A stretch of DNA of 64,000 nucleotides, taken from positions 450,928 to 514,927 of the forward strand of contig OZ244856.1 of the NCBI GenBank assembly GCA_965220995.1. Reading direction: 5' to 3'. The notes under the pieces were generated by a model. It saw only the letters and a list, made by a program, of their open reading frames with translations, did no database searches and was not told where the DNA came from. Position 1 is the first letter of the stretch, and the number at the start of each line of letters is the position of its first letter. This DNA is from Acidimicrobiia bacterium. GTDB lineage: Bacteria > Actinomycetota > Acidimicrobiia > Spongiisociales > ZC4RG35. The position numbers and the translations under genes are program-made. Below are positions 1 through 64,000 of this stretch, one piece after another.

Positions 1-817
1 AGGTGGCCAGCAGTTTGGCCAAAGAATGCACCGTGCGACCGTGTTTGAGGTCACCGACCATGGTTATGGCCAATCCGGCTATCTTCTCTTTGAACTCCAG
101 GATGGTGAACAGATCCAGCAAGGCCTGGGTGGGGTGTTCTCCCACTCCGTCACCGGCGCTGATCACCACTGATCTTCGGCCGATCTTTTCCGCCAGCAGA
201 TCCAGGTACCGCGCCGCCAGGTAGGAGGCCCCCACCGCCGGATGCCGCAACGCGATCACATCGGCATAGCAACCCGCTGCTCTGACCGTGTCGGGCAGGT
301 CTTCGCCCTTGTACACCGACGAGAACTGGATGCCGTTGGAGGCGCCGATCACCTTGCCGCCCAATCTGAGCATGGCGGCCTGAAAAGACATGTCGGTCCG
401 GGTGCTGGATTCAAAGAACAACAGCGCCAGGACCTGGCCGGTGGCGATCTCCACCACCCCCCGGTCACCCGACCGGATCCGTTTCTTCAGGGTGGAGGCG
501 ACCTCGAAGAGCGTCTTCAGGTCATCTCGGGCGAATTGCTCCACGGTTACGATGTGCTTTCCCCGAAAGTCACCGTCGATAGCCGCAGGAACGTATGAAC
601 CGACAAACTCCCTCGGATCGACCTCGACGAATCCCTCTTCGTTGTAGGAGGCCGCCTCCGGATCGGCATTGATCGTCTCTTCGGGGCCGCGGCGGGCCGA
701 CTCCGGTTCGATCAGACCGTCGGATTCGGAGCCAATGTCATCGGCGGGTTCGTCCTGGACCAGGACAAACAACTGTCTTTGGGAACTGGCCGACTCGGCG
801 GTCATTGTCTTTGACAT
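1..817 (-). CDS. pyrB: Aspartate carbamoyltransferase catalytic subunit; 3' end runs off the window; has an acidic N-terminal extension of about 75 aa.
   Basis: Reverse-strand translation from the ATG at 817 shows the carbamoyltransferase motifs STRTR, HPTQALLD and VGDLKHGRTVHS. The protein's C-terminus lies beyond position 1. Not in the ORF track because there is no stop in the window. Confidence 0.8.
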   Translation of the reverse strand, partial: MSKTMTAESASSQRQLFVLVQDEPADDIGSESDGLIEPESARRGPEETINADPEAASYNEEGFVEVDPREFVGSYVPAAIDGDFRGKHIVTVEQFARDDLKTLFEVASTLKKRIRSGDRGVVEIATGQVLALLFFESSTRTDMSFQAAMLRLGGKVIGASNGIQFSSVYKGEDLPDTVRAAGCYADVIALRHPAVGASYLAARYLDLLAEKIGRRSVVISAGDGVGEHPTQALLDLFTILEFKEKIAGLAITMVGDLKHGRTVHSLAKLLAT

Positions 818-1076
818 TCCATTCCCCGTCATCCCGCAATACCCCCTGAACAGAACCCCTCAGCCGCGGCTCGGCGGGGGTTGTCGGCTGGCGGCTGGCT
901 CCTCAAGTTGGCCTTTAGGTTATCACTTCCGAGACCCGCGGGTAAAGGACCCTCGGTCCCCTCACGCCCCCAAAGACGGGCGGATTCACGATAGGAGCAA
1001 AGACAACATAGGCTTCCCAAGGTGAGAGAAGCTTTGCCGCAGAATCCGGTCCGGGTCGGAAGGAGTTGAAACCTCA

Positions 1077-3680
1077 ATGAAAGCCATCGTAAAAGGTTTC
1101 CAGTTCATCGTGTCCAAGGCGCCTTGGGCGGTGGTCCTGGTCACCCTGGTCCTGTTCGGTATATTCATGGCTCTCTCCACCCAGGTGGTGATAGGCCAGG
1201 GAAACGAAGGTCTCTCGCCCGACAACCCGGAGTTGCTCGCCTCCGACCGGATCAGTGATCTGTTCGGCAGCGACGATGCCGAGGAAAGCATCATGCAGGT
1301 GATTGTCCGGGCCGAAGAAGGCGACATCTTCACCAAGGACGCTTACGACGTGGTGACGGCCATCGACTCCGTCCTGGCGAGCGAGGCCCTCTCCGACAAT
1401 CTTTCATTCGCTCCGGGAAGGGGCGCCTGGTTCACATACCTCGATCCGGCGATAAACCAGGCATCCAACAGTGGCGTCACGGTGCAAAGCGACCAGGACG
1501 TGAGAGATCTGTTCCTGCAGGCTACGTCCGGTCCGGCGGCCAACCCTCAATTCGCCTCCCTGATCAGCCAGAACGGCGACCCTTCCGTCCCCACGGCCCA
1601 GACCGGCCTGATACTGGTTTTCACCAGAGTGCCGGGAGGCATCGAGGAAGAGGCGCTCGATCTGGCCCTTGTCAACGACGCTGAGGTGGCGGACGCCTTG
1701 CGGGCCATACCCATCCCGGATGGGATGGAGGTCATTCCCTTCAGCTTCAACCTGCTGTTCGAGGACTCCGGGGATGTCAACAGCGAGATAGGACGACTGT
1801 TCGGAACGGCTTCGGGGATCATCCTTCTCATTCTTTGCTTCGTCTACTGGCTCAAACCGGCGGGCCGAGGCGCCCTGGTGCAGTCGGGGCGACGGACCCT
1901 GGCCGACACCCTCCTGACTCTCTTCACCATCTTCGCCGCAATCATCTTCATGCAGGGCATAGGGGTTTTGCTGGAAAGAGCCGGTGTCATCGCCTCGTTC
2001 AACAACATCACTCAGATCATCCCCATTCTCCTGATCGGATTGGGCGTCGACTACGGCATCCATCTGACTTCCCGCTACCGCGAGGAGGTAGGCCGCGGAC
2101 AGGATGTGGATGGCGCCGCCCACACTGCCATCGGCACCGTGGGAATAGCCTTGGCGCTGGCCACGGTGACCACCGCCATCGGATTCCTCACCAATATTCT
2201 GAGTCCTCTGCCGGCTTTGAAGGACTTCGGGGTGCTGGCCGCGGTGGGGATAGTGGTCTCCTTCATCCTCACGCTCACCTTCTTCCCGGCCGCCAGGACA
2301 CTCCTGGATCGGAGAACCGAGAAGGAAGGCCGCCTGGCCTGGGGACTGTTGCGGGTTCTGATCCTGGCCAGGAAGGTGGACCGCCAACTGAAACCCCGAC
2401 GCGCCCTGCCCACCGCGGGCATGAAGGCCTCGTCGGACCGCTTGCTTCCCCGCCTGATCGCCGGCACCTCGGTTCTGGCCGAGAAGGTCCCGGCCTTTGT
2501 GGTGATGGTCGCCCTTGTCCTGGGAGGCATGGGGGTATGGGGACTGAGTCAACTGGAGGTGCGGTTCTCGTTCATCGACTTTCTCCCCAGCGATTCTCCC
2601 GCGGTCCGGACGCTGGAGATTCTGCAGGATGACTTCGGGGGAGGACTGGGCGAGTCGACCCAGGTCCTGATCGAGGGAGAAGACCTTGCCACCCCCGAGG
2701 TTCACAACGCCCTGGTCACGGCCGGCATGGGCCTGGCGGAATTGGACGACATCGTGGTATTCGAGACGCCGGCCGGCAGGCGGCCCTCGGTCACTTCTCC
2801 CATCTCCGTACTGGGGGCGCTCAACAGGGGTGGTCCCCAGGGACCTCCCGACCAGGCTGTCTCCTCCGCCGCACAGGCCGCCAATCTGGGCCCCGATCTC
2901 CGGGCTGCATCCGATTCCGACGTAGGGGCTGTTTGGGACGCGGTTGTGGCTTCGGCGCCGGGGCAGGCCCGAAGAGTGCTCCACCGCGGCGACGGCGGCT
3001 ACGATGCCGTGCTGTTCGAGATAGGCACCCAGGCCGGAGAAACCGGGGCTCTGCAACTGCGGGAGAACCTGTTGGAGAACTTCTCCGAGGTATCCGACCT
3101 GGGAATAAGCGTCATCGCAACCTCGACGGAGATAATCACCAATCTGATCATCGTGGAGTTGGCGGACTCACAGACCAGATCACTGCTGTTCACCCTGGTG
3201 GTCGCCACCCTGGTGTTGATGATCAGCTTCTGGTTTGAGAATCGGAGGCCTTTTTTGGGGATCATCACCATGATCCCGGTGGCCCTGGTGGTGTTCTGGA
3301 CCTATGGTCTGATGTACGCCACCGGCATTCCCTTCGGGCCGGTGACGGCAACTTTGGCCGCCTTGGCGGTGGGGATCGGAGTGCCCTACACCATTCACAT
3401 CGCCCGCCGCTTCGGGGAGGACCGGATCCGCTTCGACGAACTCGACGACGCACTGCGTTCGACATCCCGCCACACCGGCGGGGCGTTGGCGGGATCCGCT
3501 TTTACCACGATGGCCGGATTCGGAATCCTCATCACCTCGAGCCTTACACCCTTCCAGCAGATGGGCCAGGTCACGGTATATGCGGTGGGACTGTCTCTTG
3601 TGGCAGCGACTCTGGTGTTGCCTTCGATGCTGGCGCTATGGGAAAAGTGGCACCGCCGTCGAGCCGCGGGCCGCGCCTGA
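1077..3680 (+). CDS. MMPL/RND-superfamily membrane exporter (MmpL-like).
   Basis: 867-aa ORF with two hydrophobic 6-TM blocks separated by large soluble loops, typical of the MMPL domain. N-terminal TM segment after MKAIVKGFQF. Confidence 0.7.
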   Translation: MKAIVKGFQFIVSKAPWAVVLVTLVLFGIFMALSTQVVIGQGNEGLSPDNPELLASDRISDLFGSDDAEESIMQVIVRAEEGDIFTKDAYDVVTAIDSVLASEALSDNLSFAPGRGAWFTYLDPAINQASNSGVTVQSDQDVRDLFLQATSGPAANPQFASLISQNGDPSVPTAQTGLILVFTRVPGGIEEEALDLALVNDAEVADALRAIPIPDGMEVIPFSFNLLFEDSGDVNSEIGRLFGTASGIILLILCFVYWLKPAGRGALVQSGRRTLADTLLTLFTIFAAIIFMQGIGVLLERAGVIASFNNITQIIPILLIGLGVDYGIHLTSRYREEVGRGQDVDGAAHTAIGTVGIALALATVTTAIGFLTNILSPLPALKDFGVLAAVGIVVSFILTLTFFPAARTLLDRRTEKEGRLAWGLLRVLILARKVDRQLKPRRALPTAGMKASSDRLLPRLIAGTSVLAEKVPAFVVMVALVLGGMGVWGLSQLEVRFSFIDFLPSDSPAVRTLEILQDDFGGGLGESTQVLIEGEDLATPEVHNALVTAGMGLAELDDIVVFETPAGRRPSVTSPISVLGALNRGGPQGPPDQAVSSAAQAANLGPDLRAASDSDVGAVWDAVVASAPGQARRVLHRGDGGYDAVLFEIGTQAGETGALQLRENLLENFSEVSDLGISVIATSTEIITNLIIVELADSQTRSLLFTLVVATLVLMISFWFENRRPFLGIITMIPVALVVFWTYGLMYATGIPFGPVTATLAALAVGIGVPYTIHIARRFGEDRIRFDELDDALRSTSRHTGGALAGSAFTTMAGFGILITSSLTPFQQMGQVTVYAVGLSLVAATLVLPSMLALWEKWHRRRAAGRA

Positions 3681-3700
3681 TCCAGTAAGCTTGAGATAGT

Positions 3701-3714
3701 CCTGAGCGCTCAGG
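3701..3714. terminator. Weak palindromic hairpin between the convergent MMPL and amidohydrolase genes.
   Basis: CCTGAGCGCTCAGG self-complementary 14-mer. No strong U-tract. Confidence 0.2.
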
Positions 3715-3778
3715 TCTGTGTTGCCCTCTCCCGCCGGGAGCAGGGACCTGGTGGCCGGCTGGGATGGACGATCGGCGT

Positions 3779-5143
3779 TCAGTTCACCAATTGTCCGGCC
3801 AGGCGCCGGTGGCGATCCAAGTGGGGCGCCAACTCGAATCCGATCGGTTGACCGTCCACCACCACGCTCCGGCCTTGGACGATCAAGCGATCCACCTGAT
3901 GCGGTCCGGTTAGCACCAACGCAGCCACCGGGTCGTGGGCTCCTGCCATGGATATCCCGTCGGTGCGAAAGCAGGCGAGATCGGCGGCTTTGCCTGTTTC
4001 GAGGGAACCGATGTCCTCTCTGCCCAGCACCTCTGCGCCGCCCAGGGTGGCCACTCTCAGAGCGGCCCGGGCGGTCAGCATGGGCTCATCCGACTGCTCC
4101 AAAGCTCTGGCCAATCGGGCGACCAGCAGCGCCTGGCGAGCTTCGGCCAGCATGTGGGAACTGTCGTTGGAGGCCGATCCGTCCACTCCCAGGCCCACGG
4201 GCACTCCATTCTTGAGAAACCGGGTCAGCGGCGCCGCACCCGATGCCAGCCGCATATTGGAAGTGGGACAGTGAGCGGCGCCGGTGCGGGTGGAAGCCAT
4301 GGTGCGGATGTCCTGTTCGGAGACATGCACGGCGTGAGCGAACCACACATCGTCACCCAACCAGTCCACCGATTCGGCATAGTCCACCGGCTTGCGACCG
4401 AAGAGTTCCTGGCAATACTCCTCCTCATCCAGGGTTTCGGCCAGGTGGGTATGAAGCCGAACCCCCAGGGAACGACCCAGGGCAGCCGACTGCCGCATCA
4501 GGTCGGGACTCACAGTGAAGGGTGAGCAGGGAGCAATCACTATGCGGGTCATGGCGCCCGGGGAAGGATCGTGATACCGGGACACGACGCGCTCGCAGTC
4601 GGCCAGGATTGCGTCTTCGCTCTCAACCCACTCGTCGGGGGGCAATCCACCCTGGGACCGCCCTACACTCATCGACCCCCGGGAGATGTGAAACCTGATG
4701 CCCACCTGCCGGGCCGCCTGTGCCTGGTCGTCCAAGGTCGAGCCGTCGGGCCAAAAGTAATGGTGATCGAATGCGGTTGTACAACCCGACAGGGCCAGTT
4801 CCGCAAGGGCCGTGACAGTGGATGCCCGCACGTGCTCGGGCGTCACACGGGACCACACCGGGTACAGAGTCACCAGCCAATCGAACAACTCCGAGTCTTG
4901 GGCCATGGTGCGGGTGAGGGTCTGGAAGAAGTGATGATGAGTGTTGACCAGACCCGGTATCACCACCTGTCCCTGACAGTCAATCACCTCGTCAGCCGTG
5001 TCCGGCAGTTCAGAGGTGGGACCCACCTGCTCGATCCACCCGCCCCGGGCATACAGTCCCCCGTCGGCTATCTCGGCGCCGGCGTCATCCATAGTGACCA
5101 ACCGGTCTGCGTTGCGGAGCAAGAGAGTCTGGGGCCGGCGCAT
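3779..5143 (-). CDS. Amidohydrolase-family deaminase (8-oxoguanine deaminase / SsnA / cytosine-deaminase-like).
   Basis: Metal-dependent hydrolase signature GLVNTHHHFFQ, with later HTHLAE and VGLGVDGSASND motifs. Start set at the internal Met (MRRPQTLLLRNA), which fits the family N-terminus; the track ORF extends to 5182. Confidence 0.7.
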   Translation of the reverse strand: MRRPQTLLLRNADRLVTMDDAGAEIADGGLYARGGWIEQVGPTSELPDTADEVIDCQGQVVIPGLVNTHHHFFQTLTRTMAQDSELFDWLVTLYPVWSRVTPEHVRASTVTALAELALSGCTTAFDHHYFWPDGSTLDDQAQAARQVGIRFHISRGSMSVGRSQGGLPPDEWVESEDAILADCERVVSRYHDPSPGAMTRIVIAPCSPFTVSPDLMRQSAALGRSLGVRLHTHLAETLDEEEYCQELFGRKPVDYAESVDWLGDDVWFAHAVHVSEQDIRTMASTRTGAAHCPTSNMRLASGAAPLTRFLKNGVPVGLGVDGSASNDSSHMLAEARQALLVARLARALEQSDEPMLTARAALRVATLGGAEVLGREDIGSLETGKAADLACFRTDGISMAGAHDPVAALVLTGPHQVDRLIVQGRSVVVDGQPIGFELAPHLDRHRRLAGQLVN

Positions 5144-5413
5144 GGTTGGGGAGTCTAATTTTTGCCGGAGAACCAAAGGCAAAGCAGTGAAAAGAGAGGC
5201 TAACCTGTGAAAACCGTGCTGGGTTTTCCCCCCAATGGGTTCCCTCCCCCGCCACCTCCTAACCGGGATCAGGGCGCGTTTGGGCTAGGCCTGGAATAGG
5301 CGCCTTTGCAGTTTATGATCCCCGGTGCGGTCCGAACGACGTCGGAGCGGGCCGCCCTGGTATTTCAGCTACCTACCAGTGTGCAACAGGGGTAGGACAG
5401 AATTCAACCCCGG

Positions 5414-6499
5414 TCAGCCGGGATTTTTCGCGGGCCGGGAAAGTTTCAGGGGCGACAGAAAACGATTGCGAGGCGCAGCCACCAGATCAACCGGCTCGGC
5501 CACCTTCTCCACGGTCACCCGATCGGCCCCGATCATCCCGCCGATGCGATGAGCCTGCGTTTCGACAGCATCCCAGCGACGGGATCGCCAAGCCGAAAAG
5601 GGCGCCACCTTAATCTCCAGCCGGCGGTCGGAGGCACCCAGATCCCAGACTCCCACCACTCTTCCACCGTCCAGCACCACCGAAGTTGCGTTGCCGAAGC
5701 GGTCGTAGGCAAAGGGATGGTGAGCGCTGTCAAGCAGGTGGTCCCGTTCCCGGTGGGCCACCATCAGGACATCCCAGACCGGCAGAAGGCGCAGACCCTG
5801 CTGCAGGCGCATCGAGCCCTCCCGGCCCCAATCCAGGCCATCTGAAGCGGCCCGGGTTTCGGCCACCGTCCACCCGGCCCACCAGCGCAGATCCGGCAAG
5901 GTAGCAGGTCCGTAGGCTGCCAGGTAGGACTCCGCCAATCGTCGCCGGGCTTCGACCTCATCAATCGCGTGGGGATCAATGTCCGGCAGCCAATCGGCCC
6001 AGCGGGCGTAGGTCAAACGGTTGGATCGCCACCCGCCGGTGGTGGCGGCCCGGACTATGCGGTACTCGGATGCCATCATGGCCAACAAGGCCCCGAAATA
6101 ACGTCCGATTCTGCGGTCCGGATCCACTCTCGCCCGCAACCCGGCGGCGGACCGCGGGCCATGGGCCAAAGATTCTTCCACCAAGGGGGCCCACCTTGAG
6201 TAGTCGTCCGCCAGGCGACGGCGATAGGCGGAACTCCAACTCTGGTTCTGACGGCGGGTGGCCGCCAGCACCACTTCCAGCAATCCCCGGGGCAAAGCAT
6301 GCACCGATCCCCGCATGGCTCGCACCCTGACCAGCGACCGGTCTGCATCCAGGGCGTGGTCGAGATAGACCATCCGGTACCCGTTCATTCTGGCCAGAGC
6401 GGAGAGGTGACAGGTCGGCGCCACGCCATAGATACCCACCGAACGACCCACCACCCTCAAGAGATCCGCCGTGCCCAATTTCAAACTGTCCACTGTCAT
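5414..6499 (-). CDS. Winged-helix DNA-binding domain protein of the YcaQ/AlkZ DNA-glycosylase-like family (DUF1006).
   Basis: 361 aa. The N-terminal region (VRAMRGSVHALPRGLL and surrounding) resembles the HTH_42/AlkZ-like fold. Family assignment is from sequence-pattern memory only. Confidence 0.5.
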   Translation of the reverse strand: MTVDSLKLGTADLLRVVGRSVGIYGVAPTCHLSALARMNGYRMVYLDHALDADRSLVRVRAMRGSVHALPRGLLEVVLAATRRQNQSWSSAYRRRLADDYSRWAPLVEESLAHGPRSAAGLRARVDPDRRIGRYFGALLAMMASEYRIVRAATTGGWRSNRLTYARWADWLPDIDPHAIDEVEARRRLAESYLAAYGPATLPDLRWWAGWTVAETRAASDGLDWGREGSMRLQQGLRLLPVWDVLMVAHRERDHLLDSAHHPFAYDRFGNATSVVLDGGRVVGVWDLGASDRRLEIKVAPFSAWRSRRWDAVETQAHRIGGMIGADRVTVEKVAEPVDLVAAPRNRFLSPLKLSRPAKNPG

Positions 6500-6670
6500 G
6501 CCTGGTCGTGGCGCCCCGGTCCCGCTCGCCGTCTACTCCCGACCGGCGCCCACCGACACCGGCCAAGCCCCCGACTCGGCCTTGCACCGCCCGGGCCCGG
6601 TCCGTCTGTTAATTTTGGCGCCATCATCGACCAGCCGATCATCGACCTCCAAAGGTACCCCAACTGGGTT

Positions 6671-7507
6671 GTGTGCGCCGACAATGCCGACATTCTGCCA
6701 AAGCTCCCCGACCAATCTTTCCGTCTGATCTACATCGACCCGCCGTTCAACCGCGGCCAGGTCCAACGCAAGGTAACCGTGCGAACCGAACGCTGCGACC
6801 AGGGGGACCGCACCGGATTCGGGGGAAGGCGCTACAGGACCGTCCAAGTCGGCTCCACTTCCTACGTGGACAACTTCGACAACTATCTGGAGTTCCTGGC
6901 GCCGAGACTTGAGCAGGCCCGTCGGCTGCTGACCCCGGACGGCACCCTCTACTTCCACATCGACTACCGGGAGGCCCATTACTGCAAAGTGCTGCTGGAT
7001 CAGATCTTCGGTCGGGAGTGCTTCCTGAATGAAATCATCTGGGCATACGACTATGGGGGTCGTTCCAAGAGCCGGTGGCCGGCCAAGCATGACACCATCC
7101 TGGTGTACGTCAAGGACCCCCACCGGTATTTCTTCGACCAGGACGCCATCGAAAGGATCCCCTACATGGCGCCCGGCCTGGTCTCCGCCCAAAAGGCGGC
7201 CCGGGGCAAGCTACCCACCGATGTCTGGTGGCACACCATCGTGCCCACCAACGGTCGGGAAAAGACCGGTTACCCCACCCAAAAGCCCGAAGGAATCTTA
7301 CGCAGAATCCTGATGGCCTCATCGCAGGAAGGCGACCGGGTGCTGGACTTTTTCGCCGGTTCCGGAACCACCGCGGCGGTGGCTCAGCAACTGCACCGCC
7401 GTTTCGTGATGATCGACAACAACCCGGCAGCCATGGCGGTTATGACCCAACGCCTGGGATCAGCCGGTATCAAGTTCGTTCATTCCTCCGACCTGCCGGA
7501 AGCCTGA
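6671..7507 (+). CDS. Site-specific DNA methyltransferase, beta class (N6-adenine or N4-cytosine). No adjacent restriction endonuclease.
   Basis: Motif IV DPPF (LIYIDPPFN) lies N-terminal to motif I (VLDFFAGSGTTAAVA), which is the beta-class order. The N-terminus resembles CcrM-like enzymes. Start set at in-frame GTG 6671; the track ORF begins at 6299 but would overlap the divergent upstream gene. Confidence 0.75.
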   Translation: MCADNADILPKLPDQSFRLIYIDPPFNRGQVQRKVTVRTERCDQGDRTGFGGRRYRTVQVGSTSYVDNFDNYLEFLAPRLEQARRLLTPDGTLYFHIDYREAHYCKVLLDQIFGRECFLNEIIWAYDYGGRSKSRWPAKHDTILVYVKDPHRYFFDQDAIERIPYMAPGLVSAQKAARGKLPTDVWWHTIVPTNGREKTGYPTQKPEGILRRILMASSQEGDRVLDFFAGSGTTAAVAQQLHRRFVMIDNNPAAMAVMTQRLGSAGIKFVHSSDLPEA

Positions 7508-7528
7508 CAAGCCGGGAACCACCCGGTT

Positions 7529-8077
7529 TCAGACAAAGTCCATGGCGGGGAGACCGTCCAGGCTGACGGTGTTGTTCTCCCTCTGGTATTCCCACATGGC
7601 GTCGGGTCCCTTGCGTTCCGCCCAGACCGGCAGGTAGTCCCGCTGTGCGACCATTTCCATCAGTGGCACGCCGCCCCCGCACGAGGTCCCCACCTTGTTG
7701 ATGTCCACCCGGATGATGGAACGGGACCCGGGAATCTCACTGAAGCTCTCCGACAGAACGGCATGCTCGGCCGTTCCCGGGTAGAGCGCCCGGCCTCCCC
7801 CCCAGATCCGCAGAATCCGGCGCGGCTGATCGAACCCGCAGAACATCACCACGATCCGGCCGTTCTGGCGCAGGTGGGCGATGGTCTCGGCGCCGCTTCC
7901 CACCAGATCCAGATAAGCCACCGTGTCAGGGTTGATGATCCGAAAGGTGTCCAACCCCTTGGGCGAGAGATTGATGTGCCCCTCCTCGCCCGAAGGGGCC
8001 GTCGCCACGAAAAACATGGGTTGGGCGCCGATCCAGGCAGCCAGATGCTTGGGAATGGATTCGTAGTAGGAAGCCAT
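7529..8077 (-). CDS. Pyridoxamine 5'-phosphate oxidase-family (FMN/F420-binding split-barrel) protein.
   Basis: 182-aa ORF with a PNPOx-like fold pattern (HINLSPKG...RIVVMFCGF). Convergent with the methyltransferase. Confidence 0.55.
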   Translation of the reverse strand: MASYYESIPKHLAAWIGAQPMFFVATAPSGEEGHINLSPKGLDTFRIINPDTVAYLDLVGSGAETIAHLRQNGRIVVMFCGFDQPRRILRIWGGGRALYPGTAEHAVLSESFSEIPGSRSIIRVDINKVGTSCGGGVPLMEMVAQRDYLPVWAERKGPDAMWEYQRENNTVSLDGLPAMDFV

Positions 8078-8109
8078 GGCCTATGGGGTTGACAAGCTCG
8101 GGACGGGCG

Positions 8110-9978
8110 TCAGGCCGTCAGACAGAGACGATACTCGGTGTCACGGCGGGCAACCGGTCGGTTGCGGTCCCGGGCGGTTCGCTCGAAGTCGGAAGGATCC
8201 ATCTCCTGCCCATGGGCGGCCCCCGCCGATCGGGTGATGATCTCTCCCATCAGGGTGCCCCCCAGGTCATTGCACCCCGCATCCAGAAGACGCCCGGCCC
8301 CCTCCAGCCCCAACTTCACCCATGACGCCTGGATATTGGGCACCAGCCCGTCCAGGGCGATCCGGCCCACCGCGTGGATCAGCACCACTTCATCCCAGGT
8401 GGGACCGGGTCGCGCCTTGCCGTTCAACCAGATGGGGGCCCCCATGTGGACAAACGGAAGCGGCACCAACTCGGTGAAGCCGCCGGTCTGCCTTTGAATC
8501 TGTCGGATCACCTCCAGGTGCCGGGCCCAGGAACGATGATGATCTATGTGCCCGAACATGATGGTGGCGGTGGACCTCAGACCCAGTTCGTGGGCGATGA
8601 GCATGACCCTCGCCCATTGGGAGGTGCGGATCTTGTCGGGGCAGAGAAACCGCCGGACATCGTCGTCCAGGATCTCGGCGGCGGTTCCGGGAAGGGTACC
8701 GAGGCCGGCGTCCTTGAGACGGACCAAGAACTCCCTGACAGACACACCCGCAGTTTCGGCGCCCTGCCAGACCTCCAGCGGGGTGAACCCGTGAATGTGC
8801 ATGTCGGGCAACTCCGCCTTGATCGCTTCCGTTACCGAAACATAGAAATCTCCGGTGAACTCGGGATGGATGCCTCCCTGCAGGGTCACCTCGGTGGCGC
8901 CCCGGTCCCAGGCCTCCCGGGACTTCTGCACGATGTCGGCAATCGACATCAGGTAGGGGTCCCCTCGCAGATTGAGGCTGCGGGGACCCTTGGAAAAGGC
9001 GCAGAACCCACACCGGAAGTAACACATGTTGGTGTAGTTGATGTTGCGGTTGATCACATAGGTGACCAGATCACCCACCACCCGTTGGCGCAACTGGTCG
9101 GCCGCCCACGCCACCGCCTCCACCTGATCGCCCCTTGCTCCGAACAGGGCCTCGGTTTCATCCACCGTGGGGGCGGCGCCGTCCAGGGAACGTTCCAGGA
9201 TGGGCCGCAGCTGCCCGGCGCCTTCCAATTCGGGCGGCCCGTCCGACCCCACCCACAGGGAATCAGGCCACTGGGCCGAGAAACGGCGGGGAGGAACCGG
9301 CGCCTCCTCGGCCCGGCCGGGCGCCCAACCGTAACGAGGGCGGGCCGCTGCACCGGCGTCCACCTGCTGGAGCCACGCCCGGAAGGCGCGGCGCGACAGC
9401 GTTGCGCGCACCTGGTCTATTTCCAAACCGGGCGGAAGGGCCGTTCGCTCCACCAGCGTCATCGGCGCCAACCGCCGGCGTAACTCGCCGATGCGTCCGG
9501 CATCCCAGTCTCTCAGCAACAAATCGCAAGCCCCTGCCCACACCGCTTCGGCGGCCTGGTCGACATCGTCCACAAACACCGAGACCCTCGCCTCCACCGA
9601 GGGCAGTCCGCACAGAGCCGCCGCGGCCTCCACCTCGCTTCGGGTGGTTCTCAGAAAAGACGCCTCGCTTCTGGCCAGGGCGTCCAGCACCAGATCCTCG
9701 TTGCCGGTATGCACCACCGTGATAAGCCAGCCCGGCAACCCGGCCTTCGCCAATTCCAACGCCCCGGAGGGATCGGCGATCCGAGGCGCCTCCGACACAT
9801 CCGCCTCACGGGCGGCGATCAAGACCCCGGCCCCGTGGGCGGCCCGCAGGTCGTGGGGGGTGGGAGCATCCATCTCCAAGGTGGTGGTGCCCTCCCGAAG
9901 ACGCGCATCCGCCACAGCCTCGGTGGCCTTCTCCGCCGGGCGGGTGCGCAAGAAAGTGATCATCGAAGCCCTGCCCAA
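8110..9978 (-). CDS. cofH: FO synthase subunit CofH (radical SAM) with a roughly 250-aa N-terminal extension of unknown function.
   Basis: CxxxCxxC radical-SAM motif CYFRCGFCAF at about aa 319-326, followed by a CofH/FbiC C-terminal-half-like sequence. GC3 is high across the N-terminal 250 aa, which suggests it is translated. Confidence 0.7.
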   Translation of the reverse strand: MGRASMITFLRTRPAEKATEAVADARLREGTTTLEMDAPTPHDLRAAHGAGVLIAAREADVSEAPRIADPSGALELAKAGLPGWLITVVHTGNEDLVLDALARSEASFLRTTRSEVEAAAALCGLPSVEARVSVFVDDVDQAAEAVWAGACDLLLRDWDAGRIGELRRRLAPMTLVERTALPPGLEIDQVRATLSRRAFRAWLQQVDAGAAARPRYGWAPGRAEEAPVPPRRFSAQWPDSLWVGSDGPPELEGAGQLRPILERSLDGAAPTVDETEALFGARGDQVEAVAWAADQLRQRVVGDLVTYVINRNINYTNMCYFRCGFCAFSKGPRSLNLRGDPYLMSIADIVQKSREAWDRGATEVTLQGGIHPEFTGDFYVSVTEAIKAELPDMHIHGFTPLEVWQGAETAGVSVREFLVRLKDAGLGTLPGTAAEILDDDVRRFLCPDKIRTSQWARVMLIAHELGLRSTATIMFGHIDHHRSWARHLEVIRQIQRQTGGFTELVPLPFVHMGAPIWLNGKARPGPTWDEVVLIHAVGRIALDGLVPNIQASWVKLGLEGAGRLLDAGCNDLGGTLMGEIITRSAGAAHGQEMDPSDFERTARDRNRPVARRDTEYRLCLTA

Positions 9979-10141
9979 CGAAGGCTCCCGGCGCCGGCCC
10001 TTTTCGCCGGCGACCTACCGGACCCGGGAGTCTTCACCGGGGAAACGGAGCCGGCTGACCCCGCTGCGGGATGCTGGCAGACAGACTTGCCGGACTGAAT
10101 GGACATTAAAAACCTCAGGCTACCGGTTGCGGACCGGCCCA

Positions 10142-11302
10142 TCAAACGGTCACCGCCACCGGGGCCGACCTTGATTCGGCCTGGGGCGCCCGGGCGTACC
10201 CCTGCGAGTCGACCGCTCCCAACACCTTGGGCAGCAGATCGGGATCTATCCAGCGCCGGGTCTGATATGACGGATAGACCGGCAGCCGGGGGAGAAGTCG
10301 AAATCCGGCGCTCTCGGTGCGGCGGCGCAGTTCCTCGAGATGAGGCCAGGGCGCCTCCGGATTCACCCAGTCGATCGTGAGCGGAGAAACCCCACCCCAA
10401 TCATTGATTCCCGCTCGAAGGTAAACCTCATAACTCTCGGTGAGGTTGGGAGGGACCTGAATGTTCATCTCGGGGCCCATTATCCACCGGGCCAGGGCCA
10501 CCACCCGCATGAACCAGGACGGAATCGGCTCGGCGTCGAGCCGCATGGGAGTGTTGTATTTGGCTCGAAAATTCTGGACTATGACTTCCTGGATTTGGCC
10601 ACCGCTGCGGGCCATCTCGGCCAGAGCCGCCAAAGAATCCACTATTTCTCCCGAGTTTTCCCCGATCCCCACCAGGATGCCGGTGGTGAAGGGAATCCGC
10701 AACCGCCCGGCGTCCTCTATAACCTGCACCCGCACCGACGGGACCTTGTCGGGGCAGTTGAAGTGCGGCATGCCGGGCTCCAAAAGACGGGGAGAGATGT
10801 TTTCGAGCATCAAACCCATCGACGGATTGGAAGGGCGAAGCTCCCGCAACTGGGACAGGGTCATGACACCCGGGTTGGCATGGGGAAACAGGGCCGTCTC
10901 CCGGTTGACCATCTCGGTCATCCGCCGGGTGTACTCCAAGGTCGTGTCACATTCCTGCTCGTCCAGGAACCTCCGCGCCGCCGGCCAGCGCTCCTCGGGC
11001 CGATCGCCCAGGGTGAACAGCGCCTCGGTGCAGTGGTGAGCCTCCCCGGCCCGGGCAACGGCCAGCACCTGTTCGGGAGGCATGAACATCCCGCCTCCGC
11101 CCGGCGGCTGAGCGAATGTGCAGTAGGTGCAGGAGTCACGGCACAAGGTGGTGAGAGGCACGAACACCTTGCGGCTGTAGGTGATGGTTCTGCCCTTGCC
11201 CTCATCCCGCAGTCGGCCGGCCTCGGCAAACAACGGTTCGGCCGACCGCCCCCCCTCCAAATAGGCAATCGCCAGGTCCCGATCAAACGCCGGATGGGTC
11301 AT
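10142..11302 (-). CDS. cofG: FO synthase subunit CofG (7,8-didemethyl-8-hydroxy-5-deazariboflavin synthase, radical SAM).
   Basis: CRDSCTYCTF radical-SAM motif near the N-terminus. 386 aa, similar to CofG and the FbiC N-terminal half. It sits 163 nt upstream of cofH on the same strand in a different frame. Confidence 0.75.
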   Translation of the reverse strand: MTHPAFDRDLAIAYLEGGRSAEPLFAEAGRLRDEGKGRTITYSRKVFVPLTTLCRDSCTYCTFAQPPGGGGMFMPPEQVLAVARAGEAHHCTEALFTLGDRPEERWPAARRFLDEQECDTTLEYTRRMTEMVNRETALFPHANPGVMTLSQLRELRPSNPSMGLMLENISPRLLEPGMPHFNCPDKVPSVRVQVIEDAGRLRIPFTTGILVGIGENSGEIVDSLAALAEMARSGGQIQEVIVQNFRAKYNTPMRLDAEPIPSWFMRVVALARWIMGPEMNIQVPPNLTESYEVYLRAGINDWGGVSPLTIDWVNPEAPWPHLEELRRRTESAGFRLLPRLPVYPSYQTRRWIDPDLLPKVLGAVDSQGYARAPQAESRSAPVAVTV

Positions 11303-11454
11303 GTGCGCCCCCCGTTGCGCGGCCCGTCATCCCGAGGCATCCCCCGGGGAGGGTGGTTGACCGTCGGGAGACTGCGCCCGAACCCACAACCACTATCCGG
11401 TGGCCGCCGGGGTGGATCGGGCGCCGGACCCGACACCCCGCAAGCTCGGAACAT

Positions 11455-12231
11455 CTATCCCATCCCCGGAGATGCGCCCAGCATGCCGCCGTCCACCGGC
11501 AGGATCGCCCCCGTGATCCAGGAAGACTCCTCCGAGCAGAGAAACGCCACTGCCGAAGCCACATCCTCGGGCTCTCCCAATCGTTGCAGCGGATGACGGC
11601 GGGCCGTTCCCTCCGGGTCCGACTGCCACAGCAAGGCCGACAGTCGGGTCTTCACCACCGCCGGGGCCACCGCATTCACCCGGACGCGGGGCGCCAACTC
11701 CATGGCCAATTGCTGGGTCATATAGATCAAGGCCGCCTTGGAGATGTTGTAGGCCCCGAGAATGGGAGTGGGACGCACTCCTCCCACCGAGGCCACGTTC
11801 ACCACACAGCCACCGTGCTCGCCCAACCACTGCGACCATGCCTCCCGGGTCCAAACCAACGGCGCCCGCAGATTCACCGCCCAGGTCTTGTCCACCGCCT
11901 CCTGGGAAACCCCCATGAGATCCCCGGCCCCCGGATTGGTGCCGGCGTTGTTCACCAGTATGTCACAACTGCCGTAGCTTTCAATGGTCCGCCCGATCGC
12001 CCGGTAAGCGTGTTCATCCCGATCCGCCCGGGCCACCACCGGGAGTATCCGTTCGGAATCAGCGCCCGCCTCCACCAAATCGGAGACGGCCCCGGCGAGA
12101 TTGTCGGCCTTGCGGGAGGTGATGGTTACTCCCGCCGCTCCGCGGTCAAGCAGGGTCTTGGCCACCGCCAGACCGATGCCTCTGCTGGCGCCGGTGATCA
12201 CCGCCGCCTTGCCTGATATGCCCACGCTCAA
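11455..12231 (-). CDS. SDR-family short-chain dehydrogenase/reductase.
   Basis: Rossmann motif GKAAVITGASRGIG. NNAG motif and YNISK catalytic Tyr/Lys. Start set at TTG 12231, which has a GGAGG Shine-Dalgarno about 10 nt upstream; the track ORF extends to 12318. Confidence 0.75.
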   Translation of the reverse strand: MSVGISGKAAVITGASRGIGLAVAKTLLDRGAAGVTITSRKADNLAGAVSDLVEAGADSERILPVVARADRDEHAYRAIGRTIESYGSCDILVNNAGTNPGAGDLMGVSQEAVDKTWAVNLRAPLVWTREAWSQWLGEHGGCVVNVASVGGVRPTPILGAYNISKAALIYMTQQLAMELAPRVRVNAVAPAVVKTRLSALLWQSDPEGTARRHPLQRLGEPEDVASAVAFLCSEESSWITGAILPVDGGMLGASPGMG

Positions 12232-12289
12232 AGAGTTCTTTTCCTCCGGAGCCGCCGTTCGGCCAGTGTACCCCTTGCGCCCCGGGGTC

Positions 12290-13531
12290 TCAGCCCGACG
12301 GCTTCTGTCCCCGGGCAACCAGCTTCACCTGTTGGCGGCGCGTCACGGCGGAATTGGGATCCGGGAGGATCTCGAGCAACCGCCGCCGGTCCTCCTCGGC
12401 CAGGGCGGCCGCGGAGTGATCGGCCGCCGCCAGACGGGCATCCACGCCTTCCTCCACCAGCCTACGACCCTCACTGACCAGCGCTTCCACCATCTCCGAT
12501 TCGGGCACCACCTTCACCACCTGCCCTTTGATAAACAGATGACCCCGGCCCCGACCGGCGGCTATCCCCAAGTCAGCCGACCGAGCCTCCCCTGGACCGT
12601 TCACCACGCAGCCCATCACCGCCACCTGAATGGGGAGATTCTCGGCCTCCAATGCCTTCTGCGCCACCTGCGCCACTTCTATCACATCGACCTCTGCTCT
12701 GCCACAGGAGGGACAGGCGATGAGATCGAGGCTGCGCCGCTGCCGAAGACCCAGATATTCCAACAGGCGTCGGCCCGATTCGGCTTCGGAAACCGGATCG
12801 GCGGTCAGGGAAAACCGAATGGTGTCTCCGATGCCTTCCATCAGAAGGGTGGCGATTCCCGCCACCGATTTGATCAAACCCCCCGGCGGGGGCCCCGCCT
12901 CGGTAACTCCCAGGTGAAGCGGGTATTCCACCCGGTCGGCCAGCAGCCGATAGGAGTCGACCATGCTGGGAACATGGGAGTGCTTGACCGAGATCTTTAT
13001 GTCCCGAAAATCGACCTCCTCCAGGTACCTGATCTCCAACAGCGCCGACTCCACCAGCGCCTCGGGAGTGGCGTTACCGTGCCGCGCCAGGATGTCCTTG
13101 TCCAGCGAACCGGCGTTCACCCCCACCCGAATCGGTATGCCCCGCTCGCCGGCCGCCCGCGCCACCTCCTTGATGTGGCTGGGCCGACGGATGTTGCCCG
13201 GATTGAGGCGCAACCCGGAAACGCCGCTCTCCAGGGCGGCCAAGGCCAGCCGATACTGAAAGTGGATGTCGGCAATAATGGGAACCGGGCTGCGGGGAAC
13301 GATCTCGGCCAAACCTTGGGCAGCCTCCACGGTGTTGCAGGTAATCCTCACCAGGTCGGCGCCCGCCGCAGCCAAGGCGTACACCTGCGCCAAGGTGCCA
13401 TCGACATCATGGGTCTTGGTGGTGGTCATCGACTGAACACTCACCGGGGCGTCGCCACCCACCTCCACCGATCCCACCTTAACCGGCCGGGTGACGCGGC
13501 GGGGATGCCGGGTGAGGCGCGCGTCTTTCAC
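12290..13531 (-). CDS. ispG: 4-hydroxy-3-methylbut-2-en-1-yl diphosphate synthase (flavodoxin), IspG/GcpE.
   Basis: GcpE family pattern throughout, with Cys ligands (CPSCGR...C). Overlaps rseP by 4 nt, matching the rseP-ispG order of actinobacteria. Confidence 0.85.
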   Translation of the reverse strand: MKDARLTRHPRRVTRPVKVGSVEVGGDAPVSVQSMTTTKTHDVDGTLAQVYALAAAGADLVRITCNTVEAAQGLAEIVPRSPVPIIADIHFQYRLALAALESGVSGLRLNPGNIRRPSHIKEVARAAGERGIPIRVGVNAGSLDKDILARHGNATPEALVESALLEIRYLEEVDFRDIKISVKHSHVPSMVDSYRLLADRVEYPLHLGVTEAGPPPGGLIKSVAGIATLLMEGIGDTIRFSLTADPVSEAESGRRLLEYLGLRQRRSLDLIACPSCGRAEVDVIEVAQVAQKALEAENLPIQVAVMGCVVNGPGEARSADLGIAAGRGRGHLFIKGQVVKVVPESEMVEALVSEGRRLVEEGVDARLAAADHSAAALAEEDRRRLLEILPDPNSAVTRRQQVKLVARGQKPSG

Positions 13532-14628
13532 AATCTGATGGGGCTGATCACATCCAACACCAAAGCAGCCACCCCCAAGAAGATAACCAACACGGTCACG
13601 CCCGCCGCGATAGATATCAGCACCGACGGCCGGGCCCGCCGGCGAAACACCTTCTCATACAGGGCCACCGCCACATGTCCCCCGTCCAGAGGGTAGGCGG
13701 GGATCAGGTTGAACACACCCAGAACAATATTCAGATAGGCCAGCAGGCGCATCACATCGGCCACTCCCCTTTCCCCGATCTGAGCGCCGATATTGGCCAG
13801 ACCGATCGGGCTGACCGGGCGATTATCCACCGACACCTCGCCACCGAACATCCCTCGGGCCAACTCACCCAGAGATGAGGGGTTCACCAACTGCCCCACG
13901 GCCCGGAACGTAATCAGAGCCGCCTCACCTATCTCGCCCGTGGCGGTAACCACCGCTTCCCCCAACCCCAGAGAACGAGACTCCCAGGTTGGTCCGATTC
14001 CCAAAAACCCCCGTTCGACCCCTCCATCCTGAGTGCGGGAGGACAGGACGGGCGTCACCACCATCACCTGCCCGTCCCGGCTGATTGTGATAGGCACCGG
14101 CTGATTGGGCCGGTCCCCGAGCAGAGCGGCGGTGTCCTCCCACTGATTGGTTGCAATCCCATCGACTCGCAGAATCACATCTCCCTCCTGGATACCCGCC
14201 GCTCTGGCCGGCGAAGTGGTCCCGTCGGCCATCTCCACCACCACCATCACCCGGTTGCTGAAATCGGCGTACCCGTTCACCATGTACAGTCCCACCAGGA
14301 TCACAAAGGCCATCAGGAAATTCAGCGCCACCCCGCTCAGGGCCACCACCACCTTCTGCCAGGTCTTTTTGTGCTGATAGGAACGTTCCGGCGGAGTCTC
14401 GTGGTCGGCCACGGGTCCCATTCCGGCGATCTTCACGAACCCCCCGAACGGCAGCAGACGAAAGCCGTATTCCGTCTCGCCTCTTTTCACCGACCACAAC
14501 CTCGGCCCGAATCCAAAAAACATCTCGGTGGCCTTCATTCCGGTGAAACGGGCAGCCAGAAAGTGCCCCAACTCGTGCACCGTGACGAAAAACACGATCC
14601 CGAGCACCACCGCCATGGCGCCCATCAT
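13528..14628 (-). CDS. rseP: Site-2 (M50) zinc metalloprotease RseP/Rip1.
   Basis: HELGH zinc motif within the N-terminal TM segment, an internal PDZ-like region, and a C-terminal LDGG motif. Confidence 0.8.
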   Translation of the reverse strand: MMGAMAVVLGIVFFVTVHELGHFLAARFTGMKATEMFFGFGPRLWSVKRGETEYGFRLLPFGGFVKIAGMGPVADHETPPERSYQHKKTWQKVVVALSGVALNFLMAFVILVGLYMVNGYADFSNRVMVVVEMADGTTSPARAAGIQEGDVILRVDGIATNQWEDTAALLGDRPNQPVPITISRDGQVMVVTPVLSSRTQDGGVERGFLGIGPTWESRSLGLGEAVVTATGEIGEAALITFRAVGQLVNPSSLGELARGMFGGEVSVDNRPVSPIGLANIGAQIGERGVADVMRLLAYLNIVLGVFNLIPAYPLDGGHVAVALYEKVFRRRARPSVLISIAAGVTVLVIFLGVAALVLDVISPIRL

Positions 14629-14770
14629 GTAACTACCTCCCGATCAGACAACCGAAAGCATAGCACCGGCCGGTGGGAAACAACCACCTAAAGCGCTATC
14701 CCCGCATTTCCCTCGCTCCAACCCCGGACACAGCGAGGCAGCCGCACCCAAAGAGCAGGAAACCCCTGCG

Positions 14771-15892
14771 CTACAGCACTTCGAGCAGGGAAAACAGGTA
14801 GTAGGCGCCGGGCATGACCAACAGCAACCCGTCTATGCGATCCAGGATGCCACCGTGTCCGGGAATGAAAGCGCTCATATCCTTGACGCCGATGGAACGC
14901 TTCACCACCGATTCAAAGGCATCCCCCAACGGCGCCAAAACCGACACCACCCCCGCCAGGTAGAGGGCCTGGGTCAGGGAAAGGGAGGAGAGGGGCGGGA
15001 GAGTTGAGAAGATGGCCGCCACAACCAGGGTGGCGACCACTCCACCCACCAGTCCCTGCACGGTCTTGTGTTCGGAAAGGGAGGGAGACAGCGGTCGGGA
15101 ACCGAAGGAACGACCCGCCACATAGGCCAAGGTGTCGAACACCGAGTTGAGGAGCAACACCCAAACCAACAGGGCGATGCCTTCCGGCGCCCCGGCGATC
15201 AGCACCCCGTAACCCAGAAGCGACACCCAAATCATTCCCAAGATGGTGAGAGACAGATTCTCGACCGGCAGACGGCGCGCCACCGCCGTATAGAAAAGCA
15301 GTGTGACACCACAAGCCCCCACCAGGACTCCTCCGGACGCGCCCAACCCCGACAGGTGCGACGCCAGCCCGGCGCCCAACACCCCCAACAGCCCCAACAA
15401 GGCCAAGGGACGGTATCCGGCCGAGCGAACCACCGTGTAGAACTCAACCAGCCCCACCACCATGGCCAGAATGATCAAACCGGTGACCCATGCTCCCCCC
15501 AGGTACAGGGCGATCACCACTGTGGCCACCATGACCACCGCGCTGATAATCCGTCTGACCAGATCCGAGGAGCGGGCCTGCTCGGCGGCCTCCACATCCT
15601 CGGTGGCCATTCCGGCCCGGCCGGTCACATCCTCAAAACCCAAAATGCCCGAATCCACTCCCGGAATGGCCGCCGAAACCGCCTGCTGACGATGTTCCCG
15701 GGCGTTGGCAGCCATCACCTCCTCAGCCAAGGCCTGATGCTGAGAGGTCCGGCTGTCCAGAACCTCCTCGCTTTCCAACTCCTCATCGGTGTCCGGCTCT
15801 TCGGGCGCCTCGCTCGGCAAGGCCGTCAACCGGGAAACCGCCCTTTCCTCCGGCTCCCATTCGGGAACCCAGGTCTTGTCCGACGGCGTCAT
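14771..15892 (-). CDS. cdsA: Phosphatidate cytidylyltransferase (CDP-diglyceride synthase) with an acidic N-terminal extension of about 90 aa.
   Basis: The C-terminal 280 aa is a polytopic membrane protein with a CTP_transf_1 pattern (SVFDTLAYVAGRSFG...). Position after frr matches conserved synteny. Confidence 0.75.
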   Translation of the reverse strand: MTPSDKTWVPEWEPEERAVSRLTALPSEAPEEPDTDEELESEEVLDSRTSQHQALAEEVMAANAREHRQQAVSAAIPGVDSGILGFEDVTGRAGMATEDVEAAEQARSSDLVRRIISAVVMVATVVIALYLGGAWVTGLIILAMVVGLVEFYTVVRSAGYRPLALLGLLGVLGAGLASHLSGLGASGGVLVGACGVTLLFYTAVARRLPVENLSLTILGMIWVSLLGYGVLIAGAPEGIALLVWVLLLNSVFDTLAYVAGRSFGSRPLSPSLSEHKTVQGLVGGVVATLVVAAIFSTLPPLSSLSLTQALYLAGVVSVLAPLGDAFESVVKRSIGVKDMSAFIPGHGGILDRIDGLLLVMPGAYYLFSLLEVL

Positions 15893-15895
15893 CCC

Positions 15896-16447
15896 CTAGA
15901 CCTCCAAGAGTTCCGTTTCTTTACGTTTCAACAACGTATCCACTTGCCGGATAACCCGGTTGGTCAAATCCTGCAGATCCCGCTCGGCTCGGCGCAACTC
16001 GTCATCGGAGCATACTCCCCGCAAGGCGTCGAGGTCCGACTTTGCCTTGCGTCGGGCGTTCCGAACCGAGATCCTGCCGCTTTCCGCCTGTTTTCGGACG
16101 ATACGAATCAACTCGACCCGCCGTTCCTCGGTGAGAGGAGGGAACGCCAGGCGGATCACCACCCCGTCGTTGCTGGGGTTGATGCCCAGGTCGGAAGCGT
16201 GGATGGCCTTTTCGATCTGCGCAATGGCATTGGGGTCGAAGGGGTGAATCACCAGGAGTCGAGGATCGGGAACCGTGAAGTTGGCCAACTGCTGCAGGGG
16301 CAGGGAAGCGCCGTAATAGTCCACCCTCAGGCCCTGCACGATCTGGGGATTGGCCCGACCGGTGCGAACAATGGCGAACTGCCCGGTGACGAATTCCACC
16401 GAGTCCTCCATCATCAAGGCGGCCTCATCCAAAACGTCCTGAATCAC
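15896..16447 (-). CDS. frr: Ribosome recycling factor.
   Basis: 183 aa with a full-length RRF pattern (MIQDVLDEA...VRNARRKAKSDL). Confidence 0.9.
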   Translation of the reverse strand: MIQDVLDEAALMMEDSVEFVTGQFAIVRTGRANPQIVQGLRVDYYGASLPLQQLANFTVPDPRLLVIHPFDPNAIAQIEKAIHASDLGINPSNDGVVIRLAFPPLTEERRVELIRIVRKQAESGRISVRNARRKAKSDLDALRGVCSDDELRRAERDLQDLTNRVIRQVDTLLKRKETELLEV

Positions 16448-16455
16448 TTTCGCCC

Positions 16456-17169
16456 CTAATTCACCCTGGTTCCCAGACGCTCCCCCATCAACGCCCGATA
16501 CACGTTGCCTGGCTTGGTCATGTCAAACACCACGATAGGAAGCTTGTGCTCCCGACACAGGGTAATGGCGGTCATATCCATGACTTTGAGGTCCCCGGAG
16601 ATGACCTCCATGTAGGAAGCCGATTCCAGAAGACGGGCAGAGTCATCGAGATTGGGGTCGGCGCTGTAGACGCCATCCACTTTGCTGGCCTTCAGCAGGA
16701 TCTGCCCCCCTGTCTCAATCGCCCGCAAAGCGGCGGTGGTGTCGGTGGTGAAGAACGGATTTCCGGTCCCCGCCACAAAGACCACCACCCTCCCCTTTTC
16801 CAGATGCCGAACCGCCCGCAGCCGAATATACGGTTCGCTGACCTGCCGCATGGTGATGGCGCTCATCACCCTGGTGGTGGTCCCGCACTTCTCCAGCGCA
16901 TCCCGCAACGCCAGTCCGTTCATAACCGTGGCCAGCATCCCCATGTAATCGGCGGTGGCCGGATCGAGCCCCCGCGCCGCCAGGGCGGTGCCCCTAAAAA
17001 AGTTCCCGCCTCCCACCACCACCGAGATTTCGGTTCCGTCCTCCCTTGCCCGGCTGATCTCCGCCGCCACCTCGGCCACCCTGCTCGGATCGATCCCGAA
17101 CCCGCCTTCCCGCTCGCAGAACGCCTCTCCGGACAGCTTCAGAAGGACCCGCGGGCGGGGGGGCGTCAT
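16456..17169 (-). CDS. pyrH: UMP kinase.
   Basis: RVLLKLSGEAF N-terminus and amino-acid-kinase fold. Lies in the tsf-pyrH-frr order. Confidence 0.9.
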   Translation of the reverse strand: MTPPRPRVLLKLSGEAFCEREGGFGIDPSRVAEVAAEISRAREDGTEISVVVGGGNFFRGTALAARGLDPATADYMGMLATVMNGLALRDALEKCGTTTRVMSAITMRQVSEPYIRLRAVRHLEKGRVVVFVAGTGNPFFTTDTTAALRAIETGGQILLKASKVDGVYSADPNLDDSARLLESASYMEVISGDLKVMDMTAITLCREHKLPIVVFDMTKPGNVYRALMGERLGTRVN

Positions 17170-17795
17170 GCCGAGTCCTGCTCGCCCACCGCCATTCGCG
17201 TCACCCGGCGTATCTTGATGTTCTCGCCCATCTTGGCCGCCAACCGCACCACCATCTCCCCCACCGTCCCTTCAAACTTCTGAGCATTGACGAAGGCCTG
17301 CTCGTTGAGGACATTCTCCTGATAGAACTTCTCCATGCGTCCTTCGACGATGCGCGGAACAATGTGGTCCGGTTTGCCCTCGGCGCGGGCCGCCCGGGCC
17401 GTCAGTTCCTCCTCATGGGCCACCACACCGGCGGGCACCTCGTCTCGGACGATCCATCGGGGAGCCGACCAGGAGACGTGCAGAGCGATGTCGTTGGCTA
17501 CTTCGTTGAACTCCGGAGTCTTGGCGACAAAGTCGGTTTCGCAGGCCAATTCCACCAACACCCCCATCACGGGATGCCCCGACTGATGGTGCAGGTAAAG
17601 CCCGATGGTGCCCTCGTTGGCATCCCGGTCGGCCCGCTTGGCGGCCTTGGCCAAACCCTTCTCCCGCAACAGGTCGTGGGCTTTGTCCATGTCGCCCCCG
17701 GACTCGACCAGGGCCTTTTTGGCATCCATCATCCCCACCCCGGCCCGACGGCGGAGCGCCTGTACATCCTTGGCCGTAAAGTCCGCCACGATCAC
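17166..17795 (-). CDS. tsf: Elongation factor Ts (short form).
   Basis: UBA-like N-terminus with GVGMMDAKKAL and a dimerisation-domain pattern. 4-nt overlaps with both rpsB and pyrH. Confidence 0.85.
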   Translation of the reverse strand: MIVADFTAKDVQALRRRAGVGMMDAKKALVESGGDMDKAHDLLREKGLAKAAKRADRDANEGTIGLYLHHQSGHPVMGVLVELACETDFVAKTPEFNEVANDIALHVSWSAPRWIVRDEVPAGVVAHEEELTARAARAEGKPDHIVPRIVEGRMEKFYQENVLNEQAFVNAQKFEGTVGEMVVRLAAKMGENIKIRRVTRMAVGEQDSA

Positions 17796-18532
17796 CTGCC
17801 TTCCTTCGCAGAAGCACTCTTCTTCTGCTTGTTCTGCTTCTTTTTCTTGGCCATCCGGGCGCCGGACCGGCAGGCGTCGGAGACTTGGGAACAGATCAAC
17901 TCGGCGGCTCGAATGGCGTCGTCGTTGCCGGGAATCACATAGGTGATGGGTTCGGGGTTGCAGTTGGAGTCGACCAGTCCCACGATGGGAATGCCCAGCC
18001 GGGTGGCCTCCCGCACGGCGGTTTCCTCGGCGTTCACATCTATCACGAAGACTCCGGAGGGGAGTTCCTCCAGGTCGCGCACTCCCCCCAGGCTCCGCCG
18101 GAGCTTCTCCAGATCTCTTCGGAGGCGGAGGCGTTCCTTCTTGGGACGAGATTGCATTTCTCCGCTGTTTTCCTCCGACTCCAGTTCCTTCATGTAGGAG
18201 ATCCGCTGCCGGATGGTTTGAAAGTTGGTGAGCATCCCGCCCAGCCAGCGAAAATTGACATAAGGCATCCCGACGGACTCGGCATGCTGGGCGATACTCT
18301 GGCGGGCCTGTTTCTTCGTGCCGATAAACAGGATTTTGCCCCCGCCGGCCACGGTCTCGCGGACGAAGGTCAGGGCCTCCTCCAACAAGACCACCGTCTG
18401 ACGAAGATCAATGATATGGATACCGTTGGACTGCGTGTAGAGATAAGGTTTCATCTTCGGGTTCCATCGGCGTGTTTCATGGCCGAAATGGAGACCCGCA
18501 TCGATCAGATCCCTCATTTTGGTGGACGTCAT
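17792..18532 (-). CDS. rpsB: 30S ribosomal protein S2.
   Basis: MRDLIDAGLHFGHETRRWNPKM hallmark and a lysine-rich C-terminus. Start set at the Met preceded by AGGAAGGAG; the track ORF extends to 18607. Confidence 0.9.
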   Translation of the reverse strand: MTSTKMRDLIDAGLHFGHETRRWNPKMKPYLYTQSNGIHIIDLRQTVVLLEEALTFVRETVAGGGKILFIGTKKQARQSIAQHAESVGMPYVNFRWLGGMLTNFQTIRQRISYMKELESEENSGEMQSRPKKERLRLRRDLEKLRRSLGGVRDLEELPSGVFVIDVNAEETAVREATRLGIPIVGLVDSNCNPEPITYVIPGNDDAIRAAELICSQVSDACRSGARMAKKKKQNKQKKSASAKEGR

Positions 18533-18757
18533 CACAGCTCCTTCCTGGTTTTTCCTCAGCCCGTTGACCGGTTCCCCGGCTCGGCGCCTCTCCGGCGCCC
18601 GCCCCACAGAATGACCCGAAGGTCAGTCCCGACCAGTGGACGGAACGGGCCTGCGACGTGGCGCTCCAGTCTACCGCCCAACCGGGGCCAGAGTGAAAAC
18701 TCCGAGCGGGCGTTACCTGTCACAGACCATCCCGTCGGGGTTGTGGCCCGGCCCGGT

Positions 18758-19660
18758 TCAGGCCCGGGGATGAGTCCTTTGATGAGTGGACCGCAGGTGG
18801 CGGCGACTGACGTTGGTGTAGACCTGGGTGGTGCCAAGATTGGCGTGTCCCAGCATCTCCTGCACACTGCGCAGGTCGGCCCCTCCTTCCAGCAAATGCG
18901 TGGCGAACGAGTGGCGAAGAGCGTGCGGAAAACTCCCCAGCCGCGATTGCACGATCCGCCTGATCTGACGAACTCCGATTCTTGCCCCTCGGATGCCCAC
19001 GAACAGGGCGTCTCCCGCTGCCGGGGTGGCCAGGACCGGACGCCCCTTCGCCAGCCATCTCGCCACAGCCCGCTGCGCGGGAACCCCGAGGGGGACCACC
19101 CGGTCCTTGCCGCCCTTGCCCGAGATGGTCGCCAGGTCCCTGTCCTCCACCACGAAGATGTTCAGGGAGGCCAACTCGGAGACTCGCAGACCCGAGCCGT
19201 AGGCCAGTTCCAGTATCGCTCGGTCTCGCAGATCCACCGGGTCGTTTCCATCCACCGCCTCGATGCCCTTGCTCAGTTGTCCTGCGGAAATCACCACCGG
19301 CAGCTTGCTCCGGGTCCCGGACATCGGAGAAGCCGCCACCGGGTTGGCGGAAATCTTCCCCTGTTCATGCAGACGCCCGAAGAACGAGTGAATCGCCGAG
19401 CGCTTGCGGACCACCGACGACCGCGCATACCGCCGGGTGTGCAGCCAAGCCGCGTATCGCCGAAAATCGGCGCGATCCACCTCCGGTATCGATCGGCGGT
19501 CCAGCCGGTCGCAGAAGTCCAGAAACTGGGTGATGTCTCTCCGGTAGGCCGCCACCGTGTGCTCCGACAGTCGTCGCACCCTTTCCAGCCAAGTCAAGTA
19601 CTCCGTCAAAGCGGAGTCGGCCCATTCGGGCGGGGATGGGATGGCCGCCACCCTGCACAT
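18758..19660 (-). CDS. xerC: Tyrosine recombinase XerC.
   Basis: Phage-integrase fold with the catalytic R...HxxR...Y set ([36 protein letters not shown]). Position upstream of dprA/comM matches mycobacteria. Confidence 0.85.
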
Positions 19661-19760
19661 GCTACGAAATCCCGGGCCCACGGAGTGGGAACAAGCCTCC
19701 ACCGGGAGTCAGACAGAGGGCGGCCCAGGATTGCGGGATGGTCGATCACCCAGGGCAAAC

Positions 19761-20825
19761 TCATCCCTTGGGACGAATCACACCACCCTCCTTGACCACC
19801 TTTCCTTCCGACTCCAGTTCGCCGATCCTCACCAACATTCGCGACAGCGGCCAACCCGTTTTTTCCATGAGTTCCTGTACCGCGACGCCGCTATCCCCGA
19901 TGGCCGCCAGCAGTTCATCCTGCCCCTGATCCTGCGACTCCCCGACGGTGGGCGCCACCACGCCCTCGGACTCCAGGAATTCCAGCAATTCCGAGGTGCT
20001 CAGCACCGGCAGGGCGCCGTCGCGGATCAGTTCGTTGCACCCCCGGGAGGTGGCCCGGTCGATGTCGCCAGGGATCGCCAACACTTCCCGTCCCTGTTCC
20101 AAACCCAACCGGGCGCTGATCAAGGCCCCGCCGCCGATGGCTGCCTCCACCACCAGCACCACCCGGGACAGACCGGTGATGATGCGGTTTCGGACCGGAA
20201 AGCGCCAAGGCTCCGGCACGGTTCCCGGAGGATATTCGGTGACCACCGCCCCACCACCCTGCAACAAAGCCTCCCCCAGGCTCCGATGAGAGACCGGATA
20301 CCAGCGATCGGGACCCGAGCCCAACACCGCGATCCCGCGGCCACCCGCTTCCACCACGCCGCGATGGGCGGACCCGTCCACCCCGCGGGCCAGTCCGCTG
20401 ATCACCGCCACGCCCCTTCGTCCCAGGGCGGCGCCCATCGTGCGAGCCAGATTGAGGCCGTAGCGGGTCGCTCGCCTTGATCCCACCACCGCCACTCCGG
20501 CCTCGGCGGGCAGATCTCCTCTGACAAACAGCACATCCGGGGGATCAGGAATGGCGGCCAGCCAGGGGGGATATTCCTCCGTCCCCAGCAACACCACTCC
20601 CACCCCCGCCGTCCGAAGTTCTTCCATCCGCCGGGAACTGGGGACCGAAACGGCCTTACGGGCGGCCGGCGGGCACTTGACCCGCCCGGTCTCGATCATC
20701 CGCACCGCTCCGGCCGGATCGCCGGCCTTCTGCACCAGGGAGTGGAGCCGACCGGGATGCAAACCCGAGTAGGCCAGCCTCACCCGGTGATCGAAGTAGG
20801 GGCAGGGCGGCCGGGGCGCGTTCAC
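19761..20825 (-). CDS. dprA: DNA-processing protein DprA (Smf).
   Basis: DprA Rossmann core (VAVVGSRRATRYG...VISGLARGVDGSAHRG...VLGSGPD) and a C-terminal winged-helix-like tail. Confidence 0.85.
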   Translation of the reverse strand: MNAPRPPCPYFDHRVRLAYSGLHPGRLHSLVQKAGDPAGAVRMIETGRVKCPPAARKAVSVPSSRRMEELRTAGVGVVLLGTEEYPPWLAAIPDPPDVLFVRGDLPAEAGVAVVGSRRATRYGLNLARTMGAALGRRGVAVISGLARGVDGSAHRGVVEAGGRGIAVLGSGPDRWYPVSHRSLGEALLQGGGAVVTEYPPGTVPEPWRFPVRNRIITGLSRVVLVVEAAIGGGALISARLGLEQGREVLAIPGDIDRATSRGCNELIRDGALPVLSTSELLEFLESEGVVAPTVGESQDQGQDELLAAIGDSGVAVQELMEKTGWPLSRMLVRIGELESEGKVVKEGGVIRPKG

Positions 20826-22288
20826 AAACCGGCCCGGTAGGCCAGCGCTTCCAGAACGTGGGCTTTGCGCACCGGCGTAGAACCTTCCAGATCGGCCAGG
20901 GTGCGGGAGACCCGCCGAACCCGATCGTATCCCCTGCCGGTCAAAAGGCCCTGGTCCAGATTGCGGGAAAGCGCCTTTTTGGCCGGTTCGCTCCAGGACA
21001 GGGCGTCCAGGCGCGAGGAAGTGAGATCACCGTTCAGGGCGCCGCGGGCCACTTGTCTCCGGCGAGCCTGCTCCACTCGGCCGCCCACCGCGGCGCTTGT
21101 TTCACCGGGCGCCCCGGTGAGTTCATCGGTCTCCATGCGTCCCAGGAACACCCGCACATCAAACCGATCCAGCAGTGGGCCCGACAGACGCCGCCGATAG
21201 CGATCCAAAGAGGCGGGTGAGCATCGGCACCGCTTCACGGTGTCGTTGCGCCATCCACACGGGCAGGGATTGGTGGCGGCCACCACCAGGGGGCGTCCCG
21301 GGAAGGTGGTGGAGATGCCCCGGCGGGTGATGGTCACGCAACCTTCTTCCAGCGGTTGGCGAAGAGCATCGATCAGGTGAGCCGGAAACTCCCCCAATTC
21401 ATCCAGAAAGAGCACCCCGTGGTGGGCCAGAGACAGATCCCCGGGCACCGGTATTCCGCTTCCCCCTCCCAGCAGGCCCACCAGGGAGACGGTGTGATGG
21501 GGAGCGCGGAAGGGTCGCCCAAAACCGGTCCGCCGGCGGTCCCCGGCCGCCCAAACCAGGGCCAGTTCCATTTCTTCGGACTTGGTCAGGGGAGGAAGAA
21601 TGCCCGGCAGGCGCTTGGCCAGCATGGTTTTTCCCATACCGGGAGGTCCCGACATCAGAAGATGGTGCCCGCCGGCGGCCGCGATTTCCATTCCCCGCCG
21701 TGCGAAGTCCTGACCCCTCACCTCCGCCAGGTCGAGCGCCGAAGAAGCGGGTGGCCGTTCGGCGTTCGGAACCACCGGTTCGACCTCCCCTTCCAGTACC
21801 CCGATGGCGTCCGACAATCTCTCCACCGCATACAGTTCCACCTCGGGCACCAGGGCCGCCTCCGACAGAGCCTCCCGGGGCGCCAGACAGGGAAGACCCT
21901 TCCGGGCAGCCACCAGGGCGGCGGCCAGGACGCCTTTGGACCGGCGCACCCGGCCATCCAGAGCCAATTCCCCAACCGCCACCACCCCCGGATGCCGGGG
22001 GGCGGCCTTGCCGTCGGCGATCAGCACCCCCAGGGCGATGGGAAGATCATATGCGGAACCGGCCTTGGGCAGGTCGGCCGGGGCCAGGTTGACGGTAACT
22101 TCGCTGCGGGGCATGTCATAACCCGACGACGCCATGGCGGCCTTCACCCGATAACGAGCCTCCCTCACGGCCGTGTCCGGCAGACCCACCAATCCGAACT
22201 TGGAGTTGGTCCTGCCCAGGTGCACCTCCACATTGACCGCCCGGGGATCGACCCCCACCATGGCAGCGGATAACATTGCACTGTTCAT
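20822..22288 (-). CDS. comM: YifB/ComM-family Mg-chelatase-like AAA+ ATPase.
   Basis: Lon-like N-domain, Walker A (MSGPPGMGKTMLAKRL) and a C-terminal ChlI/Mg-chelatase domain. Confidence 0.85.
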   Translation of the reverse strand: MNSAMLSAAMVGVDPRAVNVEVHLGRTNSKFGLVGLPDTAVREARYRVKAAMASSGYDMPRSEVTVNLAPADLPKAGSAYDLPIALGVLIADGKAAPRHPGVVAVGELALDGRVRRSKGVLAAALVAARKGLPCLAPREALSEAALVPEVELYAVERLSDAIGVLEGEVEPVVPNAERPPASSALDLAEVRGQDFARRGMEIAAAGGHHLLMSGPPGMGKTMLAKRLPGILPPLTKSEEMELALVWAAGDRRRTGFGRPFRAPHHTVSLVGLLGGGSGIPVPGDLSLAHHGVLFLDELGEFPAHLIDALRQPLEEGCVTITRRGISTTFPGRPLVVAATNPCPCGWRNDTVKRCRCSPASLDRYRRRLSGPLLDRFDVRVFLGRMETDELTGAPGETSAAVGGRVEQARRRQVARGALNGDLTSSRLDALSWSEPAKKALSRNLDQGLLTGRGYDRVRRVSRTLADLEGSTPVRKAHVLEALAYRAGL

Positions 22289-22396
22289 CCGGACATCGTG
22301 TGCCCGTCTGCCAGAGGATGTCCAGCGAACTTTCCTGGGTTTCCCCGCGACTCAGCGGATTAGTTCACACTCCGCGGCCCCGGAAGACGAGTCGGG

Positions 22397-23173
22397 TCAG
22401 GAGCCCTCGAAACGAGCAGGACGCTTCTCCAGGAAAGACTCCACTCCCTCCCGGTGATCGTCGGTGTGAAGACAAATCGCCTGAGCCTGACCCTCCCAGA
22501 CGGTCGCCTCCTCCAGAGAAAGCTCCCAGGACCGATTCAAGGCCTGCTTGATAAACATCTGCGCCACCGGAGCGCCCACAGAAAACCGCCCGGCGACCTC
22601 GGCGGCGCGTTCGGTCAGCGCCCCTTCGTCCACCACCTCCCACACCAACCCGTTTTGCAACGCCTCCTCCGCCGGGATCATCCGTCCCGACAGGGCCGCC
22701 TCCCGGGCGAATTGCGCCCCGGCCAGCCGGGGAAGCATCCAACTGAGTCCCATGTCCAGACTCAGTCCCCGACGCACAAAAATGGCCGAGAAGCGGGCTC
22801 GCCGGGTGGCGATCACCACGTCACAGCCCAACGCCAGGCTCATACCCGCCCCCACCGCCACGCCATCCACCGCCGCCACGGTCGGCTTGCTCAACCGGTG
22901 CAGAGCCAGGGCCGTCTCGCCCACCACCTTCAGGCGGTCCCGGGCATCAATGATCCCCGGAGAACGCAAACCGGCCTCCGGATCAAGATCGGCCCCCGCA
23001 CAAAAATCCCCACCGCGGCCCGAGATCACCAGCACCCGCTGGGGAGAGTCCTCGAAAACCTCCAAGGCGTCCCGCAGTTGCGACCACCCCTCCGGCGGGA
23101 TCGCATTCTTACGAGCAGGCCGGTTCAGCCACAACCACCGTACCGGCCCACGGTCCTCCGTTTGCAGCCACAT
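22397..23173 (-). CDS. Enoyl-CoA hydratase/isomerase (crotonase) family protein.
   Basis: Crotonase-fold signature (LNRPARKNA...GGDFCAGADL), 258 aa. Inserted between comM and yraN relative to mycobacterial synteny. Confidence 0.75.
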   Translation of the reverse strand: MWLQTEDRGPVRWLWLNRPARKNAIPPEGWSQLRDALEVFEDSPQRVLVISGRGGDFCAGADLDPEAGLRSPGIIDARDRLKVVGETALALHRLSKPTVAAVDGVAVGAGMSLALGCDVVIATRRARFSAIFVRRGLSLDMGLSWMLPRLAGAQFAREAALSGRMIPAEEALQNGLVWEVVDEGALTERAAEVAGRFSVGAPVAQMFIKQALNRSWELSLEEATVWEGQAQAICLHTDDHREGVESFLEKRPARFEGS

Positions 23174-23212
23174 TCTTTCGTAGGGTAGGCAAACGCGCTA
23201 GGTTCAACCCAC

Positions 23213-23326
23213 ATGGGATTCAATCCGTTTCGACCTCGGGAAAAAACGACGGGCGACGTGGTGATGGTGGCCGTGGCGTTGGCGGTGATCGCCGCGGCGG
23301 TGCTGTGGGCCCTCTTCTCCGGATAG
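23213..23326 (+). CDS. Hypothetical 37-aa small protein with a single hydrophobic (TM-like) helix. Below the ORF-track size cut-off.
   Basis: ATG...TAG ORF encoding MGFNPFRPREKTTGDVVMVAVALAVIAAAVLWALFSG, in a divergent intergenic gap. No other support. Confidence 0.25.
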   Translation: MGFNPFRPREKTTGDVVMVAVALAVIAAAVLWALFSG

Positions 23327-23330
23327 TTTT

Positions 23331-23672
23331 TCATACCAGCCTCGGCAGCCACAGGATATTCACTCCCCGATCATCAAAACCCACCGCGATCAGATCCACC
23401 CTCCGGGCGCGCACCAACGGGGAAGCCGCCAGTCTTGCCACCTGCCGCACCTTCGCATCGTCGAAATATCGGAGTGCGTCCCCGAACCCCGATGGGCCGC
23501 TCGCCCATCGACTCCTCACTTCCACGACGGCCCTCTCCCCGTCGATCCGGGCCAGGATGTCTATTTCCCCCCGGCCCACCACCATATTGCGGGCCAGCAC
23601 CCGGTGACCGCGGCGTTCCAAAAAGCGGGCGGCCAGACCTTCGGCCATCCGACCCGTTTCTCCCCGATCCAT
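23331..23672 (-). CDS. yraN: YraN-family (UPF0102) predicted endonuclease.
   Basis: GRGEIDILA...AVVEVRSR core of the UPF0102 family. Sits next to comM as in mycobacteria (Rv2898c). Start set at an internal Met (MDRGETG); the track ORF extends to 23753. Confidence 0.7.
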   Translation of the reverse strand: MDRGETGRMAEGLAARFLERRGHRVLARNMVVGRGEIDILARIDGERAVVEVRSRWASGPSGFGDALRYFDDAKVRQVARLAASPLVRARRVDLIAVGFDDRGVNILWLPRLV

Positions 23673-23846
23673 GTGCAGCCCGGTTCCTGTTTCCCCGATC
23701 TGTTCCTGTCCCATTCCCTGAATTAAGGAAAGCGGGTGTGACAGGTCAAGCACTCACCGGAGTTTCTCGGTGGAACGCATACCGGCGGCCACCGGCGCAA
23801 TCAGCCTTCTCCCCCCGACAGGGATACCGGATAGGGGCCGGGCGGC

Positions 23847-24113
23847 AATCTGTGAAATCAGACACTATGTCGCGAAACCGCCCCCGAAATTCCTGTCCCG
23901 AGGGCCCGCCCCCGCCACCACCTTTCCTGGGGTCGGGACGCGAATCCACCATACAGAACGAGGATTTCGTATTCCCAACAATATGGTCCCTGCGGCCGGT
24001 CTGGACGACGTCGGAACAGACCGGGAGGTGCTTGACTCCTATCACTATGTGACACCCGGGAGACAAAGTCAAGCCAAGAGCCACCCTGTTTTTCGCGACC
24101 CTCCCCAATCACC
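23847..24113. repeat. Copy A of a conserved ~268-nt intergenic structured element; candidate ncRNA or MITE-like repeat.
   Basis: About 90% identical to 63256..63524 in the same orientation. Shared ends: aatctgtgaaatcagacactat at the left and ccctccccaat at the right. Terminal inverted repeat GTCGCGAAA / TTTCGCGAC. Internal hairpin CCGGTCTG...CAGACCGG is identical in both copies. A second hairpin keeps its stem but has a different loop sequence in the two copies. Confidence 0.6.
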
Positions 24114-24168
24114 TATCCACGCAGTCTCTAAGAAACCCCGGCATGTCGGTTATCCGCTTGGCTCCCGG

Positions 24169-24801
24169 TCAAATACCGCCCAGGCGGCCCGGCGGCCAGA
24201 TCCGCAACACGGCTTTGCCCACCACATTGTCCCCGGGCACAACCCCGAACACCCGGCTGTCGGATGATCTTCCGCGATTGTCGCCCATGACGAAAAGATG
24301 ATCCTCCTCCACCACCACTATCAGGTTTTCCTCCGATGTGAAGGAGCCCAGATAAGGCTCGTTCAGCAGTTCTCCGTTCAGCCACACCTCATTGCCCCGG
24401 ATCTCGATTCGATCGCCTCCCGTGGCGATCACTCGCTTGATCAGGTCTGCCTCCGAGATGTCATACCACCCGAACGCTTCCCGAACCTCATGCCACACCA
24501 CCTGCACAAGATTGCGATCCGGTTCAACCCGTCCGGGGGGAGAGAACACCACCACATCCCCCCGACCGGGGTCGCCGAACAGATAGCTCACCTTGGAGAC
24601 CATCACTCGGTCTCCCACCTGCAAAGTGGGATGCATGGATTGTGACGGGATCTCAAAAGGCTGGATGAGAAGGGCTTTGATCAGCACGGCCAGGGCCACC
24701 GCCCCCAACAGCAGCACCGCCATCTCCACCACGGCCGAACGAATGGAGCGACCCCGGTGGCCCGAAGGCTCTGGAGAACTGTTCCCGGGCAGGTCGGTCA
24801 C
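24169..24801 (-). CDS. lepB: Signal peptidase I.
   Basis: N-terminal TM. Catalytic Ser box PSQSMHPTL, and GDNRGRSSDSR near the C-terminus. Confidence 0.85.
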   Translation of the reverse strand: MTDLPGNSSPEPSGHRGRSIRSAVVEMAVLLLGAVALAVLIKALLIQPFEIPSQSMHPTLQVGDRVMVSKVSYLFGDPGRGDVVVFSPPGRVEPDRNLVQVVWHEVREAFGWYDISEADLIKRVIATGGDRIEIRGNEVWLNGELLNEPYLGSFTSEENLIVVVEEDHLFVMGDNRGRSSDSRVFGVVPGDNVVGKAVLRIWPPGRLGGI

Positions 24802-24848
24802 CGGCCACTCCCCGGGGGCTGGGACAGGGCTTTCCGACGGCAGGTGGG

Positions 24849-25193
24849 TCAGTCGCGTCTCTCTTTGATGCGCGCCGACTTGCCGGAACGGCCCCGCAGA
24901 TAGTTGAGCTTGGCCCTGCGAACCAGTCCCTTGCGGAGAACCTCGATTCTGCTCACAATCGGAGCATGCACCGGGAATATTCGTTCGACGCCGACCCCGA
25001 AGCTGATCTTGCGAACGGTGAATGTCTCCTGCAAACCCCCTCCGCTGCGACCGATCACCACTCCTTCAAAAACCTGAATACGCTCGCGGCCCGCCTCCAT
25101 CACCCGCACGTGGACACGCACCGTGTCCCCCGGGCGGAAGTCGGGAAGGTCTTCCCTCAGATAATTCTGCTCGAGCAACTGGATATCGTTCAT
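24849..25193 (-). CDS. rplS: 50S ribosomal protein L19.
   Basis: 114 aa with a typical bL19 sequence ([13 protein letters not shown]...[11 protein letters not shown]). Confidence 0.9.
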
Positions 25194-25272
25194 GGGTCCA
25201 ACCTGTCGTGTCCGAAATATAAGGGGAGGGGTGACGGCGTCTGCCGGAACACCAGTGTACCACCCCCGACAG

Positions 25273-25944
25273 TCAGTGATCCTCTCCCCACAAGTCCGGC
25301 CGACGCCGACGGGTACGCTCCTGTCTTCGGGCAGTCCGCCAGCGGGCTATTTCCCGGTGGTTGCCCGATAAAAGTACCTCTGGGACCGACCACTCCCGGA
25401 AGGTGGCCGGGCGGGTATAGACCGGTTCCTCCAGCAGACCCTCCCGAAAGGACTCGAACACCACCGAGTCGGGGTTGCCGACTGCATTGGGCAGGAGCCG
25501 GACCATGCCCTCCAAGACCAGCAGGGCGGCCACCTCTCCGCCCGCCAGCACAAAATCCCCCACCGACACCTGTTCGTCGATGAAGTGCTCGGCGATTCGC
25601 TCATCCACTCCTTCGTAGCGCCCGCACACCAGGGTGAGATGATCAAGTTGCGCCCATCGATCCAAGGTGGCCTGATCCAGACGGTCCCCCGCCGGAGCAA
25701 AAAGCACCCGGTGAGTGTCCTCCAGGGGGTCGAGCGCCCGAGCCAGGGGTCCGGGCATCATGACCATCCCGGGGCCACCTCCGAAAGGGGCGTCGTCCAC
25801 CGCCCGATGAGCCCCCCGGGCATAGTCTCGCAGATCTATCAGGTCCACTTCGATCAGACTCGACTCCACGGCCCGGCCCACTACCCCCAACCCCATCGCC
25901 TGAGGGAAATAGGTGGGAAAGATGGTGATTATCGAGATCTTCAT
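25273..25944 (-). CDS. trmD: tRNA (guanine37-N1)-methyltransferase.
   Basis: [11 protein letters not shown]-terminus and a SPOUT-fold pattern. Start set at the Met 8 codons into the track ORF. Confidence 0.85.
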
Positions 25945-26076
25945 GTTCCGAACCGCCGGACCTTCCAAAAGCCCTGATCGCCCTCCACATTATCCTTCCC
26001 CACCATTGTGGTGGGCTGCATTTCTCGGGTTGTGACCAGGACCGTCGGCCCACGGTTTCGGTGCGGGTAAGGCGCG

Positions 26077-27009
26077 ATGTCGAAAACCGAACCCACCCAC
26101 CGGGAGGCCACTTCCGGGGATTCGCTCCCCGAGACCGCCCGCCGGGTGGGAGAACATCCCGGTGACCACGCTCGACTCGACGCCATCATGGCCCACGCCC
26201 CCCACGAGAACTTTCCCGTGGCGCTCTCGATCCTGCCGGGCCGCTACCGAACCCACCTGCGGGCCATCTACGGCTATGCCCGACTGGTCGACAATCTGGG
26301 CGATGAATACCCGGGTAATCGAACCGGGGCGCTGAACTGGCTGGAGAGTCAACTCGACGCCCTGTTCGCCGGGGCGGATTCCCACCCGGTTCTCCGGCGG
26401 TTGGCGCCCACGGTGGCGCAATTCGGGCTGTCGAGGACCCCGTTCGACCAGTTGCTGGCCGCCAATCGATGGGACCAGCGCCGCGCCGGCTATGCCAATT
26501 GGAACGAACTGATGGAATACTGCGAGCTGTCGGCCAACCCGGTGGGCCATCTCGTTCTGTCGGTGTTCGAGTCGGCCACCCCCGATCGCCTGGCTGCTTC
26601 CGACGCGGTGTGCAGCGGTTTACAGGTCCTGGAACATCTCCAGGACGTGGGGGAGGATGCCCGGGCGGGCCGGGTCTATCTGCCGGCGGACGACCTGGAG
26701 CGATTCGGATGCACAATCGAGGATCTGACCGCGGCCAACACCTCGCCGGGGCTGCGGCGGGTGGTGGAACGCCAGGCGATCCGGGCCGCGGAAATGATGA
26801 ACAAGGGTCGATGGCTGGTGGGGTCGCTTCGGGGTTGGGCCAGGGTGGCCGTCTCGGGGTACGTGGCGGGAGGATTGTCGGGACTGGCAGCTTTGAAAAC
26901 CTGCGAATACAACGTACTGCCAAGCGCCCGGCCGGCCGGCTCCGTTGCTGTGCTGCGCCGCTACCTCCCTTTGTATCTCCGATCTGCGCTCCGCCGCAGT
27001 GGAAACTGA
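26077..27009 (+). CDS. hpnC: Squalene/phytoene-synthase-family enzyme, HpnC-like (hydroxysqualene synthase).
   Basis: trans-isoprenyl-diphosphate-synthase head-to-head fold. ENFPVA motif and YARLVDNLGDE Asp-rich box, typical of HpnC. The true start may be the internal Met at about 26185. Confidence 0.6.
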   Translation: MSKTEPTHREATSGDSLPETARRVGEHPGDHARLDAIMAHAPHENFPVALSILPGRYRTHLRAIYGYARLVDNLGDEYPGNRTGALNWLESQLDALFAGADSHPVLRRLAPTVAQFGLSRTPFDQLLAANRWDQRRAGYANWNELMEYCELSANPVGHLVLSVFESATPDRLAASDAVCSGLQVLEHLQDVGEDARAGRVYLPADDLERFGCTIEDLTAANTSPGLRRVVERQAIRAAEMMNKGRWLVGSLRGWARVAVSGYVAGGLSGLAALKTCEYNVLPSARPAGSVAVLRRYLPLYLRSALRRSGN

Positions 27010-27028
27010 ATCGGGTTGGGAACGCGGA

Positions 27029-27898
27029 ATGGTCACTACCGAATCGGCATACCGGCAATGCCAGAAGATAACCTGGGCCGAGGCCCGGAATTTTGCTTAT
27101 GGCATCCGGCTTCTGCCTTCCGACAAAAGACGGGCGATGGCGGCGCTGTACGCCATGTCCCGGCGAATTGACGATATCGGTGACGGCGACTGGCCGTCCG
27201 ACCGGAAACTGCGAGCCCTGGACCACCTGCACGCCACGATCCGCGCACTGGAAGCCGGCCGGATTCCCGATCCCGATGATCCGGTGTTGGTGGGTCTGGG
27301 TGACGCCGCCCGCCGTTTTCCCATTCCCCTGGCGGCGCTGCATGAGATCGTGGAGGGTTGCGAACAGGACGTCCGGGGCAAGACTTATCAGACCATGCAG
27401 GACACGGTTGCCTACTGTCGCCTGGTGGCCGGGTCGGTGGGTCGGCTGTCGTTGGGTATCTTCGGTAGCCGGTCGGGCCCACCCCATCCCCGGCCGGAAC
27501 CCTCCGAGATGGCCGATGACCTGGGAGTAGCCCTGCAGCTCACCAATATGCTGCGCGACATCACAGAAGACCATCGGATGGGACGCATCTACCTCCCCGA
27601 GCAGGACCGGGACCGCTTCGGCATCGCTTCGGGCCAGTGGGCGCCGCCTGATCGGGTGGCGGCGCTGGTCGAGCATGTCGCCCGGCAGGCGACGACGTGG
27701 TTTGAACGGGGATTGCCCCTGTTGGACTACCTCGACCCGCGCAGCCGGGCCTGCACGGCGGCCATGGTTGGTATCTACCGACGGGTCCTGCACCGCATTC
27801 GATCCGAACCCACCCGTCCGCTTCACGAACGAGTGGGCCTTCCGGTGTGGGAAAAGATGCTGGTGGCGGGTCGCAGTCTTTCCGGTTTGCGGCCTTGA
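27029..27898 (+). CDS. hpnD: Presqualene diphosphate synthase HpnD-like (phytoene/squalene synthase family).
   Basis: ARNFAYGIRLLPSDKRRAMAALYAMSRRIDDIGDG and a second Asp-rich region NMLRDITEDHRMGRIYLP. Confidence 0.6.
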   Translation: MVTTESAYRQCQKITWAEARNFAYGIRLLPSDKRRAMAALYAMSRRIDDIGDGDWPSDRKLRALDHLHATIRALEAGRIPDPDDPVLVGLGDAARRFPIPLAALHEIVEGCEQDVRGKTYQTMQDTVAYCRLVAGSVGRLSLGIFGSRSGPPHPRPEPSEMADDLGVALQLTNMLRDITEDHRMGRIYLPEQDRDRFGIASGQWAPPDRVAALVEHVARQATTWFERGLPLLDYLDPRSRACTAAMVGIYRRVLHRIRSEPTRPLHERVGLPVWEKMLVAGRSLSGLRP

Positions 27899-27915
27899 GA
27901 CAAGACCGGCCGCGA

Positions 27916-29247
27916 GTGGTGGTGGTGGGGGGAGGACTGGCCGGTCTGGCGGCGGGGATTGAAGCCGCCGATCGGGGAGCGGCGGTGACCCTGTTGGAGC
28001 GGCGACCGCGTCTGGGAGGCGCCACGTGGTCCTTTCGACGCCGGGGAATCTGGTTCGACAACGGACAGCACGTCTTCCTACGCTGCTGCGACTCCTACCT
28101 GGCGTTCCTTCGGCGCATCGGCTCGGCCGACCAGGTGTTCCTTCAGGAGCGCCTGAAGATCCCCGTCCTGCGTCCCGGTGGACCGATCGGATCGATCCAC
28201 CGCACCGCCGGGCCCGCCCCGCTTCATCTGGCCCGGTCTCTGCTCTCCTATCCGCACCTGAGTCTCCGCCAGAGAGTCGGTGTGTTGCGAGCCGGCGGGG
28301 CTCTCCGTCGACTCGATCCCGACGATCCGTCGCTGGACAAAGTGACATTCGGCGACTGGCTGACCGCCCACCGACAGGACACCGAGGCCATCGACACGTT
28401 CTGGAACCTGGTGATATTGCCCACCGTCAACGTTTCGGCCTGGTCGGCCTCTCTCAAACTGGCCGCCAAGGTATTTGTGACGGGACTTCTGACCCAGGCT
28501 TCCGCCGCCGATATCGGCTGGGCCAAGGCACCGCTTTCGGTTCTTCACGCCGATGCCGCCCAACAAGCCTTGGAGAGGACCGGATCGCAGGTCAGGACCG
28601 GCGTCGGGGTCACCGGCGTCCGCCCAGGGCCTAGTGGTAAACCTCAGGTGCGGATCCAAAGCGATGTGATCGCTGCCGACTCGGTGGTGGTGGCGGTGCC
28701 TCACGACGAGGTCGGCGCCCTGTTGCCGCCCCGAAGCGTCCCCTCCCAGGACCGGCTGAAGAACCTGGGAGTCTCCCCCATTGTGAACGTTCACCTGGTG
28801 TACGATCGGACGGTGACGGAAAAGCCGATGTTCGCGGCGGTGGGAAGCGACGTGCAGTACGTATTCGACCGAACGGAAGGGGCCGGGTTGGACGATGGCC
28901 GCCAGTGTCTCACCATTTCCCTGTCCGCGGCCGATGCATACATCGGTCGCGGTTCGGCCGATCTGATCGAACACTTCAGCCGGGAGCTGACCCGCCTGCT
29001 GCCCGCCGCGGGGAGGGCCCGGATCACCGAGGCGATGGTCACCCGGGAAGGGTCCGCCACTTTCTTCGGCGCCCCGGGAACCAATGCCCTGCGGGCGGGC
29101 GTCCGGTCCGAAATACCCGGGATCTACCTGGCCGGGGCCTGGTGCGACACCGGATGGCCCGCCACCATGGAGGGAGCGGTCCGAAGTGGTGTCAAGGCCG
29201 GTCGACTGGCAGCGGAATTCGCGGCCGGCGGCCGGGCGGCAGCATGA
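27916..29247 (+). CDS. hpnE: FAD-dependent amine-oxidase-family desaturase, HpnE-like (hydroxysqualene dehydrogenase).
   Basis: GxGxxG dinucleotide fold VVVVGGGLAGLAAG immediately after a GTG start at 27916. A TTG at 27895 overlapping the hpnD stop is also possible. 440-450 aa as for HpnE; C-terminal amine-oxidase region. Confidence 0.6.
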   Translation: MVVVGGGLAGLAAGIEAADRGAAVTLLERRPRLGGATWSFRRRGIWFDNGQHVFLRCCDSYLAFLRRIGSADQVFLQERLKIPVLRPGGPIGSIHRTAGPAPLHLARSLLSYPHLSLRQRVGVLRAGGALRRLDPDDPSLDKVTFGDWLTAHRQDTEAIDTFWNLVILPTVNVSAWSASLKLAAKVFVTGLLTQASAADIGWAKAPLSVLHADAAQQALERTGSQVRTGVGVTGVRPGPSGKPQVRIQSDVIAADSVVVAVPHDEVGALLPPRSVPSQDRLKNLGVSPIVNVHLVYDRTVTEKPMFAAVGSDVQYVFDRTEGAGLDDGRQCLTISLSAADAYIGRGSADLIEHFSRELTRLLPAAGRARITEAMVTREGSATFFGAPGTNALRAGVRSEIPGIYLAGAWCDTGWPATMEGAVRSGVKAGRLAAEFAAGGRAAA

Positions 29248-30266
29248 ACCGACCCCGGTCGGCGCCCCTTATCCTGGAACGGACCGCTGTCCTGACCGAC
29301 CCTGCCCTCCGGGAAGCCGTGGATCGTCTGGCGGCGGATCTGGCCACACCGGCCCGCTATCACTTCGGGTGGGTGGACCACCAGGGTCATCCCGATCCCA
29401 ACAGCCGTCCCGGCAAGGGTGTGCGGCCCACTCTGGCTCTGCTGTCCGCCGAGGCGGTGGGCGCCGCGCCCGAGGTGGCCCTGCCCGGAGCGGTGGCCGT
29501 GGAATTGGTCCACAATTTTTCGCTCGTCCATGACGACATAGTGGACGACGATCACCAACGCCGACACCGGCCAACCCTGTGGAAGGTCTTCGGGGTGGGC
29601 GACGCCGTCATCGTGGGCGACGCACTGATGGGACTGGCTCTCCAGTTGCTCCTGGAGGAATCCACCTCGGTCGCCGCCAGGGCCGCCGCCGACCTGACCC
29701 GGGCCACCATGGACATGATCGCCGGGCAGTACATGGACATGTCCTTCCACGCCCGCCCCCGGGTGACGGTGGAAGAGTGCTGGGAGATGGTGTCGCTCAA
29801 GACGGGTGCCCTGCTGGCGCACGCCAGTGCGGTGGGGGCCATATTGGCCGGGGCGCCCCACCCGGTGGTGGAGGCGTTGCGTTGCTTCGGAAGTCAATTG
29901 GGCCTGGCCTTTCAAGCTCAGGACGACCTGCTGGGCATTTGGGGAGACCCGGCTGTAACCGGCAAACCGGTCGGCAATGACCTGCGGGAGAGAAAAAGGT
30001 CAATCCCCGTGACGGTCGCCCTATGTTCGGAAACCGCCGCCGGCGCCGAACTGGCCTCTCTCTATGCCCGGGACCACCTCACCGAAGACGACCTGGCCCG
30101 GGCAGCCTCCCTGGTCGAGGAGGCCGGAGGACGGGAAGCCACCGAGGCGGCCGCCCGTGATCGACTGCTCAGGGCCGCCGAGGCGCTGTCGACGGTGGAC
30201 TTGGACCCGGCCCCTGCCAGAGAAATGCTGGAACTGGCTCAGTTTGTGGTCAACCGGGAGTTCTGA
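29244..30266 (+). CDS. Polyprenyl diphosphate synthase (FPP/GGPP synthase family).
   Basis: First DDxxD box LVHDDIVDDD and second box FQAQDDLLG. ATG overlaps the hpnE stop (ATGA). The track ORF has 113 spurious upstream codons. Confidence 0.8.
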   Translation: MNRPRSAPLILERTAVLTDPALREAVDRLAADLATPARYHFGWVDHQGHPDPNSRPGKGVRPTLALLSAEAVGAAPEVALPGAVAVELVHNFSLVHDDIVDDDHQRRHRPTLWKVFGVGDAVIVGDALMGLALQLLLEESTSVAARAAADLTRATMDMIAGQYMDMSFHARPRVTVEECWEMVSLKTGALLAHASAVGAILAGAPHPVVEALRCFGSQLGLAFQAQDDLLGIWGDPAVTGKPVGNDLRERKRSIPVTVALCSETAAGAELASLYARDHLTEDDLARAASLVEEAGGREATEAAARDRLLRAAEALSTVDLDPAPAREMLELAQFVVNREF

Positions 30267-30283
30267 CCACCGGCACAGACCCG

Positions 30284-30667
30284 CTATTGGGCCGAGACTA
30301 TTTCTACCTGGTACTCGGCCAGATCACGATCGCAGGTCACCAACTCAAGGTCTTCCATTAGCGCCTGCGCCACCAGCATGTGGTCGAACGGATCCCGATG
30401 CAACCAAGGCAGTTCACCCACCCGGGCCGCGTGTTCCACGGTGATGGCCAGTAGGGCGAATCCGCAATCTCTCAACACCTGTTCGGCGCCATCGGGCACC
30501 GACAGTTTGCCGATGGAACTCTTGATGGCCATCTCCCATATGCTGACGGCGCTGACTGCCACATAGTTGTCCGGACTGGCGATCAGACGACGCGCCGTTT
30601 GGCCAAGCCGGCGGTCATCGGACAGCCACCACAACACCACATGAGTGTCCAGAAGAAGCCTTCGCAC
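30284..30667 (-). CDS. vapC: Type II toxin VapC (PIN-domain ribonuclease).
   Basis: PIN-domain pattern with conserved acidic residues (LLLDTHVVLWW...D). 127 aa, directly downstream of a small antitoxin gene. Confidence 0.75.
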   Translation of the reverse strand: MRRLLLDTHVVLWWLSDDRRLGQTARRLIASPDNYVAVSAVSIWEMAIKSSIGKLSVPDGAEQVLRDCGFALLAITVEHAARVGELPWLHRDPFDHMLVAQALMEDLELVTCDRDLAEYQVEIVSAQ

Positions 30668-30669
30668 CG

Positions 30670-30912
30670 TCAGGCGGGGTGCTTGACGCCCTCAAAAGCG
30701 GCAATTACCTCCGGAGACGTGGTGTCGAAATCGGGTGCCATCCACACCTTCCCCTTCCATGCACCAGGGAGGCGAGAGGCCGGTTCGTAGACGGCCAACC
30801 GCAGATAGGGCTCACCGTTGCGACAGATCACCACTTCTTCTCCCGCCCATACCAAACGACCCAGCCGCGACAACTGCGACTTGGCTTCGTGCATGTTCAC
30901 CCGAGTGGTCAT
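30670..30912 (-). CDS. vapB: Type II antitoxin (Phd/YefM-like VapB).
   Basis: 80 aa beginning MTTRVNMHEAKSQLSRL, a typical Phd/YefM antitoxin N-terminus. Lies 2 nt upstream of vapC. Confidence 0.7.
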   Translation of the reverse strand: MTTRVNMHEAKSQLSRLGRLVWAGEEVVICRNGEPYLRLAVYEPASRLPGAWKGKVWMAPDFDTTSPEVIAAFEGVKHPA

Positions 30913-30926
30913 AATCTTGAAAGCCT

Positions 30927-30937
30927 AGCTTAGCTAA
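30927..30937. promoter_or_regulatory. Perfect palindrome TAGCTtAGCTA upstream of vapB; candidate autoregulatory operator.
   Basis: 5-1-5 inverted repeat 15 nt upstream of the vapB start, in a locally AT-rich divergent region shared with chrA. Confidence 0.3.
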
Positions 30938-31025
30938 ACATATCAGACTAATCACTCCTGGGGGCCCCGGCGACCCACCACAGGATGCCCGACGGCCGAG
31001 GCGTGGCTGGTAAATTCGAGGACCG

Positions 31026-32243
31026 GTGAACGAACGCAGCCAGCCGACCCCCGGGGCTCTGAGCAGATTCCGGGAGGTCTTTTTAGTGGCGCTTCGGCTG
31101 GGTCTCACCTCCTTCGGAGGTCCGGTAGCCCACTTCGGATACTTCCACAGCGAATACGTTGAACGGCGCCGCTGGGTGAACGAAGGGGAATTCGCCGACC
31201 TTTTGGCGCTTTCCCAGGCCTCTCCCGGAGCAGCCAGTTCGCAGTTGGGGTTCGCCATCGGGATGGTGAGAGGAGGGTTGGCCGGCGGCCTGGGGGCGTG
31301 GCTGGGGTTCACACTGCCCTCAGCCATCATTTTGACCTTGCTGGGACTGGGCGCCGCCCAGATCGGCGAGGCGGCCGAGGGATGGATACACGGTCTGGTG
31401 GTGGTGGCGGTACCGGTGGTGGCCCTGGCGGTGTGGAGGCTTTGGTCCAAGCTGGCCCCCGACCCGGTCCGAAGTTCCATGGCGGTCGCATCGACGGTGG
31501 CTCTGATCGCTTTCCCGTCCTCCACCAGAATCACCGCCGTTTTGGTGATCGTGGCCGCAGGACTGCTGGGGTGGCTCTTGTACCGAAAGGACCGCACGGA
31601 ACAGGACGGGCCACGCTTTCCGTCATTCAGCAGACGCTCGGGGACCCTGGCGGCGGTGATCTTTTTCGGCCTGCTGATCATCCTTCCCGTTGCCCGACAC
31701 CTCACCAAGGCGCAGATTGTGGATGTCACCGACGCCTTCTACGGCGCCGGCGCCCTGGTGTTCGGGGGCGGCCCGGTGGTGCTTCCCCTGCTGGAGGCTG
31801 AGGTGGTGCAACCGGGATGGGTGGAGCCTGAATTGTTTGTGGCCGGATTCGGCGCGGCGCAGGCCATTCCCGGCCCGGTGTTCACGTTTTCCTCCTACCT
31901 GGGAGCGGTAATGACCCCCGAACCCAACGGCATCGGGGGCGCCGCCCTGGCGCTGGCCGCACTCTATCTCCCCTCCCTGCTGATGGTCCTGGCCGTCCTG
32001 CCGTTCTTCGCCGCCCTCCGCACCCACCGGGGAATCCAAGCAGCCCTGCGGGGAGTCAACGCGGCAGTGATAGGCATCCTGCTGTCTGCCCTCTACGACC
32101 CATTGTGGACCAACGCCATATTGCAACCCTCGGACCTGGCCCTGGCTCTGGGGGCATTCGGGCTGCTGGCCTTCTGGAAGCTCCCTCCCTGGCTGGTAGT
32201 GCTCCTCACGGCCGCCGGAGGCGGGCTCCTGGCTGCTGTTTGA
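31026..32243 (+). CDS. chrA: Chromate transporter ChrA (two-domain CHR family).
   Basis: Duplicated CHR domains with FGGPVAHFGY and FGGGPVVLPLL motifs. About 10-12 TM segments. 405 aa. Confidence 0.8.
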   Translation: MNERSQPTPGALSRFREVFLVALRLGLTSFGGPVAHFGYFHSEYVERRRWVNEGEFADLLALSQASPGAASSQLGFAIGMVRGGLAGGLGAWLGFTLPSAIILTLLGLGAAQIGEAAEGWIHGLVVVAVPVVALAVWRLWSKLAPDPVRSSMAVASTVALIAFPSSTRITAVLVIVAAGLLGWLLYRKDRTEQDGPRFPSFSRRSGTLAAVIFFGLLIILPVARHLTKAQIVDVTDAFYGAGALVFGGGPVVLPLLEAEVVQPGWVEPELFVAGFGAAQAIPGPVFTFSSYLGAVMTPEPNGIGGAALALAALYLPSLLMVLAVLPFFAALRTHRGIQAALRGVNAAVIGILLSALYDPLWTNAILQPSDLALALGAFGLLAFWKLPPWLVVLLTAAGGGLLAAV

Positions 32244-32297
32244 CATCCTTCTTGAGCGATGGCTCTCGGGGCTGAGCCCTTCCCTACATCCCCGGTG

Positions 32298-33269
32298 TCA
32301 GGCGGTTTTCCCAAACATTGAAAGCTGCTCCGGCCGGGAGGAATCACCTTCTGAGAGTCCTTTGCCATCCTGGTGCGGGGGATGCAGCATTGCCTCCAGT
32401 TCGTCGACGGATCGGATGGGTACCGCGCCCCGCTTTTCCAGCGTCTCATTTCCCGGGCCTTCTCCCGCTCCCCTCCAGACTCCGACCCGCAGACCTCCTT
32501 TGAGAGCCTCGGTCGCCCCCGACCATGTGCCTCCCTTGCCCGTCTCGCTGGCCACTGCCACCGTGAGGTTGGACAAGGCGTAGATAATCTTGTTCCGTCC
32601 CATGGCGTTCCATACCCGGAAAGGGGCCTTGGGACTGTAAGGAGTACACATGACGGCGCGCTCCTCGTGGATTGCTCTGCGCACATCGGGGCTTTGCAAC
32701 CCACGCATAAACGACCCCGCCAGGACGCCGATGATGGTTCCTCCTGCCTGTATGGCGGCGTTCATAGCCAGTTGATCCACCCCACGCGCTCCGCCGGAGA
32801 CCACCGGATAGCCGAGTTCCACTGCCTTCCCCGCGATGCCCCTGGCCGCTTCCGCCCCCTCGGGGGAGACATCACGGCTGCCCACCACCCCGATACCGGG
32901 CTGATCAAGCAATCCAAAAGCTCCGGCGGCGTAAATCAGGGCGGGGGCCTTGGGTCCGAGTCGACAAACCAGACGCTGGGGAAAATGGTCATCAAAATGG
33001 GTAACTGTCCGAATACCGGAATGTTCGAGTTGCTCCAATTCGAAAGCCATGACTCTCACCCGATCCAGCAACACCCATACCCGGTCCGCCAGCGCATCGG
33101 ACAATCCGTAATCCCTCACCATCTCTTTCCGGTCCTGCCCCAACAACGCGCCAGGCCGCGGGCAGGTCTCTAGAAGTCGCCAGTACTCCCGCGCCGAGAG
33201 AGGCCGTACCTCCTTGCCATGCATCCGGCTCACCAAGAGCACCGTGGCAGCCGAGTCGTCATTCCTCAC
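32298..33269 (-). CDS. DprA/Smf-like (SLOG/DNA_processg_A fold) protein; candidate PsyrA-like antitoxin partner.
   Basis: GIGVVGSRDVSPEGAEAARGIAGKAVELGYPVVSGGARGVDQLAMNAAIQAGGTIIGVLAG, the DprA Rossmann signature. Overlaps the upstream RecQ-PRTase gene by 4 nt. Confidence 0.6.
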   Translation of the reverse strand: MRNDDSAATVLLVSRMHGKEVRPLSAREYWRLLETCPRPGALLGQDRKEMVRDYGLSDALADRVWVLLDRVRVMAFELEQLEHSGIRTVTHFDDHFPQRLVCRLGPKAPALIYAAGAFGLLDQPGIGVVGSRDVSPEGAEAARGIAGKAVELGYPVVSGGARGVDQLAMNAAIQAGGTIIGVLAGSFMRGLQSPDVRRAIHEERAVMCTPYSPKAPFRVWNAMGRNKIIYALSNLTVAVASETGKGGTWSGATEALKGGLRVGVWRGAGEGPGNETLEKRGAVPIRSVDELEAMLHPPHQDGKGLSEGDSSRPEQLSMFGKTA

Positions 33270-35329
33270 CTGATTGATCTCCCGCTGGCATCAGCCAAGG
33301 CAAAGGGGTAAACCGAACCTGATCCGGCCAGAAGCAACTCACTACCCACGGCTGTCAGGGTCCACCTGGAATCAACGACATCATCCACGAGCAACACCGG
33401 ACCTCTGGGAACCGCCCCCACGATCCTAAATGCGTCTCGGACGTTCCGATGTTGTTGATGGCTGTTTTGCATAGTTTTCTGTGGCTCCGTGTCACGGACC
33501 TTTTCAACCACATTCTTATAAGGAACTCTCAGCAATGCCGCCAAACGAGCCGCAAAGTCCTCAACGAGGTCTGGATTTCTCAACGATGGAACAGAGGCAG
33601 CCCAGGCCGGAAAAGGCTGAGGCGCCCACCGATTTCTGATCAGATCGGCGGCGGCCGCCACCAATCGCTCATCAAAGCGCCCTTCCGATTGCTTGCCCGA
33701 ACGGACGAGAGTCCCCCAACCACCATCCTTCCAGACCGCCAGGGCCCGTCCTGGTTCGACGAGTTGGTCCTTGGCGATTCTCTTCCGGTTCGGCCATTGT
33801 TTGCGTGGTTCGATGTTCAGATCGACCCCTCGAAGGAACTCGATAACCCTTTGGACAACGGCGGGATCAAGACGAATTGCAAGGCTCAAACCAGTGCAGT
33901 TATCACAGATGCCACACGGATTTGCTATCAGGTCGTCGAGGTAGGAGCCCAAGAGTTGCATACGACAGGCGCCGGTTCGTATGTACTCGTTCATCTGCTT
34001 TTGCTCGACCCTCCGCTGAGCAGTAACCAACTCAACCCGGCGCCGATCGAATTTCCACCCTTTCAAAGTTCTTCGCCAGACAGAGCCTTCCTGTTCAACC
34101 GCCCCCTCAACCTCGAGATTCTTCAGCAGCTTCTCGAGTTGACCCCAACCGATATTCAACGACTGGAACAACTCGTCCCGAGACACCCCTTCCGTCTTCT
34201 CCTCCAGCAAGGCCACCACCTGCTCGGCTTGTGGTGCGGCCGGGAAGGCCCCCTGGATGAAGTAATCCTGAATGTCGGTGTCTTCTCCACCGCGCAACAG
34301 TATGCCCCAAGACTCGTTCAGTGAACGGCCCGCCCGGCCCACTTGTTGGTAATACGAGATCGGCGAACCGGGTGACTGGTAGTGAATTACAAAGGAGAGA
34401 TCAGGTTTGTCGAAACCCATACCGAGGGCTGAGGTTGCAACCACCACCTTCACCTGATTGGACAGGAGAGCCTGTTCAATCCCAACCCGGTCTTCAGAGT
34501 GCAAACGACCCCAGTATGAAACCGCCGAGATTCCAACTGATGACAGCCATTCCCCTACCCGCTGTGCATCTCTTACGGTGAGGCAATAGATCACCCCTGT
34601 TCCATCCAATCTTGACAGTTGGTCGGCCAGCCATGCCAGACGCTCCGCCTGTGATGGGATCTCGAGGACATGCAACCGTAGTCCGCGACGCGCCAAGGTT
34701 CCCCTGACAGTGGATAACCCTGAACCCAGTTGGTCAACGATGTCTCCTACGACGCGGTCATTGGCCGTCGCCGTGCAACACAGAATCGGGACACCGGGAA
34801 GGAGCCTCAGAACGCGGGTGATCCTCCGGTAGTCAGGCCGGAAATCGTGGCCCCAGTCGGAAATGCAATGTGCTTCGTCAATCACCAGCAGCCCGCTTCT
34901 CCGCAGGATGACCGGCAGGAGTTCGCCCCGGAACTTGCGATTGGCCAGCCGCTCCGGCGATATCAATAACAGGTCAACCGCATCGGCATATAGTTTCTCT
35001 TCCACCTCCGCCCACTGTGCCGGGTTAGAACTGTTGATAGTCTCAGCCCTGACACCCATTCGCTCTGCAGCTTCAATCTGATTGCGCATCAGGGCCAACA
35101 GAGGGGAAATCAGGAGGGTAGGCCCCGCACCTCGCGTCCGGAGCATTCGGGTTGCAATAAAGTACACCGCGCTTTTGCCCCACCCGGTTCGCTGAACCAG
35201 GAGAACCCGTCGGAGTTCTGCAACCAGTCCGCGGATCGCGTCGAGTTGACCCTCCCGGAAGTCAGTTGTCGGATCCCCGGTCAGCTTGCGCAGAGAATCC
35301 AGAGCTTCCGAAGCAAACTTGTCACTCAT
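33266..35329 (-). CDS. RecQ-family DNA helicase fused to a C-terminal ComF/GntX-type phosphoribosyltransferase domain; candidate PsyrT-like toxin/defense helicase.
   Basis: Helicase motifs: Walker A TGWGKS; motif II DEAHCISDWGHDFRPDY. RecQ Zn-finger CRMQ...CGICDNC. C-terminal PRTase signature RNVRDAFRIVGAVPRGPVLLVDDVVDSRWTLTAVGSEL. Local GC is clearly lower (about 48-55%) than the surrounding DNA. Confidence 0.65.
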   Translation of the reverse strand: MSDKFASEALDSLRKLTGDPTTDFREGQLDAIRGLVAELRRVLLVQRTGWGKSAVYFIATRMLRTRGAGPTLLISPLLALMRNQIEAAERMGVRAETINSSNPAQWAEVEEKLYADAVDLLLISPERLANRKFRGELLPVILRRSGLLVIDEAHCISDWGHDFRPDYRRITRVLRLLPGVPILCCTATANDRVVGDIVDQLGSGLSTVRGTLARRGLRLHVLEIPSQAERLAWLADQLSRLDGTGVIYCLTVRDAQRVGEWLSSVGISAVSYWGRLHSEDRVGIEQALLSNQVKVVVATSALGMGFDKPDLSFVIHYQSPGSPISYYQQVGRAGRSLNESWGILLRGGEDTDIQDYFIQGAFPAAPQAEQVVALLEEKTEGVSRDELFQSLNIGWGQLEKLLKNLEVEGAVEQEGSVWRRTLKGWKFDRRRVELVTAQRRVEQKQMNEYIRTGACRMQLLGSYLDDLIANPCGICDNCTGLSLAIRLDPAVVQRVIEFLRGVDLNIEPRKQWPNRKRIAKDQLVEPGRALAVWKDGGWGTLVRSGKQSEGRFDERLVAAAADLIRNRWAPQPFPAWAASVPSLRNPDLVEDFAARLAALLRVPYKNVVEKVRDTEPQKTMQNSHQQHRNVRDAFRIVGAVPRGPVLLVDDVVDSRWTLTAVGSELLLAGSGSVYPFALADASGRSIR

Positions 35330-35503
35330 TGATTGGGGACCCCCGGATAGCTGATTCTCAGTTGCTGTGTATAGGCAAGCCTATTTGAAGGGTGTGACAT
35401 CGAGCCCGGACCCGATAAGCACCCAGCACCTCCCAAGCACACCTGTATTACAAACGCGGCTTGCCGTCGGGGCTGCCGCAGCGCAGGGCCCGGGGCGCAA
35501 CTC

Positions 35504-36415
35504 CTACCAGAGGACCTGGTTGGTGGCGCTTTTCACCGCGTCGTCAATGGATCCGGTGTAGATCCCGGTGGAGAGATACTTCCAGCCCGCGTCGGGGAAG
35601 ATGGTGACCACGGTGCCCGATCGCATCTCGCCGGCTATCCGCAGAGCCACCGCCAGGGCCGCTCCGCAGGAAGGGCCGGCGAACATGCCTCCCACGGATA
35701 ACAGGCGGCGGGTGTGTTCGATGGTTGGGGCAAGCCGCACCAGTATCCGGCGATCGATCCGGTCGGCGTCGAAGATGGGAGGAACGTAACCGTCGTCTAT
35801 GGAACGCAGGCCGGTGATCAACTCCCCCATGGGAGGTTCGGCCGCCACCACCCGGGCCCCCGGGAAGGACTCGCGGATCGCCGCGCCTGCCCCCATCAAC
35901 GTTCCCCCGGTTCCCAGGCCGGCCACCAACGCATCCACCCGGTCGAGTTCCTCCACGATCTCCCGGCCGGTCCCCCGGTAGTGGGCCTCCACATTGGCCG
36001 GGTTTTCGTATTGGTTGAGCATCAGATAGTCGCCGCCGGCCGCCAGTTCCTCGGCCATGCGCACCGCACCGTTCGATCCCTCCTCTCCGGGAGAAAAGAC
36101 AATCTCGGCGCCGAAGGTTCTCAGGGTCTCGATCCGCTCGGCGCTGGCGCCTTCCGCCATCACCACCGTGAACGGCAATCCCTCCATCGCCGCCAGGCGA
36201 GCCAGGGCGATGCCGGTGTTCCCCGAGGAAGGTTCCAACAGACGTATCCCGGAGGTCAGAAGTCCCTCCGAGCGGGCCCCTTCCACCATCGCCACCGCAA
36301 TCCGGTCCTTGATCGATCCGGTGGGCAGTACCCACTCCAGTTTGGCAAATATGTCGACGCCCCCCTGCGAAAAGGCATCCAATCGGACCAGGGGAGTGGG
36401 AAACAGGCCCATCAT
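35504..36415 (-). CDS. cysM: Cysteine synthase CysM (uses the thiocarboxylated sulfur carrier CysO).
   Basis: PLP-dependent fold with Lys motif TGSIKDR and Gly-rich loop GLGTGGT. Position downstream of cysO and mec matches the mycobacterial pathway. Confidence 0.8.
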   Translation of the reverse strand: MMGLFPTPLVRLDAFSQGGVDIFAKLEWVLPTGSIKDRIAVAMVEGARSEGLLTSGIRLLEPSSGNTGIALARLAAMEGLPFTVVMAEGASAERIETLRTFGAEIVFSPGEEGSNGAVRMAEELAAGGDYLMLNQYENPANVEAHYRGTGREIVEELDRVDALVAGLGTGGTLMGAGAAIRESFPGARVVAAEPPMGELITGLRSIDDGYVPPIFDADRIDRRILVRLAPTIEHTRRLLSVGGMFAGPSCGAALAVALRIAGEMRSGTVVTIFPDAGWKYLSTGIYTGSIDDAVKSATNQVLW

Positions 36416-36431
36416 TGTGAAAAGACGGCGA

Positions 36432-36707
36432 TCAACCCCCGGCCACCGAGGGCAGAATAATTATCTCCGAGGGTTGGGAAATGGGAGTGTCGAGTCCCTG
36501 CAGGTAGCGGATGTCCTCGTCATTGAGGAAGACGTTGACGAACACGGGCACCGATCCGTCCGGATCCAGCAGTTGGCGGGCCAACCCCGGATACCGTTTT
36601 CCCAGGTCCGAGAAGGTTTCCGCCACCGTGGCGCCGCAGGCCGCCACCGAGGCCTCCCCTCCGGCGTGAACCCTGAGAATGGTGGGTAGGCGAATGGTGT
36701 GGGTCAT
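36432..36707 (-). CDS. cysO: ThiS/MoaD-family sulfur carrier protein CysO.
   Basis: 91-aa beta-grasp protein ending in the diglycine AGG. Confidence 0.75.
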   Translation of the reverse strand: MTHTIRLPTILRVHAGGEASVAACGATVAETFSDLGKRYPGLARQLLDPDGSVPVFVNVFLNDEDIRYLQGLDTPISQPSEIIILPSVAGG

Positions 36708-36721
36708 GGTTTGTGTTCCTC

Positions 36722-37150
36722 CTATGGGCGAGAGTCAAAGCTCAGGGCGGTCTCGGCGATCTGATCATCCCGGATCCGGAAGCCCCGCACCGCCAGGGTA
36801 TCCATTCTTTCCATCCCCACCAGTATGTACAGCCAGTCGGGATCGGGAGCCAGGGCCACGTCGGTGGGCGACGGATAGGCAGGTGAGTGGGTATGGGAGT
36901 GGAATACTCCCACCAGATCCCATCCCCGCAACCGGGCATGACGCATGGTCTTGAAGTGTTCGGCCGGGTCGATCACGTAGTTGACCCGGGAGTGGGCGAT
37001 GTTGGTGAGCGGGTAGGCCTTGGTCAGGACGCCGTCGGGACGGCCGGCCAGCAACCCGCATGCCTCTTCGGGGTAGCAGTCCCGGGCGTGATCCACCATT
37101 ACCCGGCGGATGGTTTCGGGAATGCGGATGGTTGCATGTTCGTCAGACAT
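36722..37150 (-). CDS. mec: JAMM/MPN+ metalloprotease Mec (cleaves the CysO-cysteine adduct).
   Basis: JAMM motif E...HSHTHSPAYPSPTD. 142 aa. Confidence 0.8.
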   Translation of the reverse strand: MSDEHATIRIPETIRRVMVDHARDCYPEEACGLLAGRPDGVLTKAYPLTNIAHSRVNYVIDPAEHFKTMRHARLRGWDLVGVFHSHTHSPAYPSPTDVALAPDPDWLYILVGMERMDTLAVRGFRIRDDQIAETALSFDSRP

Positions 37151-37185
37151 TGGAATACCCCGTCGGGCGGGGAAGGCCGAGTCGG

Positions 37186-38364
37186 TCAGACGGTCCTGGA
37201 AACCGACCCGGCGGGCATACAGTACTGGTCGTATTCGACGATCGCCGGTGGGCGGCTTTCGTCAGAGCATGCGACACAGTCGGGGTTCCTACGCAGCCGG
37301 AGAGTCCGGAACTCCTGGGTCAGAGCGTCGTAGGCCAAGAGCTTGCCGACCAGCGGTTCGCCAATCCCCAGCAGGATCTTGATGGCCTCCATGGCCTCGA
37401 TGGAACCGACAATTCCCGGCAGCACCCCCAACACCCCCGCCTCCGCACAGGACGGCGCCAGTTCGGGGGGAGGAGGTTGGGGAAACAGGCACCGATAGCA
37501 GGGCCCACGGTAAGGAGCAAAGACGCTGGCCTGGCCCTCGAAACGGAAGATTGCTCCGTGCACCACCGGGGTCCGGAGGTGAAGCGAGGCGTCGTTCACC
37601 AGGTAGCGGGTGGGGAAATTGTCGCCACCGTCCACCACCAGGTCGTATCCGGACATGATGTCCAGGGCGTTTTGAGCAGACAGCCGCTGCCCATAGGGCT
37701 CCACCTTCACGTCCGGATTGAGGGCGGTGAGGGTCTCCCGCGCCGAATCCACCTTGGGATGACCCAAGCGATCCATGTTGTGCAGTATTTGGCGCTGCAG
37801 GTTGGAGGCATCCACCACATCGAAGTCCACTATTCCCAGCGTCCCCACTCCCGCCGCCGCCAGGTAGAGAGCGGCAGGGGAACCCAATCCACCGGCTCCC
37901 ACCAGCAAGACCCGGGAATTGAGCAACTTGGCCTGGCCCTCCTCACCCACCTCCGGCAGCAGAGTGTGTCGGCTGTAGCGCATTTTCTGATCCGATGAAA
38001 GCGTGATCGGCTCAGACCAGGGACGACCCTCCGCCTTCCACAGGCCGAATCCCCCATCCATCGAAACAACGTTGCTGTATCCCAGATTCTGGAGGGAGAG
38101 GGCGGCCAACGCCGACCGCGCCCCGCCCGCGCAATAGACCACGATCTCGGTGTTGGGATCGGGCGCCTGCATGGAAATGGATGACTCCAACAGACCCCGG
38201 GGGATCAGTTGCGCGCCCGGAATGGCGCCCTGTTCGTACTCCTCGTGCTCCCGAACATCCAGCAACAGCATTCCGGCGTCTCCCAAACGCGGCTCCACAT
38301 CGGCAGGGGTCACTTCCCTGATCTGGGCTTTGGCTCGTCTGAGTAGATCCTGAAAAGTCAGCAT
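37186..38364 (-). CDS. moeZ: MoeZ/MoeB-like E1 sulfur-carrier adenylyltransferase with the rhodanese domain at the N-terminus (order reversed versus canonical MoeZ).
   Basis: aa 10-115 are rhodanese (Cys loop CAGGARS). aa 120-392 are ThiF/MoeB (GAGGLGSPAALYLAAAGVG, FEGQASVF, CYRC...CVAC zinc knuckle). Confidence 0.75.
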   Translation of the reverse strand: MLTFQDLLRRAKAQIREVTPADVEPRLGDAGMLLLDVREHEEYEQGAIPGAQLIPRGLLESSISMQAPDPNTEIVVYCAGGARSALAALSLQNLGYSNVVSMDGGFGLWKAEGRPWSEPITLSSDQKMRYSRHTLLPEVGEEGQAKLLNSRVLLVGAGGLGSPAALYLAAAGVGTLGIVDFDVVDASNLQRQILHNMDRLGHPKVDSARETLTALNPDVKVEPYGQRLSAQNALDIMSGYDLVVDGGDNFPTRYLVNDASLHLRTPVVHGAIFRFEGQASVFAPYRGPCYRCLFPQPPPPELAPSCAEAGVLGVLPGIVGSIEAMEAIKILLGIGEPLVGKLLAYDALTQEFRTLRLRRNPDCVACSDESRPPAIVEYDQYCMPAGSVSRTV

Positions 38365-38381
38365 GGGGTCCCGAATCGAGG

Positions 38382-39263
38382 TTATCTCCTCTGTAAAACC
38401 CCACCAAAACCGGAAATGTTCCCCCGGGCCGCCCTGACGGTGTTGGACATGAGCATCGCCCTGGTCATAACCCCCACTCCCCCGGGCACCGGAGTGATCG
38501 CCGAAGCAACCTCGCGGGCCTGCTCAAAGTCGACATCACCCACTAGGCCATGCTCGGTGCGGTTGATCCCCACATCGATCACCACCGCCCCGGGCTTCAC
38601 CCAGGAAGCCTTCACGATCTTGGGCCTTCCCACGGCCGCCACCAGGATGTCGGCTTCCCGAGCCAGGGACTCCAGCCCGACTGTCCGGGAATGGGCGATG
38701 GTCACCGTGGCGTCCGCTCCCTTGGTGGCCATCAGCAGGGCCAGGGGCTTTCCCACCAAAAAGCTGCGCCCGATCACCACCGCTCGGCGGCCTTCCACCC
38801 CAATCCCATAGTGGCTGAGGATGCGCATCACCCCCGCAGGCGTGCAGGGCCGCGGTCCGGGCGCCTCGGTCACCAGGCGACCGAGATTCTCCCGGTGCAG
38901 CCCGTCGACGTCCTTGCGGGGATCGATACATCCCACCACTCTCCCCTCGTCCAATCCCCCGGGAAGAGGCAGTTGCACCAGGATGCCGTCTATCTGCGGG
39001 TCGGCGCTCAAGGTTTTGACCAGGCCTTCCACCTCGTCCTGGGTGGCGGTTGCGTCCAGGGGATGGTGGACGGACCGAATCCCCACCCGGGCGGCGTCAC
39101 GCCGCTTGGCCCGGACATAGGTGTGTGATGCGGGATCGTCTCCCACCAGCACCGTGGCCAAGCCGGGCACATGGCCGGATTCGGTCAGCAACCGGACCTG
39201 GTCCGCCACTTCCTCCATTACGGCGGACGCCACCTCCTTGCCGCTCAGAATCAAAGCCGTCAT
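38382..39263 (-). CDS. folD: Bifunctional methylene-THF dehydrogenase/methenyl-THF cyclohydrolase.
   Basis: Full-length FolD pattern (LVGDDPASHTYVRAKRR; GKPLALLM). Start overlaps the purH stop by 1 nt. Confidence 0.9.
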   Translation of the reverse strand: MTALILSGKEVASAVMEEVADQVRLLTESGHVPGLATVLVGDDPASHTYVRAKRRDAARVGIRSVHHPLDATATQDEVEGLVKTLSADPQIDGILVQLPLPGGLDEGRVVGCIDPRKDVDGLHRENLGRLVTEAPGPRPCTPAGVMRILSHYGIGVEGRRAVVIGRSFLVGKPLALLMATKGADATVTIAHSRTVGLESLAREADILVAAVGRPKIVKASWVKPGAVVIDVGINRTEHGLVGDVDFEQAREVASAITPVPGGVGVMTRAMLMSNTVRAARGNISGFGGVLQRR

Positions 39264-40768
39264 CAGTGCCGAAAGTGCCTGCGACCGGTAAAGAGCAGGG
39301 CCATGTGATGCTGGTCGGCGGCGGCAATCACCTCGGCGTCCCGCACCGAGCCTCCGGGAGTAACCAATGCCGCCACACCCACAGATGCTAGGACATCCAA
39401 CCCGTCACGAAAAGGCAGGAACCCATCGGAAGCCGCCGACGCCCCCCGGGCGCGGTCTCCGGCTATTCGGATCGCTCGCTCCGCGGCGCCCACCCGACTC
39501 TGGTCACCGGCGCCCACCCCCACGGTCCGGCCCGGCCGGCAGATGGTCACCGCATTCGAGCGGGCATGAGCCGCCACTACCCAGGCCAGGCGCAGCGCGG
39601 CCAGTTGCCCGGAGTCGGGTCGCACCCGGGACACCACCTTCCACTCGGCAGGGTCCGCCGTGACACGATCGGGGGACTGGACAAGCACATCGGGACCCAG
39701 GGATCGCATCTCCCGTTGGGGGACCCTTCCGCCCGGGACCTCCAGGACCCGCAGATTGGGCTTGGCGGCCAAGCAAGCCGCCGCTTGAGGTTCCACCCGG
39801 GGGGCCGCCACCACTTCCACGAACACCCTGCTCAAAGCCTCCGCCGCTTCCCCATCAAGCGGGCGGTTGAAAGCCACCACCCCTCCGAAAGCCGACCGCG
39901 GATCGCCAGCCCAGGCGCGGGCGAACGCTTCCGCCGGGTAGCGCCCGTTCCCCACCCCGCACGGGTTGGCATGCTTGACGATCACACAGCCCGGTTCGTC
40001 CAGGTCGGCCGCCAGACGCACGGCCGCGTCCCCATCCGCATAGTTGTTGTAGGACATGGGCTTGCCCTGCAGGAACCGAACCTCCGAAGCCCAGAATCCG
40101 CCGCTCTCGGGGCTGTACAAGGCGCCCTGCTGATGAGGGTTCTCCCCATATCGGGTTTCTTGGCGGCGACGCAGAGTCATCACCAAAGGGTCGGGGAACG
40201 CCCCTGGGGGGGCAAGCCATTGGGCGATGGCGGCATCGTAGGCGGCGGTATGGGCAAACGCCTCGGCCGCCAACCGCCGGCGCAAATCCTCCCCCGTCCC
40301 CCCCGACCGCAGCGCTTCCAACACCTCTCCATACTGGCGGGGCGAGCAAACCACCGCCACCACAGCATGGTTCTTGGCCGCGGCTCGCAGCATGGCCACC
40401 CCTCCGATATCGATCTGATCTACTCCGGGCTCCTCATCAAAGGAATAGAGGTTGCATGCCACCAACTGGAAAGGGGTGATCCCGTGTCGGAGCAGATCCC
40501 GCTGGTGAGAGGGCCGATCGGGATCGGCCAGAATCCCCCCGTGTATGTGGGGATGCAGGGTCTTTACCCTTCCGTCCAGCATCTGGGGGAACCCGGTCAC
40601 TTCCTCCACCTCCGTCACCCCCAGACCCGCCTGTCGGAGAATGCGGGCGGTGCCCCCCGATGAGACGATATCCACCCCCAGTTCGGCCAGACCCTGGGCG
40701 AAATCCACGATTCCCGATTTGTCCGAAACTGAAAGAAGCGCCCTTTTGACCGGGACCTGGGCCACCAC
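39263..40768 (-). CDS. purH: Bifunctional AICAR formyltransferase/IMP cyclohydrolase.
   Basis: MGS-like N-domain (KRALLSVSDKSGIV) and AICARFT domain. GTG start. Confidence 0.9.
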   Translation of the reverse strand: MVAQVPVKRALLSVSDKSGIVDFAQGLAELGVDIVSSGGTARILRQAGLGVTEVEEVTGFPQMLDGRVKTLHPHIHGGILADPDRPSHQRDLLRHGITPFQLVACNLYSFDEEPGVDQIDIGGVAMLRAAAKNHAVVAVVCSPRQYGEVLEALRSGGTGEDLRRRLAAEAFAHTAAYDAAIAQWLAPPGAFPDPLVMTLRRRQETRYGENPHQQGALYSPESGGFWASEVRFLQGKPMSYNNYADGDAAVRLAADLDEPGCVIVKHANPCGVGNGRYPAEAFARAWAGDPRSAFGGVVAFNRPLDGEAAEALSRVFVEVVAAPRVEPQAAACLAAKPNLRVLEVPGGRVPQREMRSLGPDVLVQSPDRVTADPAEWKVVSRVRPDSGQLAALRLAWVVAAHARSNAVTICRPGRTVGVGAGDQSRVGAAERAIRIAGDRARGASAASDGFLPFRDGLDVLASVGVAALVTPGGSVRDAEVIAAADQHHMALLFTGRRHFRH

Positions 40769-41075
40769 AGAAAACCTCCCGAGGGTTCATATTTGGCGTG
40801 AGACAAAGGGTAGACCCCGAGGGGGTCGGACATGTTCCCCCGGGACCCCGGGGAATCCTCACCCCACCCGTGAGAGCACCCGCGCAAAACCCTGATACCT
40901 CGCGATGGTTTACATGGCGCTCCACTGCCGCGGGCCCCCGGGCGGTCATTAGCTTTTGCGGGGAGTCGGCGTCCCGGAAAGTCGATAGCCACCTGACGGA
41001 GTAAGAAAGGGGCAGGATGAGCCGCCAGGTGTTGTGGGGTCGCCAGTCGACTAGCCGGACGCCGACCCTCCCAAT
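40769..41075 (-). ncRNA. Candidate cis-regulatory leader RNA of purH-folD; possibly a ZTP (pfl)-class riboswitch.
   Basis: The 282-nt 5' UTR is structured. Its 5' end has GGGTCG...GACTGGCG. The distal part has ACCGCCCGGGGGC, reminiscent of the ZTP P3/pseudoknot region. A 10-bp long-range helix forms between GTCGGCGTCC and GGACGCCGAC. ZTP riboswitches classically control purH and folD. Not verified against the covariance model. Confidence 0.3.
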
Positions 41076-42247
41076 ATCTCCCGAAGCACCTCTTCGGTGT
41101 CCTGGCCAACCTGGGGAGCGGGCCGAGGAGGGAGACGGCCTTCTCCAAACTGAACAGGATGAGACGCGGACAGGTACTCGCCCACTCCGGGGTGGGCCAC
41201 CGGGCGGAGCAACGGATTGGCCTCCGAACCGCGGGGATCCTCGGTGACCAGTTGTCGGAAACTCTGGTAAGGCCCCCAGCACAATCTGTGCCGGCCCAGA
41301 ACCTCCCCCACCTCATCCAGGGTGCGGGAGGCGAACCAGGGGGCCAGCGCCGCCGAGATCTTATCCCGCGCCCGGAAGCGGTCGCCCTCGTTTTCCAGAT
41401 CGAGGCCGCATTCGGCTGCTATCCGTTTCATAGCCTCGGCCGAACCGGTGGCCTCCACCAAATCGCCCCACTGCCGATCGGTGATCACCACCACCATCAC
41501 TCTTCGGTGGTCGGCGGTGGCGAAATCCCGCCCGTAGGCGCCGAACACATAGTTGCCGTAGGAACCGCGTTCCTCCTGGTTGATCACCACCTCCCCCAAG
41601 TGACCCAGGGCAGAGACGGTGGCCAGAGCCACATCGAACAGCGAAAGCCGCACCAACTGCCCTTCCCCGGTGCGCAGACGGTGGCGGTCGGCTGCCAGGA
41701 CCGCGGAGGCCACCATGTTCCCGGCGATCACATCCCACGCCGGGAGGACGTGGTTGACCGGCCCGGCATCCGGGGATCCGGTGATCTCCGGATAGCCGAT
41801 CGCCGCGTTGACCGTGTAATCCACCGCCACCGAGCCGTCGGGATTTCCCCGCAGCGCCACCATGATCAGGTCGGGCCTTTTCTCGACCAGCCTTTGGTAG
41901 GACAGCCATCGGGGAGACAGGTTGGTTATGAGAATGCCGGCCTCCTCCCCCGGGGCGCAGATCAAATCGATCAGCGTCGATCGTCCCTCCGGGGATCGCA
42001 GGTCCAGGGCGACCGAGCGCTTACCGGCGTTGAGTCCGGCCCAGTAGAGACTCCGACCCTCGGCGGTGACCGGCCATCGACCGTAGTCGAGTCCCCCTCC
42101 GGGGGGATCCACGCGTATGACGTCCGCGCCCAGTGAGGAGAGGGTGAGGCCCGCCAACGGCACCGCCACAAAGGCGGACAATTCCACCACCCGCATGCCC
42201 CCGAGAATCCCTTCGGTCGGGTTGTGGAGGGTCTTTTGGGATCCCAT
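41051..42247 (-). CDS. Family III CoA-transferase (CaiB/BaiF).
   Basis: RVVELSAFVAVPLAG...LGADVIRVDPPGGG N-terminus and the CoA-transferase III interlocked-domain pattern. Start chosen at Met 19 of the track ORF. Confidence 0.7.
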   Translation of the reverse strand: MGSQKTLHNPTEGILGGMRVVELSAFVAVPLAGLTLSSLGADVIRVDPPGGGLDYGRWPVTAEGRSLYWAGLNAGKRSVALDLRSPEGRSTLIDLICAPGEEAGILITNLSPRWLSYQRLVEKRPDLIMVALRGNPDGSVAVDYTVNAAIGYPEITGSPDAGPVNHVLPAWDVIAGNMVASAVLAADRHRLRTGEGQLVRLSLFDVALATVSALGHLGEVVINQEERGSYGNYVFGAYGRDFATADHRRVMVVVITDRQWGDLVEATGSAEAMKRIAAECGLDLENEGDRFRARDKISAALAPWFASRTLDEVGEVLGRHRLCWGPYQSFRQLVTEDPRGSEANPLLRPVAHPGVGEYLSASHPVQFGEGRLPPRPAPQVGQDTEEVLREILGGSASG

Positions 42248-42276
42248 CCCCTCAAGCCTACGATTCGCAGGCGGAC

Positions 42277-43875
42277 TTGACAGAACACGACACCTCGGCA
42301 ACCGCGGTCTGCGCCGCGGCCCTGGAGAACACCGCCGGCACGGCGGTCGACCGGTTGAGGACGGTGGCCGATCGCCATCCCCAAGGCTTGGACGGTTGCC
42401 AGAGCCTCGCCTACCAGGTGGCCTTTCTGGCGTCGGAGGCAGCCGAAATGCAGGCCGTGAACCAGGCCGTCACCCTGGGACGGATAGGGCCGGCCACCGC
42501 CAACCTGGCCGCCTCTCTTCTGGCCCGATCGGCGCGGGAGCGAGTCGGTCGGTTCGAGGAGTTGGAGGGCATCTCCGAGCCTTGGCTGGACACCGCCGTG
42601 GTGCGGAAGGCAATCACCGCCTGGAGCCGACTGTCGGCGCCGACTCTGGCCGAAGCCGAGAATCCCCCCGATCCGGGACTGGGCGCCGAACTGCTCCTGG
42701 CCCGCCGGGAGTTCCGCAGATTCGGCCGGGAGGTCATCGCACCCCATGCCGAGCAGGTTCACCGCCAAGATCGCGACGTACCCGAGGAAGTGATATCGGG
42801 CCTGGCCGGCCTGGGGGTGTTCGGCTTGTCGATCCCGGTTCGCTACGGGGGTTTTCTGGACGAAGACCATCCTCCCCACCTGGGAATGGTGGTTGCCACC
42901 GAGGAACTGAGCCGCGCCTCCCTGGCTATCGGAGGCTCGCTCATCACCCGCCCGGAGATGCTGGCCCGCGCTCTTCGCCGGGGCGGGACCGAAGCCCAGA
43001 AGACCAGGTGGCTTCCGGCTATCGCGTCGGGCGAGAAGATGGTGGCTATCTGTGTCACCGAACCCGACTTCGGCTCGGATGTGGCTTCGATCACCACCGC
43101 CGCCCAGCGGGACGGAGACACCTGGGTCATCAATGGCGCCAAGATGTGGTCCACCTTTGCCGGGCGGGCCGAACTTCTCATGGTGCTGGTCCGCACCCAT
43201 CCCGATCCCGCCCGCGGCCATCGGGGCCTCTCCCTGTTCGTGGTGGAAAAACCCGCCTTCGGAGGCCACACCTTCACCTTCGCCCAGCCGGGCGGAGGGA
43301 GGCTTTCGGGACGGGCCATACCCACCATCGGCTACCGGGGCATGCACAGCTTTGAGTTGAAGTTCGAAGACTGGGTGGTTCCCTCGGACGCTTTAATCGG
43401 CGAGGAGGAGGGGGAGGGAAGGGGGTTTCACCTGCAGATGCAGGCCTTTTCCACCGGGCGGCTGCAAACCGCCGGAAGAGCCCTGGGTTTGATGGAAGCG
43501 GCCTTCGAGGAGGCGAGCAACTACGCGGCGGGACGCACAGTGTTCGGCCGGCCGCTGGGCGCCTTCCCGCTCACTCGGGATCGCCTGGCCGGGATGGCCG
43601 CCCGGATCGCCGCTCATCGGGCCTTCGCCTATCAGGTGGCCTCCTATCTCGACCGACCCCGTGGCCAGACCGAGGCCTCCATGGTGAAGGCCCTGGCCTG
43701 CCGGTCGGCGGAGACCATCACCCGCGACGCCATGCAGATGCTGGGAGGGTACGGGTACGCGGAGGAGTACCCGGTCTCCCGGCTGTTCCTCGACGCCCGG
43801 GTCCTCACCATTTTCGAAGGCGCCGAAGAGGTGTTGGCTCTGAAGGTGATCGCCCGCCGACTGCTGGGACCTTAA
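42277..43875 (+). CDS. Acyl-CoA dehydrogenase with an N-terminal extension of about 130 aa.
   Basis: ACAD core from about aa 135 (EVISGLAGLGVFGLSIPVRYGG...). Catalytic region MQMLGGYGYAEEYPVSRLFLDARVLTIFEGAEEV. Start is uncertain. Confidence 0.7.
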   Translation: MTEHDTSATAVCAAALENTAGTAVDRLRTVADRHPQGLDGCQSLAYQVAFLASEAAEMQAVNQAVTLGRIGPATANLAASLLARSARERVGRFEELEGISEPWLDTAVVRKAITAWSRLSAPTLAEAENPPDPGLGAELLLARREFRRFGREVIAPHAEQVHRQDRDVPEEVISGLAGLGVFGLSIPVRYGGFLDEDHPPHLGMVVATEELSRASLAIGGSLITRPEMLARALRRGGTEAQKTRWLPAIASGEKMVAICVTEPDFGSDVASITTAAQRDGDTWVINGAKMWSTFAGRAELLMVLVRTHPDPARGHRGLSLFVVEKPAFGGHTFTFAQPGGGRLSGRAIPTIGYRGMHSFELKFEDWVVPSDALIGEEEGEGRGFHLQMQAFSTGRLQTAGRALGLMEAAFEEASNYAAGRTVFGRPLGAFPLTRDRLAGMAARIAAHRAFAYQVASYLDRPRGQTEASMVKALACRSAETITRDAMQMLGGYGYAEEYPVSRLFLDARVLTIFEGAEEVLALKVIARRLLGP

Positions 43876-43912
43876 GGGGGCATGGGCAAACCCAACTAGC
43901 CTTGTCAGGACC

Positions 43913-44284
43913 ATGGTTGAAGTAATCGAAAAGGGCCATTTCCACACCGGAGATTTTTCCGGGGAACTGACCGCCGCCGAGCAGGGCAATCGGAACATCG
44001 GAACTCGACTGCTGTTCCAAAACGACGAGGTGGGGGTCTGGGAAGTTCGGCTGCAGCCGGGAGAGAGAGGCGGGTTCCATCTCCATGATCGTCACTACTT
44101 TTGGACGGTGGTGAAGGGCGGCATCGGCAAACAGCGCACCGCCGACGGGGTGTATCACATCCGCCGCTACGAGGAAGGCGATACCAGCTTTCTGCCGCAC
44201 AGCCCCGCAGAATCGGTGATCCACGATTTTGAGAACGCCGGAACGGGCGAGATCCGTTTTATAACGGTGGAACTCTACGACTGA
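43913..44284 (+). CDS. Cupin-domain protein.
   Basis: 123 aa with the two-His cupin motif (GGFHLHDRHYFW ... IHDFENAG). Confidence 0.55.
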   Translation: MVEVIEKGHFHTGDFSGELTAAEQGNRNIGTRLLFQNDEVGVWEVRLQPGERGGFHLHDRHYFWTVVKGGIGKQRTADGVYHIRRYEEGDTSFLPHSPAESVIHDFENAGTGEIRFITVELYD

Positions 44285-44327
44285 CCCCCTGAACGCCAAC
44301 CTGCCCACTCGGGTTGCCCGCCGGATC

Positions 44328-45869
44328 GTGGCAGGCCTCCGGGCCGCTGGGACCCGGCGTTTGTTCGGTGTGCCGGGAGGAGGCCCAAACCTGCTGAAGG
44401 TGGGCGCCGCCGCCGAGCAGGGCATTCCCTTTGTTCTCTGCCACAGCGAGACGGCCGCGTGCATCGCCGCCTCGACTTACGGGCTGTTGACCGACACGGT
44501 GGGGACGGCGGTGGTCACCCGGGGGCCGGGCGTGGCGTCGGCCGTGAACGGAGTTGCCCAGGCCACCTTGGACAAGCAGCCCCTGGTGCTGGTGGGAGAC
44601 ACCGTTTCGCAGGCCGACCGCACCTGGGTGGGACACCAGAAATTCGACCAACCGGCAGTGATGCAGCCGGTCACCAAATGGAGCGGCACGGTGGGCCGGG
44701 ACGGGACCGCCCGAGCGGCGGAAGCGGCCGGGCGGCTGGCCACGGCCCATCCCCAGGGCGGGGTACACATCGACATGGACAGCAATATCCCAGGGGACAT
44801 GCCTCCCGATGCCCCGGCTGTGACCGATGGCGGGGCCGTTCCGGAGGCGGTGCGGAAAATGGTGGCCCGATCCTCCTTTCCGCTGTTGATCCTGGGAACC
44901 GGGGCGCTTGGATGGATCGGGGAGGTGAGGAAGGTGGTGGCCGCCGCCGGATGCCCGGTTCTCACCACCTATCACGCCAAGGGCCTGATCGACGAGACCA
45001 CACCCCTTTTCGGAGGGCTGTTCACCAGTTCCTCCTTGGAGGCGCCGCTGCTGCGAGCCGCAGATCTGGTTTTGGCGGTGGGAGTCGATCCCGTGGAGCC
45101 GCTTCCCCGGCCTTTCCGATACGAGGCGCCGGTGGTGGAGATCAACCCCTGGCCCCAACCGCTCCGGTTTTTCCCCGGGCGGCGCCGGGTTGAGGGGCCG
45201 GTGGGTCCGATCCTCGGGTCTCTGGCCGCCGATCTGGCCGAACATCGATGGGACCCCGACGCCGGCCGAACGGCATGGCAGGCTGCCCGGCGGTCGCTGT
45301 GGGCCGACGGACCGGGTTTCACTCCCCACCAGGTGGTGCAGGAGGTGGCGAAATGGAGCGCCCGGCAAGAGGATGCCACGGTGACGCTGGATGCCGGCGC
45401 CCACTTTCTGGTGGCCATGCCTTACCTTCCGGCCACCCTGCCCCGCCGGATCCTGATCTCCAACGGTCTCTCCACCATGGGATACGCCCTCCCCGCCGCC
45501 CTGGGCGCCGCCCTGGCTCGTCCGGAGACACCGACCGTCTGCCTGACCGGCGACGGTGGGTTGAGCATGGTCCTGGCCGAGTTGGAGACGGTGGCCCGGG
45601 CCGGGGCGGACGTGACTGTGGTGGTGTTCAACGACGGGGCCCTGACCCTCATAGAACTCAAGCAACTGGCCGGCCAGGGGGGACCGCAGGCGGTGCGTTA
45701 TCAACCCATCGACTACGCCCGGGTGGCTCGATCCTGCGGAATGCCGGGGGTGATGGCCGAAAACCAATCGCAACTGGCGGCCGCCCTGCGCGGACCTCGA
45801 CCCCGCCTGATCGACGCCCGCATAGATCCAACCGCCTACCGAACCGTGATCGAAGCCGCCCGGGGATGA
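44328..45869 (+). CDS. Thiamine-pyrophosphate-dependent enzyme (acetolactate-synthase-like family).
   Basis: N-terminal pyrimidine-binding domain (LFGVPGGGPNLL...FVLCHSETAACIAAST), a middle domain, and a C-terminal TPP motif GDGGLSM...N. GTG start. Confidence 0.7.
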   Translation: MAGLRAAGTRRLFGVPGGGPNLLKVGAAAEQGIPFVLCHSETAACIAASTYGLLTDTVGTAVVTRGPGVASAVNGVAQATLDKQPLVLVGDTVSQADRTWVGHQKFDQPAVMQPVTKWSGTVGRDGTARAAEAAGRLATAHPQGGVHIDMDSNIPGDMPPDAPAVTDGGAVPEAVRKMVARSSFPLLILGTGALGWIGEVRKVVAAAGCPVLTTYHAKGLIDETTPLFGGLFTSSSLEAPLLRAADLVLAVGVDPVEPLPRPFRYEAPVVEINPWPQPLRFFPGRRRVEGPVGPILGSLAADLAEHRWDPDAGRTAWQAARRSLWADGPGFTPHQVVQEVAKWSARQEDATVTLDAGAHFLVAMPYLPATLPRRILISNGLSTMGYALPAALGAALARPETPTVCLTGDGGLSMVLAELETVARAGADVTVVVFNDGALTLIELKQLAGQGGPQAVRYQPIDYARVARSCGMPGVMAENQSQLAAALRGPRPRLIDARIDPTAYRTVIEAARG

Positions 45870-46205
45870 GGTTGGCCGAAACTCGCGAAAAATCCGCCGG
45901 TCCGTGGGTTGACTTCTGTCACACACCTGTTACATAGTGGTTGGATCAAACACCCAGGACGGTCCGCTCCGGCGTCGAGTGGACCGTCCGAAGGTCAGAC
46001 AACTCAGGAAGTCGCTGGTTCCGGCTGGACAAAGCCTTCCTGATCAACGGCAAGGTGGATGGTGGGGGAGGGGCCCGAAAGGGCGGGAAAGCTGGGAGTC
46101 AGTTTTCGCGAGATAGTGTGTGATTTCGCGGATGTTGGCCGTGACGGGACGCCACCGTCCCCGATGGGTAATCTCCCCTGCAAACCAATGAGAGGAGGTA
46201 TCTCC

Positions 46206-46736
46206 ATGTCTATAACGGTGGCTCAGTTCCTGGATGTCGCTGACGGACTGCAACCCAACCAGTTTTCCATTGGCAACCGAGTCCAGATTTCGGGACTGAA
46301 CGATGTCAATCCCGACCACAAGCAGTTGATGGATGACCAGGTGACCGCGGTGATGGCCGTGATGGGCGGAGACGGACGGCCCAACCTGTCCGCCATGTGG
46401 TTCGACTACGACGGAGAAACCAGCCGCGTTCTGGTCAACGTGGCCACCCACCGCAAGAAGACCGCCTGGATCAGGGCAAATCCCCAGATCACCGTCCTGT
46501 TGATGAATCCGGCCAACCCATACCACTGGATGAGCCTCAAGTGCACCGTGGAACGGGAAGTCCTGGAGGACGATCCCGACGAGGGAACGATGGTCACCGA
46601 CCAGTTGGACAAGATATGGACCAAGTACACCGGCGCCGAGCCTCCCTACGGACTGCGGGACCCCTCCATCGACGAACGGCGGGTGCTGTTCATCTGCAAG
46701 GTGGACCGGATCGCCACCTTCGGGAGATCTGCTTGA
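46206..46736 (+). CDS. PPOX-class F420-dependent / pyridoxamine-5'-phosphate-oxidase-like oxidoreductase.
   Basis: 176 aa with an FMN/F420 split-barrel pattern. ATG at 46206 is preceded by GAGAGGAGG; the track ORF begins 49 codons earlier. Confidence 0.65.
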   Translation: MSITVAQFLDVADGLQPNQFSIGNRVQISGLNDVNPDHKQLMDDQVTAVMAVMGGDGRPNLSAMWFDYDGETSRVLVNVATHRKKTAWIRANPQITVLLMNPANPYHWMSLKCTVEREVLEDDPDEGTMVTDQLDKIWTKYTGAEPPYGLRDPSIDERRVLFICKVDRIATFGRSA

Positions 46737-46737
46737 G

Positions 46738-47931
46738 TTGACCCCCAGCCGCTGGCCGAGGGTGGCAGTTATGGGAGGGTCGATCGGCGGGCTGACCGCC
46801 GGTCTGCTGTTGCGCGAACTGGGCTGTCGGGTTGACATCTACGAGCGATCCTCCTCCGCCCTGCAGGACCGGGGAGCGGGCATCATCCTGCTCCCCCACA
46901 CCTACCGCTATTTCGAGGAACTCAGCCCCCTCGACACAAAAGAGGTCTCCATCGCCCCCTACTGGTGGACGTTCCTCGACCGTCGGGGCGGGGTGTTGTC
47001 CCAAAAGCCCCTCGGGTCCCTGATCAGTTCCTGGAACACCATCTACCGGGGGCTGCTGTCCGACTTCGGGAAGGACCACTATCACCTGCGCAAGGAGGTG
47101 ATCGGCTTCTCGCAAACCGATGAGCAGGTGCAGGTGAGGTTTTCGGACGGAGAAGCAGTCAGCGCCGATCTGCTGGTGGCGGCCGATGGCATCACCTCCC
47201 TGGCTCGCTCGATTCTCAATCCCGGGGTTTCCCCGTCCTACGCCGGATACGTAGCCTGGCGAGGAACCATCCCCGAATCGGACCTGACACCCCAGGCCCG
47301 GGAACAACTGGCCGACGCCATGGTCTACTGCCTGATGCCCACCGGACATTCCCTGGCCTACGCCATTCCCAGTCAGTCAGGCAGCCTGGTGGTGGGAGAA
47401 CGGCTGATGAACCTGGTCTGGTACTACAACTGTCCCGGCGGCCCTCCCCTTGAGGCTCTATTGACCGACCGGGAGGGAGACCGGCGGTCTTGGTCCGTAC
47501 CGCCCGGCTTCGTCCGCCCCGAATTGCTGGACACGATCCGCCGTGAGGCCCGAGAAACCATGGCGCCGGTGGTGAGGGAGGTGGTGGACGGCGCCCAGGA
47601 CCTGTTCATCCAGGTGATATTCGATGTGGCGTCGGAGCGGATGGCCCGGGGACGGGTGTGCGTGATCGGCGACGCCGCCTTCGCAGTGCGCCCCCACGCC
47701 GCGGCGGGCACCGCCAAGGCCTGCGACGACGCCTTCGCGCTCAGAGACGCCCTGGCTGCCGAGCAGGGCGATGTGAAAGCGGCGCTCCGGCGTTGGGAAC
47801 CCGGTCGCCTCCTAGTGGGACACAACCTGATCAATCGGTCCCGGTGGATCGGGGAGGCCTATCAAACCCGATTCGATGCGGCGCCCGGTGACACCCGCCT
47901 GCGATACGGCCTGTACGGGCCGGGCAACTGA
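46738..47931 (+). CDS. FAD-dependent aromatic-ring monooxygenase family protein.
   Basis: N-terminal FAD fold RVAVMGGSIGGLTAGLLL, a DG motif (LLVAADGITSLAR), and a GD motif (VCVIGDAAF). Confidence 0.7.
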   Translation: MTPSRWPRVAVMGGSIGGLTAGLLLRELGCRVDIYERSSSALQDRGAGIILLPHTYRYFEELSPLDTKEVSIAPYWWTFLDRRGGVLSQKPLGSLISSWNTIYRGLLSDFGKDHYHLRKEVIGFSQTDEQVQVRFSDGEAVSADLLVAADGITSLARSILNPGVSPSYAGYVAWRGTIPESDLTPQAREQLADAMVYCLMPTGHSLAYAIPSQSGSLVVGERLMNLVWYYNCPGGPPLEALLTDREGDRRSWSVPPGFVRPELLDTIRREARETMAPVVREVVDGAQDLFIQVIFDVASERMARGRVCVIGDAAFAVRPHAAAGTAKACDDAFALRDALAAEQGDVKAALRRWEPGRLLVGHNLINRSRWIGEAYQTRFDAAPGDTRLRYGLYGPGN

Positions 47932-47962
47932 CGGAGGGTCCGCCCCGACTCCGAGCCGCTGA

Positions 47963-48895
47963 TTAACCCCGCAGGGCCGCCAGCATGGCCGAACCCATGT
48001 CGGGTGGAGTGGGGGCGATCTCGATTCCTGCCCGCCGAAACGCCTCTATCTTGCTTTGCGCGGTCCCCTGGCCTCCGGAAATGATCGCCCCGGCATGGCC
48101 CATGCGCTTTCCCGGCGGAGCGGTGAGCCCGGCGATGAACCCCGCCACCGGCTTGGTCATCTCCGAGCGAACGTATTCGGCTGCCTCCTCCTCGGCCGGT
48201 CCGCCGATCTCCCCGATTATCAGAACCCCCTCGGTGGCCGGATCGGCCTGAAACAGACGTAGTGCGTCCACGAAGCTGGTTCCGTTGACCGGATCTCCCC
48301 CGATGCCCAGCGCGGTGGTTTGCCCCAGTCCCAGGTTGGTCAGTTGGTACACCGCTTCGTAGGTGAGGGTCCCCGACCGGCTGATCACCCCCACCCTTCC
48401 CCGGGAGTGGATGTAGCCCGGCATTATCCCCAGCTTGCATTCGCCGGGAGTGATCACCCCCGGGCAGTTGGGACCCACCAGGCGGGAGGGGCGGGAACCC
48501 AGGTAGTTCTTCACGGTCACCATGTCGTTGACCGGCACTCCCTCGGTGATGCACACTATGAGCCCCACACCGGCTTCCGCCGCCTCCATGATGGAATCCG
48601 CCGCAAAGGGAGGCGGAACGAAGATCAGGGTGGCGTTGGCGCCGGTGGCGTCCACTGCTTCGCTTACGCCGGAAAACAAGGGCAGGTCCACCTCGAAGGT
48701 GTCGGACCTCCCCGGGACCCCGCTGTGATCAGTGGCGCCCGAGAACTGCTGGGTTTCGCCCGCTCGGCGGGGATGAACCCCGGCCACCACCCGGGTTCCG
48801 TAGGCGATGATCTGCCGGGTGTGGAACTGTCCGGCCCGGCCCAAACCCTGAACCAGCAGCCTGGTGTCCCGGTTGCAGAGAATGCTCACCGGCAC
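47963..48895 (-). CDS. sucD: Succinate--CoA ligase alpha subunit.
   Basis: CoA-binding and ligase-CoA domains. Phospho-His loop SRSGTLTYE. 10-nt overlap with sucC. Confidence 0.9.
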
Positions 48896-50106
48896 AACTC
48901 CACAATCCGGCGGGCGCCGTCCGCCATGTCGGTGGCCGAGATGACATCAAGCCCCGAGTCGGCGATCATCCTGCGGCCCAGGTCCACATTGGTTCCCTCC
49001 AGCCGGACCACCAGGGGCACCGACAGTCCCACCTCCTCGGTGGCGGACAGCACGCCCTGGGCAATCACGTCGCAGTGCACGATCCCCCCGAAGATATTCA
49101 CGAAGATCCCTTTGACGTTGGGATCGGCGGTGATGATCCGAAAGGCGGTGGCCACCCGTTCCGCATCGGTGTCGCCACCCACGTCCAGGAAGTTGGCGGG
49201 GGTGCCCCCATAGTGTTTCACGATGTCCATGGTGGCCATGGCCAGGCCGGCGCCGTTCACCATGCATCCGATCTCTCCGTCGAGTTTCACGTAGTTGAGG
49301 CCCGCTTTCCGGGAGGTGCTCTCGGCGGGATCCTCTTCGCTCTCGTCCCGCATCCGGGCCACCTGCGGGTGCCGGTAGAGGGCGTTGTCCTCGAACGAGA
49401 CCTTGGCGTCGAGCGCCACGGCCTGCCCCGCAGAATTGATCACCAAGGGGTTGATTTCCAACAGTTCGGTGTCAAGGCTGGTGGCTGCCGCCACCACTTT
49501 CTCCACCAGATCGGAGAACGAGGCGGCCACCTTCCCGGAAAGACGGAGGCGGCGGGCAAGGCGCCGCAACTGGAAGGGCCGAACTCCCACGCCCGGATCG
49601 ATGGTCTCGGTCACCAGTTTCTCGGGAGACTCGGCCGCCACCTGCTCGATCTCCACCCCTCCCTCCACCGAGGCCAGGATGACGGGACGGGAGACTTTGC
49701 GATCCAACTGCACGGCAAGGTAAAGCTCCTGGGATATGTCCACCCCCGCCTCCACCAACAGTCGATTCACCACCTTGCCCGATGGTCCGGTCTGAACGGT
49801 GACCAGCGTCGAACCGAGCATCTTCTCGGCCAAAGCCAACATTCTTTGGCGCATCAGGTGTTTCTGACCCGAGGCCACGATGTTCACCCCTCCGATTCCC
49901 GCTTCGGCGTGTTCCAGAAAGCGCCCCTTGCCGCGGCCGCCGGCATGGATCTGCGCCTTGACCACCACCAGGTACCCGCCGGTTTCCTCCAAGAGTTCCA
50001 CCGAGGCGTCGGCCGCATCCTCGGGAGTGAAGACCGCCCTCCCCGACGGCGTCGCCACGCCATGGGAGGCGAGTAGTTCCTTGGCCTGATGTTCGTGAAT
50101 GTTCAC
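48886..50106 (-). CDS. sucC: Succinate--CoA ligase beta subunit.
   Basis: ATP-grasp N-terminus [12 protein letters not shown] and ligase-CoA C-terminus. Confidence 0.9.
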
Positions 50107-50175
50107 CGCGCAGGATATGCTACCCGGCGCCCGGCCCGATCCTCCGCCCCCCGGGACCGGGGGCCGGGGAGATCT

Positions 50176-50559
50176 CTAAAGCTCGGCGGCCACCCATTCG
50201 ACGATCTCATCCAGCGAAGTCCCGGGTGTGAATATCGCGGCAACGCCCATCTCCAGCAGTCGCTCCACGTCGTCGGCCGGTATCACGCCTCCTCCGAATA
50301 CCTTGATGTGGTCGGCGCCGGATTCGGACACCAGCCGCAGGATCGGGGGAAAGATCGACATATACGCCCCGGACATCACCGACAGCCCGATGGCCGCCAC
50401 GTCCTCTTGGATCGCGGCCGCCACCACCTGTTCGGGAGTCTGATGTAGCCCGGTGTAGATCACCTCATGCCCACCGTCGCGCAACGCCCGGGCCACCACC
50501 TTGGCGCCGCGGTCATGCCCGTCCAGACCCGCTTTGGCAATCAACACCCGTCTTCGCAT
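50176..50559 (-). CDS. Stand-alone cobalamin (B12)-binding domain protein (methylmalonyl-CoA-mutase C-terminal-domain-like).
   Basis: 127 aa with the DxHxxG B12 motif ([13 protein letters not shown]) and a Rossmann-like pattern. No mutase large subunit is adjacent. Confidence 0.7.
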
Positions 50560-50598
50560 CCTGCCTTAAGAGTAAAGACCGTGGTTACCATCAAACCC

Positions 50599-51711
50599 AT
50601 GTCGATTTCTTCCCTTCGCGCCCTCACTTTGGCCGGCCAGAGCATCTGGGCCGATCAGATCTCCCGAGCAATGCTGGACAGCGGAGAACTGGAACGCCGG
50701 GTCCGCCAGCAACACATCACCGGAGTAACCTCCAACCCGTCCATTTTCGCCGCGGCCATCACCCAAAGCAGTGACTACGACCGGGCCATGGAGCGCCTGA
50801 TCGGCCACGGGGCGGACCTCGATGAGACCTACGCTTCCCTGATCACCCGGGACATCACCGACGCCTGCGATGTTCTGGCCCCGGTTCACCGGGAAACCGG
50901 CGGATCGGACGGCTTCGTCTCGGTGGAGGTTTCCCCCCAACTGGCGGATGACACCGACGCCACGGTGGCCGAGGCCCGCGAATGGGTCAAGCGGGTCAAT
51001 CGGCCCAACCTGTTGGTGAAGGTGCCGGCCACGCCCGAGGGAATCCCGGCCATCCGCCAGCTCACCGGAGAAGGCATCTCGGTGAACGTCACCCTGATCT
51101 TTTCTCTCCGGCGCTACCAAGAGGTCATGGAGGCGTACGTTGGGGGCCTGGAGGACTTTGCGGCGGTGGGAGGCAGTCTTCGGGAGGTGGCCTCGGTTGC
51201 CTCGTTTTTCGTGTCCAGGGTGGACACCGAAACGGATCGCCGCCTGGAGGAGATGGGCGGCGCCCACCGCCTGGCTCTGCGGGGCAAGGCGGCCGTGGCC
51301 AATGCCCGGGCGGCCTACGGGGAGTTCCTGGCGACGTTCACCGGGCCGAGGTGGGACCGTCTGGCCGCCCGGGGAGCACGAGTTCAGCGTCCCCTGTGGG
51401 CCTCAACCTCCACCAAGAATCCCGCCTATCCGGACACTCTGTACGTGGACACCCTGGTGGCGCCGCACACCGTCAACACCCTGCCCCTTTCCACCATCGA
51501 AGCCTACGCGGACCATGGATCAACCCAACCCGCCATCTTCGGCCCTGAAGAGATGGCCCGCGCCCGCGGTGTTCTGGCCAACCTGGAGAAAGCGGGAGTG
51601 GACTACGGAGATGTGGTGAAGACTCTGGAGATCCAGGGAGTAGACAGCTTCTCGAGGTCCTTTGTGGAACTGCAAGACCACATTCGGGCCAAGTACTCCG
51701 AACTGGCATAG
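50599..51711 (+). CDS. tal: Transaldolase (actinobacterial ~370-aa type).
   Basis: Schiff-base Lys region NLLVKVP and TSNPS near the N-terminus. Start at the Met 45 codons into the track ORF. Confidence 0.85.
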   Translation: MSISSLRALTLAGQSIWADQISRAMLDSGELERRVRQQHITGVTSNPSIFAAAITQSSDYDRAMERLIGHGADLDETYASLITRDITDACDVLAPVHRETGGSDGFVSVEVSPQLADDTDATVAEAREWVKRVNRPNLLVKVPATPEGIPAIRQLTGEGISVNVTLIFSLRRYQEVMEAYVGGLEDFAAVGGSLREVASVASFFVSRVDTETDRRLEEMGGAHRLALRGKAAVANARAAYGEFLATFTGPRWDRLAARGARVQRPLWASTSTKNPAYPDTLYVDTLVAPHTVNTLPLSTIEAYADHGSTQPAIFGPEEMARARGVLANLEKAGVDYGDVVKTLEIQGVDSFSRSFVELQDHIRAKYSELA

Positions 51712-51806
51712 CCGAGGGCAAACCCGTAGCCAGGTTGCCCGGCGGGGTTCCCCGGACACTCAGCGGCATCTCGAATCCAAGACCGGACCCCCTGATCAGG
51801 CTCGAA

Positions 51807-54026
51807 TCACCCGGCCTTCTCCACCGCCGAGAGCATTAATTCCCGTCTTTCTTTCAGGTTGGAGAAGAAGACGGTAGCCGAGGCTCTCCCGCCCTCCCCG
51901 GAGATGGTGAGAACCCGACCTAACCCCCAGTCGGGGTGGCGCACGCGATCTCCCACCTGCAAGCCGGCCTGGCGATTCACGGTCCTTCCCGAATAGGTCC
52001 CCGCCCGGGCCGACCGGCGGCCGACCCCCGAACCTCTCCGCCCCCGGCGGGCGCCCCGACCTGCCGGGCCGCCCACCTGCTTCACCAGGCGGTCGGGAAT
52101 CTCGCCCAGGAAGCGGCTGGGCGTCTGGGGATATGGGAACCCGCCCACCATGCGAAAGTCGTCCCAGCTAAGATGCAGTTTTTCCATGGAGCGGGTCATC
52201 GCCACATAAAAGAGCCTTCGCTCCTCCTCCAACTGATCAGGATCGGAGATGCTGCGTTCATGGGGAAACAGCCCGTCTTGCAGGCCCGCCACGAACACCA
52301 CCGGAAATTCCAGACCCTTGGCGCTGTGGACGGTCATCAGCGCCACCGCCCCCGCTCCTTCATCCAAATTGTCGGGATCCGAAACCAGCGACGCTCCCTC
52401 GAGGAAGCGCCCCAACCTGTCCATCGGAGACAAGTCCTCTTCCAGAGCGTTGTCGAACTCGTAGGCCACCCGGACAAGTTCCGCCAGGTTCTCGGTGCGG
52501 CCCTCCGCTTCGATACCCCCCTCGGCGGCGGCCATCTCGGCCAACCCGGTGTCGAATATGGCGCTCTCGGTGGCCCGACCCACCCCATCCGATTCCAGGT
52601 GCCCGCCAATCGAACCCAGCAGTCCCGCCAGTTCTTTCACTCCCTTCCGAGCCCGGGTGGAGATCCCGACAATGTCATCGGACCGATCCAAGGCATCCCG
52701 CAGACTGATCTCCTCGGTGGAGAGATAGCGTTCCAAGCGTCCCAGGGAGGTGCGACCGATACCCCGGCGGGGAGTGTTGATGATCCTTCGCAACGCCACC
52801 CCGTCGTCGGGATTGGACACCACCTGCAGATAGGCCACCACATCCTTTATCTCCCGCCGCTGGTAGAAAGCCACCGCCCCCACCACCTGGTAGGGCAGTT
52901 CGGCCCGCCGCAAGCCCTCCTCAAAGGCCCGCGACTGGGCGTTGGTGCGGTAGAACACCGCCATGTCCCCGGGGTTGTAACCATCAGACACCAGCTCCCG
53001 GGCGCGGTCGGCCACAAACCGGGACTCACGAGTGATGCCCGACCCCCGATGAACGATTATGCGGTCTCCCTCGCCCTGGTCGCACCACAGGTCCTTGGGA
53101 TCGGAGCGAAGATTGACGCTGATCACCTCGTTGGCGGCGTCCAGGATATTGGAGGTCGACCGGTAGTTGCGGTTGAGGATCACCCGGCGAGCCTCGGGGA
53201 AATCCTCATCGAAGCGATCAAAATTTCGGTAGTCGGCGCCTCGGAAAGCGTAAATGGACTGGTCGCTGTCACCCACCACGAACAAACTCCGATGGCGGCG
53301 GGCCAGGTACCTCACCAACAGATACTGGGCCCGGTTGGTGTCCTGGTATTCATCCACCAATACGTGACGGAACACCCCCTGATACTTCTCCAAGACCTCG
53401 GGGAGGGCGCCGAACAACTCCACGGCCACCATGAGCAGATCGTCGAAATCCATGGCTGACATCTGCAGAAGCCGCTGCTGGTAGAGCCGGTAGACCTCCG
53501 CCACCTCCATGGGGCCCTCCGCCCGGTCGGCCAGGGTGTCGTAATCCACCAGGTCGTTCTTGGCGGCGCTGATCCGGTTGAGCAGGCCCCGGGGAGAAAG
53601 CCTGTTCTGATCCAGACCCAGATCGTTCAAGCACTGCTTGGCCAACCGCAGGGAGTCCGCCCGGTCGTAGATCGAAAAGTTCGACCGGTACCCGAAGACA
53701 TGCGCCTCTCGGCGCAGGATCCGGGCACAAGCCGAGTGAAAAGTGGAGACCCACATGCTTCGGACCGTGGCGCCCACCAGACCGGCGACCCTTTCTCTCA
53801 TCTCCCGGGCCGCCTTGTTGGTGAAGGTGATGGCCAGAATGGATTGGGCCGGAACCCCCATCTCACCGATCAGGTAGGCGATGCGATGAGTGAGCACCCG
53901 GGTCTTGCCCGACCCGGCCCCCGCCACCACCATCACCGGGCCCGAAGCGATGGTCACCGCATCCGCCTGTTCGGAGTTGAGGTCTTCGATCAGTGGATGC
54001 GAACCGATCATCTCACTCCCATTCAA
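51807..54026 (-). CDS. pcrA: ATP-dependent DNA helicase PcrA/UvrD (UvrD1-like).
   Basis: SF1 motifs ([10 protein letters not shown] ...). 739 aa. Adjacent to sucC as in mycobacteria. Confidence 0.85.
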
Positions 54027-55551
54027 TAGTTGCGGGAGGCTTTGAGGAAACGTCGTAGAGGACCCGATTGATCCCCTCCACTTCGCCGATCACCCTCCGG
54101 GAGATGGCGGAAAGCACCTCATAGGGCAACCGAGCCCAGTCGGCCGTCATCGCTTCGGAACTCTCCACGGCGCGCACCACCAGGGGATAGGCGTAGGTCC
54201 GCCCGTCTCCCTGGACTCCCACCGAGCGGATGGCCGGCAGCACTCCGAACACCTGCCAGAGACTGCGATACAGCCCGGCCCGACGGATCTCGTCCAGCAC
54301 GATGGTGTCGGCCCTTCGCAGCAGGTCGAGCCGGTCGGGCGTCACCTCGCCGATGATGCGGATCGCCAGACCCGGCCCCGGGAAGGGATGGCGCCAGACG
54401 ACCTCCTCGGGAAGCCCCAACTGCTCCCCCACCGCCCGGACCTCGTCCTTGAACAGGTCGCGGAGCGGTTCCACCAACTCCAAGCGCATGTGGGCGGGGA
54501 GTCCACCCACATTGTGGTGGCTTTTGATCACCGCCGCATCTCCTCCTCCCGATTCGATCACATCGGGGTACAGGGTTCCCTGCACCAGAAATCGACATTC
54601 CGGGAGCCGATCGGACACCTCCTCGAAGACTTTGATGAAGGTCTCACCGATCAGTTTTCGTTTCTTTTCGGGATCGGTCACGCCCTCCAGAACACCCAGG
54701 AACCGGTCTTGGGCCTTGACATGGATCAGGTTGGTGTCAAAGTTCCGGCCGAACACCTCCTCGACCTGCTCTGCCTCGCCTTCCCGAAGGAGACCATGGT
54801 CCACGAACACACAGGTGAGGCGATCCCCGATAGCCCGATGCACCAACGCGGCGGCGACTGCCGAATCCACCCCGCCCGACAGCCCGCACACCGCCCGGGC
54901 CTCTCCGATCTGACGCCGTATGTTCTCCACCTCGGTCTCGATGATGGATTCGGCCGTCCAGGAACCGCGGGCGCCGCACGCCCCGTAGAGAAACCTCTGC
55001 AGCACTTCCATGCCTTGGGGGGTGTGGGTGACCTCGGGGTGGAATTGCACCCCGTAGAGACCTCGATCGGGGTTTTCCATGGCGGCCACCGCCGCTCCGG
55101 GGGTGCGGGCGGTGACCCGGAAACCCTCGGGCGCCTCCACCACCGCGTCGCGGTGGCTCATCCATACGTCTGCAGGGGAAGGAAGGTCCCTCAAAAGCAG
55201 TGAAGGGCCCAAAGTGTCCAGGACGGTGTTCCCAAACTCCCCGGCGCCGGTGGCCGACACCACCCCTCCTGTGTGTTTGGCGATCAGTTGATGTCCATAA
55301 CAGATGCCCAGCACCGGGATTCCCAGGGACAGCAGACCGGGATCGATGGACACGGCGTCCGGTGAGTAGACCGAGGCCGGCCCGCCCGAAAGAACAATTC
55401 CCGAAGGAGACCGCGCCATGGCCTGAGAAGCGGTGATCCGAGCCGGCACTATCTCCGAATGCACCCGGGCTTCCCGGATCCGCCGGGCGATCAGGCGGGC
55501 GTACTGCGCCCCCAGATCCACCACCAGCACATTGTCGGCGGAAGAGTTCAA
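54013..55551 (-). CDS. guaA: GMP synthase (glutamine-hydrolysing).
   Basis: GATase-1 (GICYGHQ), the ATP-PPase P-loop SGGVDS, and the C-terminal IEWE. Start set at TTG 55551 overlapping the guaB3 stop (TTGA). The 704-aa track ORF extends into guaB3. Confidence 0.85.
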
Positions 55552-56705
55552 TCCATCCCCGGCTGCCGGGCCCGTTGCATCCCTTTGCCCTCGTTCAGGA
55601 AGGAGGGGGCGATCGCAACTTCCGCCTTCTGGAATTCCAGGACATTGGAGTAGCCGGTGGTGGACATCGACCGCCGCAGCGCCCCGAAGAGATTGGTCAA
55701 CCCCTCGGATTCGGTGGCCGGCCCCAACATGATCTCCGCCAAGGTTCCCCGGGTGGGCGCATTGATCCTCACACCCCTCGGCAGGGAGGGATGAAACGAT
55801 GACATGCCCCAATGGAAACCTCGTCCGGGGGCTTCGGAGGCGGCGGCCAGGGGAGAACCCAGCATCACGGCATCCGCCCCACAGGCGATGGCCTTGGCGA
55901 TCTCGCCCCCGGTCCTCATCCCCCCGTCGGCGATCACATGCACGTATCGCCCCGTCTCCAACAGATAATGGACCCGCGCCCCCGCCGCGTCGGCTATCGC
56001 AGTGGCCTGTGAAACGCCCACCCCCAACACCCTCCGGGTGACACTGGCCGCTCCCGGACCCACTCCCACCAGCACCCCCACCGCCCCGGTGCGCATCAGA
56101 TGAAGGGCCATCGAGTAGGAGGAACACCCCCCCACCACCACCGGCGTGGAAGATTGCGCGATGAACTTCTTGAGGTTCAAGGGTTCGGTTCGTGTAGACA
56201 CATGCTCGGCGGAAACCACCGTTCCCTGGATCACCAGGAGGTCCAAACCCGCCTCCGTCGCCAGATGGGCGTATTCCAAGGTGTGCTGCGGGGTGAGACT
56301 GGCGGCCGAAACCACCCCGGCATCCCGGATCTGCCGGATGCGGTCGCCGATCAACGAATCCTTGATGGGCTCCCGGTAGACCTCCTGCAAGAGAGCCCTG
56401 GCCTCGGTGTCCGAGGCCGCGGCGATTTCTTCATAGATGGGATCGGGATCCTGATAGCGGGTCCACAGGCCCTCCAGGTTCAGCACCCCCAGGCCGCCCA
56501 GTCGCCCCACTTCAATCACCATTTCCGGACTCATCGTGGAATCCATGGCGGCGCCCATCATGGGAAGCGAAAACGGGTAGGCCTCCAGCTGCCATCCCAG
56601 ATCCACATCGTCGGAGTCCCGGGTGCGACGAGTAGGCACAATCGCAATGTCATCCAGCCCGTATACTCGCCGCGCCGTTTTTCCTATGCCTATGTCAACG
56701 GCCAT
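55548..56705 (-). CDS. guaB3: IMP-dehydrogenase-family protein lacking CBS domains (GuaB3-like).
   Basis: 385 aa. IMPDH TIM-barrel with the Cys loop (GVGPGA...). No CBS pair. N-terminus matches GuaB3-type proteins. Confidence 0.75.
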
Positions 56706-56977
56706 TCAATCCTTCTCCCGGTGTGGGTGCCCGACGGCTGAACCCGCTCGGCTGTCCCGGCTTCGGTTCGTTCGCCTCTGGCCACTGTTTCACTCTTTTG
56801 GGCCTGCCCAAAGGCTACCAAATCGCAGCGACAATTCCGGCGAGTCGGACGATGGACGCCGGGGCGGGGGCCATGTGCCGACCGTGACCGATTCCTATGC
56901 CTTGATTGGGAACACGAGCTCAATGGCCTCTTTGTGAACTGCATAAATGAAAGGGCCGGGACGCCGGCAAGCCTCCG

Positions 56978-57310
56978 TTATCCGACGCAGGTTATTAACA
57001 AACGAGCCACCATCTCCTCCGCAGTGAGACCGCGACGGGAGAGGGCAAAGACTTGGACGGGGTGAGCGGCCACCCTCTCCCGCTCAAGCCGGTTTTTTCT
57101 GATAGCCCCATCCTTGGTGAATACAATCCAACCCTCAGCCCCGGACTTCTCCAGCCAGTCGGTATCAAGAACCTTCTCATCAGCAGGCACTCCGTATACC
57201 TCGGCAAGAGTTACCAAATCCAGGCCCTCGGCGCGAAGTAGGTTGGGTACCTTACGGCGGCCCAGGCTGCGATCCAAAAAAATTCTAGGCAGCCCTGCGG
57301 GATGTGACAC
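56978..57310 (-). CDS. DUF5615-family PIN-like protein; putative toxin partner of the DUF433 protein.
   Basis: Pattern IFLDRSLGRRKVPNLLRAEGLDLVTL...WIVFTKDGAIR matches DUF5615/Mut7-C-like small PIN proteins. GTG start at 57310 overlaps the upstream gene by 26 nt. Confidence 0.5.
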   Translation of the reverse strand: MSHPAGLPRIFLDRSLGRRKVPNLLRAEGLDLVTLAEVYGVPADEKVLDTDWLEKSGAEGWIVFTKDGAIRKNRLERERVAAHPVQVFALSRRGLTAEEMVARLLITCVG

Positions 57311-58004
57311 GCACCACGTCTTCCAATTGATCCAGAGGCACGCCAAACTCCATGACAAGATCGCTCAAAGACTCACCCGCCCAGAACCGGTCCAGCACAT
57401 CTCCCACCCGGCACCCGCCCTTGGCAAAGATGGGAGATCCAAAAGACCTCTCAGGATCAACGATCACTTCCGCCTTGGCAAACGCCGGAACGGCAACCCT
57501 GATTGCGTAACCATCCGATGCATATTCGATCCCCTGCAGGAAGTCCATGACCGCTTCAGTAAAGACTCCCTGGCCGTTCCGAATGGAAACCAGCCTCATC
57601 ACCAACTGGGACTCGCGGGGGTCGTCCTGACTCTCGGCGTAGTCGTAGAGCAATTCTGCCCCATCTGTATACAGCCGTCGGGATGCCAGGGCATGGTCCA
57701 ACCCGATCTTTTGCTCCAATGCCTTGAGAGCCGGACGGATGCGTTGCATAGGAACGCCGCTACGTCGAACGGCTGCTATGACCACCGCCTCCACCAGCCC
57801 GACAAAGGGAATGCAGGGATAGCGGGGCCGTTCAGGGAACAAACGGGTAACTATGGGATCCACTGAAACCTGATGGTTGATGGCCTTCACTCGCCGGGGG
57901 CTTCCAACCCAGGTGGCGAGAGTAGACGAGGGAACATCAACAATGCCGGCAACCTGCTTTATGGTGTACAGGGGAACCTTGAACCGAAGCCGTTTGGATG
58001 TCAT
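57285..58004 (-). CDS. MerR-like HTH protein with a C-terminal DUF433 domain; putative antitoxin/regulator.
   Basis: N-terminal HTH YTIKQVAGIVDVPSSTLATW (MerR-like). C-terminal IVDPERSFGSPIFAKGGCRVGDVLDRFWAGESLSDLVMEFGVPLDQLEDVV matches DUF433. Confidence 0.55.
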   Translation of the reverse strand: MTSKRLRFKVPLYTIKQVAGIVDVPSSTLATWVGSPRRVKAINHQVSVDPIVTRLFPERPRYPCIPFVGLVEAVVIAAVRRSGVPMQRIRPALKALEQKIGLDHALASRRLYTDGAELLYDYAESQDDPRESQLVMRLVSIRNGQGVFTEAVMDFLQGIEYASDGYAIRVAVPAFAKAEVIVDPERSFGSPIFAKGGCRVGDVLDRFWAGESLSDLVMEFGVPLDQLEDVVRVTSRRAA

Positions 58005-58203
58005 TGGCGCAACCCCCTTTTCCCTTCTCGACTGCCCGTCCCAGATTAGCCGCCCATGTGGCCCTCCCCTGACAAGATACCGACAAGAAGCCTCATCTCG
58101 GCAGGCTGATATGTCCTGCTATATCTTATGCTCAAGTCTCGGGCGGCGGAGTCATAGTGCAGCGTCGGCGTAGTATGGCGGAGACATCCCACCCGGAGCC
58201 AGG

Positions 58204-59772
58204 ATTCGTCGACTAGTCATCATCATTGCCCTGTTCCTGTGGGCGTGCGGCAACGACGCTGCGCCACCCGCCTCCGTTGACGCTCCTTCCGTCCCGTCCA
58301 GCCCGACATCGCAGGCCCGGTCCTCCCCTTCCGAAGCGCCCGTCACTCCGCCATCTTCGGCGCCCACCACCTCTTCGTCTGCGGCGCCCTCCACCCAAGC
58401 CGTCCAGGACACCACCACCACCGTTCTCGCCCCCGAGCCAACTGCTCCTCCCCGTCCAGCCAATTTGGTGTCGAGTGAAGGCCAGGCCTTCCCACCATCA
58501 CCCGACTTTCCCGATGGCCCGATCTCAGAGCATTTACGGGCCGATCTCGACGCCTTTTTCGATCTGCTGGAAGCAGAGCGGAGAATCGGCCAGGACGAAC
58601 TGAAGGCGATGGCCTCTCATGGCGACATCCGCTCCGCCTGGATTCTCACCGACATACTTCGCTTCTCCAACAGCGTGGAGGTGTATGAACTGTTGGGAAG
58701 CCGTTTGCAGGACCTCTTGGGTGACGACGTTGTCATCGGTGGAGGTCCGGACCTGTGGAGGAAGGCGGTGGATTTGCTGATTGCCTGGGACTTGCCGGCA
58801 TTTCCTGAATACGCCCACTACAAGGGCCGGATATTCACCCTGGTGGAACCGGGCTGGGAGCCCTTCTTCGACGATCCCGACGCAACCATCGACTGGCGCT
58901 GGGTCAGTTGGGGCGGGGTTTTCATCGACGATCGCCCATTGGGGGTTACCACCGGTTGCCCCCGAGGATGCATTCCCGCCCTCGACGACCCTCCGGTGAC
59001 CCCCGCAGCCGAAGGCGACTGGTACCCCGAGGACGCGGTGGTGTTCGGAGTAACCATAAACGGGGAATCCCGCGCTTACCCAAAGAACCAGATGGAAGTC
59101 CATGAAATGGTCAACGACACGCTGGGCGGCAGGAGAATCGGAATGCCCTATTGCACCCTGTGCGGCTCCGCCCAGGTCTACTTCACCGACCAGGTCCCCG
59201 AAGGGGTCGAGACTCCGGTTCTCCGCACGTCGGGTCTTCTGAGCAGGTCGAACAAGGTCATGTACGATCTCAACACCCGGTCGGTGTTGGACACCTTCAC
59301 CGGAGAAGCGGTGTCCGGCCCCCTGCGGGAAGCGGGGGTTCGCCTTGCCCAGGCCACCGTGGTGTCCTCCACGTGGGGCGCCTGGAAGGAGGCCCACCCG
59401 GACACCACCATCATCGCGGAGGACGGCGGCCTCGGCCGACGCTACCCCCTCGATCCCCTGGGAGGTCGGGACGACGACGGTCCGATCTTCCCGGTGGGCG
59501 ACGTCGACCCTCGCTTGGAGGTGCAGGAATTGGTGGTGGGGGTGGAGTTGGAGGATGGGACGACCATCGCCTTTCCCCGCCAGGCCGCCCTGTCGGTGAT
59601 CAACTCGGGCGGAGAGGTGACCGCCGCAGGGGTGCGGGTGGTGGCAGACGGCGACGGACTGCGGGTTGTTTCGGCGACGGACGGGTCGGAAATCTCCTCT
59701 CACCAGGCCTTTTGGTTCGCCTGGAGCCAGTTTTGGCCCGACACGCTGCTTTGGGAACCCCCCTCTCGGTAA
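58204..59772 (+). CDS. DUF3179-family protein; probable lipoprotein with a Ser/Pro/Thr-rich linker.
   Basis: DUF3179 hallmark MPYCTLCGSAQVYF. The track ORF starts at 58465. The frame is open from 58174 and encodes a signal-peptide/lipobox-like RIRRLVIIIALFLWAC followed by a P/S/T-rich linker. No canonical start; possibly ATT 58204 (GGAG 6 nt upstream). Confidence 0.55.
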   Translation: MRRLVIIIALFLWACGNDAAPPASVDAPSVPSSPTSQARSSPSEAPVTPPSSAPTTSSSAAPSTQAVQDTTTTVLAPEPTAPPRPANLVSSEGQAFPPSPDFPDGPISEHLRADLDAFFDLLEAERRIGQDELKAMASHGDIRSAWILTDILRFSNSVEVYELLGSRLQDLLGDDVVIGGGPDLWRKAVDLLIAWDLPAFPEYAHYKGRIFTLVEPGWEPFFDDPDATIDWRWVSWGGVFIDDRPLGVTTGCPRGCIPALDDPPVTPAAEGDWYPEDAVVFGVTINGESRAYPKNQMEVHEMVNDTLGGRRIGMPYCTLCGSAQVYFTDQVPEGVETPVLRTSGLLSRSNKVMYDLNTRSVLDTFTGEAVSGPLREAGVRLAQATVVSSTWGAWKEAHPDTTIIAEDGGLGRRYPLDPLGGRDDDGPIFPVGDVDPRLEVQELVVGVELEDGTTIAFPRQAALSVINSGGEVTAAGVRVVADGDGLRVVSATDGSEISSHQAFWFAWSQFWPDTLLWEPPSR

Positions 59773-59930
59773 CTCCCTCCCCATTTTGGGCATGTGAGCT
59801 CTGCCGATCGGCCTCCTCAGAGGTCGCAGCTTCGGCAATTCCTGTTCGGATCCTCAAACCGCTGTGAATGGGAAAAACCATGGAGTTTAGCGGTTGACTT
59901 CAAACACAGAGTGTTATAGCCTGTCGAATT

Positions 59931-60140
59931 ATGAACCGAAGCATCATGTTCGATCTCGTTGACCTCGTTACCGAGAAACCTTGGATCAACCACGAGGAAG
60001 CTAGGGTGGAGATGGGCCTTTCCGAGGACGACTTCGCCACAGTCATGCAACTATTGGATGAACACCTCAAATCCGGGCGACCCTTCAGACCCCGGCCGCA
60101 GCCGAAACCCAGCCTGTTGGATTTGCTGACATATGAATGA
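59931..60140 (+). CDS. Hypothetical small protein (69 aa), first gene of a low-GC two-gene operon.
   Basis: About 50% GC versus about 68% background. Preceded by a sigma-70-like TTGACT...TATAGC region. Stop overlaps the next start (ATGA). Confidence 0.4.
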   Translation: MNRSIMFDLVDLVTEKPWINHEEARVEMGLSEDDFATVMQLLDEHLKSGRPFRPRPQPKPSLLDLLTYE

Positions 60141-60372
60141 ACCGTGGATGCTGGCGCTCTCAGCCGCGGTGGGGGCGGGGGTCGGGGTGATTGGAACCAT
60201 TCTCACCAACCTTTTCCTGATCGGACAAAGACGGGCCAAGACCACCCGCCAGATTGTCCAGGCTCAAAGAGTGGTGATCGAAGACCTCCGGGAAGCGTAT
60301 GAGAAGGCCGCTCAGAATTCCGGGCTGAACCGGTGGCGCGACTCCCCATCCCATGTAGGGACCCCCGACTGA
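60133..60372 (+). CDS. Hypothetical small membrane protein (79 aa, one predicted TM helix).
   Basis: MLALSAAVGAGVGVIGTILTNLFLIG hydrophobic helix followed by a charged tail. Translationally coupled to the upstream small ORF. Confidence 0.4.
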   Translation: MNEPWMLALSAAVGAGVGVIGTILTNLFLIGQRRAKTTRQIVQAQRVVIEDLREAYEKAAQNSGLNRWRDSPSHVGTPD

Positions 60373-60445
60373 GTGCCCACCGGACGTTGGAGCAGGCGGC
60401 CTCGTCAGAGCGATATAGCTATATATATCGCCGTTTTGCCGCCCG

Positions 60446-61432
60446 TCAGGTGGCGAGTCCGATCGCTTCCCACACGGTGGCCATGGACACCTCGGCCCGA
60501 CGCCGGGCCTCGGCCGCTCCCTCCGCCATCAGCCGTGACACTTCGGCGTCGTCCATGCCCTCGTACCGTTCTCTGACCGGCGTCAAATATTCAACCAGCG
60601 CCTCGGCCACGGCTATCTTGAACCGGCCGTAGCCACCATCCCGGTGTTCGGCGGCCAAGTCTTCCGCGGAACGACCGGTGGCCACCGCGAACAGCTCCAA
60701 CAGGTTGGAGATCCCCGGCTTGGATTCCCACTCGTAGTCAACGGTTCGCCCCGAATCGGTAACCGCCGCCCGGATCTTGCGCCGAATCTGATCCGCGGTG
60801 TCGGTGAGCAGCAGACGGGATCTAACGTCGGGATCGCTCTTGGACATTTTGGCGGTGGGATCCTGCAGGGACATCACCCGGGCGCCGATCTGAGGAGTGA
60901 TCCGTTCGGGCACGGGAAACACCGGGCCGAAACGATGGTTGAACCGCTCCACCAGATCGCGGGTCAACTCCAGATGCTGACGCTGATCCTCTCCCACCGG
61001 CACGGCATGCACCTTGTGGATCAGAATGTCGGCCGCCATCAGCACCGGATAGGACAAGAGCCCCAGATTCTGACCACTCCGATCGGCCTTCTCCTTGTAC
61101 TGGGTCATCCGGTTGAGCTGCCCGATGCCGGTGATGGTTGACAGGACCCAGGCCAGTTCGGCATGCTGAGGAACCTGTGACTGGAAGTAGAACACCGATC
61201 GCTTCGGGTCTATGCCCGACGCCATCACCAGCTTGGCGGTCTCCAAGCGGGCGACCTGAAAGGCGGCCGGATCGTAGGGAATGGTCATGGCATGCAGATC
61301 GACCACGCAGTAATAGGTCTCGTATTCCTCCTGCATCTGTGCCCAGTTGCGCAACGCTCCCACCAGATTGCCCAGATGCAACTCGCCGGTGGGCTGGATT
61401 CCCGAAAAGACCTTTTTCTTGCCTGTAGCCAT
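60446..61432 (-). CDS. trpS: Tryptophan--tRNA ligase.
   Basis: HIGH-class motif TGELHLGN and KMSKS. Start at the Met 6 codons into the track ORF. Confidence 0.9.
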   Translation of the reverse strand: MATGKKKVFSGIQPTGELHLGNLVGALRNWAQMQEEYETYYCVVDLHAMTIPYDPAAFQVARLETAKLVMASGIDPKRSVFYFQSQVPQHAELAWVLSTITGIGQLNRMTQYKEKADRSGQNLGLLSYPVLMAADILIHKVHAVPVGEDQRQHLELTRDLVERFNHRFGPVFPVPERITPQIGARVMSLQDPTAKMSKSDPDVRSRLLLTDTADQIRRKIRAAVTDSGRTVDYEWESKPGISNLLELFAVATGRSAEDLAAEHRDGGYGRFKIAVAEALVEYLTPVRERYEGMDDAEVSRLMAEGAAEARRRAEVSMATVWEAIGLAT

Positions 61433-61456
61433 TTGGACAGCGCCCATCCTAACCAG

Positions 61457-61485
61457 TTGACGAACATATTTGGTTGTGCCATAAT
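61457..61485 (+). promoter_or_regulatory. Sigma-70/SigA-like promoter for the cimA leader.
   Basis: TTGACG, a 17-nt spacer, then CATAAT. The predicted TSS is about 7 nt before the leader-peptide ATG, so the leader is near-leaderless. Confidence 0.5.
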
Positions 61486-61498
61486 GGGCGGTGTGACA

Positions 61499-61537
61499 AT
61501 GATCGACTTACGCCGCTCCATCATTATCGACCCATAG
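61499..61537 (+). CDS. Attenuator leader peptide MIDLRRSIIIDP (three consecutive Ile codons).
   Basis: 12-codon ORF between the promoter and the terminator hairpin. ATC-ATT-ATC run. A longer in-frame form starts at ATG 61484. Confidence 0.5.
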   Translation: MIDLRRSIIIDP

Positions 61538-61563
61538 GCGTCGGCCGCCCAAGCCTGCGCCAG

Positions 61564-61590
61564 AGCCCTCTGCCCGGCAGAGGGCTTTTT
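61564..61590 (+). terminator. Intrinsic terminator/attenuator hairpin upstream of cimA.
   Basis: GCCCTCTGCC(c)GGCAGAGGGC followed by TTTTT, ending 28 nt before the cimA ATG. Confidence 0.6.
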
Positions 61591-61617
61591 CATTGCCCCG
61601 ACCAATACCCACCAGAC

Positions 61618-63237
61618 ATGAGCAAAACCCTTCACTCCGATCTTGAGATTTATGACACGACCCTGCGTGACGGCGCCCAGCAGGAAGGCATTTCTCTCAC
61701 GGTTTCCGACAAACTGAGGATTGCCTCGCTGCTCGACTCGCTGGGCGTCCACTACATCGAAGGCGGATGGCCGGGCGCCCTTCCCAAGGACAACGAGTTC
61801 TTCGCCCGCGCCAAGACGGAACTTTCCCTCTCCAACAGCCGACTGACCGCTTTCGGGTCGACCAGGCGGCCGTCCCGGAGGGTTGACACCGATCCCCAGT
61901 TGCGCTACCTGCTGCAAGCCCAGACGGAGGTGATCTGCATCGTCGGAAAATCCTGGGATTATCACGTTCGAGAAGCACTGCGCTGTGACCTCGACGAGGG
62001 GATCCGCATGGCGGGGGAGTCGGTGGAGTTTCTGAAATCGCACAACCGGCGGGTGTTCTTCGACGCGGAGCACTTCTTTGACGGGTACCGGGCCAATCCC
62101 GAATACGCCCGGGCGGTGATCACCGCCGCCTGGGAAGCGGGCGCCGAGCGACTGGTGCTGTGTGACACCAACGGGGGCGCCCTGCCGTCGGAGATCAACC
62201 GCGTCATCGCCGAACTCGGTGAGACCCTGCCCGCCGACGCGCTGGGTGTGCATTTCCACAACGACGCCGGGTGCGCGGTCGCTTCCTCGTTGGCTGCGGT
62301 GGCGCAGGGGGTAAGACAGGTTCAGGGATGCATCAACGGCTACGGCGAGCGGACCGGTAACGCCGACCTCTCCACGGTCATACCCGATCTGGTTTTGAAA
62401 ATGGGCGTCCCGGTGGTGGACACCCGGCGCCTTTCCCGGATTTCTTCGGTTTCCCATCACATAGCCGAAGTGGTCAACATCACGCTCGACCCTCACCGGC
62501 CTTATGTGGGGGCGTCGGCCTTCACCCATAAAGCGGGTCTCCACACCTCCGCTTTGGCCCGCCGACCCGACGCCTACGAGCACGCCCGCCCGGAGTTGGT
62601 GGGCAACAGCACCCGAATGGTCATATCCGAACAAGCCGGAAGAGCCGCCGTGATCCGAAGAGCCGCCGCCCTCGGCCTGGACGTGGACCAGGACGCCGCC
62701 GCCTCGGTGCTGGAACAGGTGAAGGAAATGGAGCATCGCGGCTACCAGTTCGAAGCGGCGGACGGATCGTTCGAGTTACTGGTGAGACGGGTCCTCGGAC
62801 GGCGCCGGGACCTGTTTTCGGCCGCAGGCTTTTCGGTCTCCATTCACCGCCAAAAAGGTCAGGACGAGATTCGGTCTCAGGCCGAGGTGGAGGTGAAGGT
62901 GGGAGATGAGATTCACCGAACCACCGGAGCGGGAGTGGGGCCGGTCCACGCCCTGGACCAGGCCCTCAGGCAGGCTCTTGTGTCGGCCTTTCCGCAACTT
63001 GAGCGCCTGCGGCTGGTGGACTACCGGGTCCGGGTCCTTGATTCCTCCGACGGCACCAGCGCCACGGTGCGGGTCTTGATCGAGACCACCGACGGCGAAG
63101 AATCCTGGGGAACGGTGGGAGTTCACCCCAACATCATCGAAGCCTCCTGGGAAGCCCTGTCCGACGGCCTGACGGTGGGCCTGCTCCGGCTGGGAGATTC
63201 CAAAGAAGCCTCCGGTCCTCAGACGGACAGCGGGTAG
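61618..63237 (+). CDS. cimA: (R)-citramalate synthase (LeuA-family, CimA type).
   Basis: N-terminus IYDTTLRDGAQQEGISLTVSDKLRIASLLDSLGVHYIEGGWPGALPKDNEFF is typical of the citramalate-synthase/LeuA-related clade. 539 aa with a C-terminal regulatory domain. The Ile-codon attenuator upstream fits a role in isoleucine biosynthesis. Confidence 0.65.
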   Translation: MSKTLHSDLEIYDTTLRDGAQQEGISLTVSDKLRIASLLDSLGVHYIEGGWPGALPKDNEFFARAKTELSLSNSRLTAFGSTRRPSRRVDTDPQLRYLLQAQTEVICIVGKSWDYHVREALRCDLDEGIRMAGESVEFLKSHNRRVFFDAEHFFDGYRANPEYARAVITAAWEAGAERLVLCDTNGGALPSEINRVIAELGETLPADALGVHFHNDAGCAVASSLAAVAQGVRQVQGCINGYGERTGNADLSTVIPDLVLKMGVPVVDTRRLSRISSVSHHIAEVVNITLDPHRPYVGASAFTHKAGLHTSALARRPDAYEHARPELVGNSTRMVISEQAGRAAVIRRAAALGLDVDQDAAASVLEQVKEMEHRGYQFEAADGSFELLVRRVLGRRRDLFSAAGFSVSIHRQKGQDEIRSQAEVEVKVGDEIHRTTGAGVGPVHALDQALRQALVSAFPQLERLRLVDYRVRVLDSSDGTSATVRVLIETTDGEESWGTVGVHPNIIEASWEALSDGLTVGLLRLGDSKEASGPQTDSG

Positions 63238-63255
63238 GGGCCGTACGGCCAAGAG

Positions 63256-63524
63256 AATCTGTGAAATCAGACACTATCTCGCGAAAACACCCCTAAAATT
63301 CCTGTCCCGAGGGCCCTTCCCCCGCCACCACCTTTCCTGGGTCGGGACGCGAAATCCGTCATATATTGAACGGGATTTCGCTTTCCCGAGAGTATGGTCC
63401 CTGCGGCCGGTCTGGACGACGTCGGAACAGACCGGGAGGTGCTTGACACCTATCACTATGTGACACCACGGAGACAAAGTCAACCCATCGGCCACCCTGT
63501 TTTTCGCGACCCTCCCCAATAACC
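63256..63524. repeat. Copy B of the conserved ~268-nt structured element; candidate ncRNA or MITE-like repeat.
   Basis: Same orientation and ends as copy A. Perfect hairpin GCGAAATCCG...CGGGATTTCGC. Lies between the convergent 3' ends of cimA and an ABC ATPase gene. Confidence 0.6.
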
Positions 63525-63721
63525 CACCCTCGGCAGGCTTTGGCTGAGATGCAGGTTGAGGATGGGCGCCAACAGCCCGCTCAACCCGGGAAGACGGAAT
63601 GCATCACCATTCCCATAGCTGCGGCACTCTTGCCTTTCCCGTTACCGGTGTTGACTACCACTATGGAGGGTGCCCCGCTTGACATCACGACGGCGGGGAT
63701 CTTCTGTACGGGGCGCCTTGC

Positions 63722-64000
63722 TCATTGGGAACCGTTCCTGAACGGGACTATCGCCAGCCCTCCATTGACCCTGACCACCTCGACGTCGGCCTGGTAGAAG
63801 TCCCTGATGTAGTTGGCTGTCAATACATGCACAGGGGATCCGGCCACAACTATCCTGCCGCTCGCCATCATCAGCAGGCGATCGGCGAACTGCCCGGCCA
63901 GGGTCAGGTCATGCATGGCGGTGATGATGGTCATCGGACGCTCGGACCGAAGGTAGCCGATCAACCCGAGCGCCTTCTGGCCCTGGCCGATGTCCAGCCC
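63722..64000 (-). CDS. ABC transporter ATP-binding protein, C-terminal part (iron-siderophore/cobalamin FecE/BtuD-like); 5' end is beyond the window.
   Basis: LDIGQ (D-loop region), H-loop MHDL, and C-terminal pattern ADRLLMMASGRIVVAGSP. The reading frame is open to the window edge. Confidence 0.65.
   Translation of the reverse strand, partial: GLDIGQGQKALGLIGYLRSERPMTIITAMHDLTLAGQFADRLLMMASGRIVVAGSPVHVLTANYIRDFYQADVEVVRVNGGLAIVPFRNGSQ

Follow-up and report, generated by a model that had tools for sequence, protein, structure and literature searches.

A predicted isoleucine-responsive leader-peptide attenuator upstream of cimA in Acidimicrobiia, with a conserved hairpin at the leader stop codon

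Introduction

Leader-peptide attenuation of the genes for branched-chain amino acids (BCAA) is classical. A ribosome can also act on a terminator directly: at pyrBI and pyrE of E. coli it covers the terminator itself, and the signal is the speed of the polymerase (UTP).

In actinobacteria, candidate leaders of ilvB were described by Seliverstov et al. in 2005 (PMC1262725); terminators are present in them, and some components are missing. The Corynebacterium ilvB-II motif (PMC10272879) and the uORF of M. tuberculosis ilvB1 (PMC13236596) have been studied experimentally, and in the model for the latter an antiterminator just downstream is masked by a ribosome that has reached the stop codon (PMC13236596). 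Candidate regulatory codons have been mutated in the ilvB leader of S. coelicolor, reportedly without effect, as that work is cited in PMC1262725, and it would seem that actinobacterial leaders do not always behave in the classical way. Leaderless polycysteine sORFs are also known from mycobacteria (the 'Cys ribulon'), where they regulate translation (bioRxiv 10.1101/834739).

Here, we analyze the DNA upstream of cimA in a stretch of 64,000 nucleotides from an Acidimicrobiia genome, called the window below, in which all positions are counted from the first letter. The original prediction for this locus, made from the letters of the window, was that cimA is controlled by attenuation through a leader peptide rich in Ile codons. 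We will show that this proposal is supported by a conserved Ile run, promoter and stop codon, by covarying hairpins, and by leader codons that match the regulated gene. On these grounds, we consider it probable that a ribosome-mediated, isoleucine-responsive leader-peptide attenuator controls cimA.

Results

The elements of the locus are the following.

60446..61432, reverse strand: trpS, tryptophan--tRNA ligase, divergent (TIGR00233, 333.5 bits)
61457..61462, forward strand: -35 hexamer TTGACG, from the promoter scan
61477..61485, forward strand: extended -10, TGC-CATAAT, with the hexamer at 61480-61485, from the promoter scan
61493..61537, forward strand: leader sORF, from GTG 61493 (likely a leaderless start) or ATG 61499 to TAG 61535-61537
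61520..61528, forward strand: candidate regulatory Ile codons ATC ATT ATC, conserved in orthologous leaders
61537..61561, forward strand: hairpin A, 8 bp, -12 kcal/mol, its first base being the G of the UAG stop
61562..61590, forward strand: intrinsic terminator T, with a 12-bp stem at 61562-61588, the loop at 61574-61576 and the U-run at 61586-61590
61618..63237, forward strand: cimA, predicted citramalate synthase, 539 aa (TIGR00977 equivalog)

The cimA product scores 674.2 bits against the NCBIfam model TIGR00977, which has a cutoff of 450, and stays under the cutoffs of all LeuA/2-isopropylmalate synthase and homocitrate synthase models (233 versus 598.7 for TIGR00973, leuA_bact). Its Pfam domains are HMGL-like, HCS_D2 and LeuA_dimer, and no solved structure was found among its close relatives. 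Judged by these profile scores, the name cimA is justified, and the original preference for cimA over leuA holds.

The promoter, TTGACG-17-CATAAT with a TG extension, lies upstream of cimA as originally predicted and matches the consensus at 10 of 12 positions. The leader sORF that follows has 12-14 codons, begins 7-13 nt past the -10 hexamer and ends IIIDP-TAG; its three consecutive Ile codons, also part of the prediction, are present two codons upstream of the UAG stop. The sORF had been described as a leaderless-type ORF of 12 codons, which corresponds to the reading from ATG 61499 to TAG 61537 (MIDLRRSIIIDP). While the ORF, its stop and its frame stand, the start probably has to be moved. 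An in-frame GTG at 61493, 7 nt past the -10 hexamer, gives 14 codons and the longer form of the peptide, (M)TMIDLRRSIIIDP. As the closest orthologues, one with an ATG (L001) and one with a GTG (L002), start 7-8 nt after the -10, this GTG is the more likely start, and the sORF would then be truly leaderless.

It is important to note that, taken within the window alone, the signals of the locus are mildly above chance. The same promoter scan finds 2 promoter-like sites in 3.6 kb versus 0.9 expected, and ATHATHATH occurs 5 times in the 64-kb window versus 2.1 expected. The significance of the leader comes not from such window statistics but from the orthologous loci, which conserve the unit. Two other readings of the local sequence were considered and discarded. 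A second ATCATCATT in the window, at 58219, belongs to the signal peptide of a lipoprotein and is not a leader, and programmed frameshifting at the Ile run, with hairpin A at a frameshift-like spacing, can be put aside since AUCAUYAUY is not slippery.

Before cimA, a strong GC hairpin with a U5 terminator had been predicted, and this terminator is present as described, with its 12-bp stem and TTTTT at 61586-61590. What the earlier account of the leader hairpins did not contain is a second conserved hairpin, A, at 61537-61561. T directly abuts A, with a spacer of 0 nt at this locus, and the two hairpins share zero nucleotides; the gap from T to the ATG of cimA is 27 nt. The leader folds with -39.2 kcal/mol (z = -2.56), and hairpin A is here the weakest in the family, with -12 kcal/mol compared to -20 for T. 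In some folds, the start-codon region pairs with the Ile codons (AAUGAU:AUCAUU), which we regard as trivial self-complementarity. T was not detected by a simple terminator scanner, probably because A/G.U pairs at the base of the stem use up part of the T run. As trpS is divergent, A and T are not the terminator of an upstream gene.

To place the locus among its relatives, species-representative genomes were scanned, giving 80 loci, nearly all from Acidimicrobiia MAGs, with CimA identities of 48-83%. From 18 leaders (a seed subset with a hand-written structure), a covariance model was then constructed and used to search 81 Acidimicrobiia sources. It gives 60 matches in 59 of the 81 sources, every one on the cimA strand, and in the 59 genomes that keep the leader the CimA identity is 50-83%.

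At 27 loci whose upstream sequence is long enough, an ORF of 8-14 codons is found 80-150 nt before cimA, and in each case it ends in III, IIII or IIIII, followed by 0-2 codons and the stop. Comparing Ile runs among orthologous leaders had been suggested with the original prediction, and the outcome is that the run is kept in peptides that are otherwise unrelated among lineages (MRPYDLGIIIG, MSANATFIIID, MNGPATSIIIII, and MKKIIIII in an AT-rich Actinomarina). At three more loci the architecture is retained with IGI or LIL in place of III. The Ile codons themselves vary among the orthologous leaders at third positions only, and ATT is enriched 4-fold in them relative to its use in cimA ORFs. When the regular expression III-x(0-2)-stop was run over all loci and the window, 1.24 Mb with both strands counted, 35 of the 41 matches were this leader.

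The promoter is conserved together with the peptide. All 27 leaders have a TTGAC-like -35 and a spacer of exactly 17 nt, and the -10 is CATACT- or CATAAT-like at the same position. The first in-frame start is found 6-12 nt past the -10 (mode 9), with the TSS predicted from spacing, and because this distance is too short for a Shine-Dalgarno sequence the sORF should be leaderless or nearly so. At the other end, the stop is UAG in 53 of 59 leaders, compared to 23% of the long ORFs at the same loci (p = 2e-24), and the last I/V/L codon is located 0-2 codons ahead of the stop in the 59 leaders, the distance being exactly 1 in 44 of them.

Both hairpins belong to the conserved unit. Hairpin A is present in all leaders, its start being 0-4 nt away from the stop codon's first base (mode 2; n=59), the A-T spacer in the 59 leaders is 0-7 nt with a median of 3, and most of them have a U-rich tail after T; the downstream gene, by contrast, begins anywhere between 2 and 172 nt past T. 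The median folding energies are -20.4 kcal/mol for A (z -5.4) and -17.5 kcal/mol for T (z -4.3), with z-scores from dinucleotide shuffles, and in 25 of 34 leaders the stability of A exceeds that of T. For A, it is the pairing and the position relative to the stop codon that are conserved, not the sequence.

Covariation supports the two helices. Over 60 leaders, 98% of the cells are paired and 15 of 17 pairs show double changes (7 of 7 in A and 8 of 10 in T), in an alignment that was fitted to the structure by the model and is hence biased toward it. In the controls, 0 of 500 shuffles reach the observed values, and slid registers are 33-51% paired. Independently of the model, MAFFT/RNAalifold gives 7 of 10 compensatory pairs in T; since MAFFT misaligned hairpin A, RNAalifold recovered T alone, and the covariance model was used instead. 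The known families do not account for the element: a search of 61300-61800 with Rfam 15 (T-box, Leu/Thr/His/Trp leaders, ilvB motifs) gave nothing better than E = 2.7, and at 17 loci including four leaders only tRNAs reached the Rfam gathering score.

The codon content of the leaders follows the gene that they precede. Where there is no cimA-proximal leader, cimA stands at the end of a leuB-ilvE-cimA or leuB-cimA operon, and the matches of the covariance model include leaders ahead of these leuB(-ilvE)-cimA operons. In the peptides of the latter, Ile and Val are mixed at the C-terminal end, as in VIIIV, VAIIP, IIVIS and IVVIR. Counted over the last five codons, the two groups compare as follows.

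cimA-direct leaders, n=31: Ile 3.03, Val 0.13, Leu 0.06
leuB(-ilvE)-cimA operon leaders, n=27: Ile 2.33, Val 1.15, Leu 0.04

Two copies of the design occur together in one genome (L040), with MTEDTLLTTIIIR before cimA and MTNTPLTTVLLIT before ilvB (acetolactate synthase), so that the ilvB leader reads VLLI and the cimA leader III. A metagenomic contig (L165) has MVVQSFLFGIIIV ahead of ilvB (FGIIIV), and a pattern scan of metagenomes added 14 further cimA and 4 further leuB examples. A set of 31 'MIIIS' matches in the metagenomes was discarded as leaders, since they are the rpsF N-terminus read in reverse complement. We take the match between codon content and downstream gene to be the strongest evidence that these are amino-acid-sensing leader peptides. 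The gene-matched codons also support an Ile-specific role of cimA, and the Ile-only leader together with the leuB-ilvE-cimA operons lends indirect support to a predicted preference of the enzyme for pyruvate over 2-ketoisovalerate.

At this point, two alternatives in which isoleucine is not sensed by a translating ribosome can be considered. In the first, the sORF is a chance ORF next to a constitutive partial terminator, with no sensing of amino acids. The individual signals are indeed weakly above chance inside the window, so that such a reading might suggest itself from there; given the conservation across 59 genomes, the frame-preserving variation, the gene-matched codons and the biases for UAG and ATT, it is effectively refuted by the comparative data, and we assign it a practically negligible probability. 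In the second, hairpin A binds a trans-acting protein or the RNA polymerase (put-like RNAs), and the sORF is secondary or incidental. A is structurally conserved beside a terminator without any competing pairing, and protein binding has been proposed for the actinobacterial LEU element by Seliverstov et al. (PMC1262725). The sequence of A, however, varies across the family while the base pairs and the placement at the stop are kept, and such a model would explain neither the Ile/Val codon runs nor the fixed start and stop nor the matching of codons to genes. We therefore regard a trans-acting regulator as very improbable.

The textbook form of attenuation requires more than a sensor and a terminator. 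In a canonical four-segment attenuator, stalling of the ribosome frees an upstream segment, which forms an antiterminator with the 5' arm of T and thereby excludes T. The other components are all in place here, i.e. the sORF, the regulatory codons and the terminator, and alternative terminator/antiterminator pairing was one of the checks proposed with the original prediction. Neither folding nor duplex calculations find any. In the minimum-free-energy fold of every leader, A and T stand side by side. When the transcripts preceding the terminator were folded, either free or with a ribosome masking the stop, the 5' arm of T was unpaired or in weak local helices in the 27 cimA-proximal leaders, and in the operon leaders the same folding gave competitors of -1.5 to -8 kcal/mol versus -17 to -20 for T. 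RNAduplex calculations of either arm of T against all upstream RNA were no better than shuffled (mean z +0.67 and +0.25), whereas the same test recovers the known antiterminator of the positive control, E. coli trpL, with -15.6 kcal/mol.

The best case for a four-segment attenuator is a helix between the 3' arm of A and the 5' arm of T, which appears at -5 to -8 kcal/mol in four leaders (L046, L077, L047, L072) when the 5' arm of A is masked. These helices are 10-15 kcal/mol weaker than T. Moreover, they would form with the ribosome on the stop codon, that is, when isoleucine is replete, which is the wrong logic, while a ribosome at the Ile codons extends just to the base of A. Cross-pairings in the style of ilvB-II (the loop or 3' arm of A with the 3' arm of T, and the 5' arm of A with the 5' arm of T) were also considered, and they occur in few lineages (L012, L013) and are not general. 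A four-segment attenuator is on this basis unlikely, and the comparison of folds supports the view that the element is an Ile-sensing leader-peptide attenuator of another kind.

We have also considered regulation at the level of translation, in which stalling on the leaderless sORF would expose the ribosome-binding site of cimA. The predicted leaderless sORF with regulatory codons near its stop resembles the mycobacterial polycysteine class (bioRxiv 10.1101/834739), and in three leaders (L024, L026, L028) a weak third hairpin overlaps a GGAG just before cimA. Nevertheless, no conserved sequestering helix was found in the leader folds, the start of cimA lies 27 nt beyond T, at a distance that varies among orthologues, and is unpaired with A or T, and in most of the 59 leaders the GC-rich T ends in a U-rich tail, as is characteristic of intrinsic terminators. 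Translational attenuation thus appears quite improbable, somewhat more so than the four-segment scheme, and attenuation of transcription by the ribosome on the leader remains the preferred reading.

Discussion

How a leader of this kind could work without a competing antiterminator can be outlined as follows. The sigma-70-type promoter would give a transcript with its 5' end at or near the start codon of the sORF, and as there is no room for another promoter, cimA would be expressed only via read-through of T. A single ribosome on the sORF would report the supply of charged tRNA-Ile. When isoleucine is plentiful, this ribosome would reach the UAG, unzip hairpin A and occupy its 5' arm; with A opened, T would fold behind the RNA polymerase and transcription would stop. 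When isoleucine is scarce, the ribosome would instead wait at the Ile codons, with its mRNA entrance at the base of A (ca +12 to +15 from the P site). A would then remain folded, T would be blocked, and the polymerase would enter cimA.

The geometry is compatible with such a scheme. The mRNA enters the ribosome at ca +11 to +13, counted from the first base in the P site. Stalled at the last Ile codon, a ribosome should leave A intact because its entrance then meets the base of the hairpin, whereas with UAG in the A site it would already have taken in the 5' arm of A. The state of A would hence show if the ribosome has moved beyond the Ile run. That an intact A corresponds to read-through and an opened A to termination is a polarity that the physiology requires; we give the resulting assignment, with intact A as the ON state and the ribosome at the stop as the OFF state, an even chance of being correct.

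How an intact A could exclude T is a more difficult question. Since A and T do not overlap, we propose that the exclusion may be steric, a suggestion that we make tentatively. The bases of the two helices are 0-7 nt apart, so that the lower stem of T could not be drawn into the RNA exit channel as long as a stable folded A, with the stalled ribosome abutting it, forms an obstacle at the 5' end of T. Unzipping of A would pay out ca 15-20 nt of slack, and the block would be relieved. It is possible, although still doubtful, that hairpin A in this way represents a ribosome-gated antiterminator without terminator overlap, and with that a new type of expression platform. If this is true, sensing would take place via the effective distance between ribosome and terminator and not via base-pair competition.

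It is important to point out what speaks against gating by A. Thermodynamic folding has A and T coexisting in every ribosome state, and RNA folding alone therefore predicts termination with or without stalling of the ribosome. We know of no demonstrated case of an adjacent, non-overlapping hairpin that blocks an intrinsic terminator. Other features of the leader may find a place in the scheme. The preference for UAG would fit with a long dwell of the ribosome on the stop, or with the need for a G that opens A, and a further possible role of hairpin A is that of a pause hairpin, keeping polymerase and ribosome synchronized.

The leader constitutes independent regulatory evidence that a LeuA-like gene serves isoleucine synthesis, and it supports a citramalate route in the Acidimicrobiia, a widespread and mostly uncultured class. 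One leader design appears to be used with retuned codons for cimA (Ile), leuB-ilvE-cimA (Ile and Val) and ilvB (Val, Leu and Ile), which would amount to a small ribosome-read regulon. It would also provide a natural example of a leader peptide and terminator without an antiterminator, a puzzle in actinobacterial leaders since 2005. The tight geometry, in which 0-2 codons separate the Ile run from the stop, a hairpin begins at the UAG and T follows after 0-7 nt, leads to a concrete and testable mechanism. At ca 130 nt, the element is suited for dissection in vitro and as an Ile-responsive part for high-GC hosts.

Comparison with known systems

The enterobacterial attenuators (trpL, leuL, ilvL/ivbL, thrL, hisL, pheL) share with the cimA leader a run of end-product codons in a short ORF and an intrinsic terminator between this sORF and the biosynthetic gene, the sensor being the position of the ribosome. 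They differ in three respects. Their sORF is led by a Shine-Dalgarno sequence, whereas that of the cimA leader is predicted to be leaderless or nearly so; their antiterminator shares nucleotides with the terminator, while no such pairing is found here; and their regulatory codons lie within segment 1, whereas the Ile run of the cimA leader is located just 5' of a hairpin at the stop codon.

The actinobacterial ilvB leaders come closer. They belong to the same phylum and have BCAA codons near the end of a uORF that is followed by a Rho-independent terminator, and the same architecture as in the cimA leader is found upstream of ilvB itself in L040 and L165. In the M. tuberculosis ilvB1 model, a ribosome bound at the stop masks a downstream hairpin and a stalled ribosome permits it, which is the logic that we infer for A. 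On the other hand, those leaders control ilvB with mixed I/L/V codons, while the leader of the window precedes cimA and has Ile only. The published ilvB models also rely on overlapping, mutually exclusive antiterminator and terminator helices, in contrast to the separate A and T of the cimA leader, and the uORF of the Corynebacterium ilvB-II motif runs through P1, whereas the sORF described here stops at the base of A.

The sORFs of the Cys ribulon are leaderless first cistrons, as is predicted for that of the cimA leader, with a codon run for a single amino acid near the stop, and there, too, one design is reused at several loci of a pathway. They act by unmasking a downstream ribosome-binding site and have no terminators, while the cimA leader has T with its U tract. 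The pyrBI and pyrE leaders resemble the proposed mechanism in that the ribosome acts sterically on a terminator instead of through an antiterminator helix; in the cimA leader, however, the stop is ca 25 nt upstream of T, with a collapsible hairpin in between.

A literature search for a leader peptide, attenuator or T-box of cimA or citramalate synthase found nothing relevant. The element falls into one broad class with the actinobacterial ilvB leaders, and what is new is its target, cimA and leuB-ilvE-cimA in the Acidimicrobiia. As far as can be judged from comparative sequence analysis, its architecture appears to be new as well, in combining a predicted leaderless sORF, a hairpin at the stop codon without terminator overlap, and a preference for UAG.

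The leader ORFs show a pronounced bias in their stop codon. UAG terminates 53 of the 59 leader ORFs, as compared to 23% of the long ORFs at the same loci (Fisher p = 2e-24). Either the G is required for the opening of hairpin A, or there is selection for RF1-specific, perhaps slow, termination. A bias is also seen in the Ile codons, of which ATT constitutes 28% (23/82) in the leaders, whereas the cimA ORFs of these genomes use it for 6.5% of their Ile codons (p = 1e-7); exactly one ATT is present per Ile run in nearly all leaders. The corresponding elements of the window are:

61520-61528, leader Ile run
61535-61537, stop codon of the leader ORF, counterpart of the stops counted in the 59 leaders

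The metagenome pattern scan also returned a class of 'MIIIS' mini-ORFs, which proved to be spurious, as the pattern ATCATYATYNNNTAG..GCGCA fits the reverse complement of the start of the ribosomal protein S6 gene (rpsF; MRRYEMMII...) as well. These S6-derived matches are L081, L094, L096 and 28 further metagenome loci.

We now turn to the surroundings of cimA in the window. A Shine-Dalgarno sequence for this gene is not recognisable in 61591-61617 (cccaccagacATG); several cimA orthologues have GGAG 7-9 nt 5′ of the start. Downstream of cimA, the following features were found:

63349-63382, + strand, inverted repeat cgaaatccgtc...gacgggatttcg, then CTTTCCC, about 110 nt 3′ of the cimA stop
63483-63455, − strand, promoter-like TTGACT-17-CATAGT, from the promoter scan
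63449-63267, − strand, 60-aa ORF with GTG start, convergent with cimA

The inverted repeat may be the cimA terminator. The fold of the whole region around it is not significant (z = −1.35). The GTG of the 60-aa ORF is located 5 nt past the promoter-like element, and this ORF may represent another leaderless transcript.

Further upstream, a lipoprotein-type signal peptide precedes an ORF in the same frame:

58171-58465, + strand, lipoprotein-type signal peptide (RIRRLVIIIALFLWAC|G), continuing into the next feature
58465-59772, + strand, 435-aa ORF in the same reading frame

From the preceding stop on, the signal-peptide frame at 58171-58465 contains no ATG, GTG or TTG, and the neighbouring ATG at 58175 is in a different frame, encoding MAETSHPEPGFVD*. 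This suggests either initiation at a non-canonical ATT/ATC codon or an assembly indel of 1 nt.

In many Acidimicrobiales (L031-L070), cimA stands at the 3′ end of an operon, either leuB-ilvE-cimA or leuB-cimA (examples of cimA-terminal operons are L046:947-4596 and L077:1857-4581). A leader of the cimA type is then found upstream of the operon, with Ile and Val codons mixed. One genome, L040, has two leaders of identical architecture, at L040:2913-2991 and L040:6511-6589, whose peptides end in TTIIIR upstream of cimA and in TVLLIT upstream of ilvB.

Follow-up and report, generated by a model that had tools for sequence, protein, structure and literature searches.

A repeated element at the 3' end of cimA

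The window, by which we mean the whole stretch of 64,000 nucleotides that was analysed, carries a cimA gene on the plus strand (61618-63237) whose product has the Pfam domains HMGL-like, HCS_D2 and LeuA_dimer and a database homologue of 539 aa reported to be 100% identical. Facing it on the minus strand is a gene for an ABC_tran ATPase whose stop codon lies at 63722; FecCD and Peripla_BP_2 genes come next. Between these convergent 3' ends, in the context that an earlier note on this DNA had described, lies a repeated element that we call copy B. The earlier note had placed it at 63256-63524, which is too narrow: in an alignment of seven similar copies, combined with matching of the terminal inverted repeats (TIRs), the homology reaches from ~63219 to 63543, or 325 nt. 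At this full length the element, which is non-coding and oriented on the minus strand, is matched by nhmmer with E-values of ~1e-85 to 1e-106. There are no tRNAs in the 64,000-nt window.

Copy B had been taken for the same element as a second stretch of the window, copy A, and the repeat is real. A repeat search paired 63256-63353 with 23847-23944 (83%) and 63373-63532 with 23962-24121 (90%), and blastn aligned B with A at 86-87% identity (86.5-86.8%) over ~305-310 nt, with E ~1e-100 and several indels of 1-6 nt. Copy B is an old copy with degenerate ends, even though it falls in the alignment group of seven that we call young. It is wedged between cimA and the ABC operon, which was itself acquired at a variable junction, and there is no gene for it to regulate in cis.

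The variability of this junction can be seen among relatives. In L013, L008 and L009 cimA directly abuts a NUDIX gene, and the spot between the two is empty (for example, L013:11602-11623). In L007 and L014 it is occupied by an NYN-like gene, intact or decayed (L007:11599-12435 and L014:8873-9691). The source junction (window 63238-64000; L006:11620-15400) carries the repeat together with the ABC operon of FecCD type, upstream of which no cobalamin riboswitch was detected.

The product of cimA, citramalate synthase, feeds isoleucine synthesis, and the region upstream of cimA (61457-61617) looks, from its sequence, like an isoleucine attenuator. It contains a promoter-like TTGACG-17-CATAAT, a small ORF (61484-61537) encoding MGGVTMIDLRRSIIIDP, which includes a run of Ile codons, and a hairpin, GCCCTCTGCCCGGCAGAGGGC, followed by TTTTT at 61565-61590; the cimA ATG is at 61618. 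Rfam gave no match at 61457-61617.

Copies in the window and in related genomes

The element is more than the pair A and B described earlier, in which both the true ends and two further copies in the same window had been missed. Sensitive blastn added copies C and D, for a total of four. Copy A (316 nt, 23816-24131, minus strand) lies between the 3' end of lepB and the start of yraN/UPF0102. Copy C (~45850-46185, plus strand), inverted relative to A and B, is old and shares ~56% identity with young copies; it stands upstream of a PNPOx-like gene, and at its 5' end it overlaps the stop of a TPP-enzyme gene. Copy D (~5146-5461, minus strand), old and degraded, is upstream of an amidohydrolase gene, and its 5' part gives the last ~15 codons and the stop of an AlkZ-like gene. 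We describe all copies on the 'F' strand, which is the minus strand of A, B and D and the plus strand of C.

The ENA assembly ERZ25072299 is ~99% identical to the window's genome, and A, B and D are common to both. Six further copies were found in the ERZ25072299 strain at three loci: E (L010), G, H, I and J (L016), and K (L017). They were reached through spurious ORFs, two from a multi-frame protein query (P0121, P0124) and two from an exhaustive HMMER search (P0125, P0126). A scan with a conserved 23-mer brought in one copy, L001, from another genome, the Acidimicrobiia MAG OY762464.1. We therefore compared 11 copies, treating A, B, E, G, H, I and K as 'young' and C, D, J and L001 as 'old'. 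Young copies are 316-326 bp long and 79-89% identical to one another, as measured for the pairs among A, B and E.

The family thus has at least 11 dispersed copies: ten came from ~133 kb sampled in a single species, the eleventh from a different genome. Excluding the three copies that had been used for fetching their loci, the density is ~5 per 100 kb. Extrapolated from this sampled density, a genome of ~3 Mb would hold ~150 copies, and the family would make up roughly 1.5-2% of it. As a repeat would lead one to expect, short-read (Logan) contigs stop within copies A and C.

Searches further afield returned little. Four relatives whose cimA is 83-88% identical (L007, L008/L009, L013 and L014) have no copy in ~70 kb. 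The earlier note had named a lack of conservation in related genomes as evidence that would tell against its interpretation, and at the cimA locus the element is indeed not conserved. The conserved 23-mer had 0 matches in JGI metagenomes, where a second motif gave chance matches only; the second motif had 0 matches in IMG/VR. In the genome-contig collection the 23-mer found one real locus, L001, and one chance match. The consensus had no blastn match to plasmids and phages, and among 1.84 billion representative proteins the true relatives were three spurious ORFs only, all from other copies. The family is undescribed, while the kind of element is an ordinary one, a small and probably mobile repeat of one Acidimicrobiia group.

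Copies are 80-89% identical to one another and ~99.7% identical between the two strains, and to judge by these values there is no sign of current or recent mobility. The strains do differ elsewhere: positions 33189-35376 of the window are ~2.1 kb of extra sequence relative to the 99%-identical ENA strain, with a 687-aa RecQ-like helicase ORF (33266-35329) beside a DprA-like ORF (32298-33269). The sister strain has a ribonucleotide reductase gene that contains, by Pfam, an intein with a LAGLIDADG endonuclease domain (L010:279-4922). At L016:8680-9795 an HNH/DUF222 endonuclease gene lies between a Bmp gene and copy G; it interrupts an apparent Bmp-ABC transporter operon and may be a second mobile insertion at that spot.

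We considered whether A and B could be the attL and attR of a 39.4-kb island. They are only 86% identical, copies occur both between and outside them, and the interval contains the core genes rplS, trmD, lepB, guaA/guaB and trpS; we rejected the idea. Echoes of the motif beside A (23733-23765) and beside B (63650-63680) were not significant against shuffled sequence.

Ends and target site

Homology among the seven young copies halts sharply at 5'-TTAGAG on one side and CTCTAA-3' on the other. These termini form imperfect TIRs of ~20 bp, TTAGAGCC.GCGCGGGTGGG ... CCTACCCGCTATCCCTCTAA, with the end motifs GAGCCKGCGCGGGTRGG ... CCYACCCGC; set against the reverse complement of CCTACCCGCTATCCCTCTAA, the consensus TTAGAGCCTGCGCGGGTGGG agrees at 14/20 positions, and in copy H the count is 13/16. 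The outermost bases of the TIRs are TTAG/CTAA, and TA, TTA or TTAG is found at the junctions. Three young copies out of seven, G, H and K, have TA at both junctions; in the other four (A, B, E and I) it is degraded. In copy H the flanking tetranucleotide TTAG is a perfect direct repeat. From these junctions we infer a target duplication of TA, TTA or TTAG, with the proviso that TA is palindromic, so that a junction TA could be the duplication or part of the TIR itself.

In copy B the F-3' TIR occupies 63219-63238 (minus strand; the plus strand reads TCAGACGGACAGCGGGTAGG), and homologous sequence forms the termini of A, E, G, I and K, where no gene stops as cimA does. The F-5' TIR (63523-63543, minus strand) is degenerate, reading CCAAAGCCTGCCGAGGGTGGG on the F strand where the consensus is TTAGAGCCTGCGCGGGTGGG. 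It also contains a local hypervariable patch: 63523-63536 and L006:11917-11931 differ between strains by four substitutions and a 1-nt indel in ~13 nt, and the ~290-nt core of B differs by one substitution.

An empty site differing solely by the element was not obtained among the relatives fetched. The two strains share A, B and D, and the cimA-NUDIX junctions of the four relatives are without the element, but the source also gained the ABC operon there. No autonomous insertion sequence (IS) with matching ends was found in ~290 kb, nor was any other TIR-like sequence at four or fewer mismatches; an ISL3 in L006 was considered as the parent and rejected, its ends being unrelated.

Copy E has flanks of its own kind. 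It is bordered by an imperfect direct repeat of 36-60 nt (L010:9897-9959 and 10277-10317), GCCCCrGsGCGCGG..CCGGCTGArGG..TTTCGGTTAG, which starts immediately downstream of the stop codon of the preceding gene. Its length far exceeds a normal target duplication, and a duplication of 2-4 bp does not explain it.

Stop codons and neighbouring genes

Copy B supplies the last five codons and the TAG stop (63235-63237) of cimA, which ends ...CCT CAG ACG GAC AGC GGG TAG. The CAG at 63220-63222 is in frame with cimA and is aligned to the terminal TAG of the consensus; the C-terminal tails of cimA in relatives all differ. Other copies meet genes in the same manner. The terminal TAG on each side of copy K is the stop of an IclR gene and of a convergent Na_Ca_ex gene, the right end of copy H provides the TAA of a convergent gene (225 aa), the terminal TGA of copy I is the stop codon of ispF, and copies C and D each contain the last codons of their upstream gene.

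We tabulated the neighbours on both sides. On the F-5' side, 8/10 copies follow a co-directional gene (binomial estimate p ~0.055). On the F-3' side a co-directional gene begins 20-140 nt beyond five of the 11 (A, C, D, G and L001); the other six (B, E, H, I, J and K) point into the 3' end of a convergent gene. Counting both sides, 14/21 element ends face the 3' end of a gene. The five downstream genes are functionally unrelated (UPF0102, PNPOx-like, amidohydrolase, ABC ATPase and thioredoxin-like), and those downstream of A, C and D appear, by inspection of the sequence only, to carry -10 elements or ribosome-binding sites of their own in the interval that separates the start codon from the repeat.

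Interior of the element

On the F strand the interior consists of an arm with an A-tract, a promoter, a hairpin (P2), a variable centre, a G-rich tract, a conserved block and a GC hairpin, in that order. The arm belongs to an inner inverted repeat and occupies 63499-63509 of copy B (minus strand; F strand TCGCGAAAAAC); it is kept in all copies covering the site, and its A-tract ends 16 nt upstream of the -35 hexamer, a position like that of an UP element. A sigma-70-like promoter, TTGACT-17-CATAGT, follows at 63455-63483 (minus strand), with a predicted start at ~63447-63449 directed toward cimA. Scanning for promoters found one sigma-70-like site each in A, B and C, at the same position in the element and on the F strand, and also in G, H, I and J; E and K have it by sequence, and in D it is degraded. 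Across copies the form is TTGACT, 17-18 nt, CATAGT or CATATT. Within 20 kb of L016, 4/5 promoter-like matches fall in its four copies. Both hexamers are retained in the old copies C and J, whose spacers have changed in sequence and length.

Further along, P2 (63407-63435, minus strand) is a conserved hairpin in which CCGGTCTG and CAGACCGG pair around CCGACGTCG. Its form across copies is CCGGTCYG..CCGACGTCG..CRGACCGG, with two covarying pairs, T-A to C-G and C-G to A-T or G-C. The centre holds a long hairpin in the young subfamily (63342-63389, minus strand), TCGGGA..GCGAAATCC / GGATTTCGC..TCCCGA, and is variable in old copies. On its 3' side on the F strand is the G-rich tract (63318-63336, minus strand; F strand GGAAAGGTGGTGGCGGGGG, C-rich on the plus strand), which reads GGTGGTGGCGGGGG across copies. 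The most conserved block (63261-63288, minus strand; F strand GTTTTCGCGAGATAGTGTCTGATTTCAC) contains the second arm of the inner inverted repeat and a T-run, after which comes a segment able to pair with the predicted 5' end of the RNA; L001 agrees with the family consensus at 26/28 positions of the block. Near the F-3' end, as read from the sequence, is a small, semi-conserved GC hairpin without a U-tract (63239-63250, minus strand; GGCCGTACGGCC).

In the old copies (C, D, J and L001) the internal blocks are conserved at 53-93% and the TIRs at 35-60%. [quoted passage not shown]

Coding potential and RNA structure

The earlier note had proposed a codon-position test and had judged the small minus-strand ORFs to be non-coding, a judgement with which our results agree. 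Substitutions counted by codon phase were 63/68/73 (chi-square p=0.59), with no periodicity, and the ORFs diverge through indels, mostly of 1-2 nt, that switch the frame between copies. The ORFs called in the copies (P0121-P0126) have no precomputed Pfam match. We also rejected a type I toxin-antitoxin system or small peptide, there being no conserved or hydrophobic ORF.

Evidence for RNA structure was weak. At gathering thresholds Rfam had no family in the window, and B with its flanks gave only chance microRNA matches (E>2). Minimum free energy z-scores came to -1.2 and -1.0 when the whole element was folded and ranged from -1.1 to -2.0 for the predicted transcript (-0.3 to -2.0 over all), which are unremarkable values that lend little to the description of the element as 'structured' in the earlier note. 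When six copies were folded from the predicted start with RNAalifold, the 5' end GGAGUCAaGCAC paired with GUGUcUGAUUUC in the most conserved block. Substitutions in this closing helix in L001 (four), C (two) and E (one) all keep the pairing via G-U, and the helix pairs at 10-11/11 positions on the F strand versus 7-9/11 on the other. In the proposed helices 91.9% of cells are paired, with a covariation score of 0.198 compared with 0.145 for shuffled alignments; 7/500 of the latter reach the observed score. The consensus fold of 11 copies differs from that of six, copy D has a few wobble changes in favour of the opposite strand, and the choice of strand by counts of G-U versus A-C mismatches is confounded, the F strand being rich in G+T.

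A scan for terminators found a terminator-like hairpin and T-run on the F strand in G and I and on the plus strand in D, and no such site in B, A or C. A TnpB/IscB guide RNA or an IS110 bridge RNA was considered and set aside: no matching protein remnant occurs in the copies, and the region 3' of the conserved block is not hypervariable among young copies.

Nature of the repeat

We put the probability at about 65% that copy B is a decayed copy of a ~320 bp MITE-like, non-autonomous transposable element that multiplied in one Acidimicrobiia lineage. This reading is based on its size and TIRs, on the dispersal of its copies, on the lack of any in those regions of relatives that were examined, and on the TA-containing termini that sit on stop codons. 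The young copies, at 316-326 bp, are under the ~600 bp limit of a MITE and show no coding signal, and the terminal inverted repeats and many dispersed copies expected of one are both present. Of the three alternatives offered by the earlier note, the mobile element is accordingly the best supported, given the at least 11 dispersed copies and the lack of a copy at the cimA gene of four relatives. The best reading is that the element carries a promoter and possibly a small RNA, and that it is neither a riboswitch nor a terminator; the earlier interpretation as a whole is borne out in part.

Movement of such an element would depend on a DDE transposase supplied in trans, probably of the IS630 or the IS5/IS1031 type, that duplicates a TA-containing target of 2-4 bp. 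In a genome of 63-65% G+C, or 60-68% at the widest, TA would be rare outside stop codons, and targets would be concentrated there. Because the TIRs begin with TAG, landing on a stop codon would regenerate the stop of the neighbouring gene and do little harm. Copy B may have landed on the cimA stop in this way, with the TAG later mutating to CAG; cimA would then read five more codons to the next in-frame TAG within the repeat. The minus-strand promoter of B, followed by the hairpin, the G-rich tract and the T-run, probably yields a non-coding RNA of ~150-210 nt, which would run toward the 3' end of cimA, antisense to it.

A tentative alternative, to which we give clearly less weight, is that the repeat is in the first place a gene for a small RNA, read from the minus strand in B, whose promoter and ~150-210 nt RNA act in trans and are under selection, with the inverted ends only a vehicle of spread or incidental. 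The two ideas would meet in a mobile small-RNA gene, a transposable cassette whose promoter and RNA of that length are kept by selection, which we regard as a possibility of the same lesser order. Selection on such a cargo would account for internal blocks that persist longer than the inverted ends do, even in a second genome. The promoter hexamers kept in the old copies C and J while the spacer changes, the closing helix compensated by G-U, the covariation above shuffled alignments and, in two copies only (G and I), a terminator-like hairpin with a T-run on the F strand all point the same way. Against it are the unremarkable z-scores, the lack of an Rfam match, the disagreement of the 11-copy and 6-copy folds, a G-U excess that is partly an effect of composition, and those wobble changes in D that favour the other strand. 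The trans-acting small RNA proposed in the earlier note thus gains a conserved promoter, while the structural evidence for it stays weak.

The other readings are much less probable. It is improbable that the repeat is a bidirectional terminator, another proposal of the earlier note, or an insulator module separating convergent or tandem genes: the preference for positions after co-directional genes and facing gene 3' ends, along with the terminator-like hairpins in D, G and I, would suit such a role, but the same bias is equally explained by insertion at stop codons, B, A and C have no terminator-like site, and 320 bp with an internal promoter far exceeds what a terminator needs. Still less probable is a cis-regulatory leader or riboswitch for a downstream minus-strand gene, which the earlier note had rightly thought unlikely. 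Its placement 20-140 nt upstream of a co-directional gene holds for A, C, D, G and L001, but the remaining six copies face the 3' end of a convergent gene, so that for B the idea is already contradicted; the downstream genes are unrelated to one another, those of A, C and D appear on inspection to have a -10 element or ribosome-binding site of their own, and Rfam recognizes nothing. Least probable of all is that the minus-strand ORF, 81-180 aa long depending on the copy, encodes a small protein. Gene callers did call it in several copies (P0121-P0126), but indels of 1-2 nt shift its frame, the even phase counts argue against coding, and its only true relatives in the protein collection, like the ORFs themselves, come from copies of the repeat and lack a Pfam match.

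Comparison with known repeats

The MITE-like family can be set beside several classes of small bacterial repeats. Bacterial MITEs in the literature span a like range of properties: TIRs, TA targets (RUP with IS630-Spn1), putative internal promoters and, for Correia/NEMIS, effects on nearby transcripts (PMC2229807). Among actinobacteria, MIRUs are intergenic repeats found in operons in one preferred orientation, overlapping the stop and start codons of the flanking genes; they are tandem-repeat units of 40-100 bp without inverted ends or a promoter. The present family shares with them the overlap of flanking codons, and differs in being one 320-bp unit bounded by TIRs. ERIC/IRU and REP/BIME sequences of enterobacteria are transcribed extragenic repeats at gene 3' ends that can fold into long imperfect palindromes. 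At 127 bp for ERIC/IRU and ~35 bp for REP they are shorter than our repeat, and they show no sequence similarity to it; REPs are moved by RAYT tyrosine transposases and do not have its TIR architecture.

Correia elements duplicate TA; for our family, unlike Correia/NEMIS, a target duplication is something we infer. The Correia/NEMIS elements of Neisseria resemble it as small, dispersed, non-coding repeats with TIRs and, when our density is extrapolated, with a similar share of the genome. They are 105-155 bp long as against ~320 bp here, belong to another phylum and have no sequence similarity. Correia elements have TIRs, putative internal promoters, a site for IHF and effects on neighbouring transcripts through RNA hairpins (PMC2229807). 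In our family the promoter is internal and unidirectional, whereas Correia promoters are formed at the ends, and no IHF site was identified. RUP of Streptococcus pneumoniae is a MITE mobilised by IS630-Spn1 that uses TA-containing targets and has stop codons in the reading frames (PMC2229807). Our family would likewise be non-autonomous, with putative TA-containing targets. The partner IS of RUP was identified through the similarity of its TIRs, and none was found for our family in ~290 kb; RUP is also only 107 bp long, compared with ~320 bp, and has no reported internal functional motif.

Implications

Recognizing the family removes a false lead, that of a riboswitch or structured regulator of cimA. 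It also explains spurious ORFs of 80-180 aa and breaks in short-read assemblies in this Acidimicrobiia lineage. Gene ends have been reshaped by it: the C-terminal codons of cimA, the TPP-enzyme gene and the AlkZ-like gene derive from the element.

Were the internal promoter active, antisense or read-through transcription would reach dozens of genes, and the family would offer a useful natural example of regulatory signals being spread by a repeat. Should the repeat be a mobile small-RNA gene, the lineage would have, by extrapolation, about a hundred or more co-regulated copies of one RNA, many of them directed antisense into convergent genes, cimA among them, from the 3' end, and the TAG-initiated ends would permit landing on stop codons without truncating or extending host proteins. 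With its stop-codon-compatible ends, the family would neatly illustrate how an element that targets TA can persist in a genome of high G+C content.
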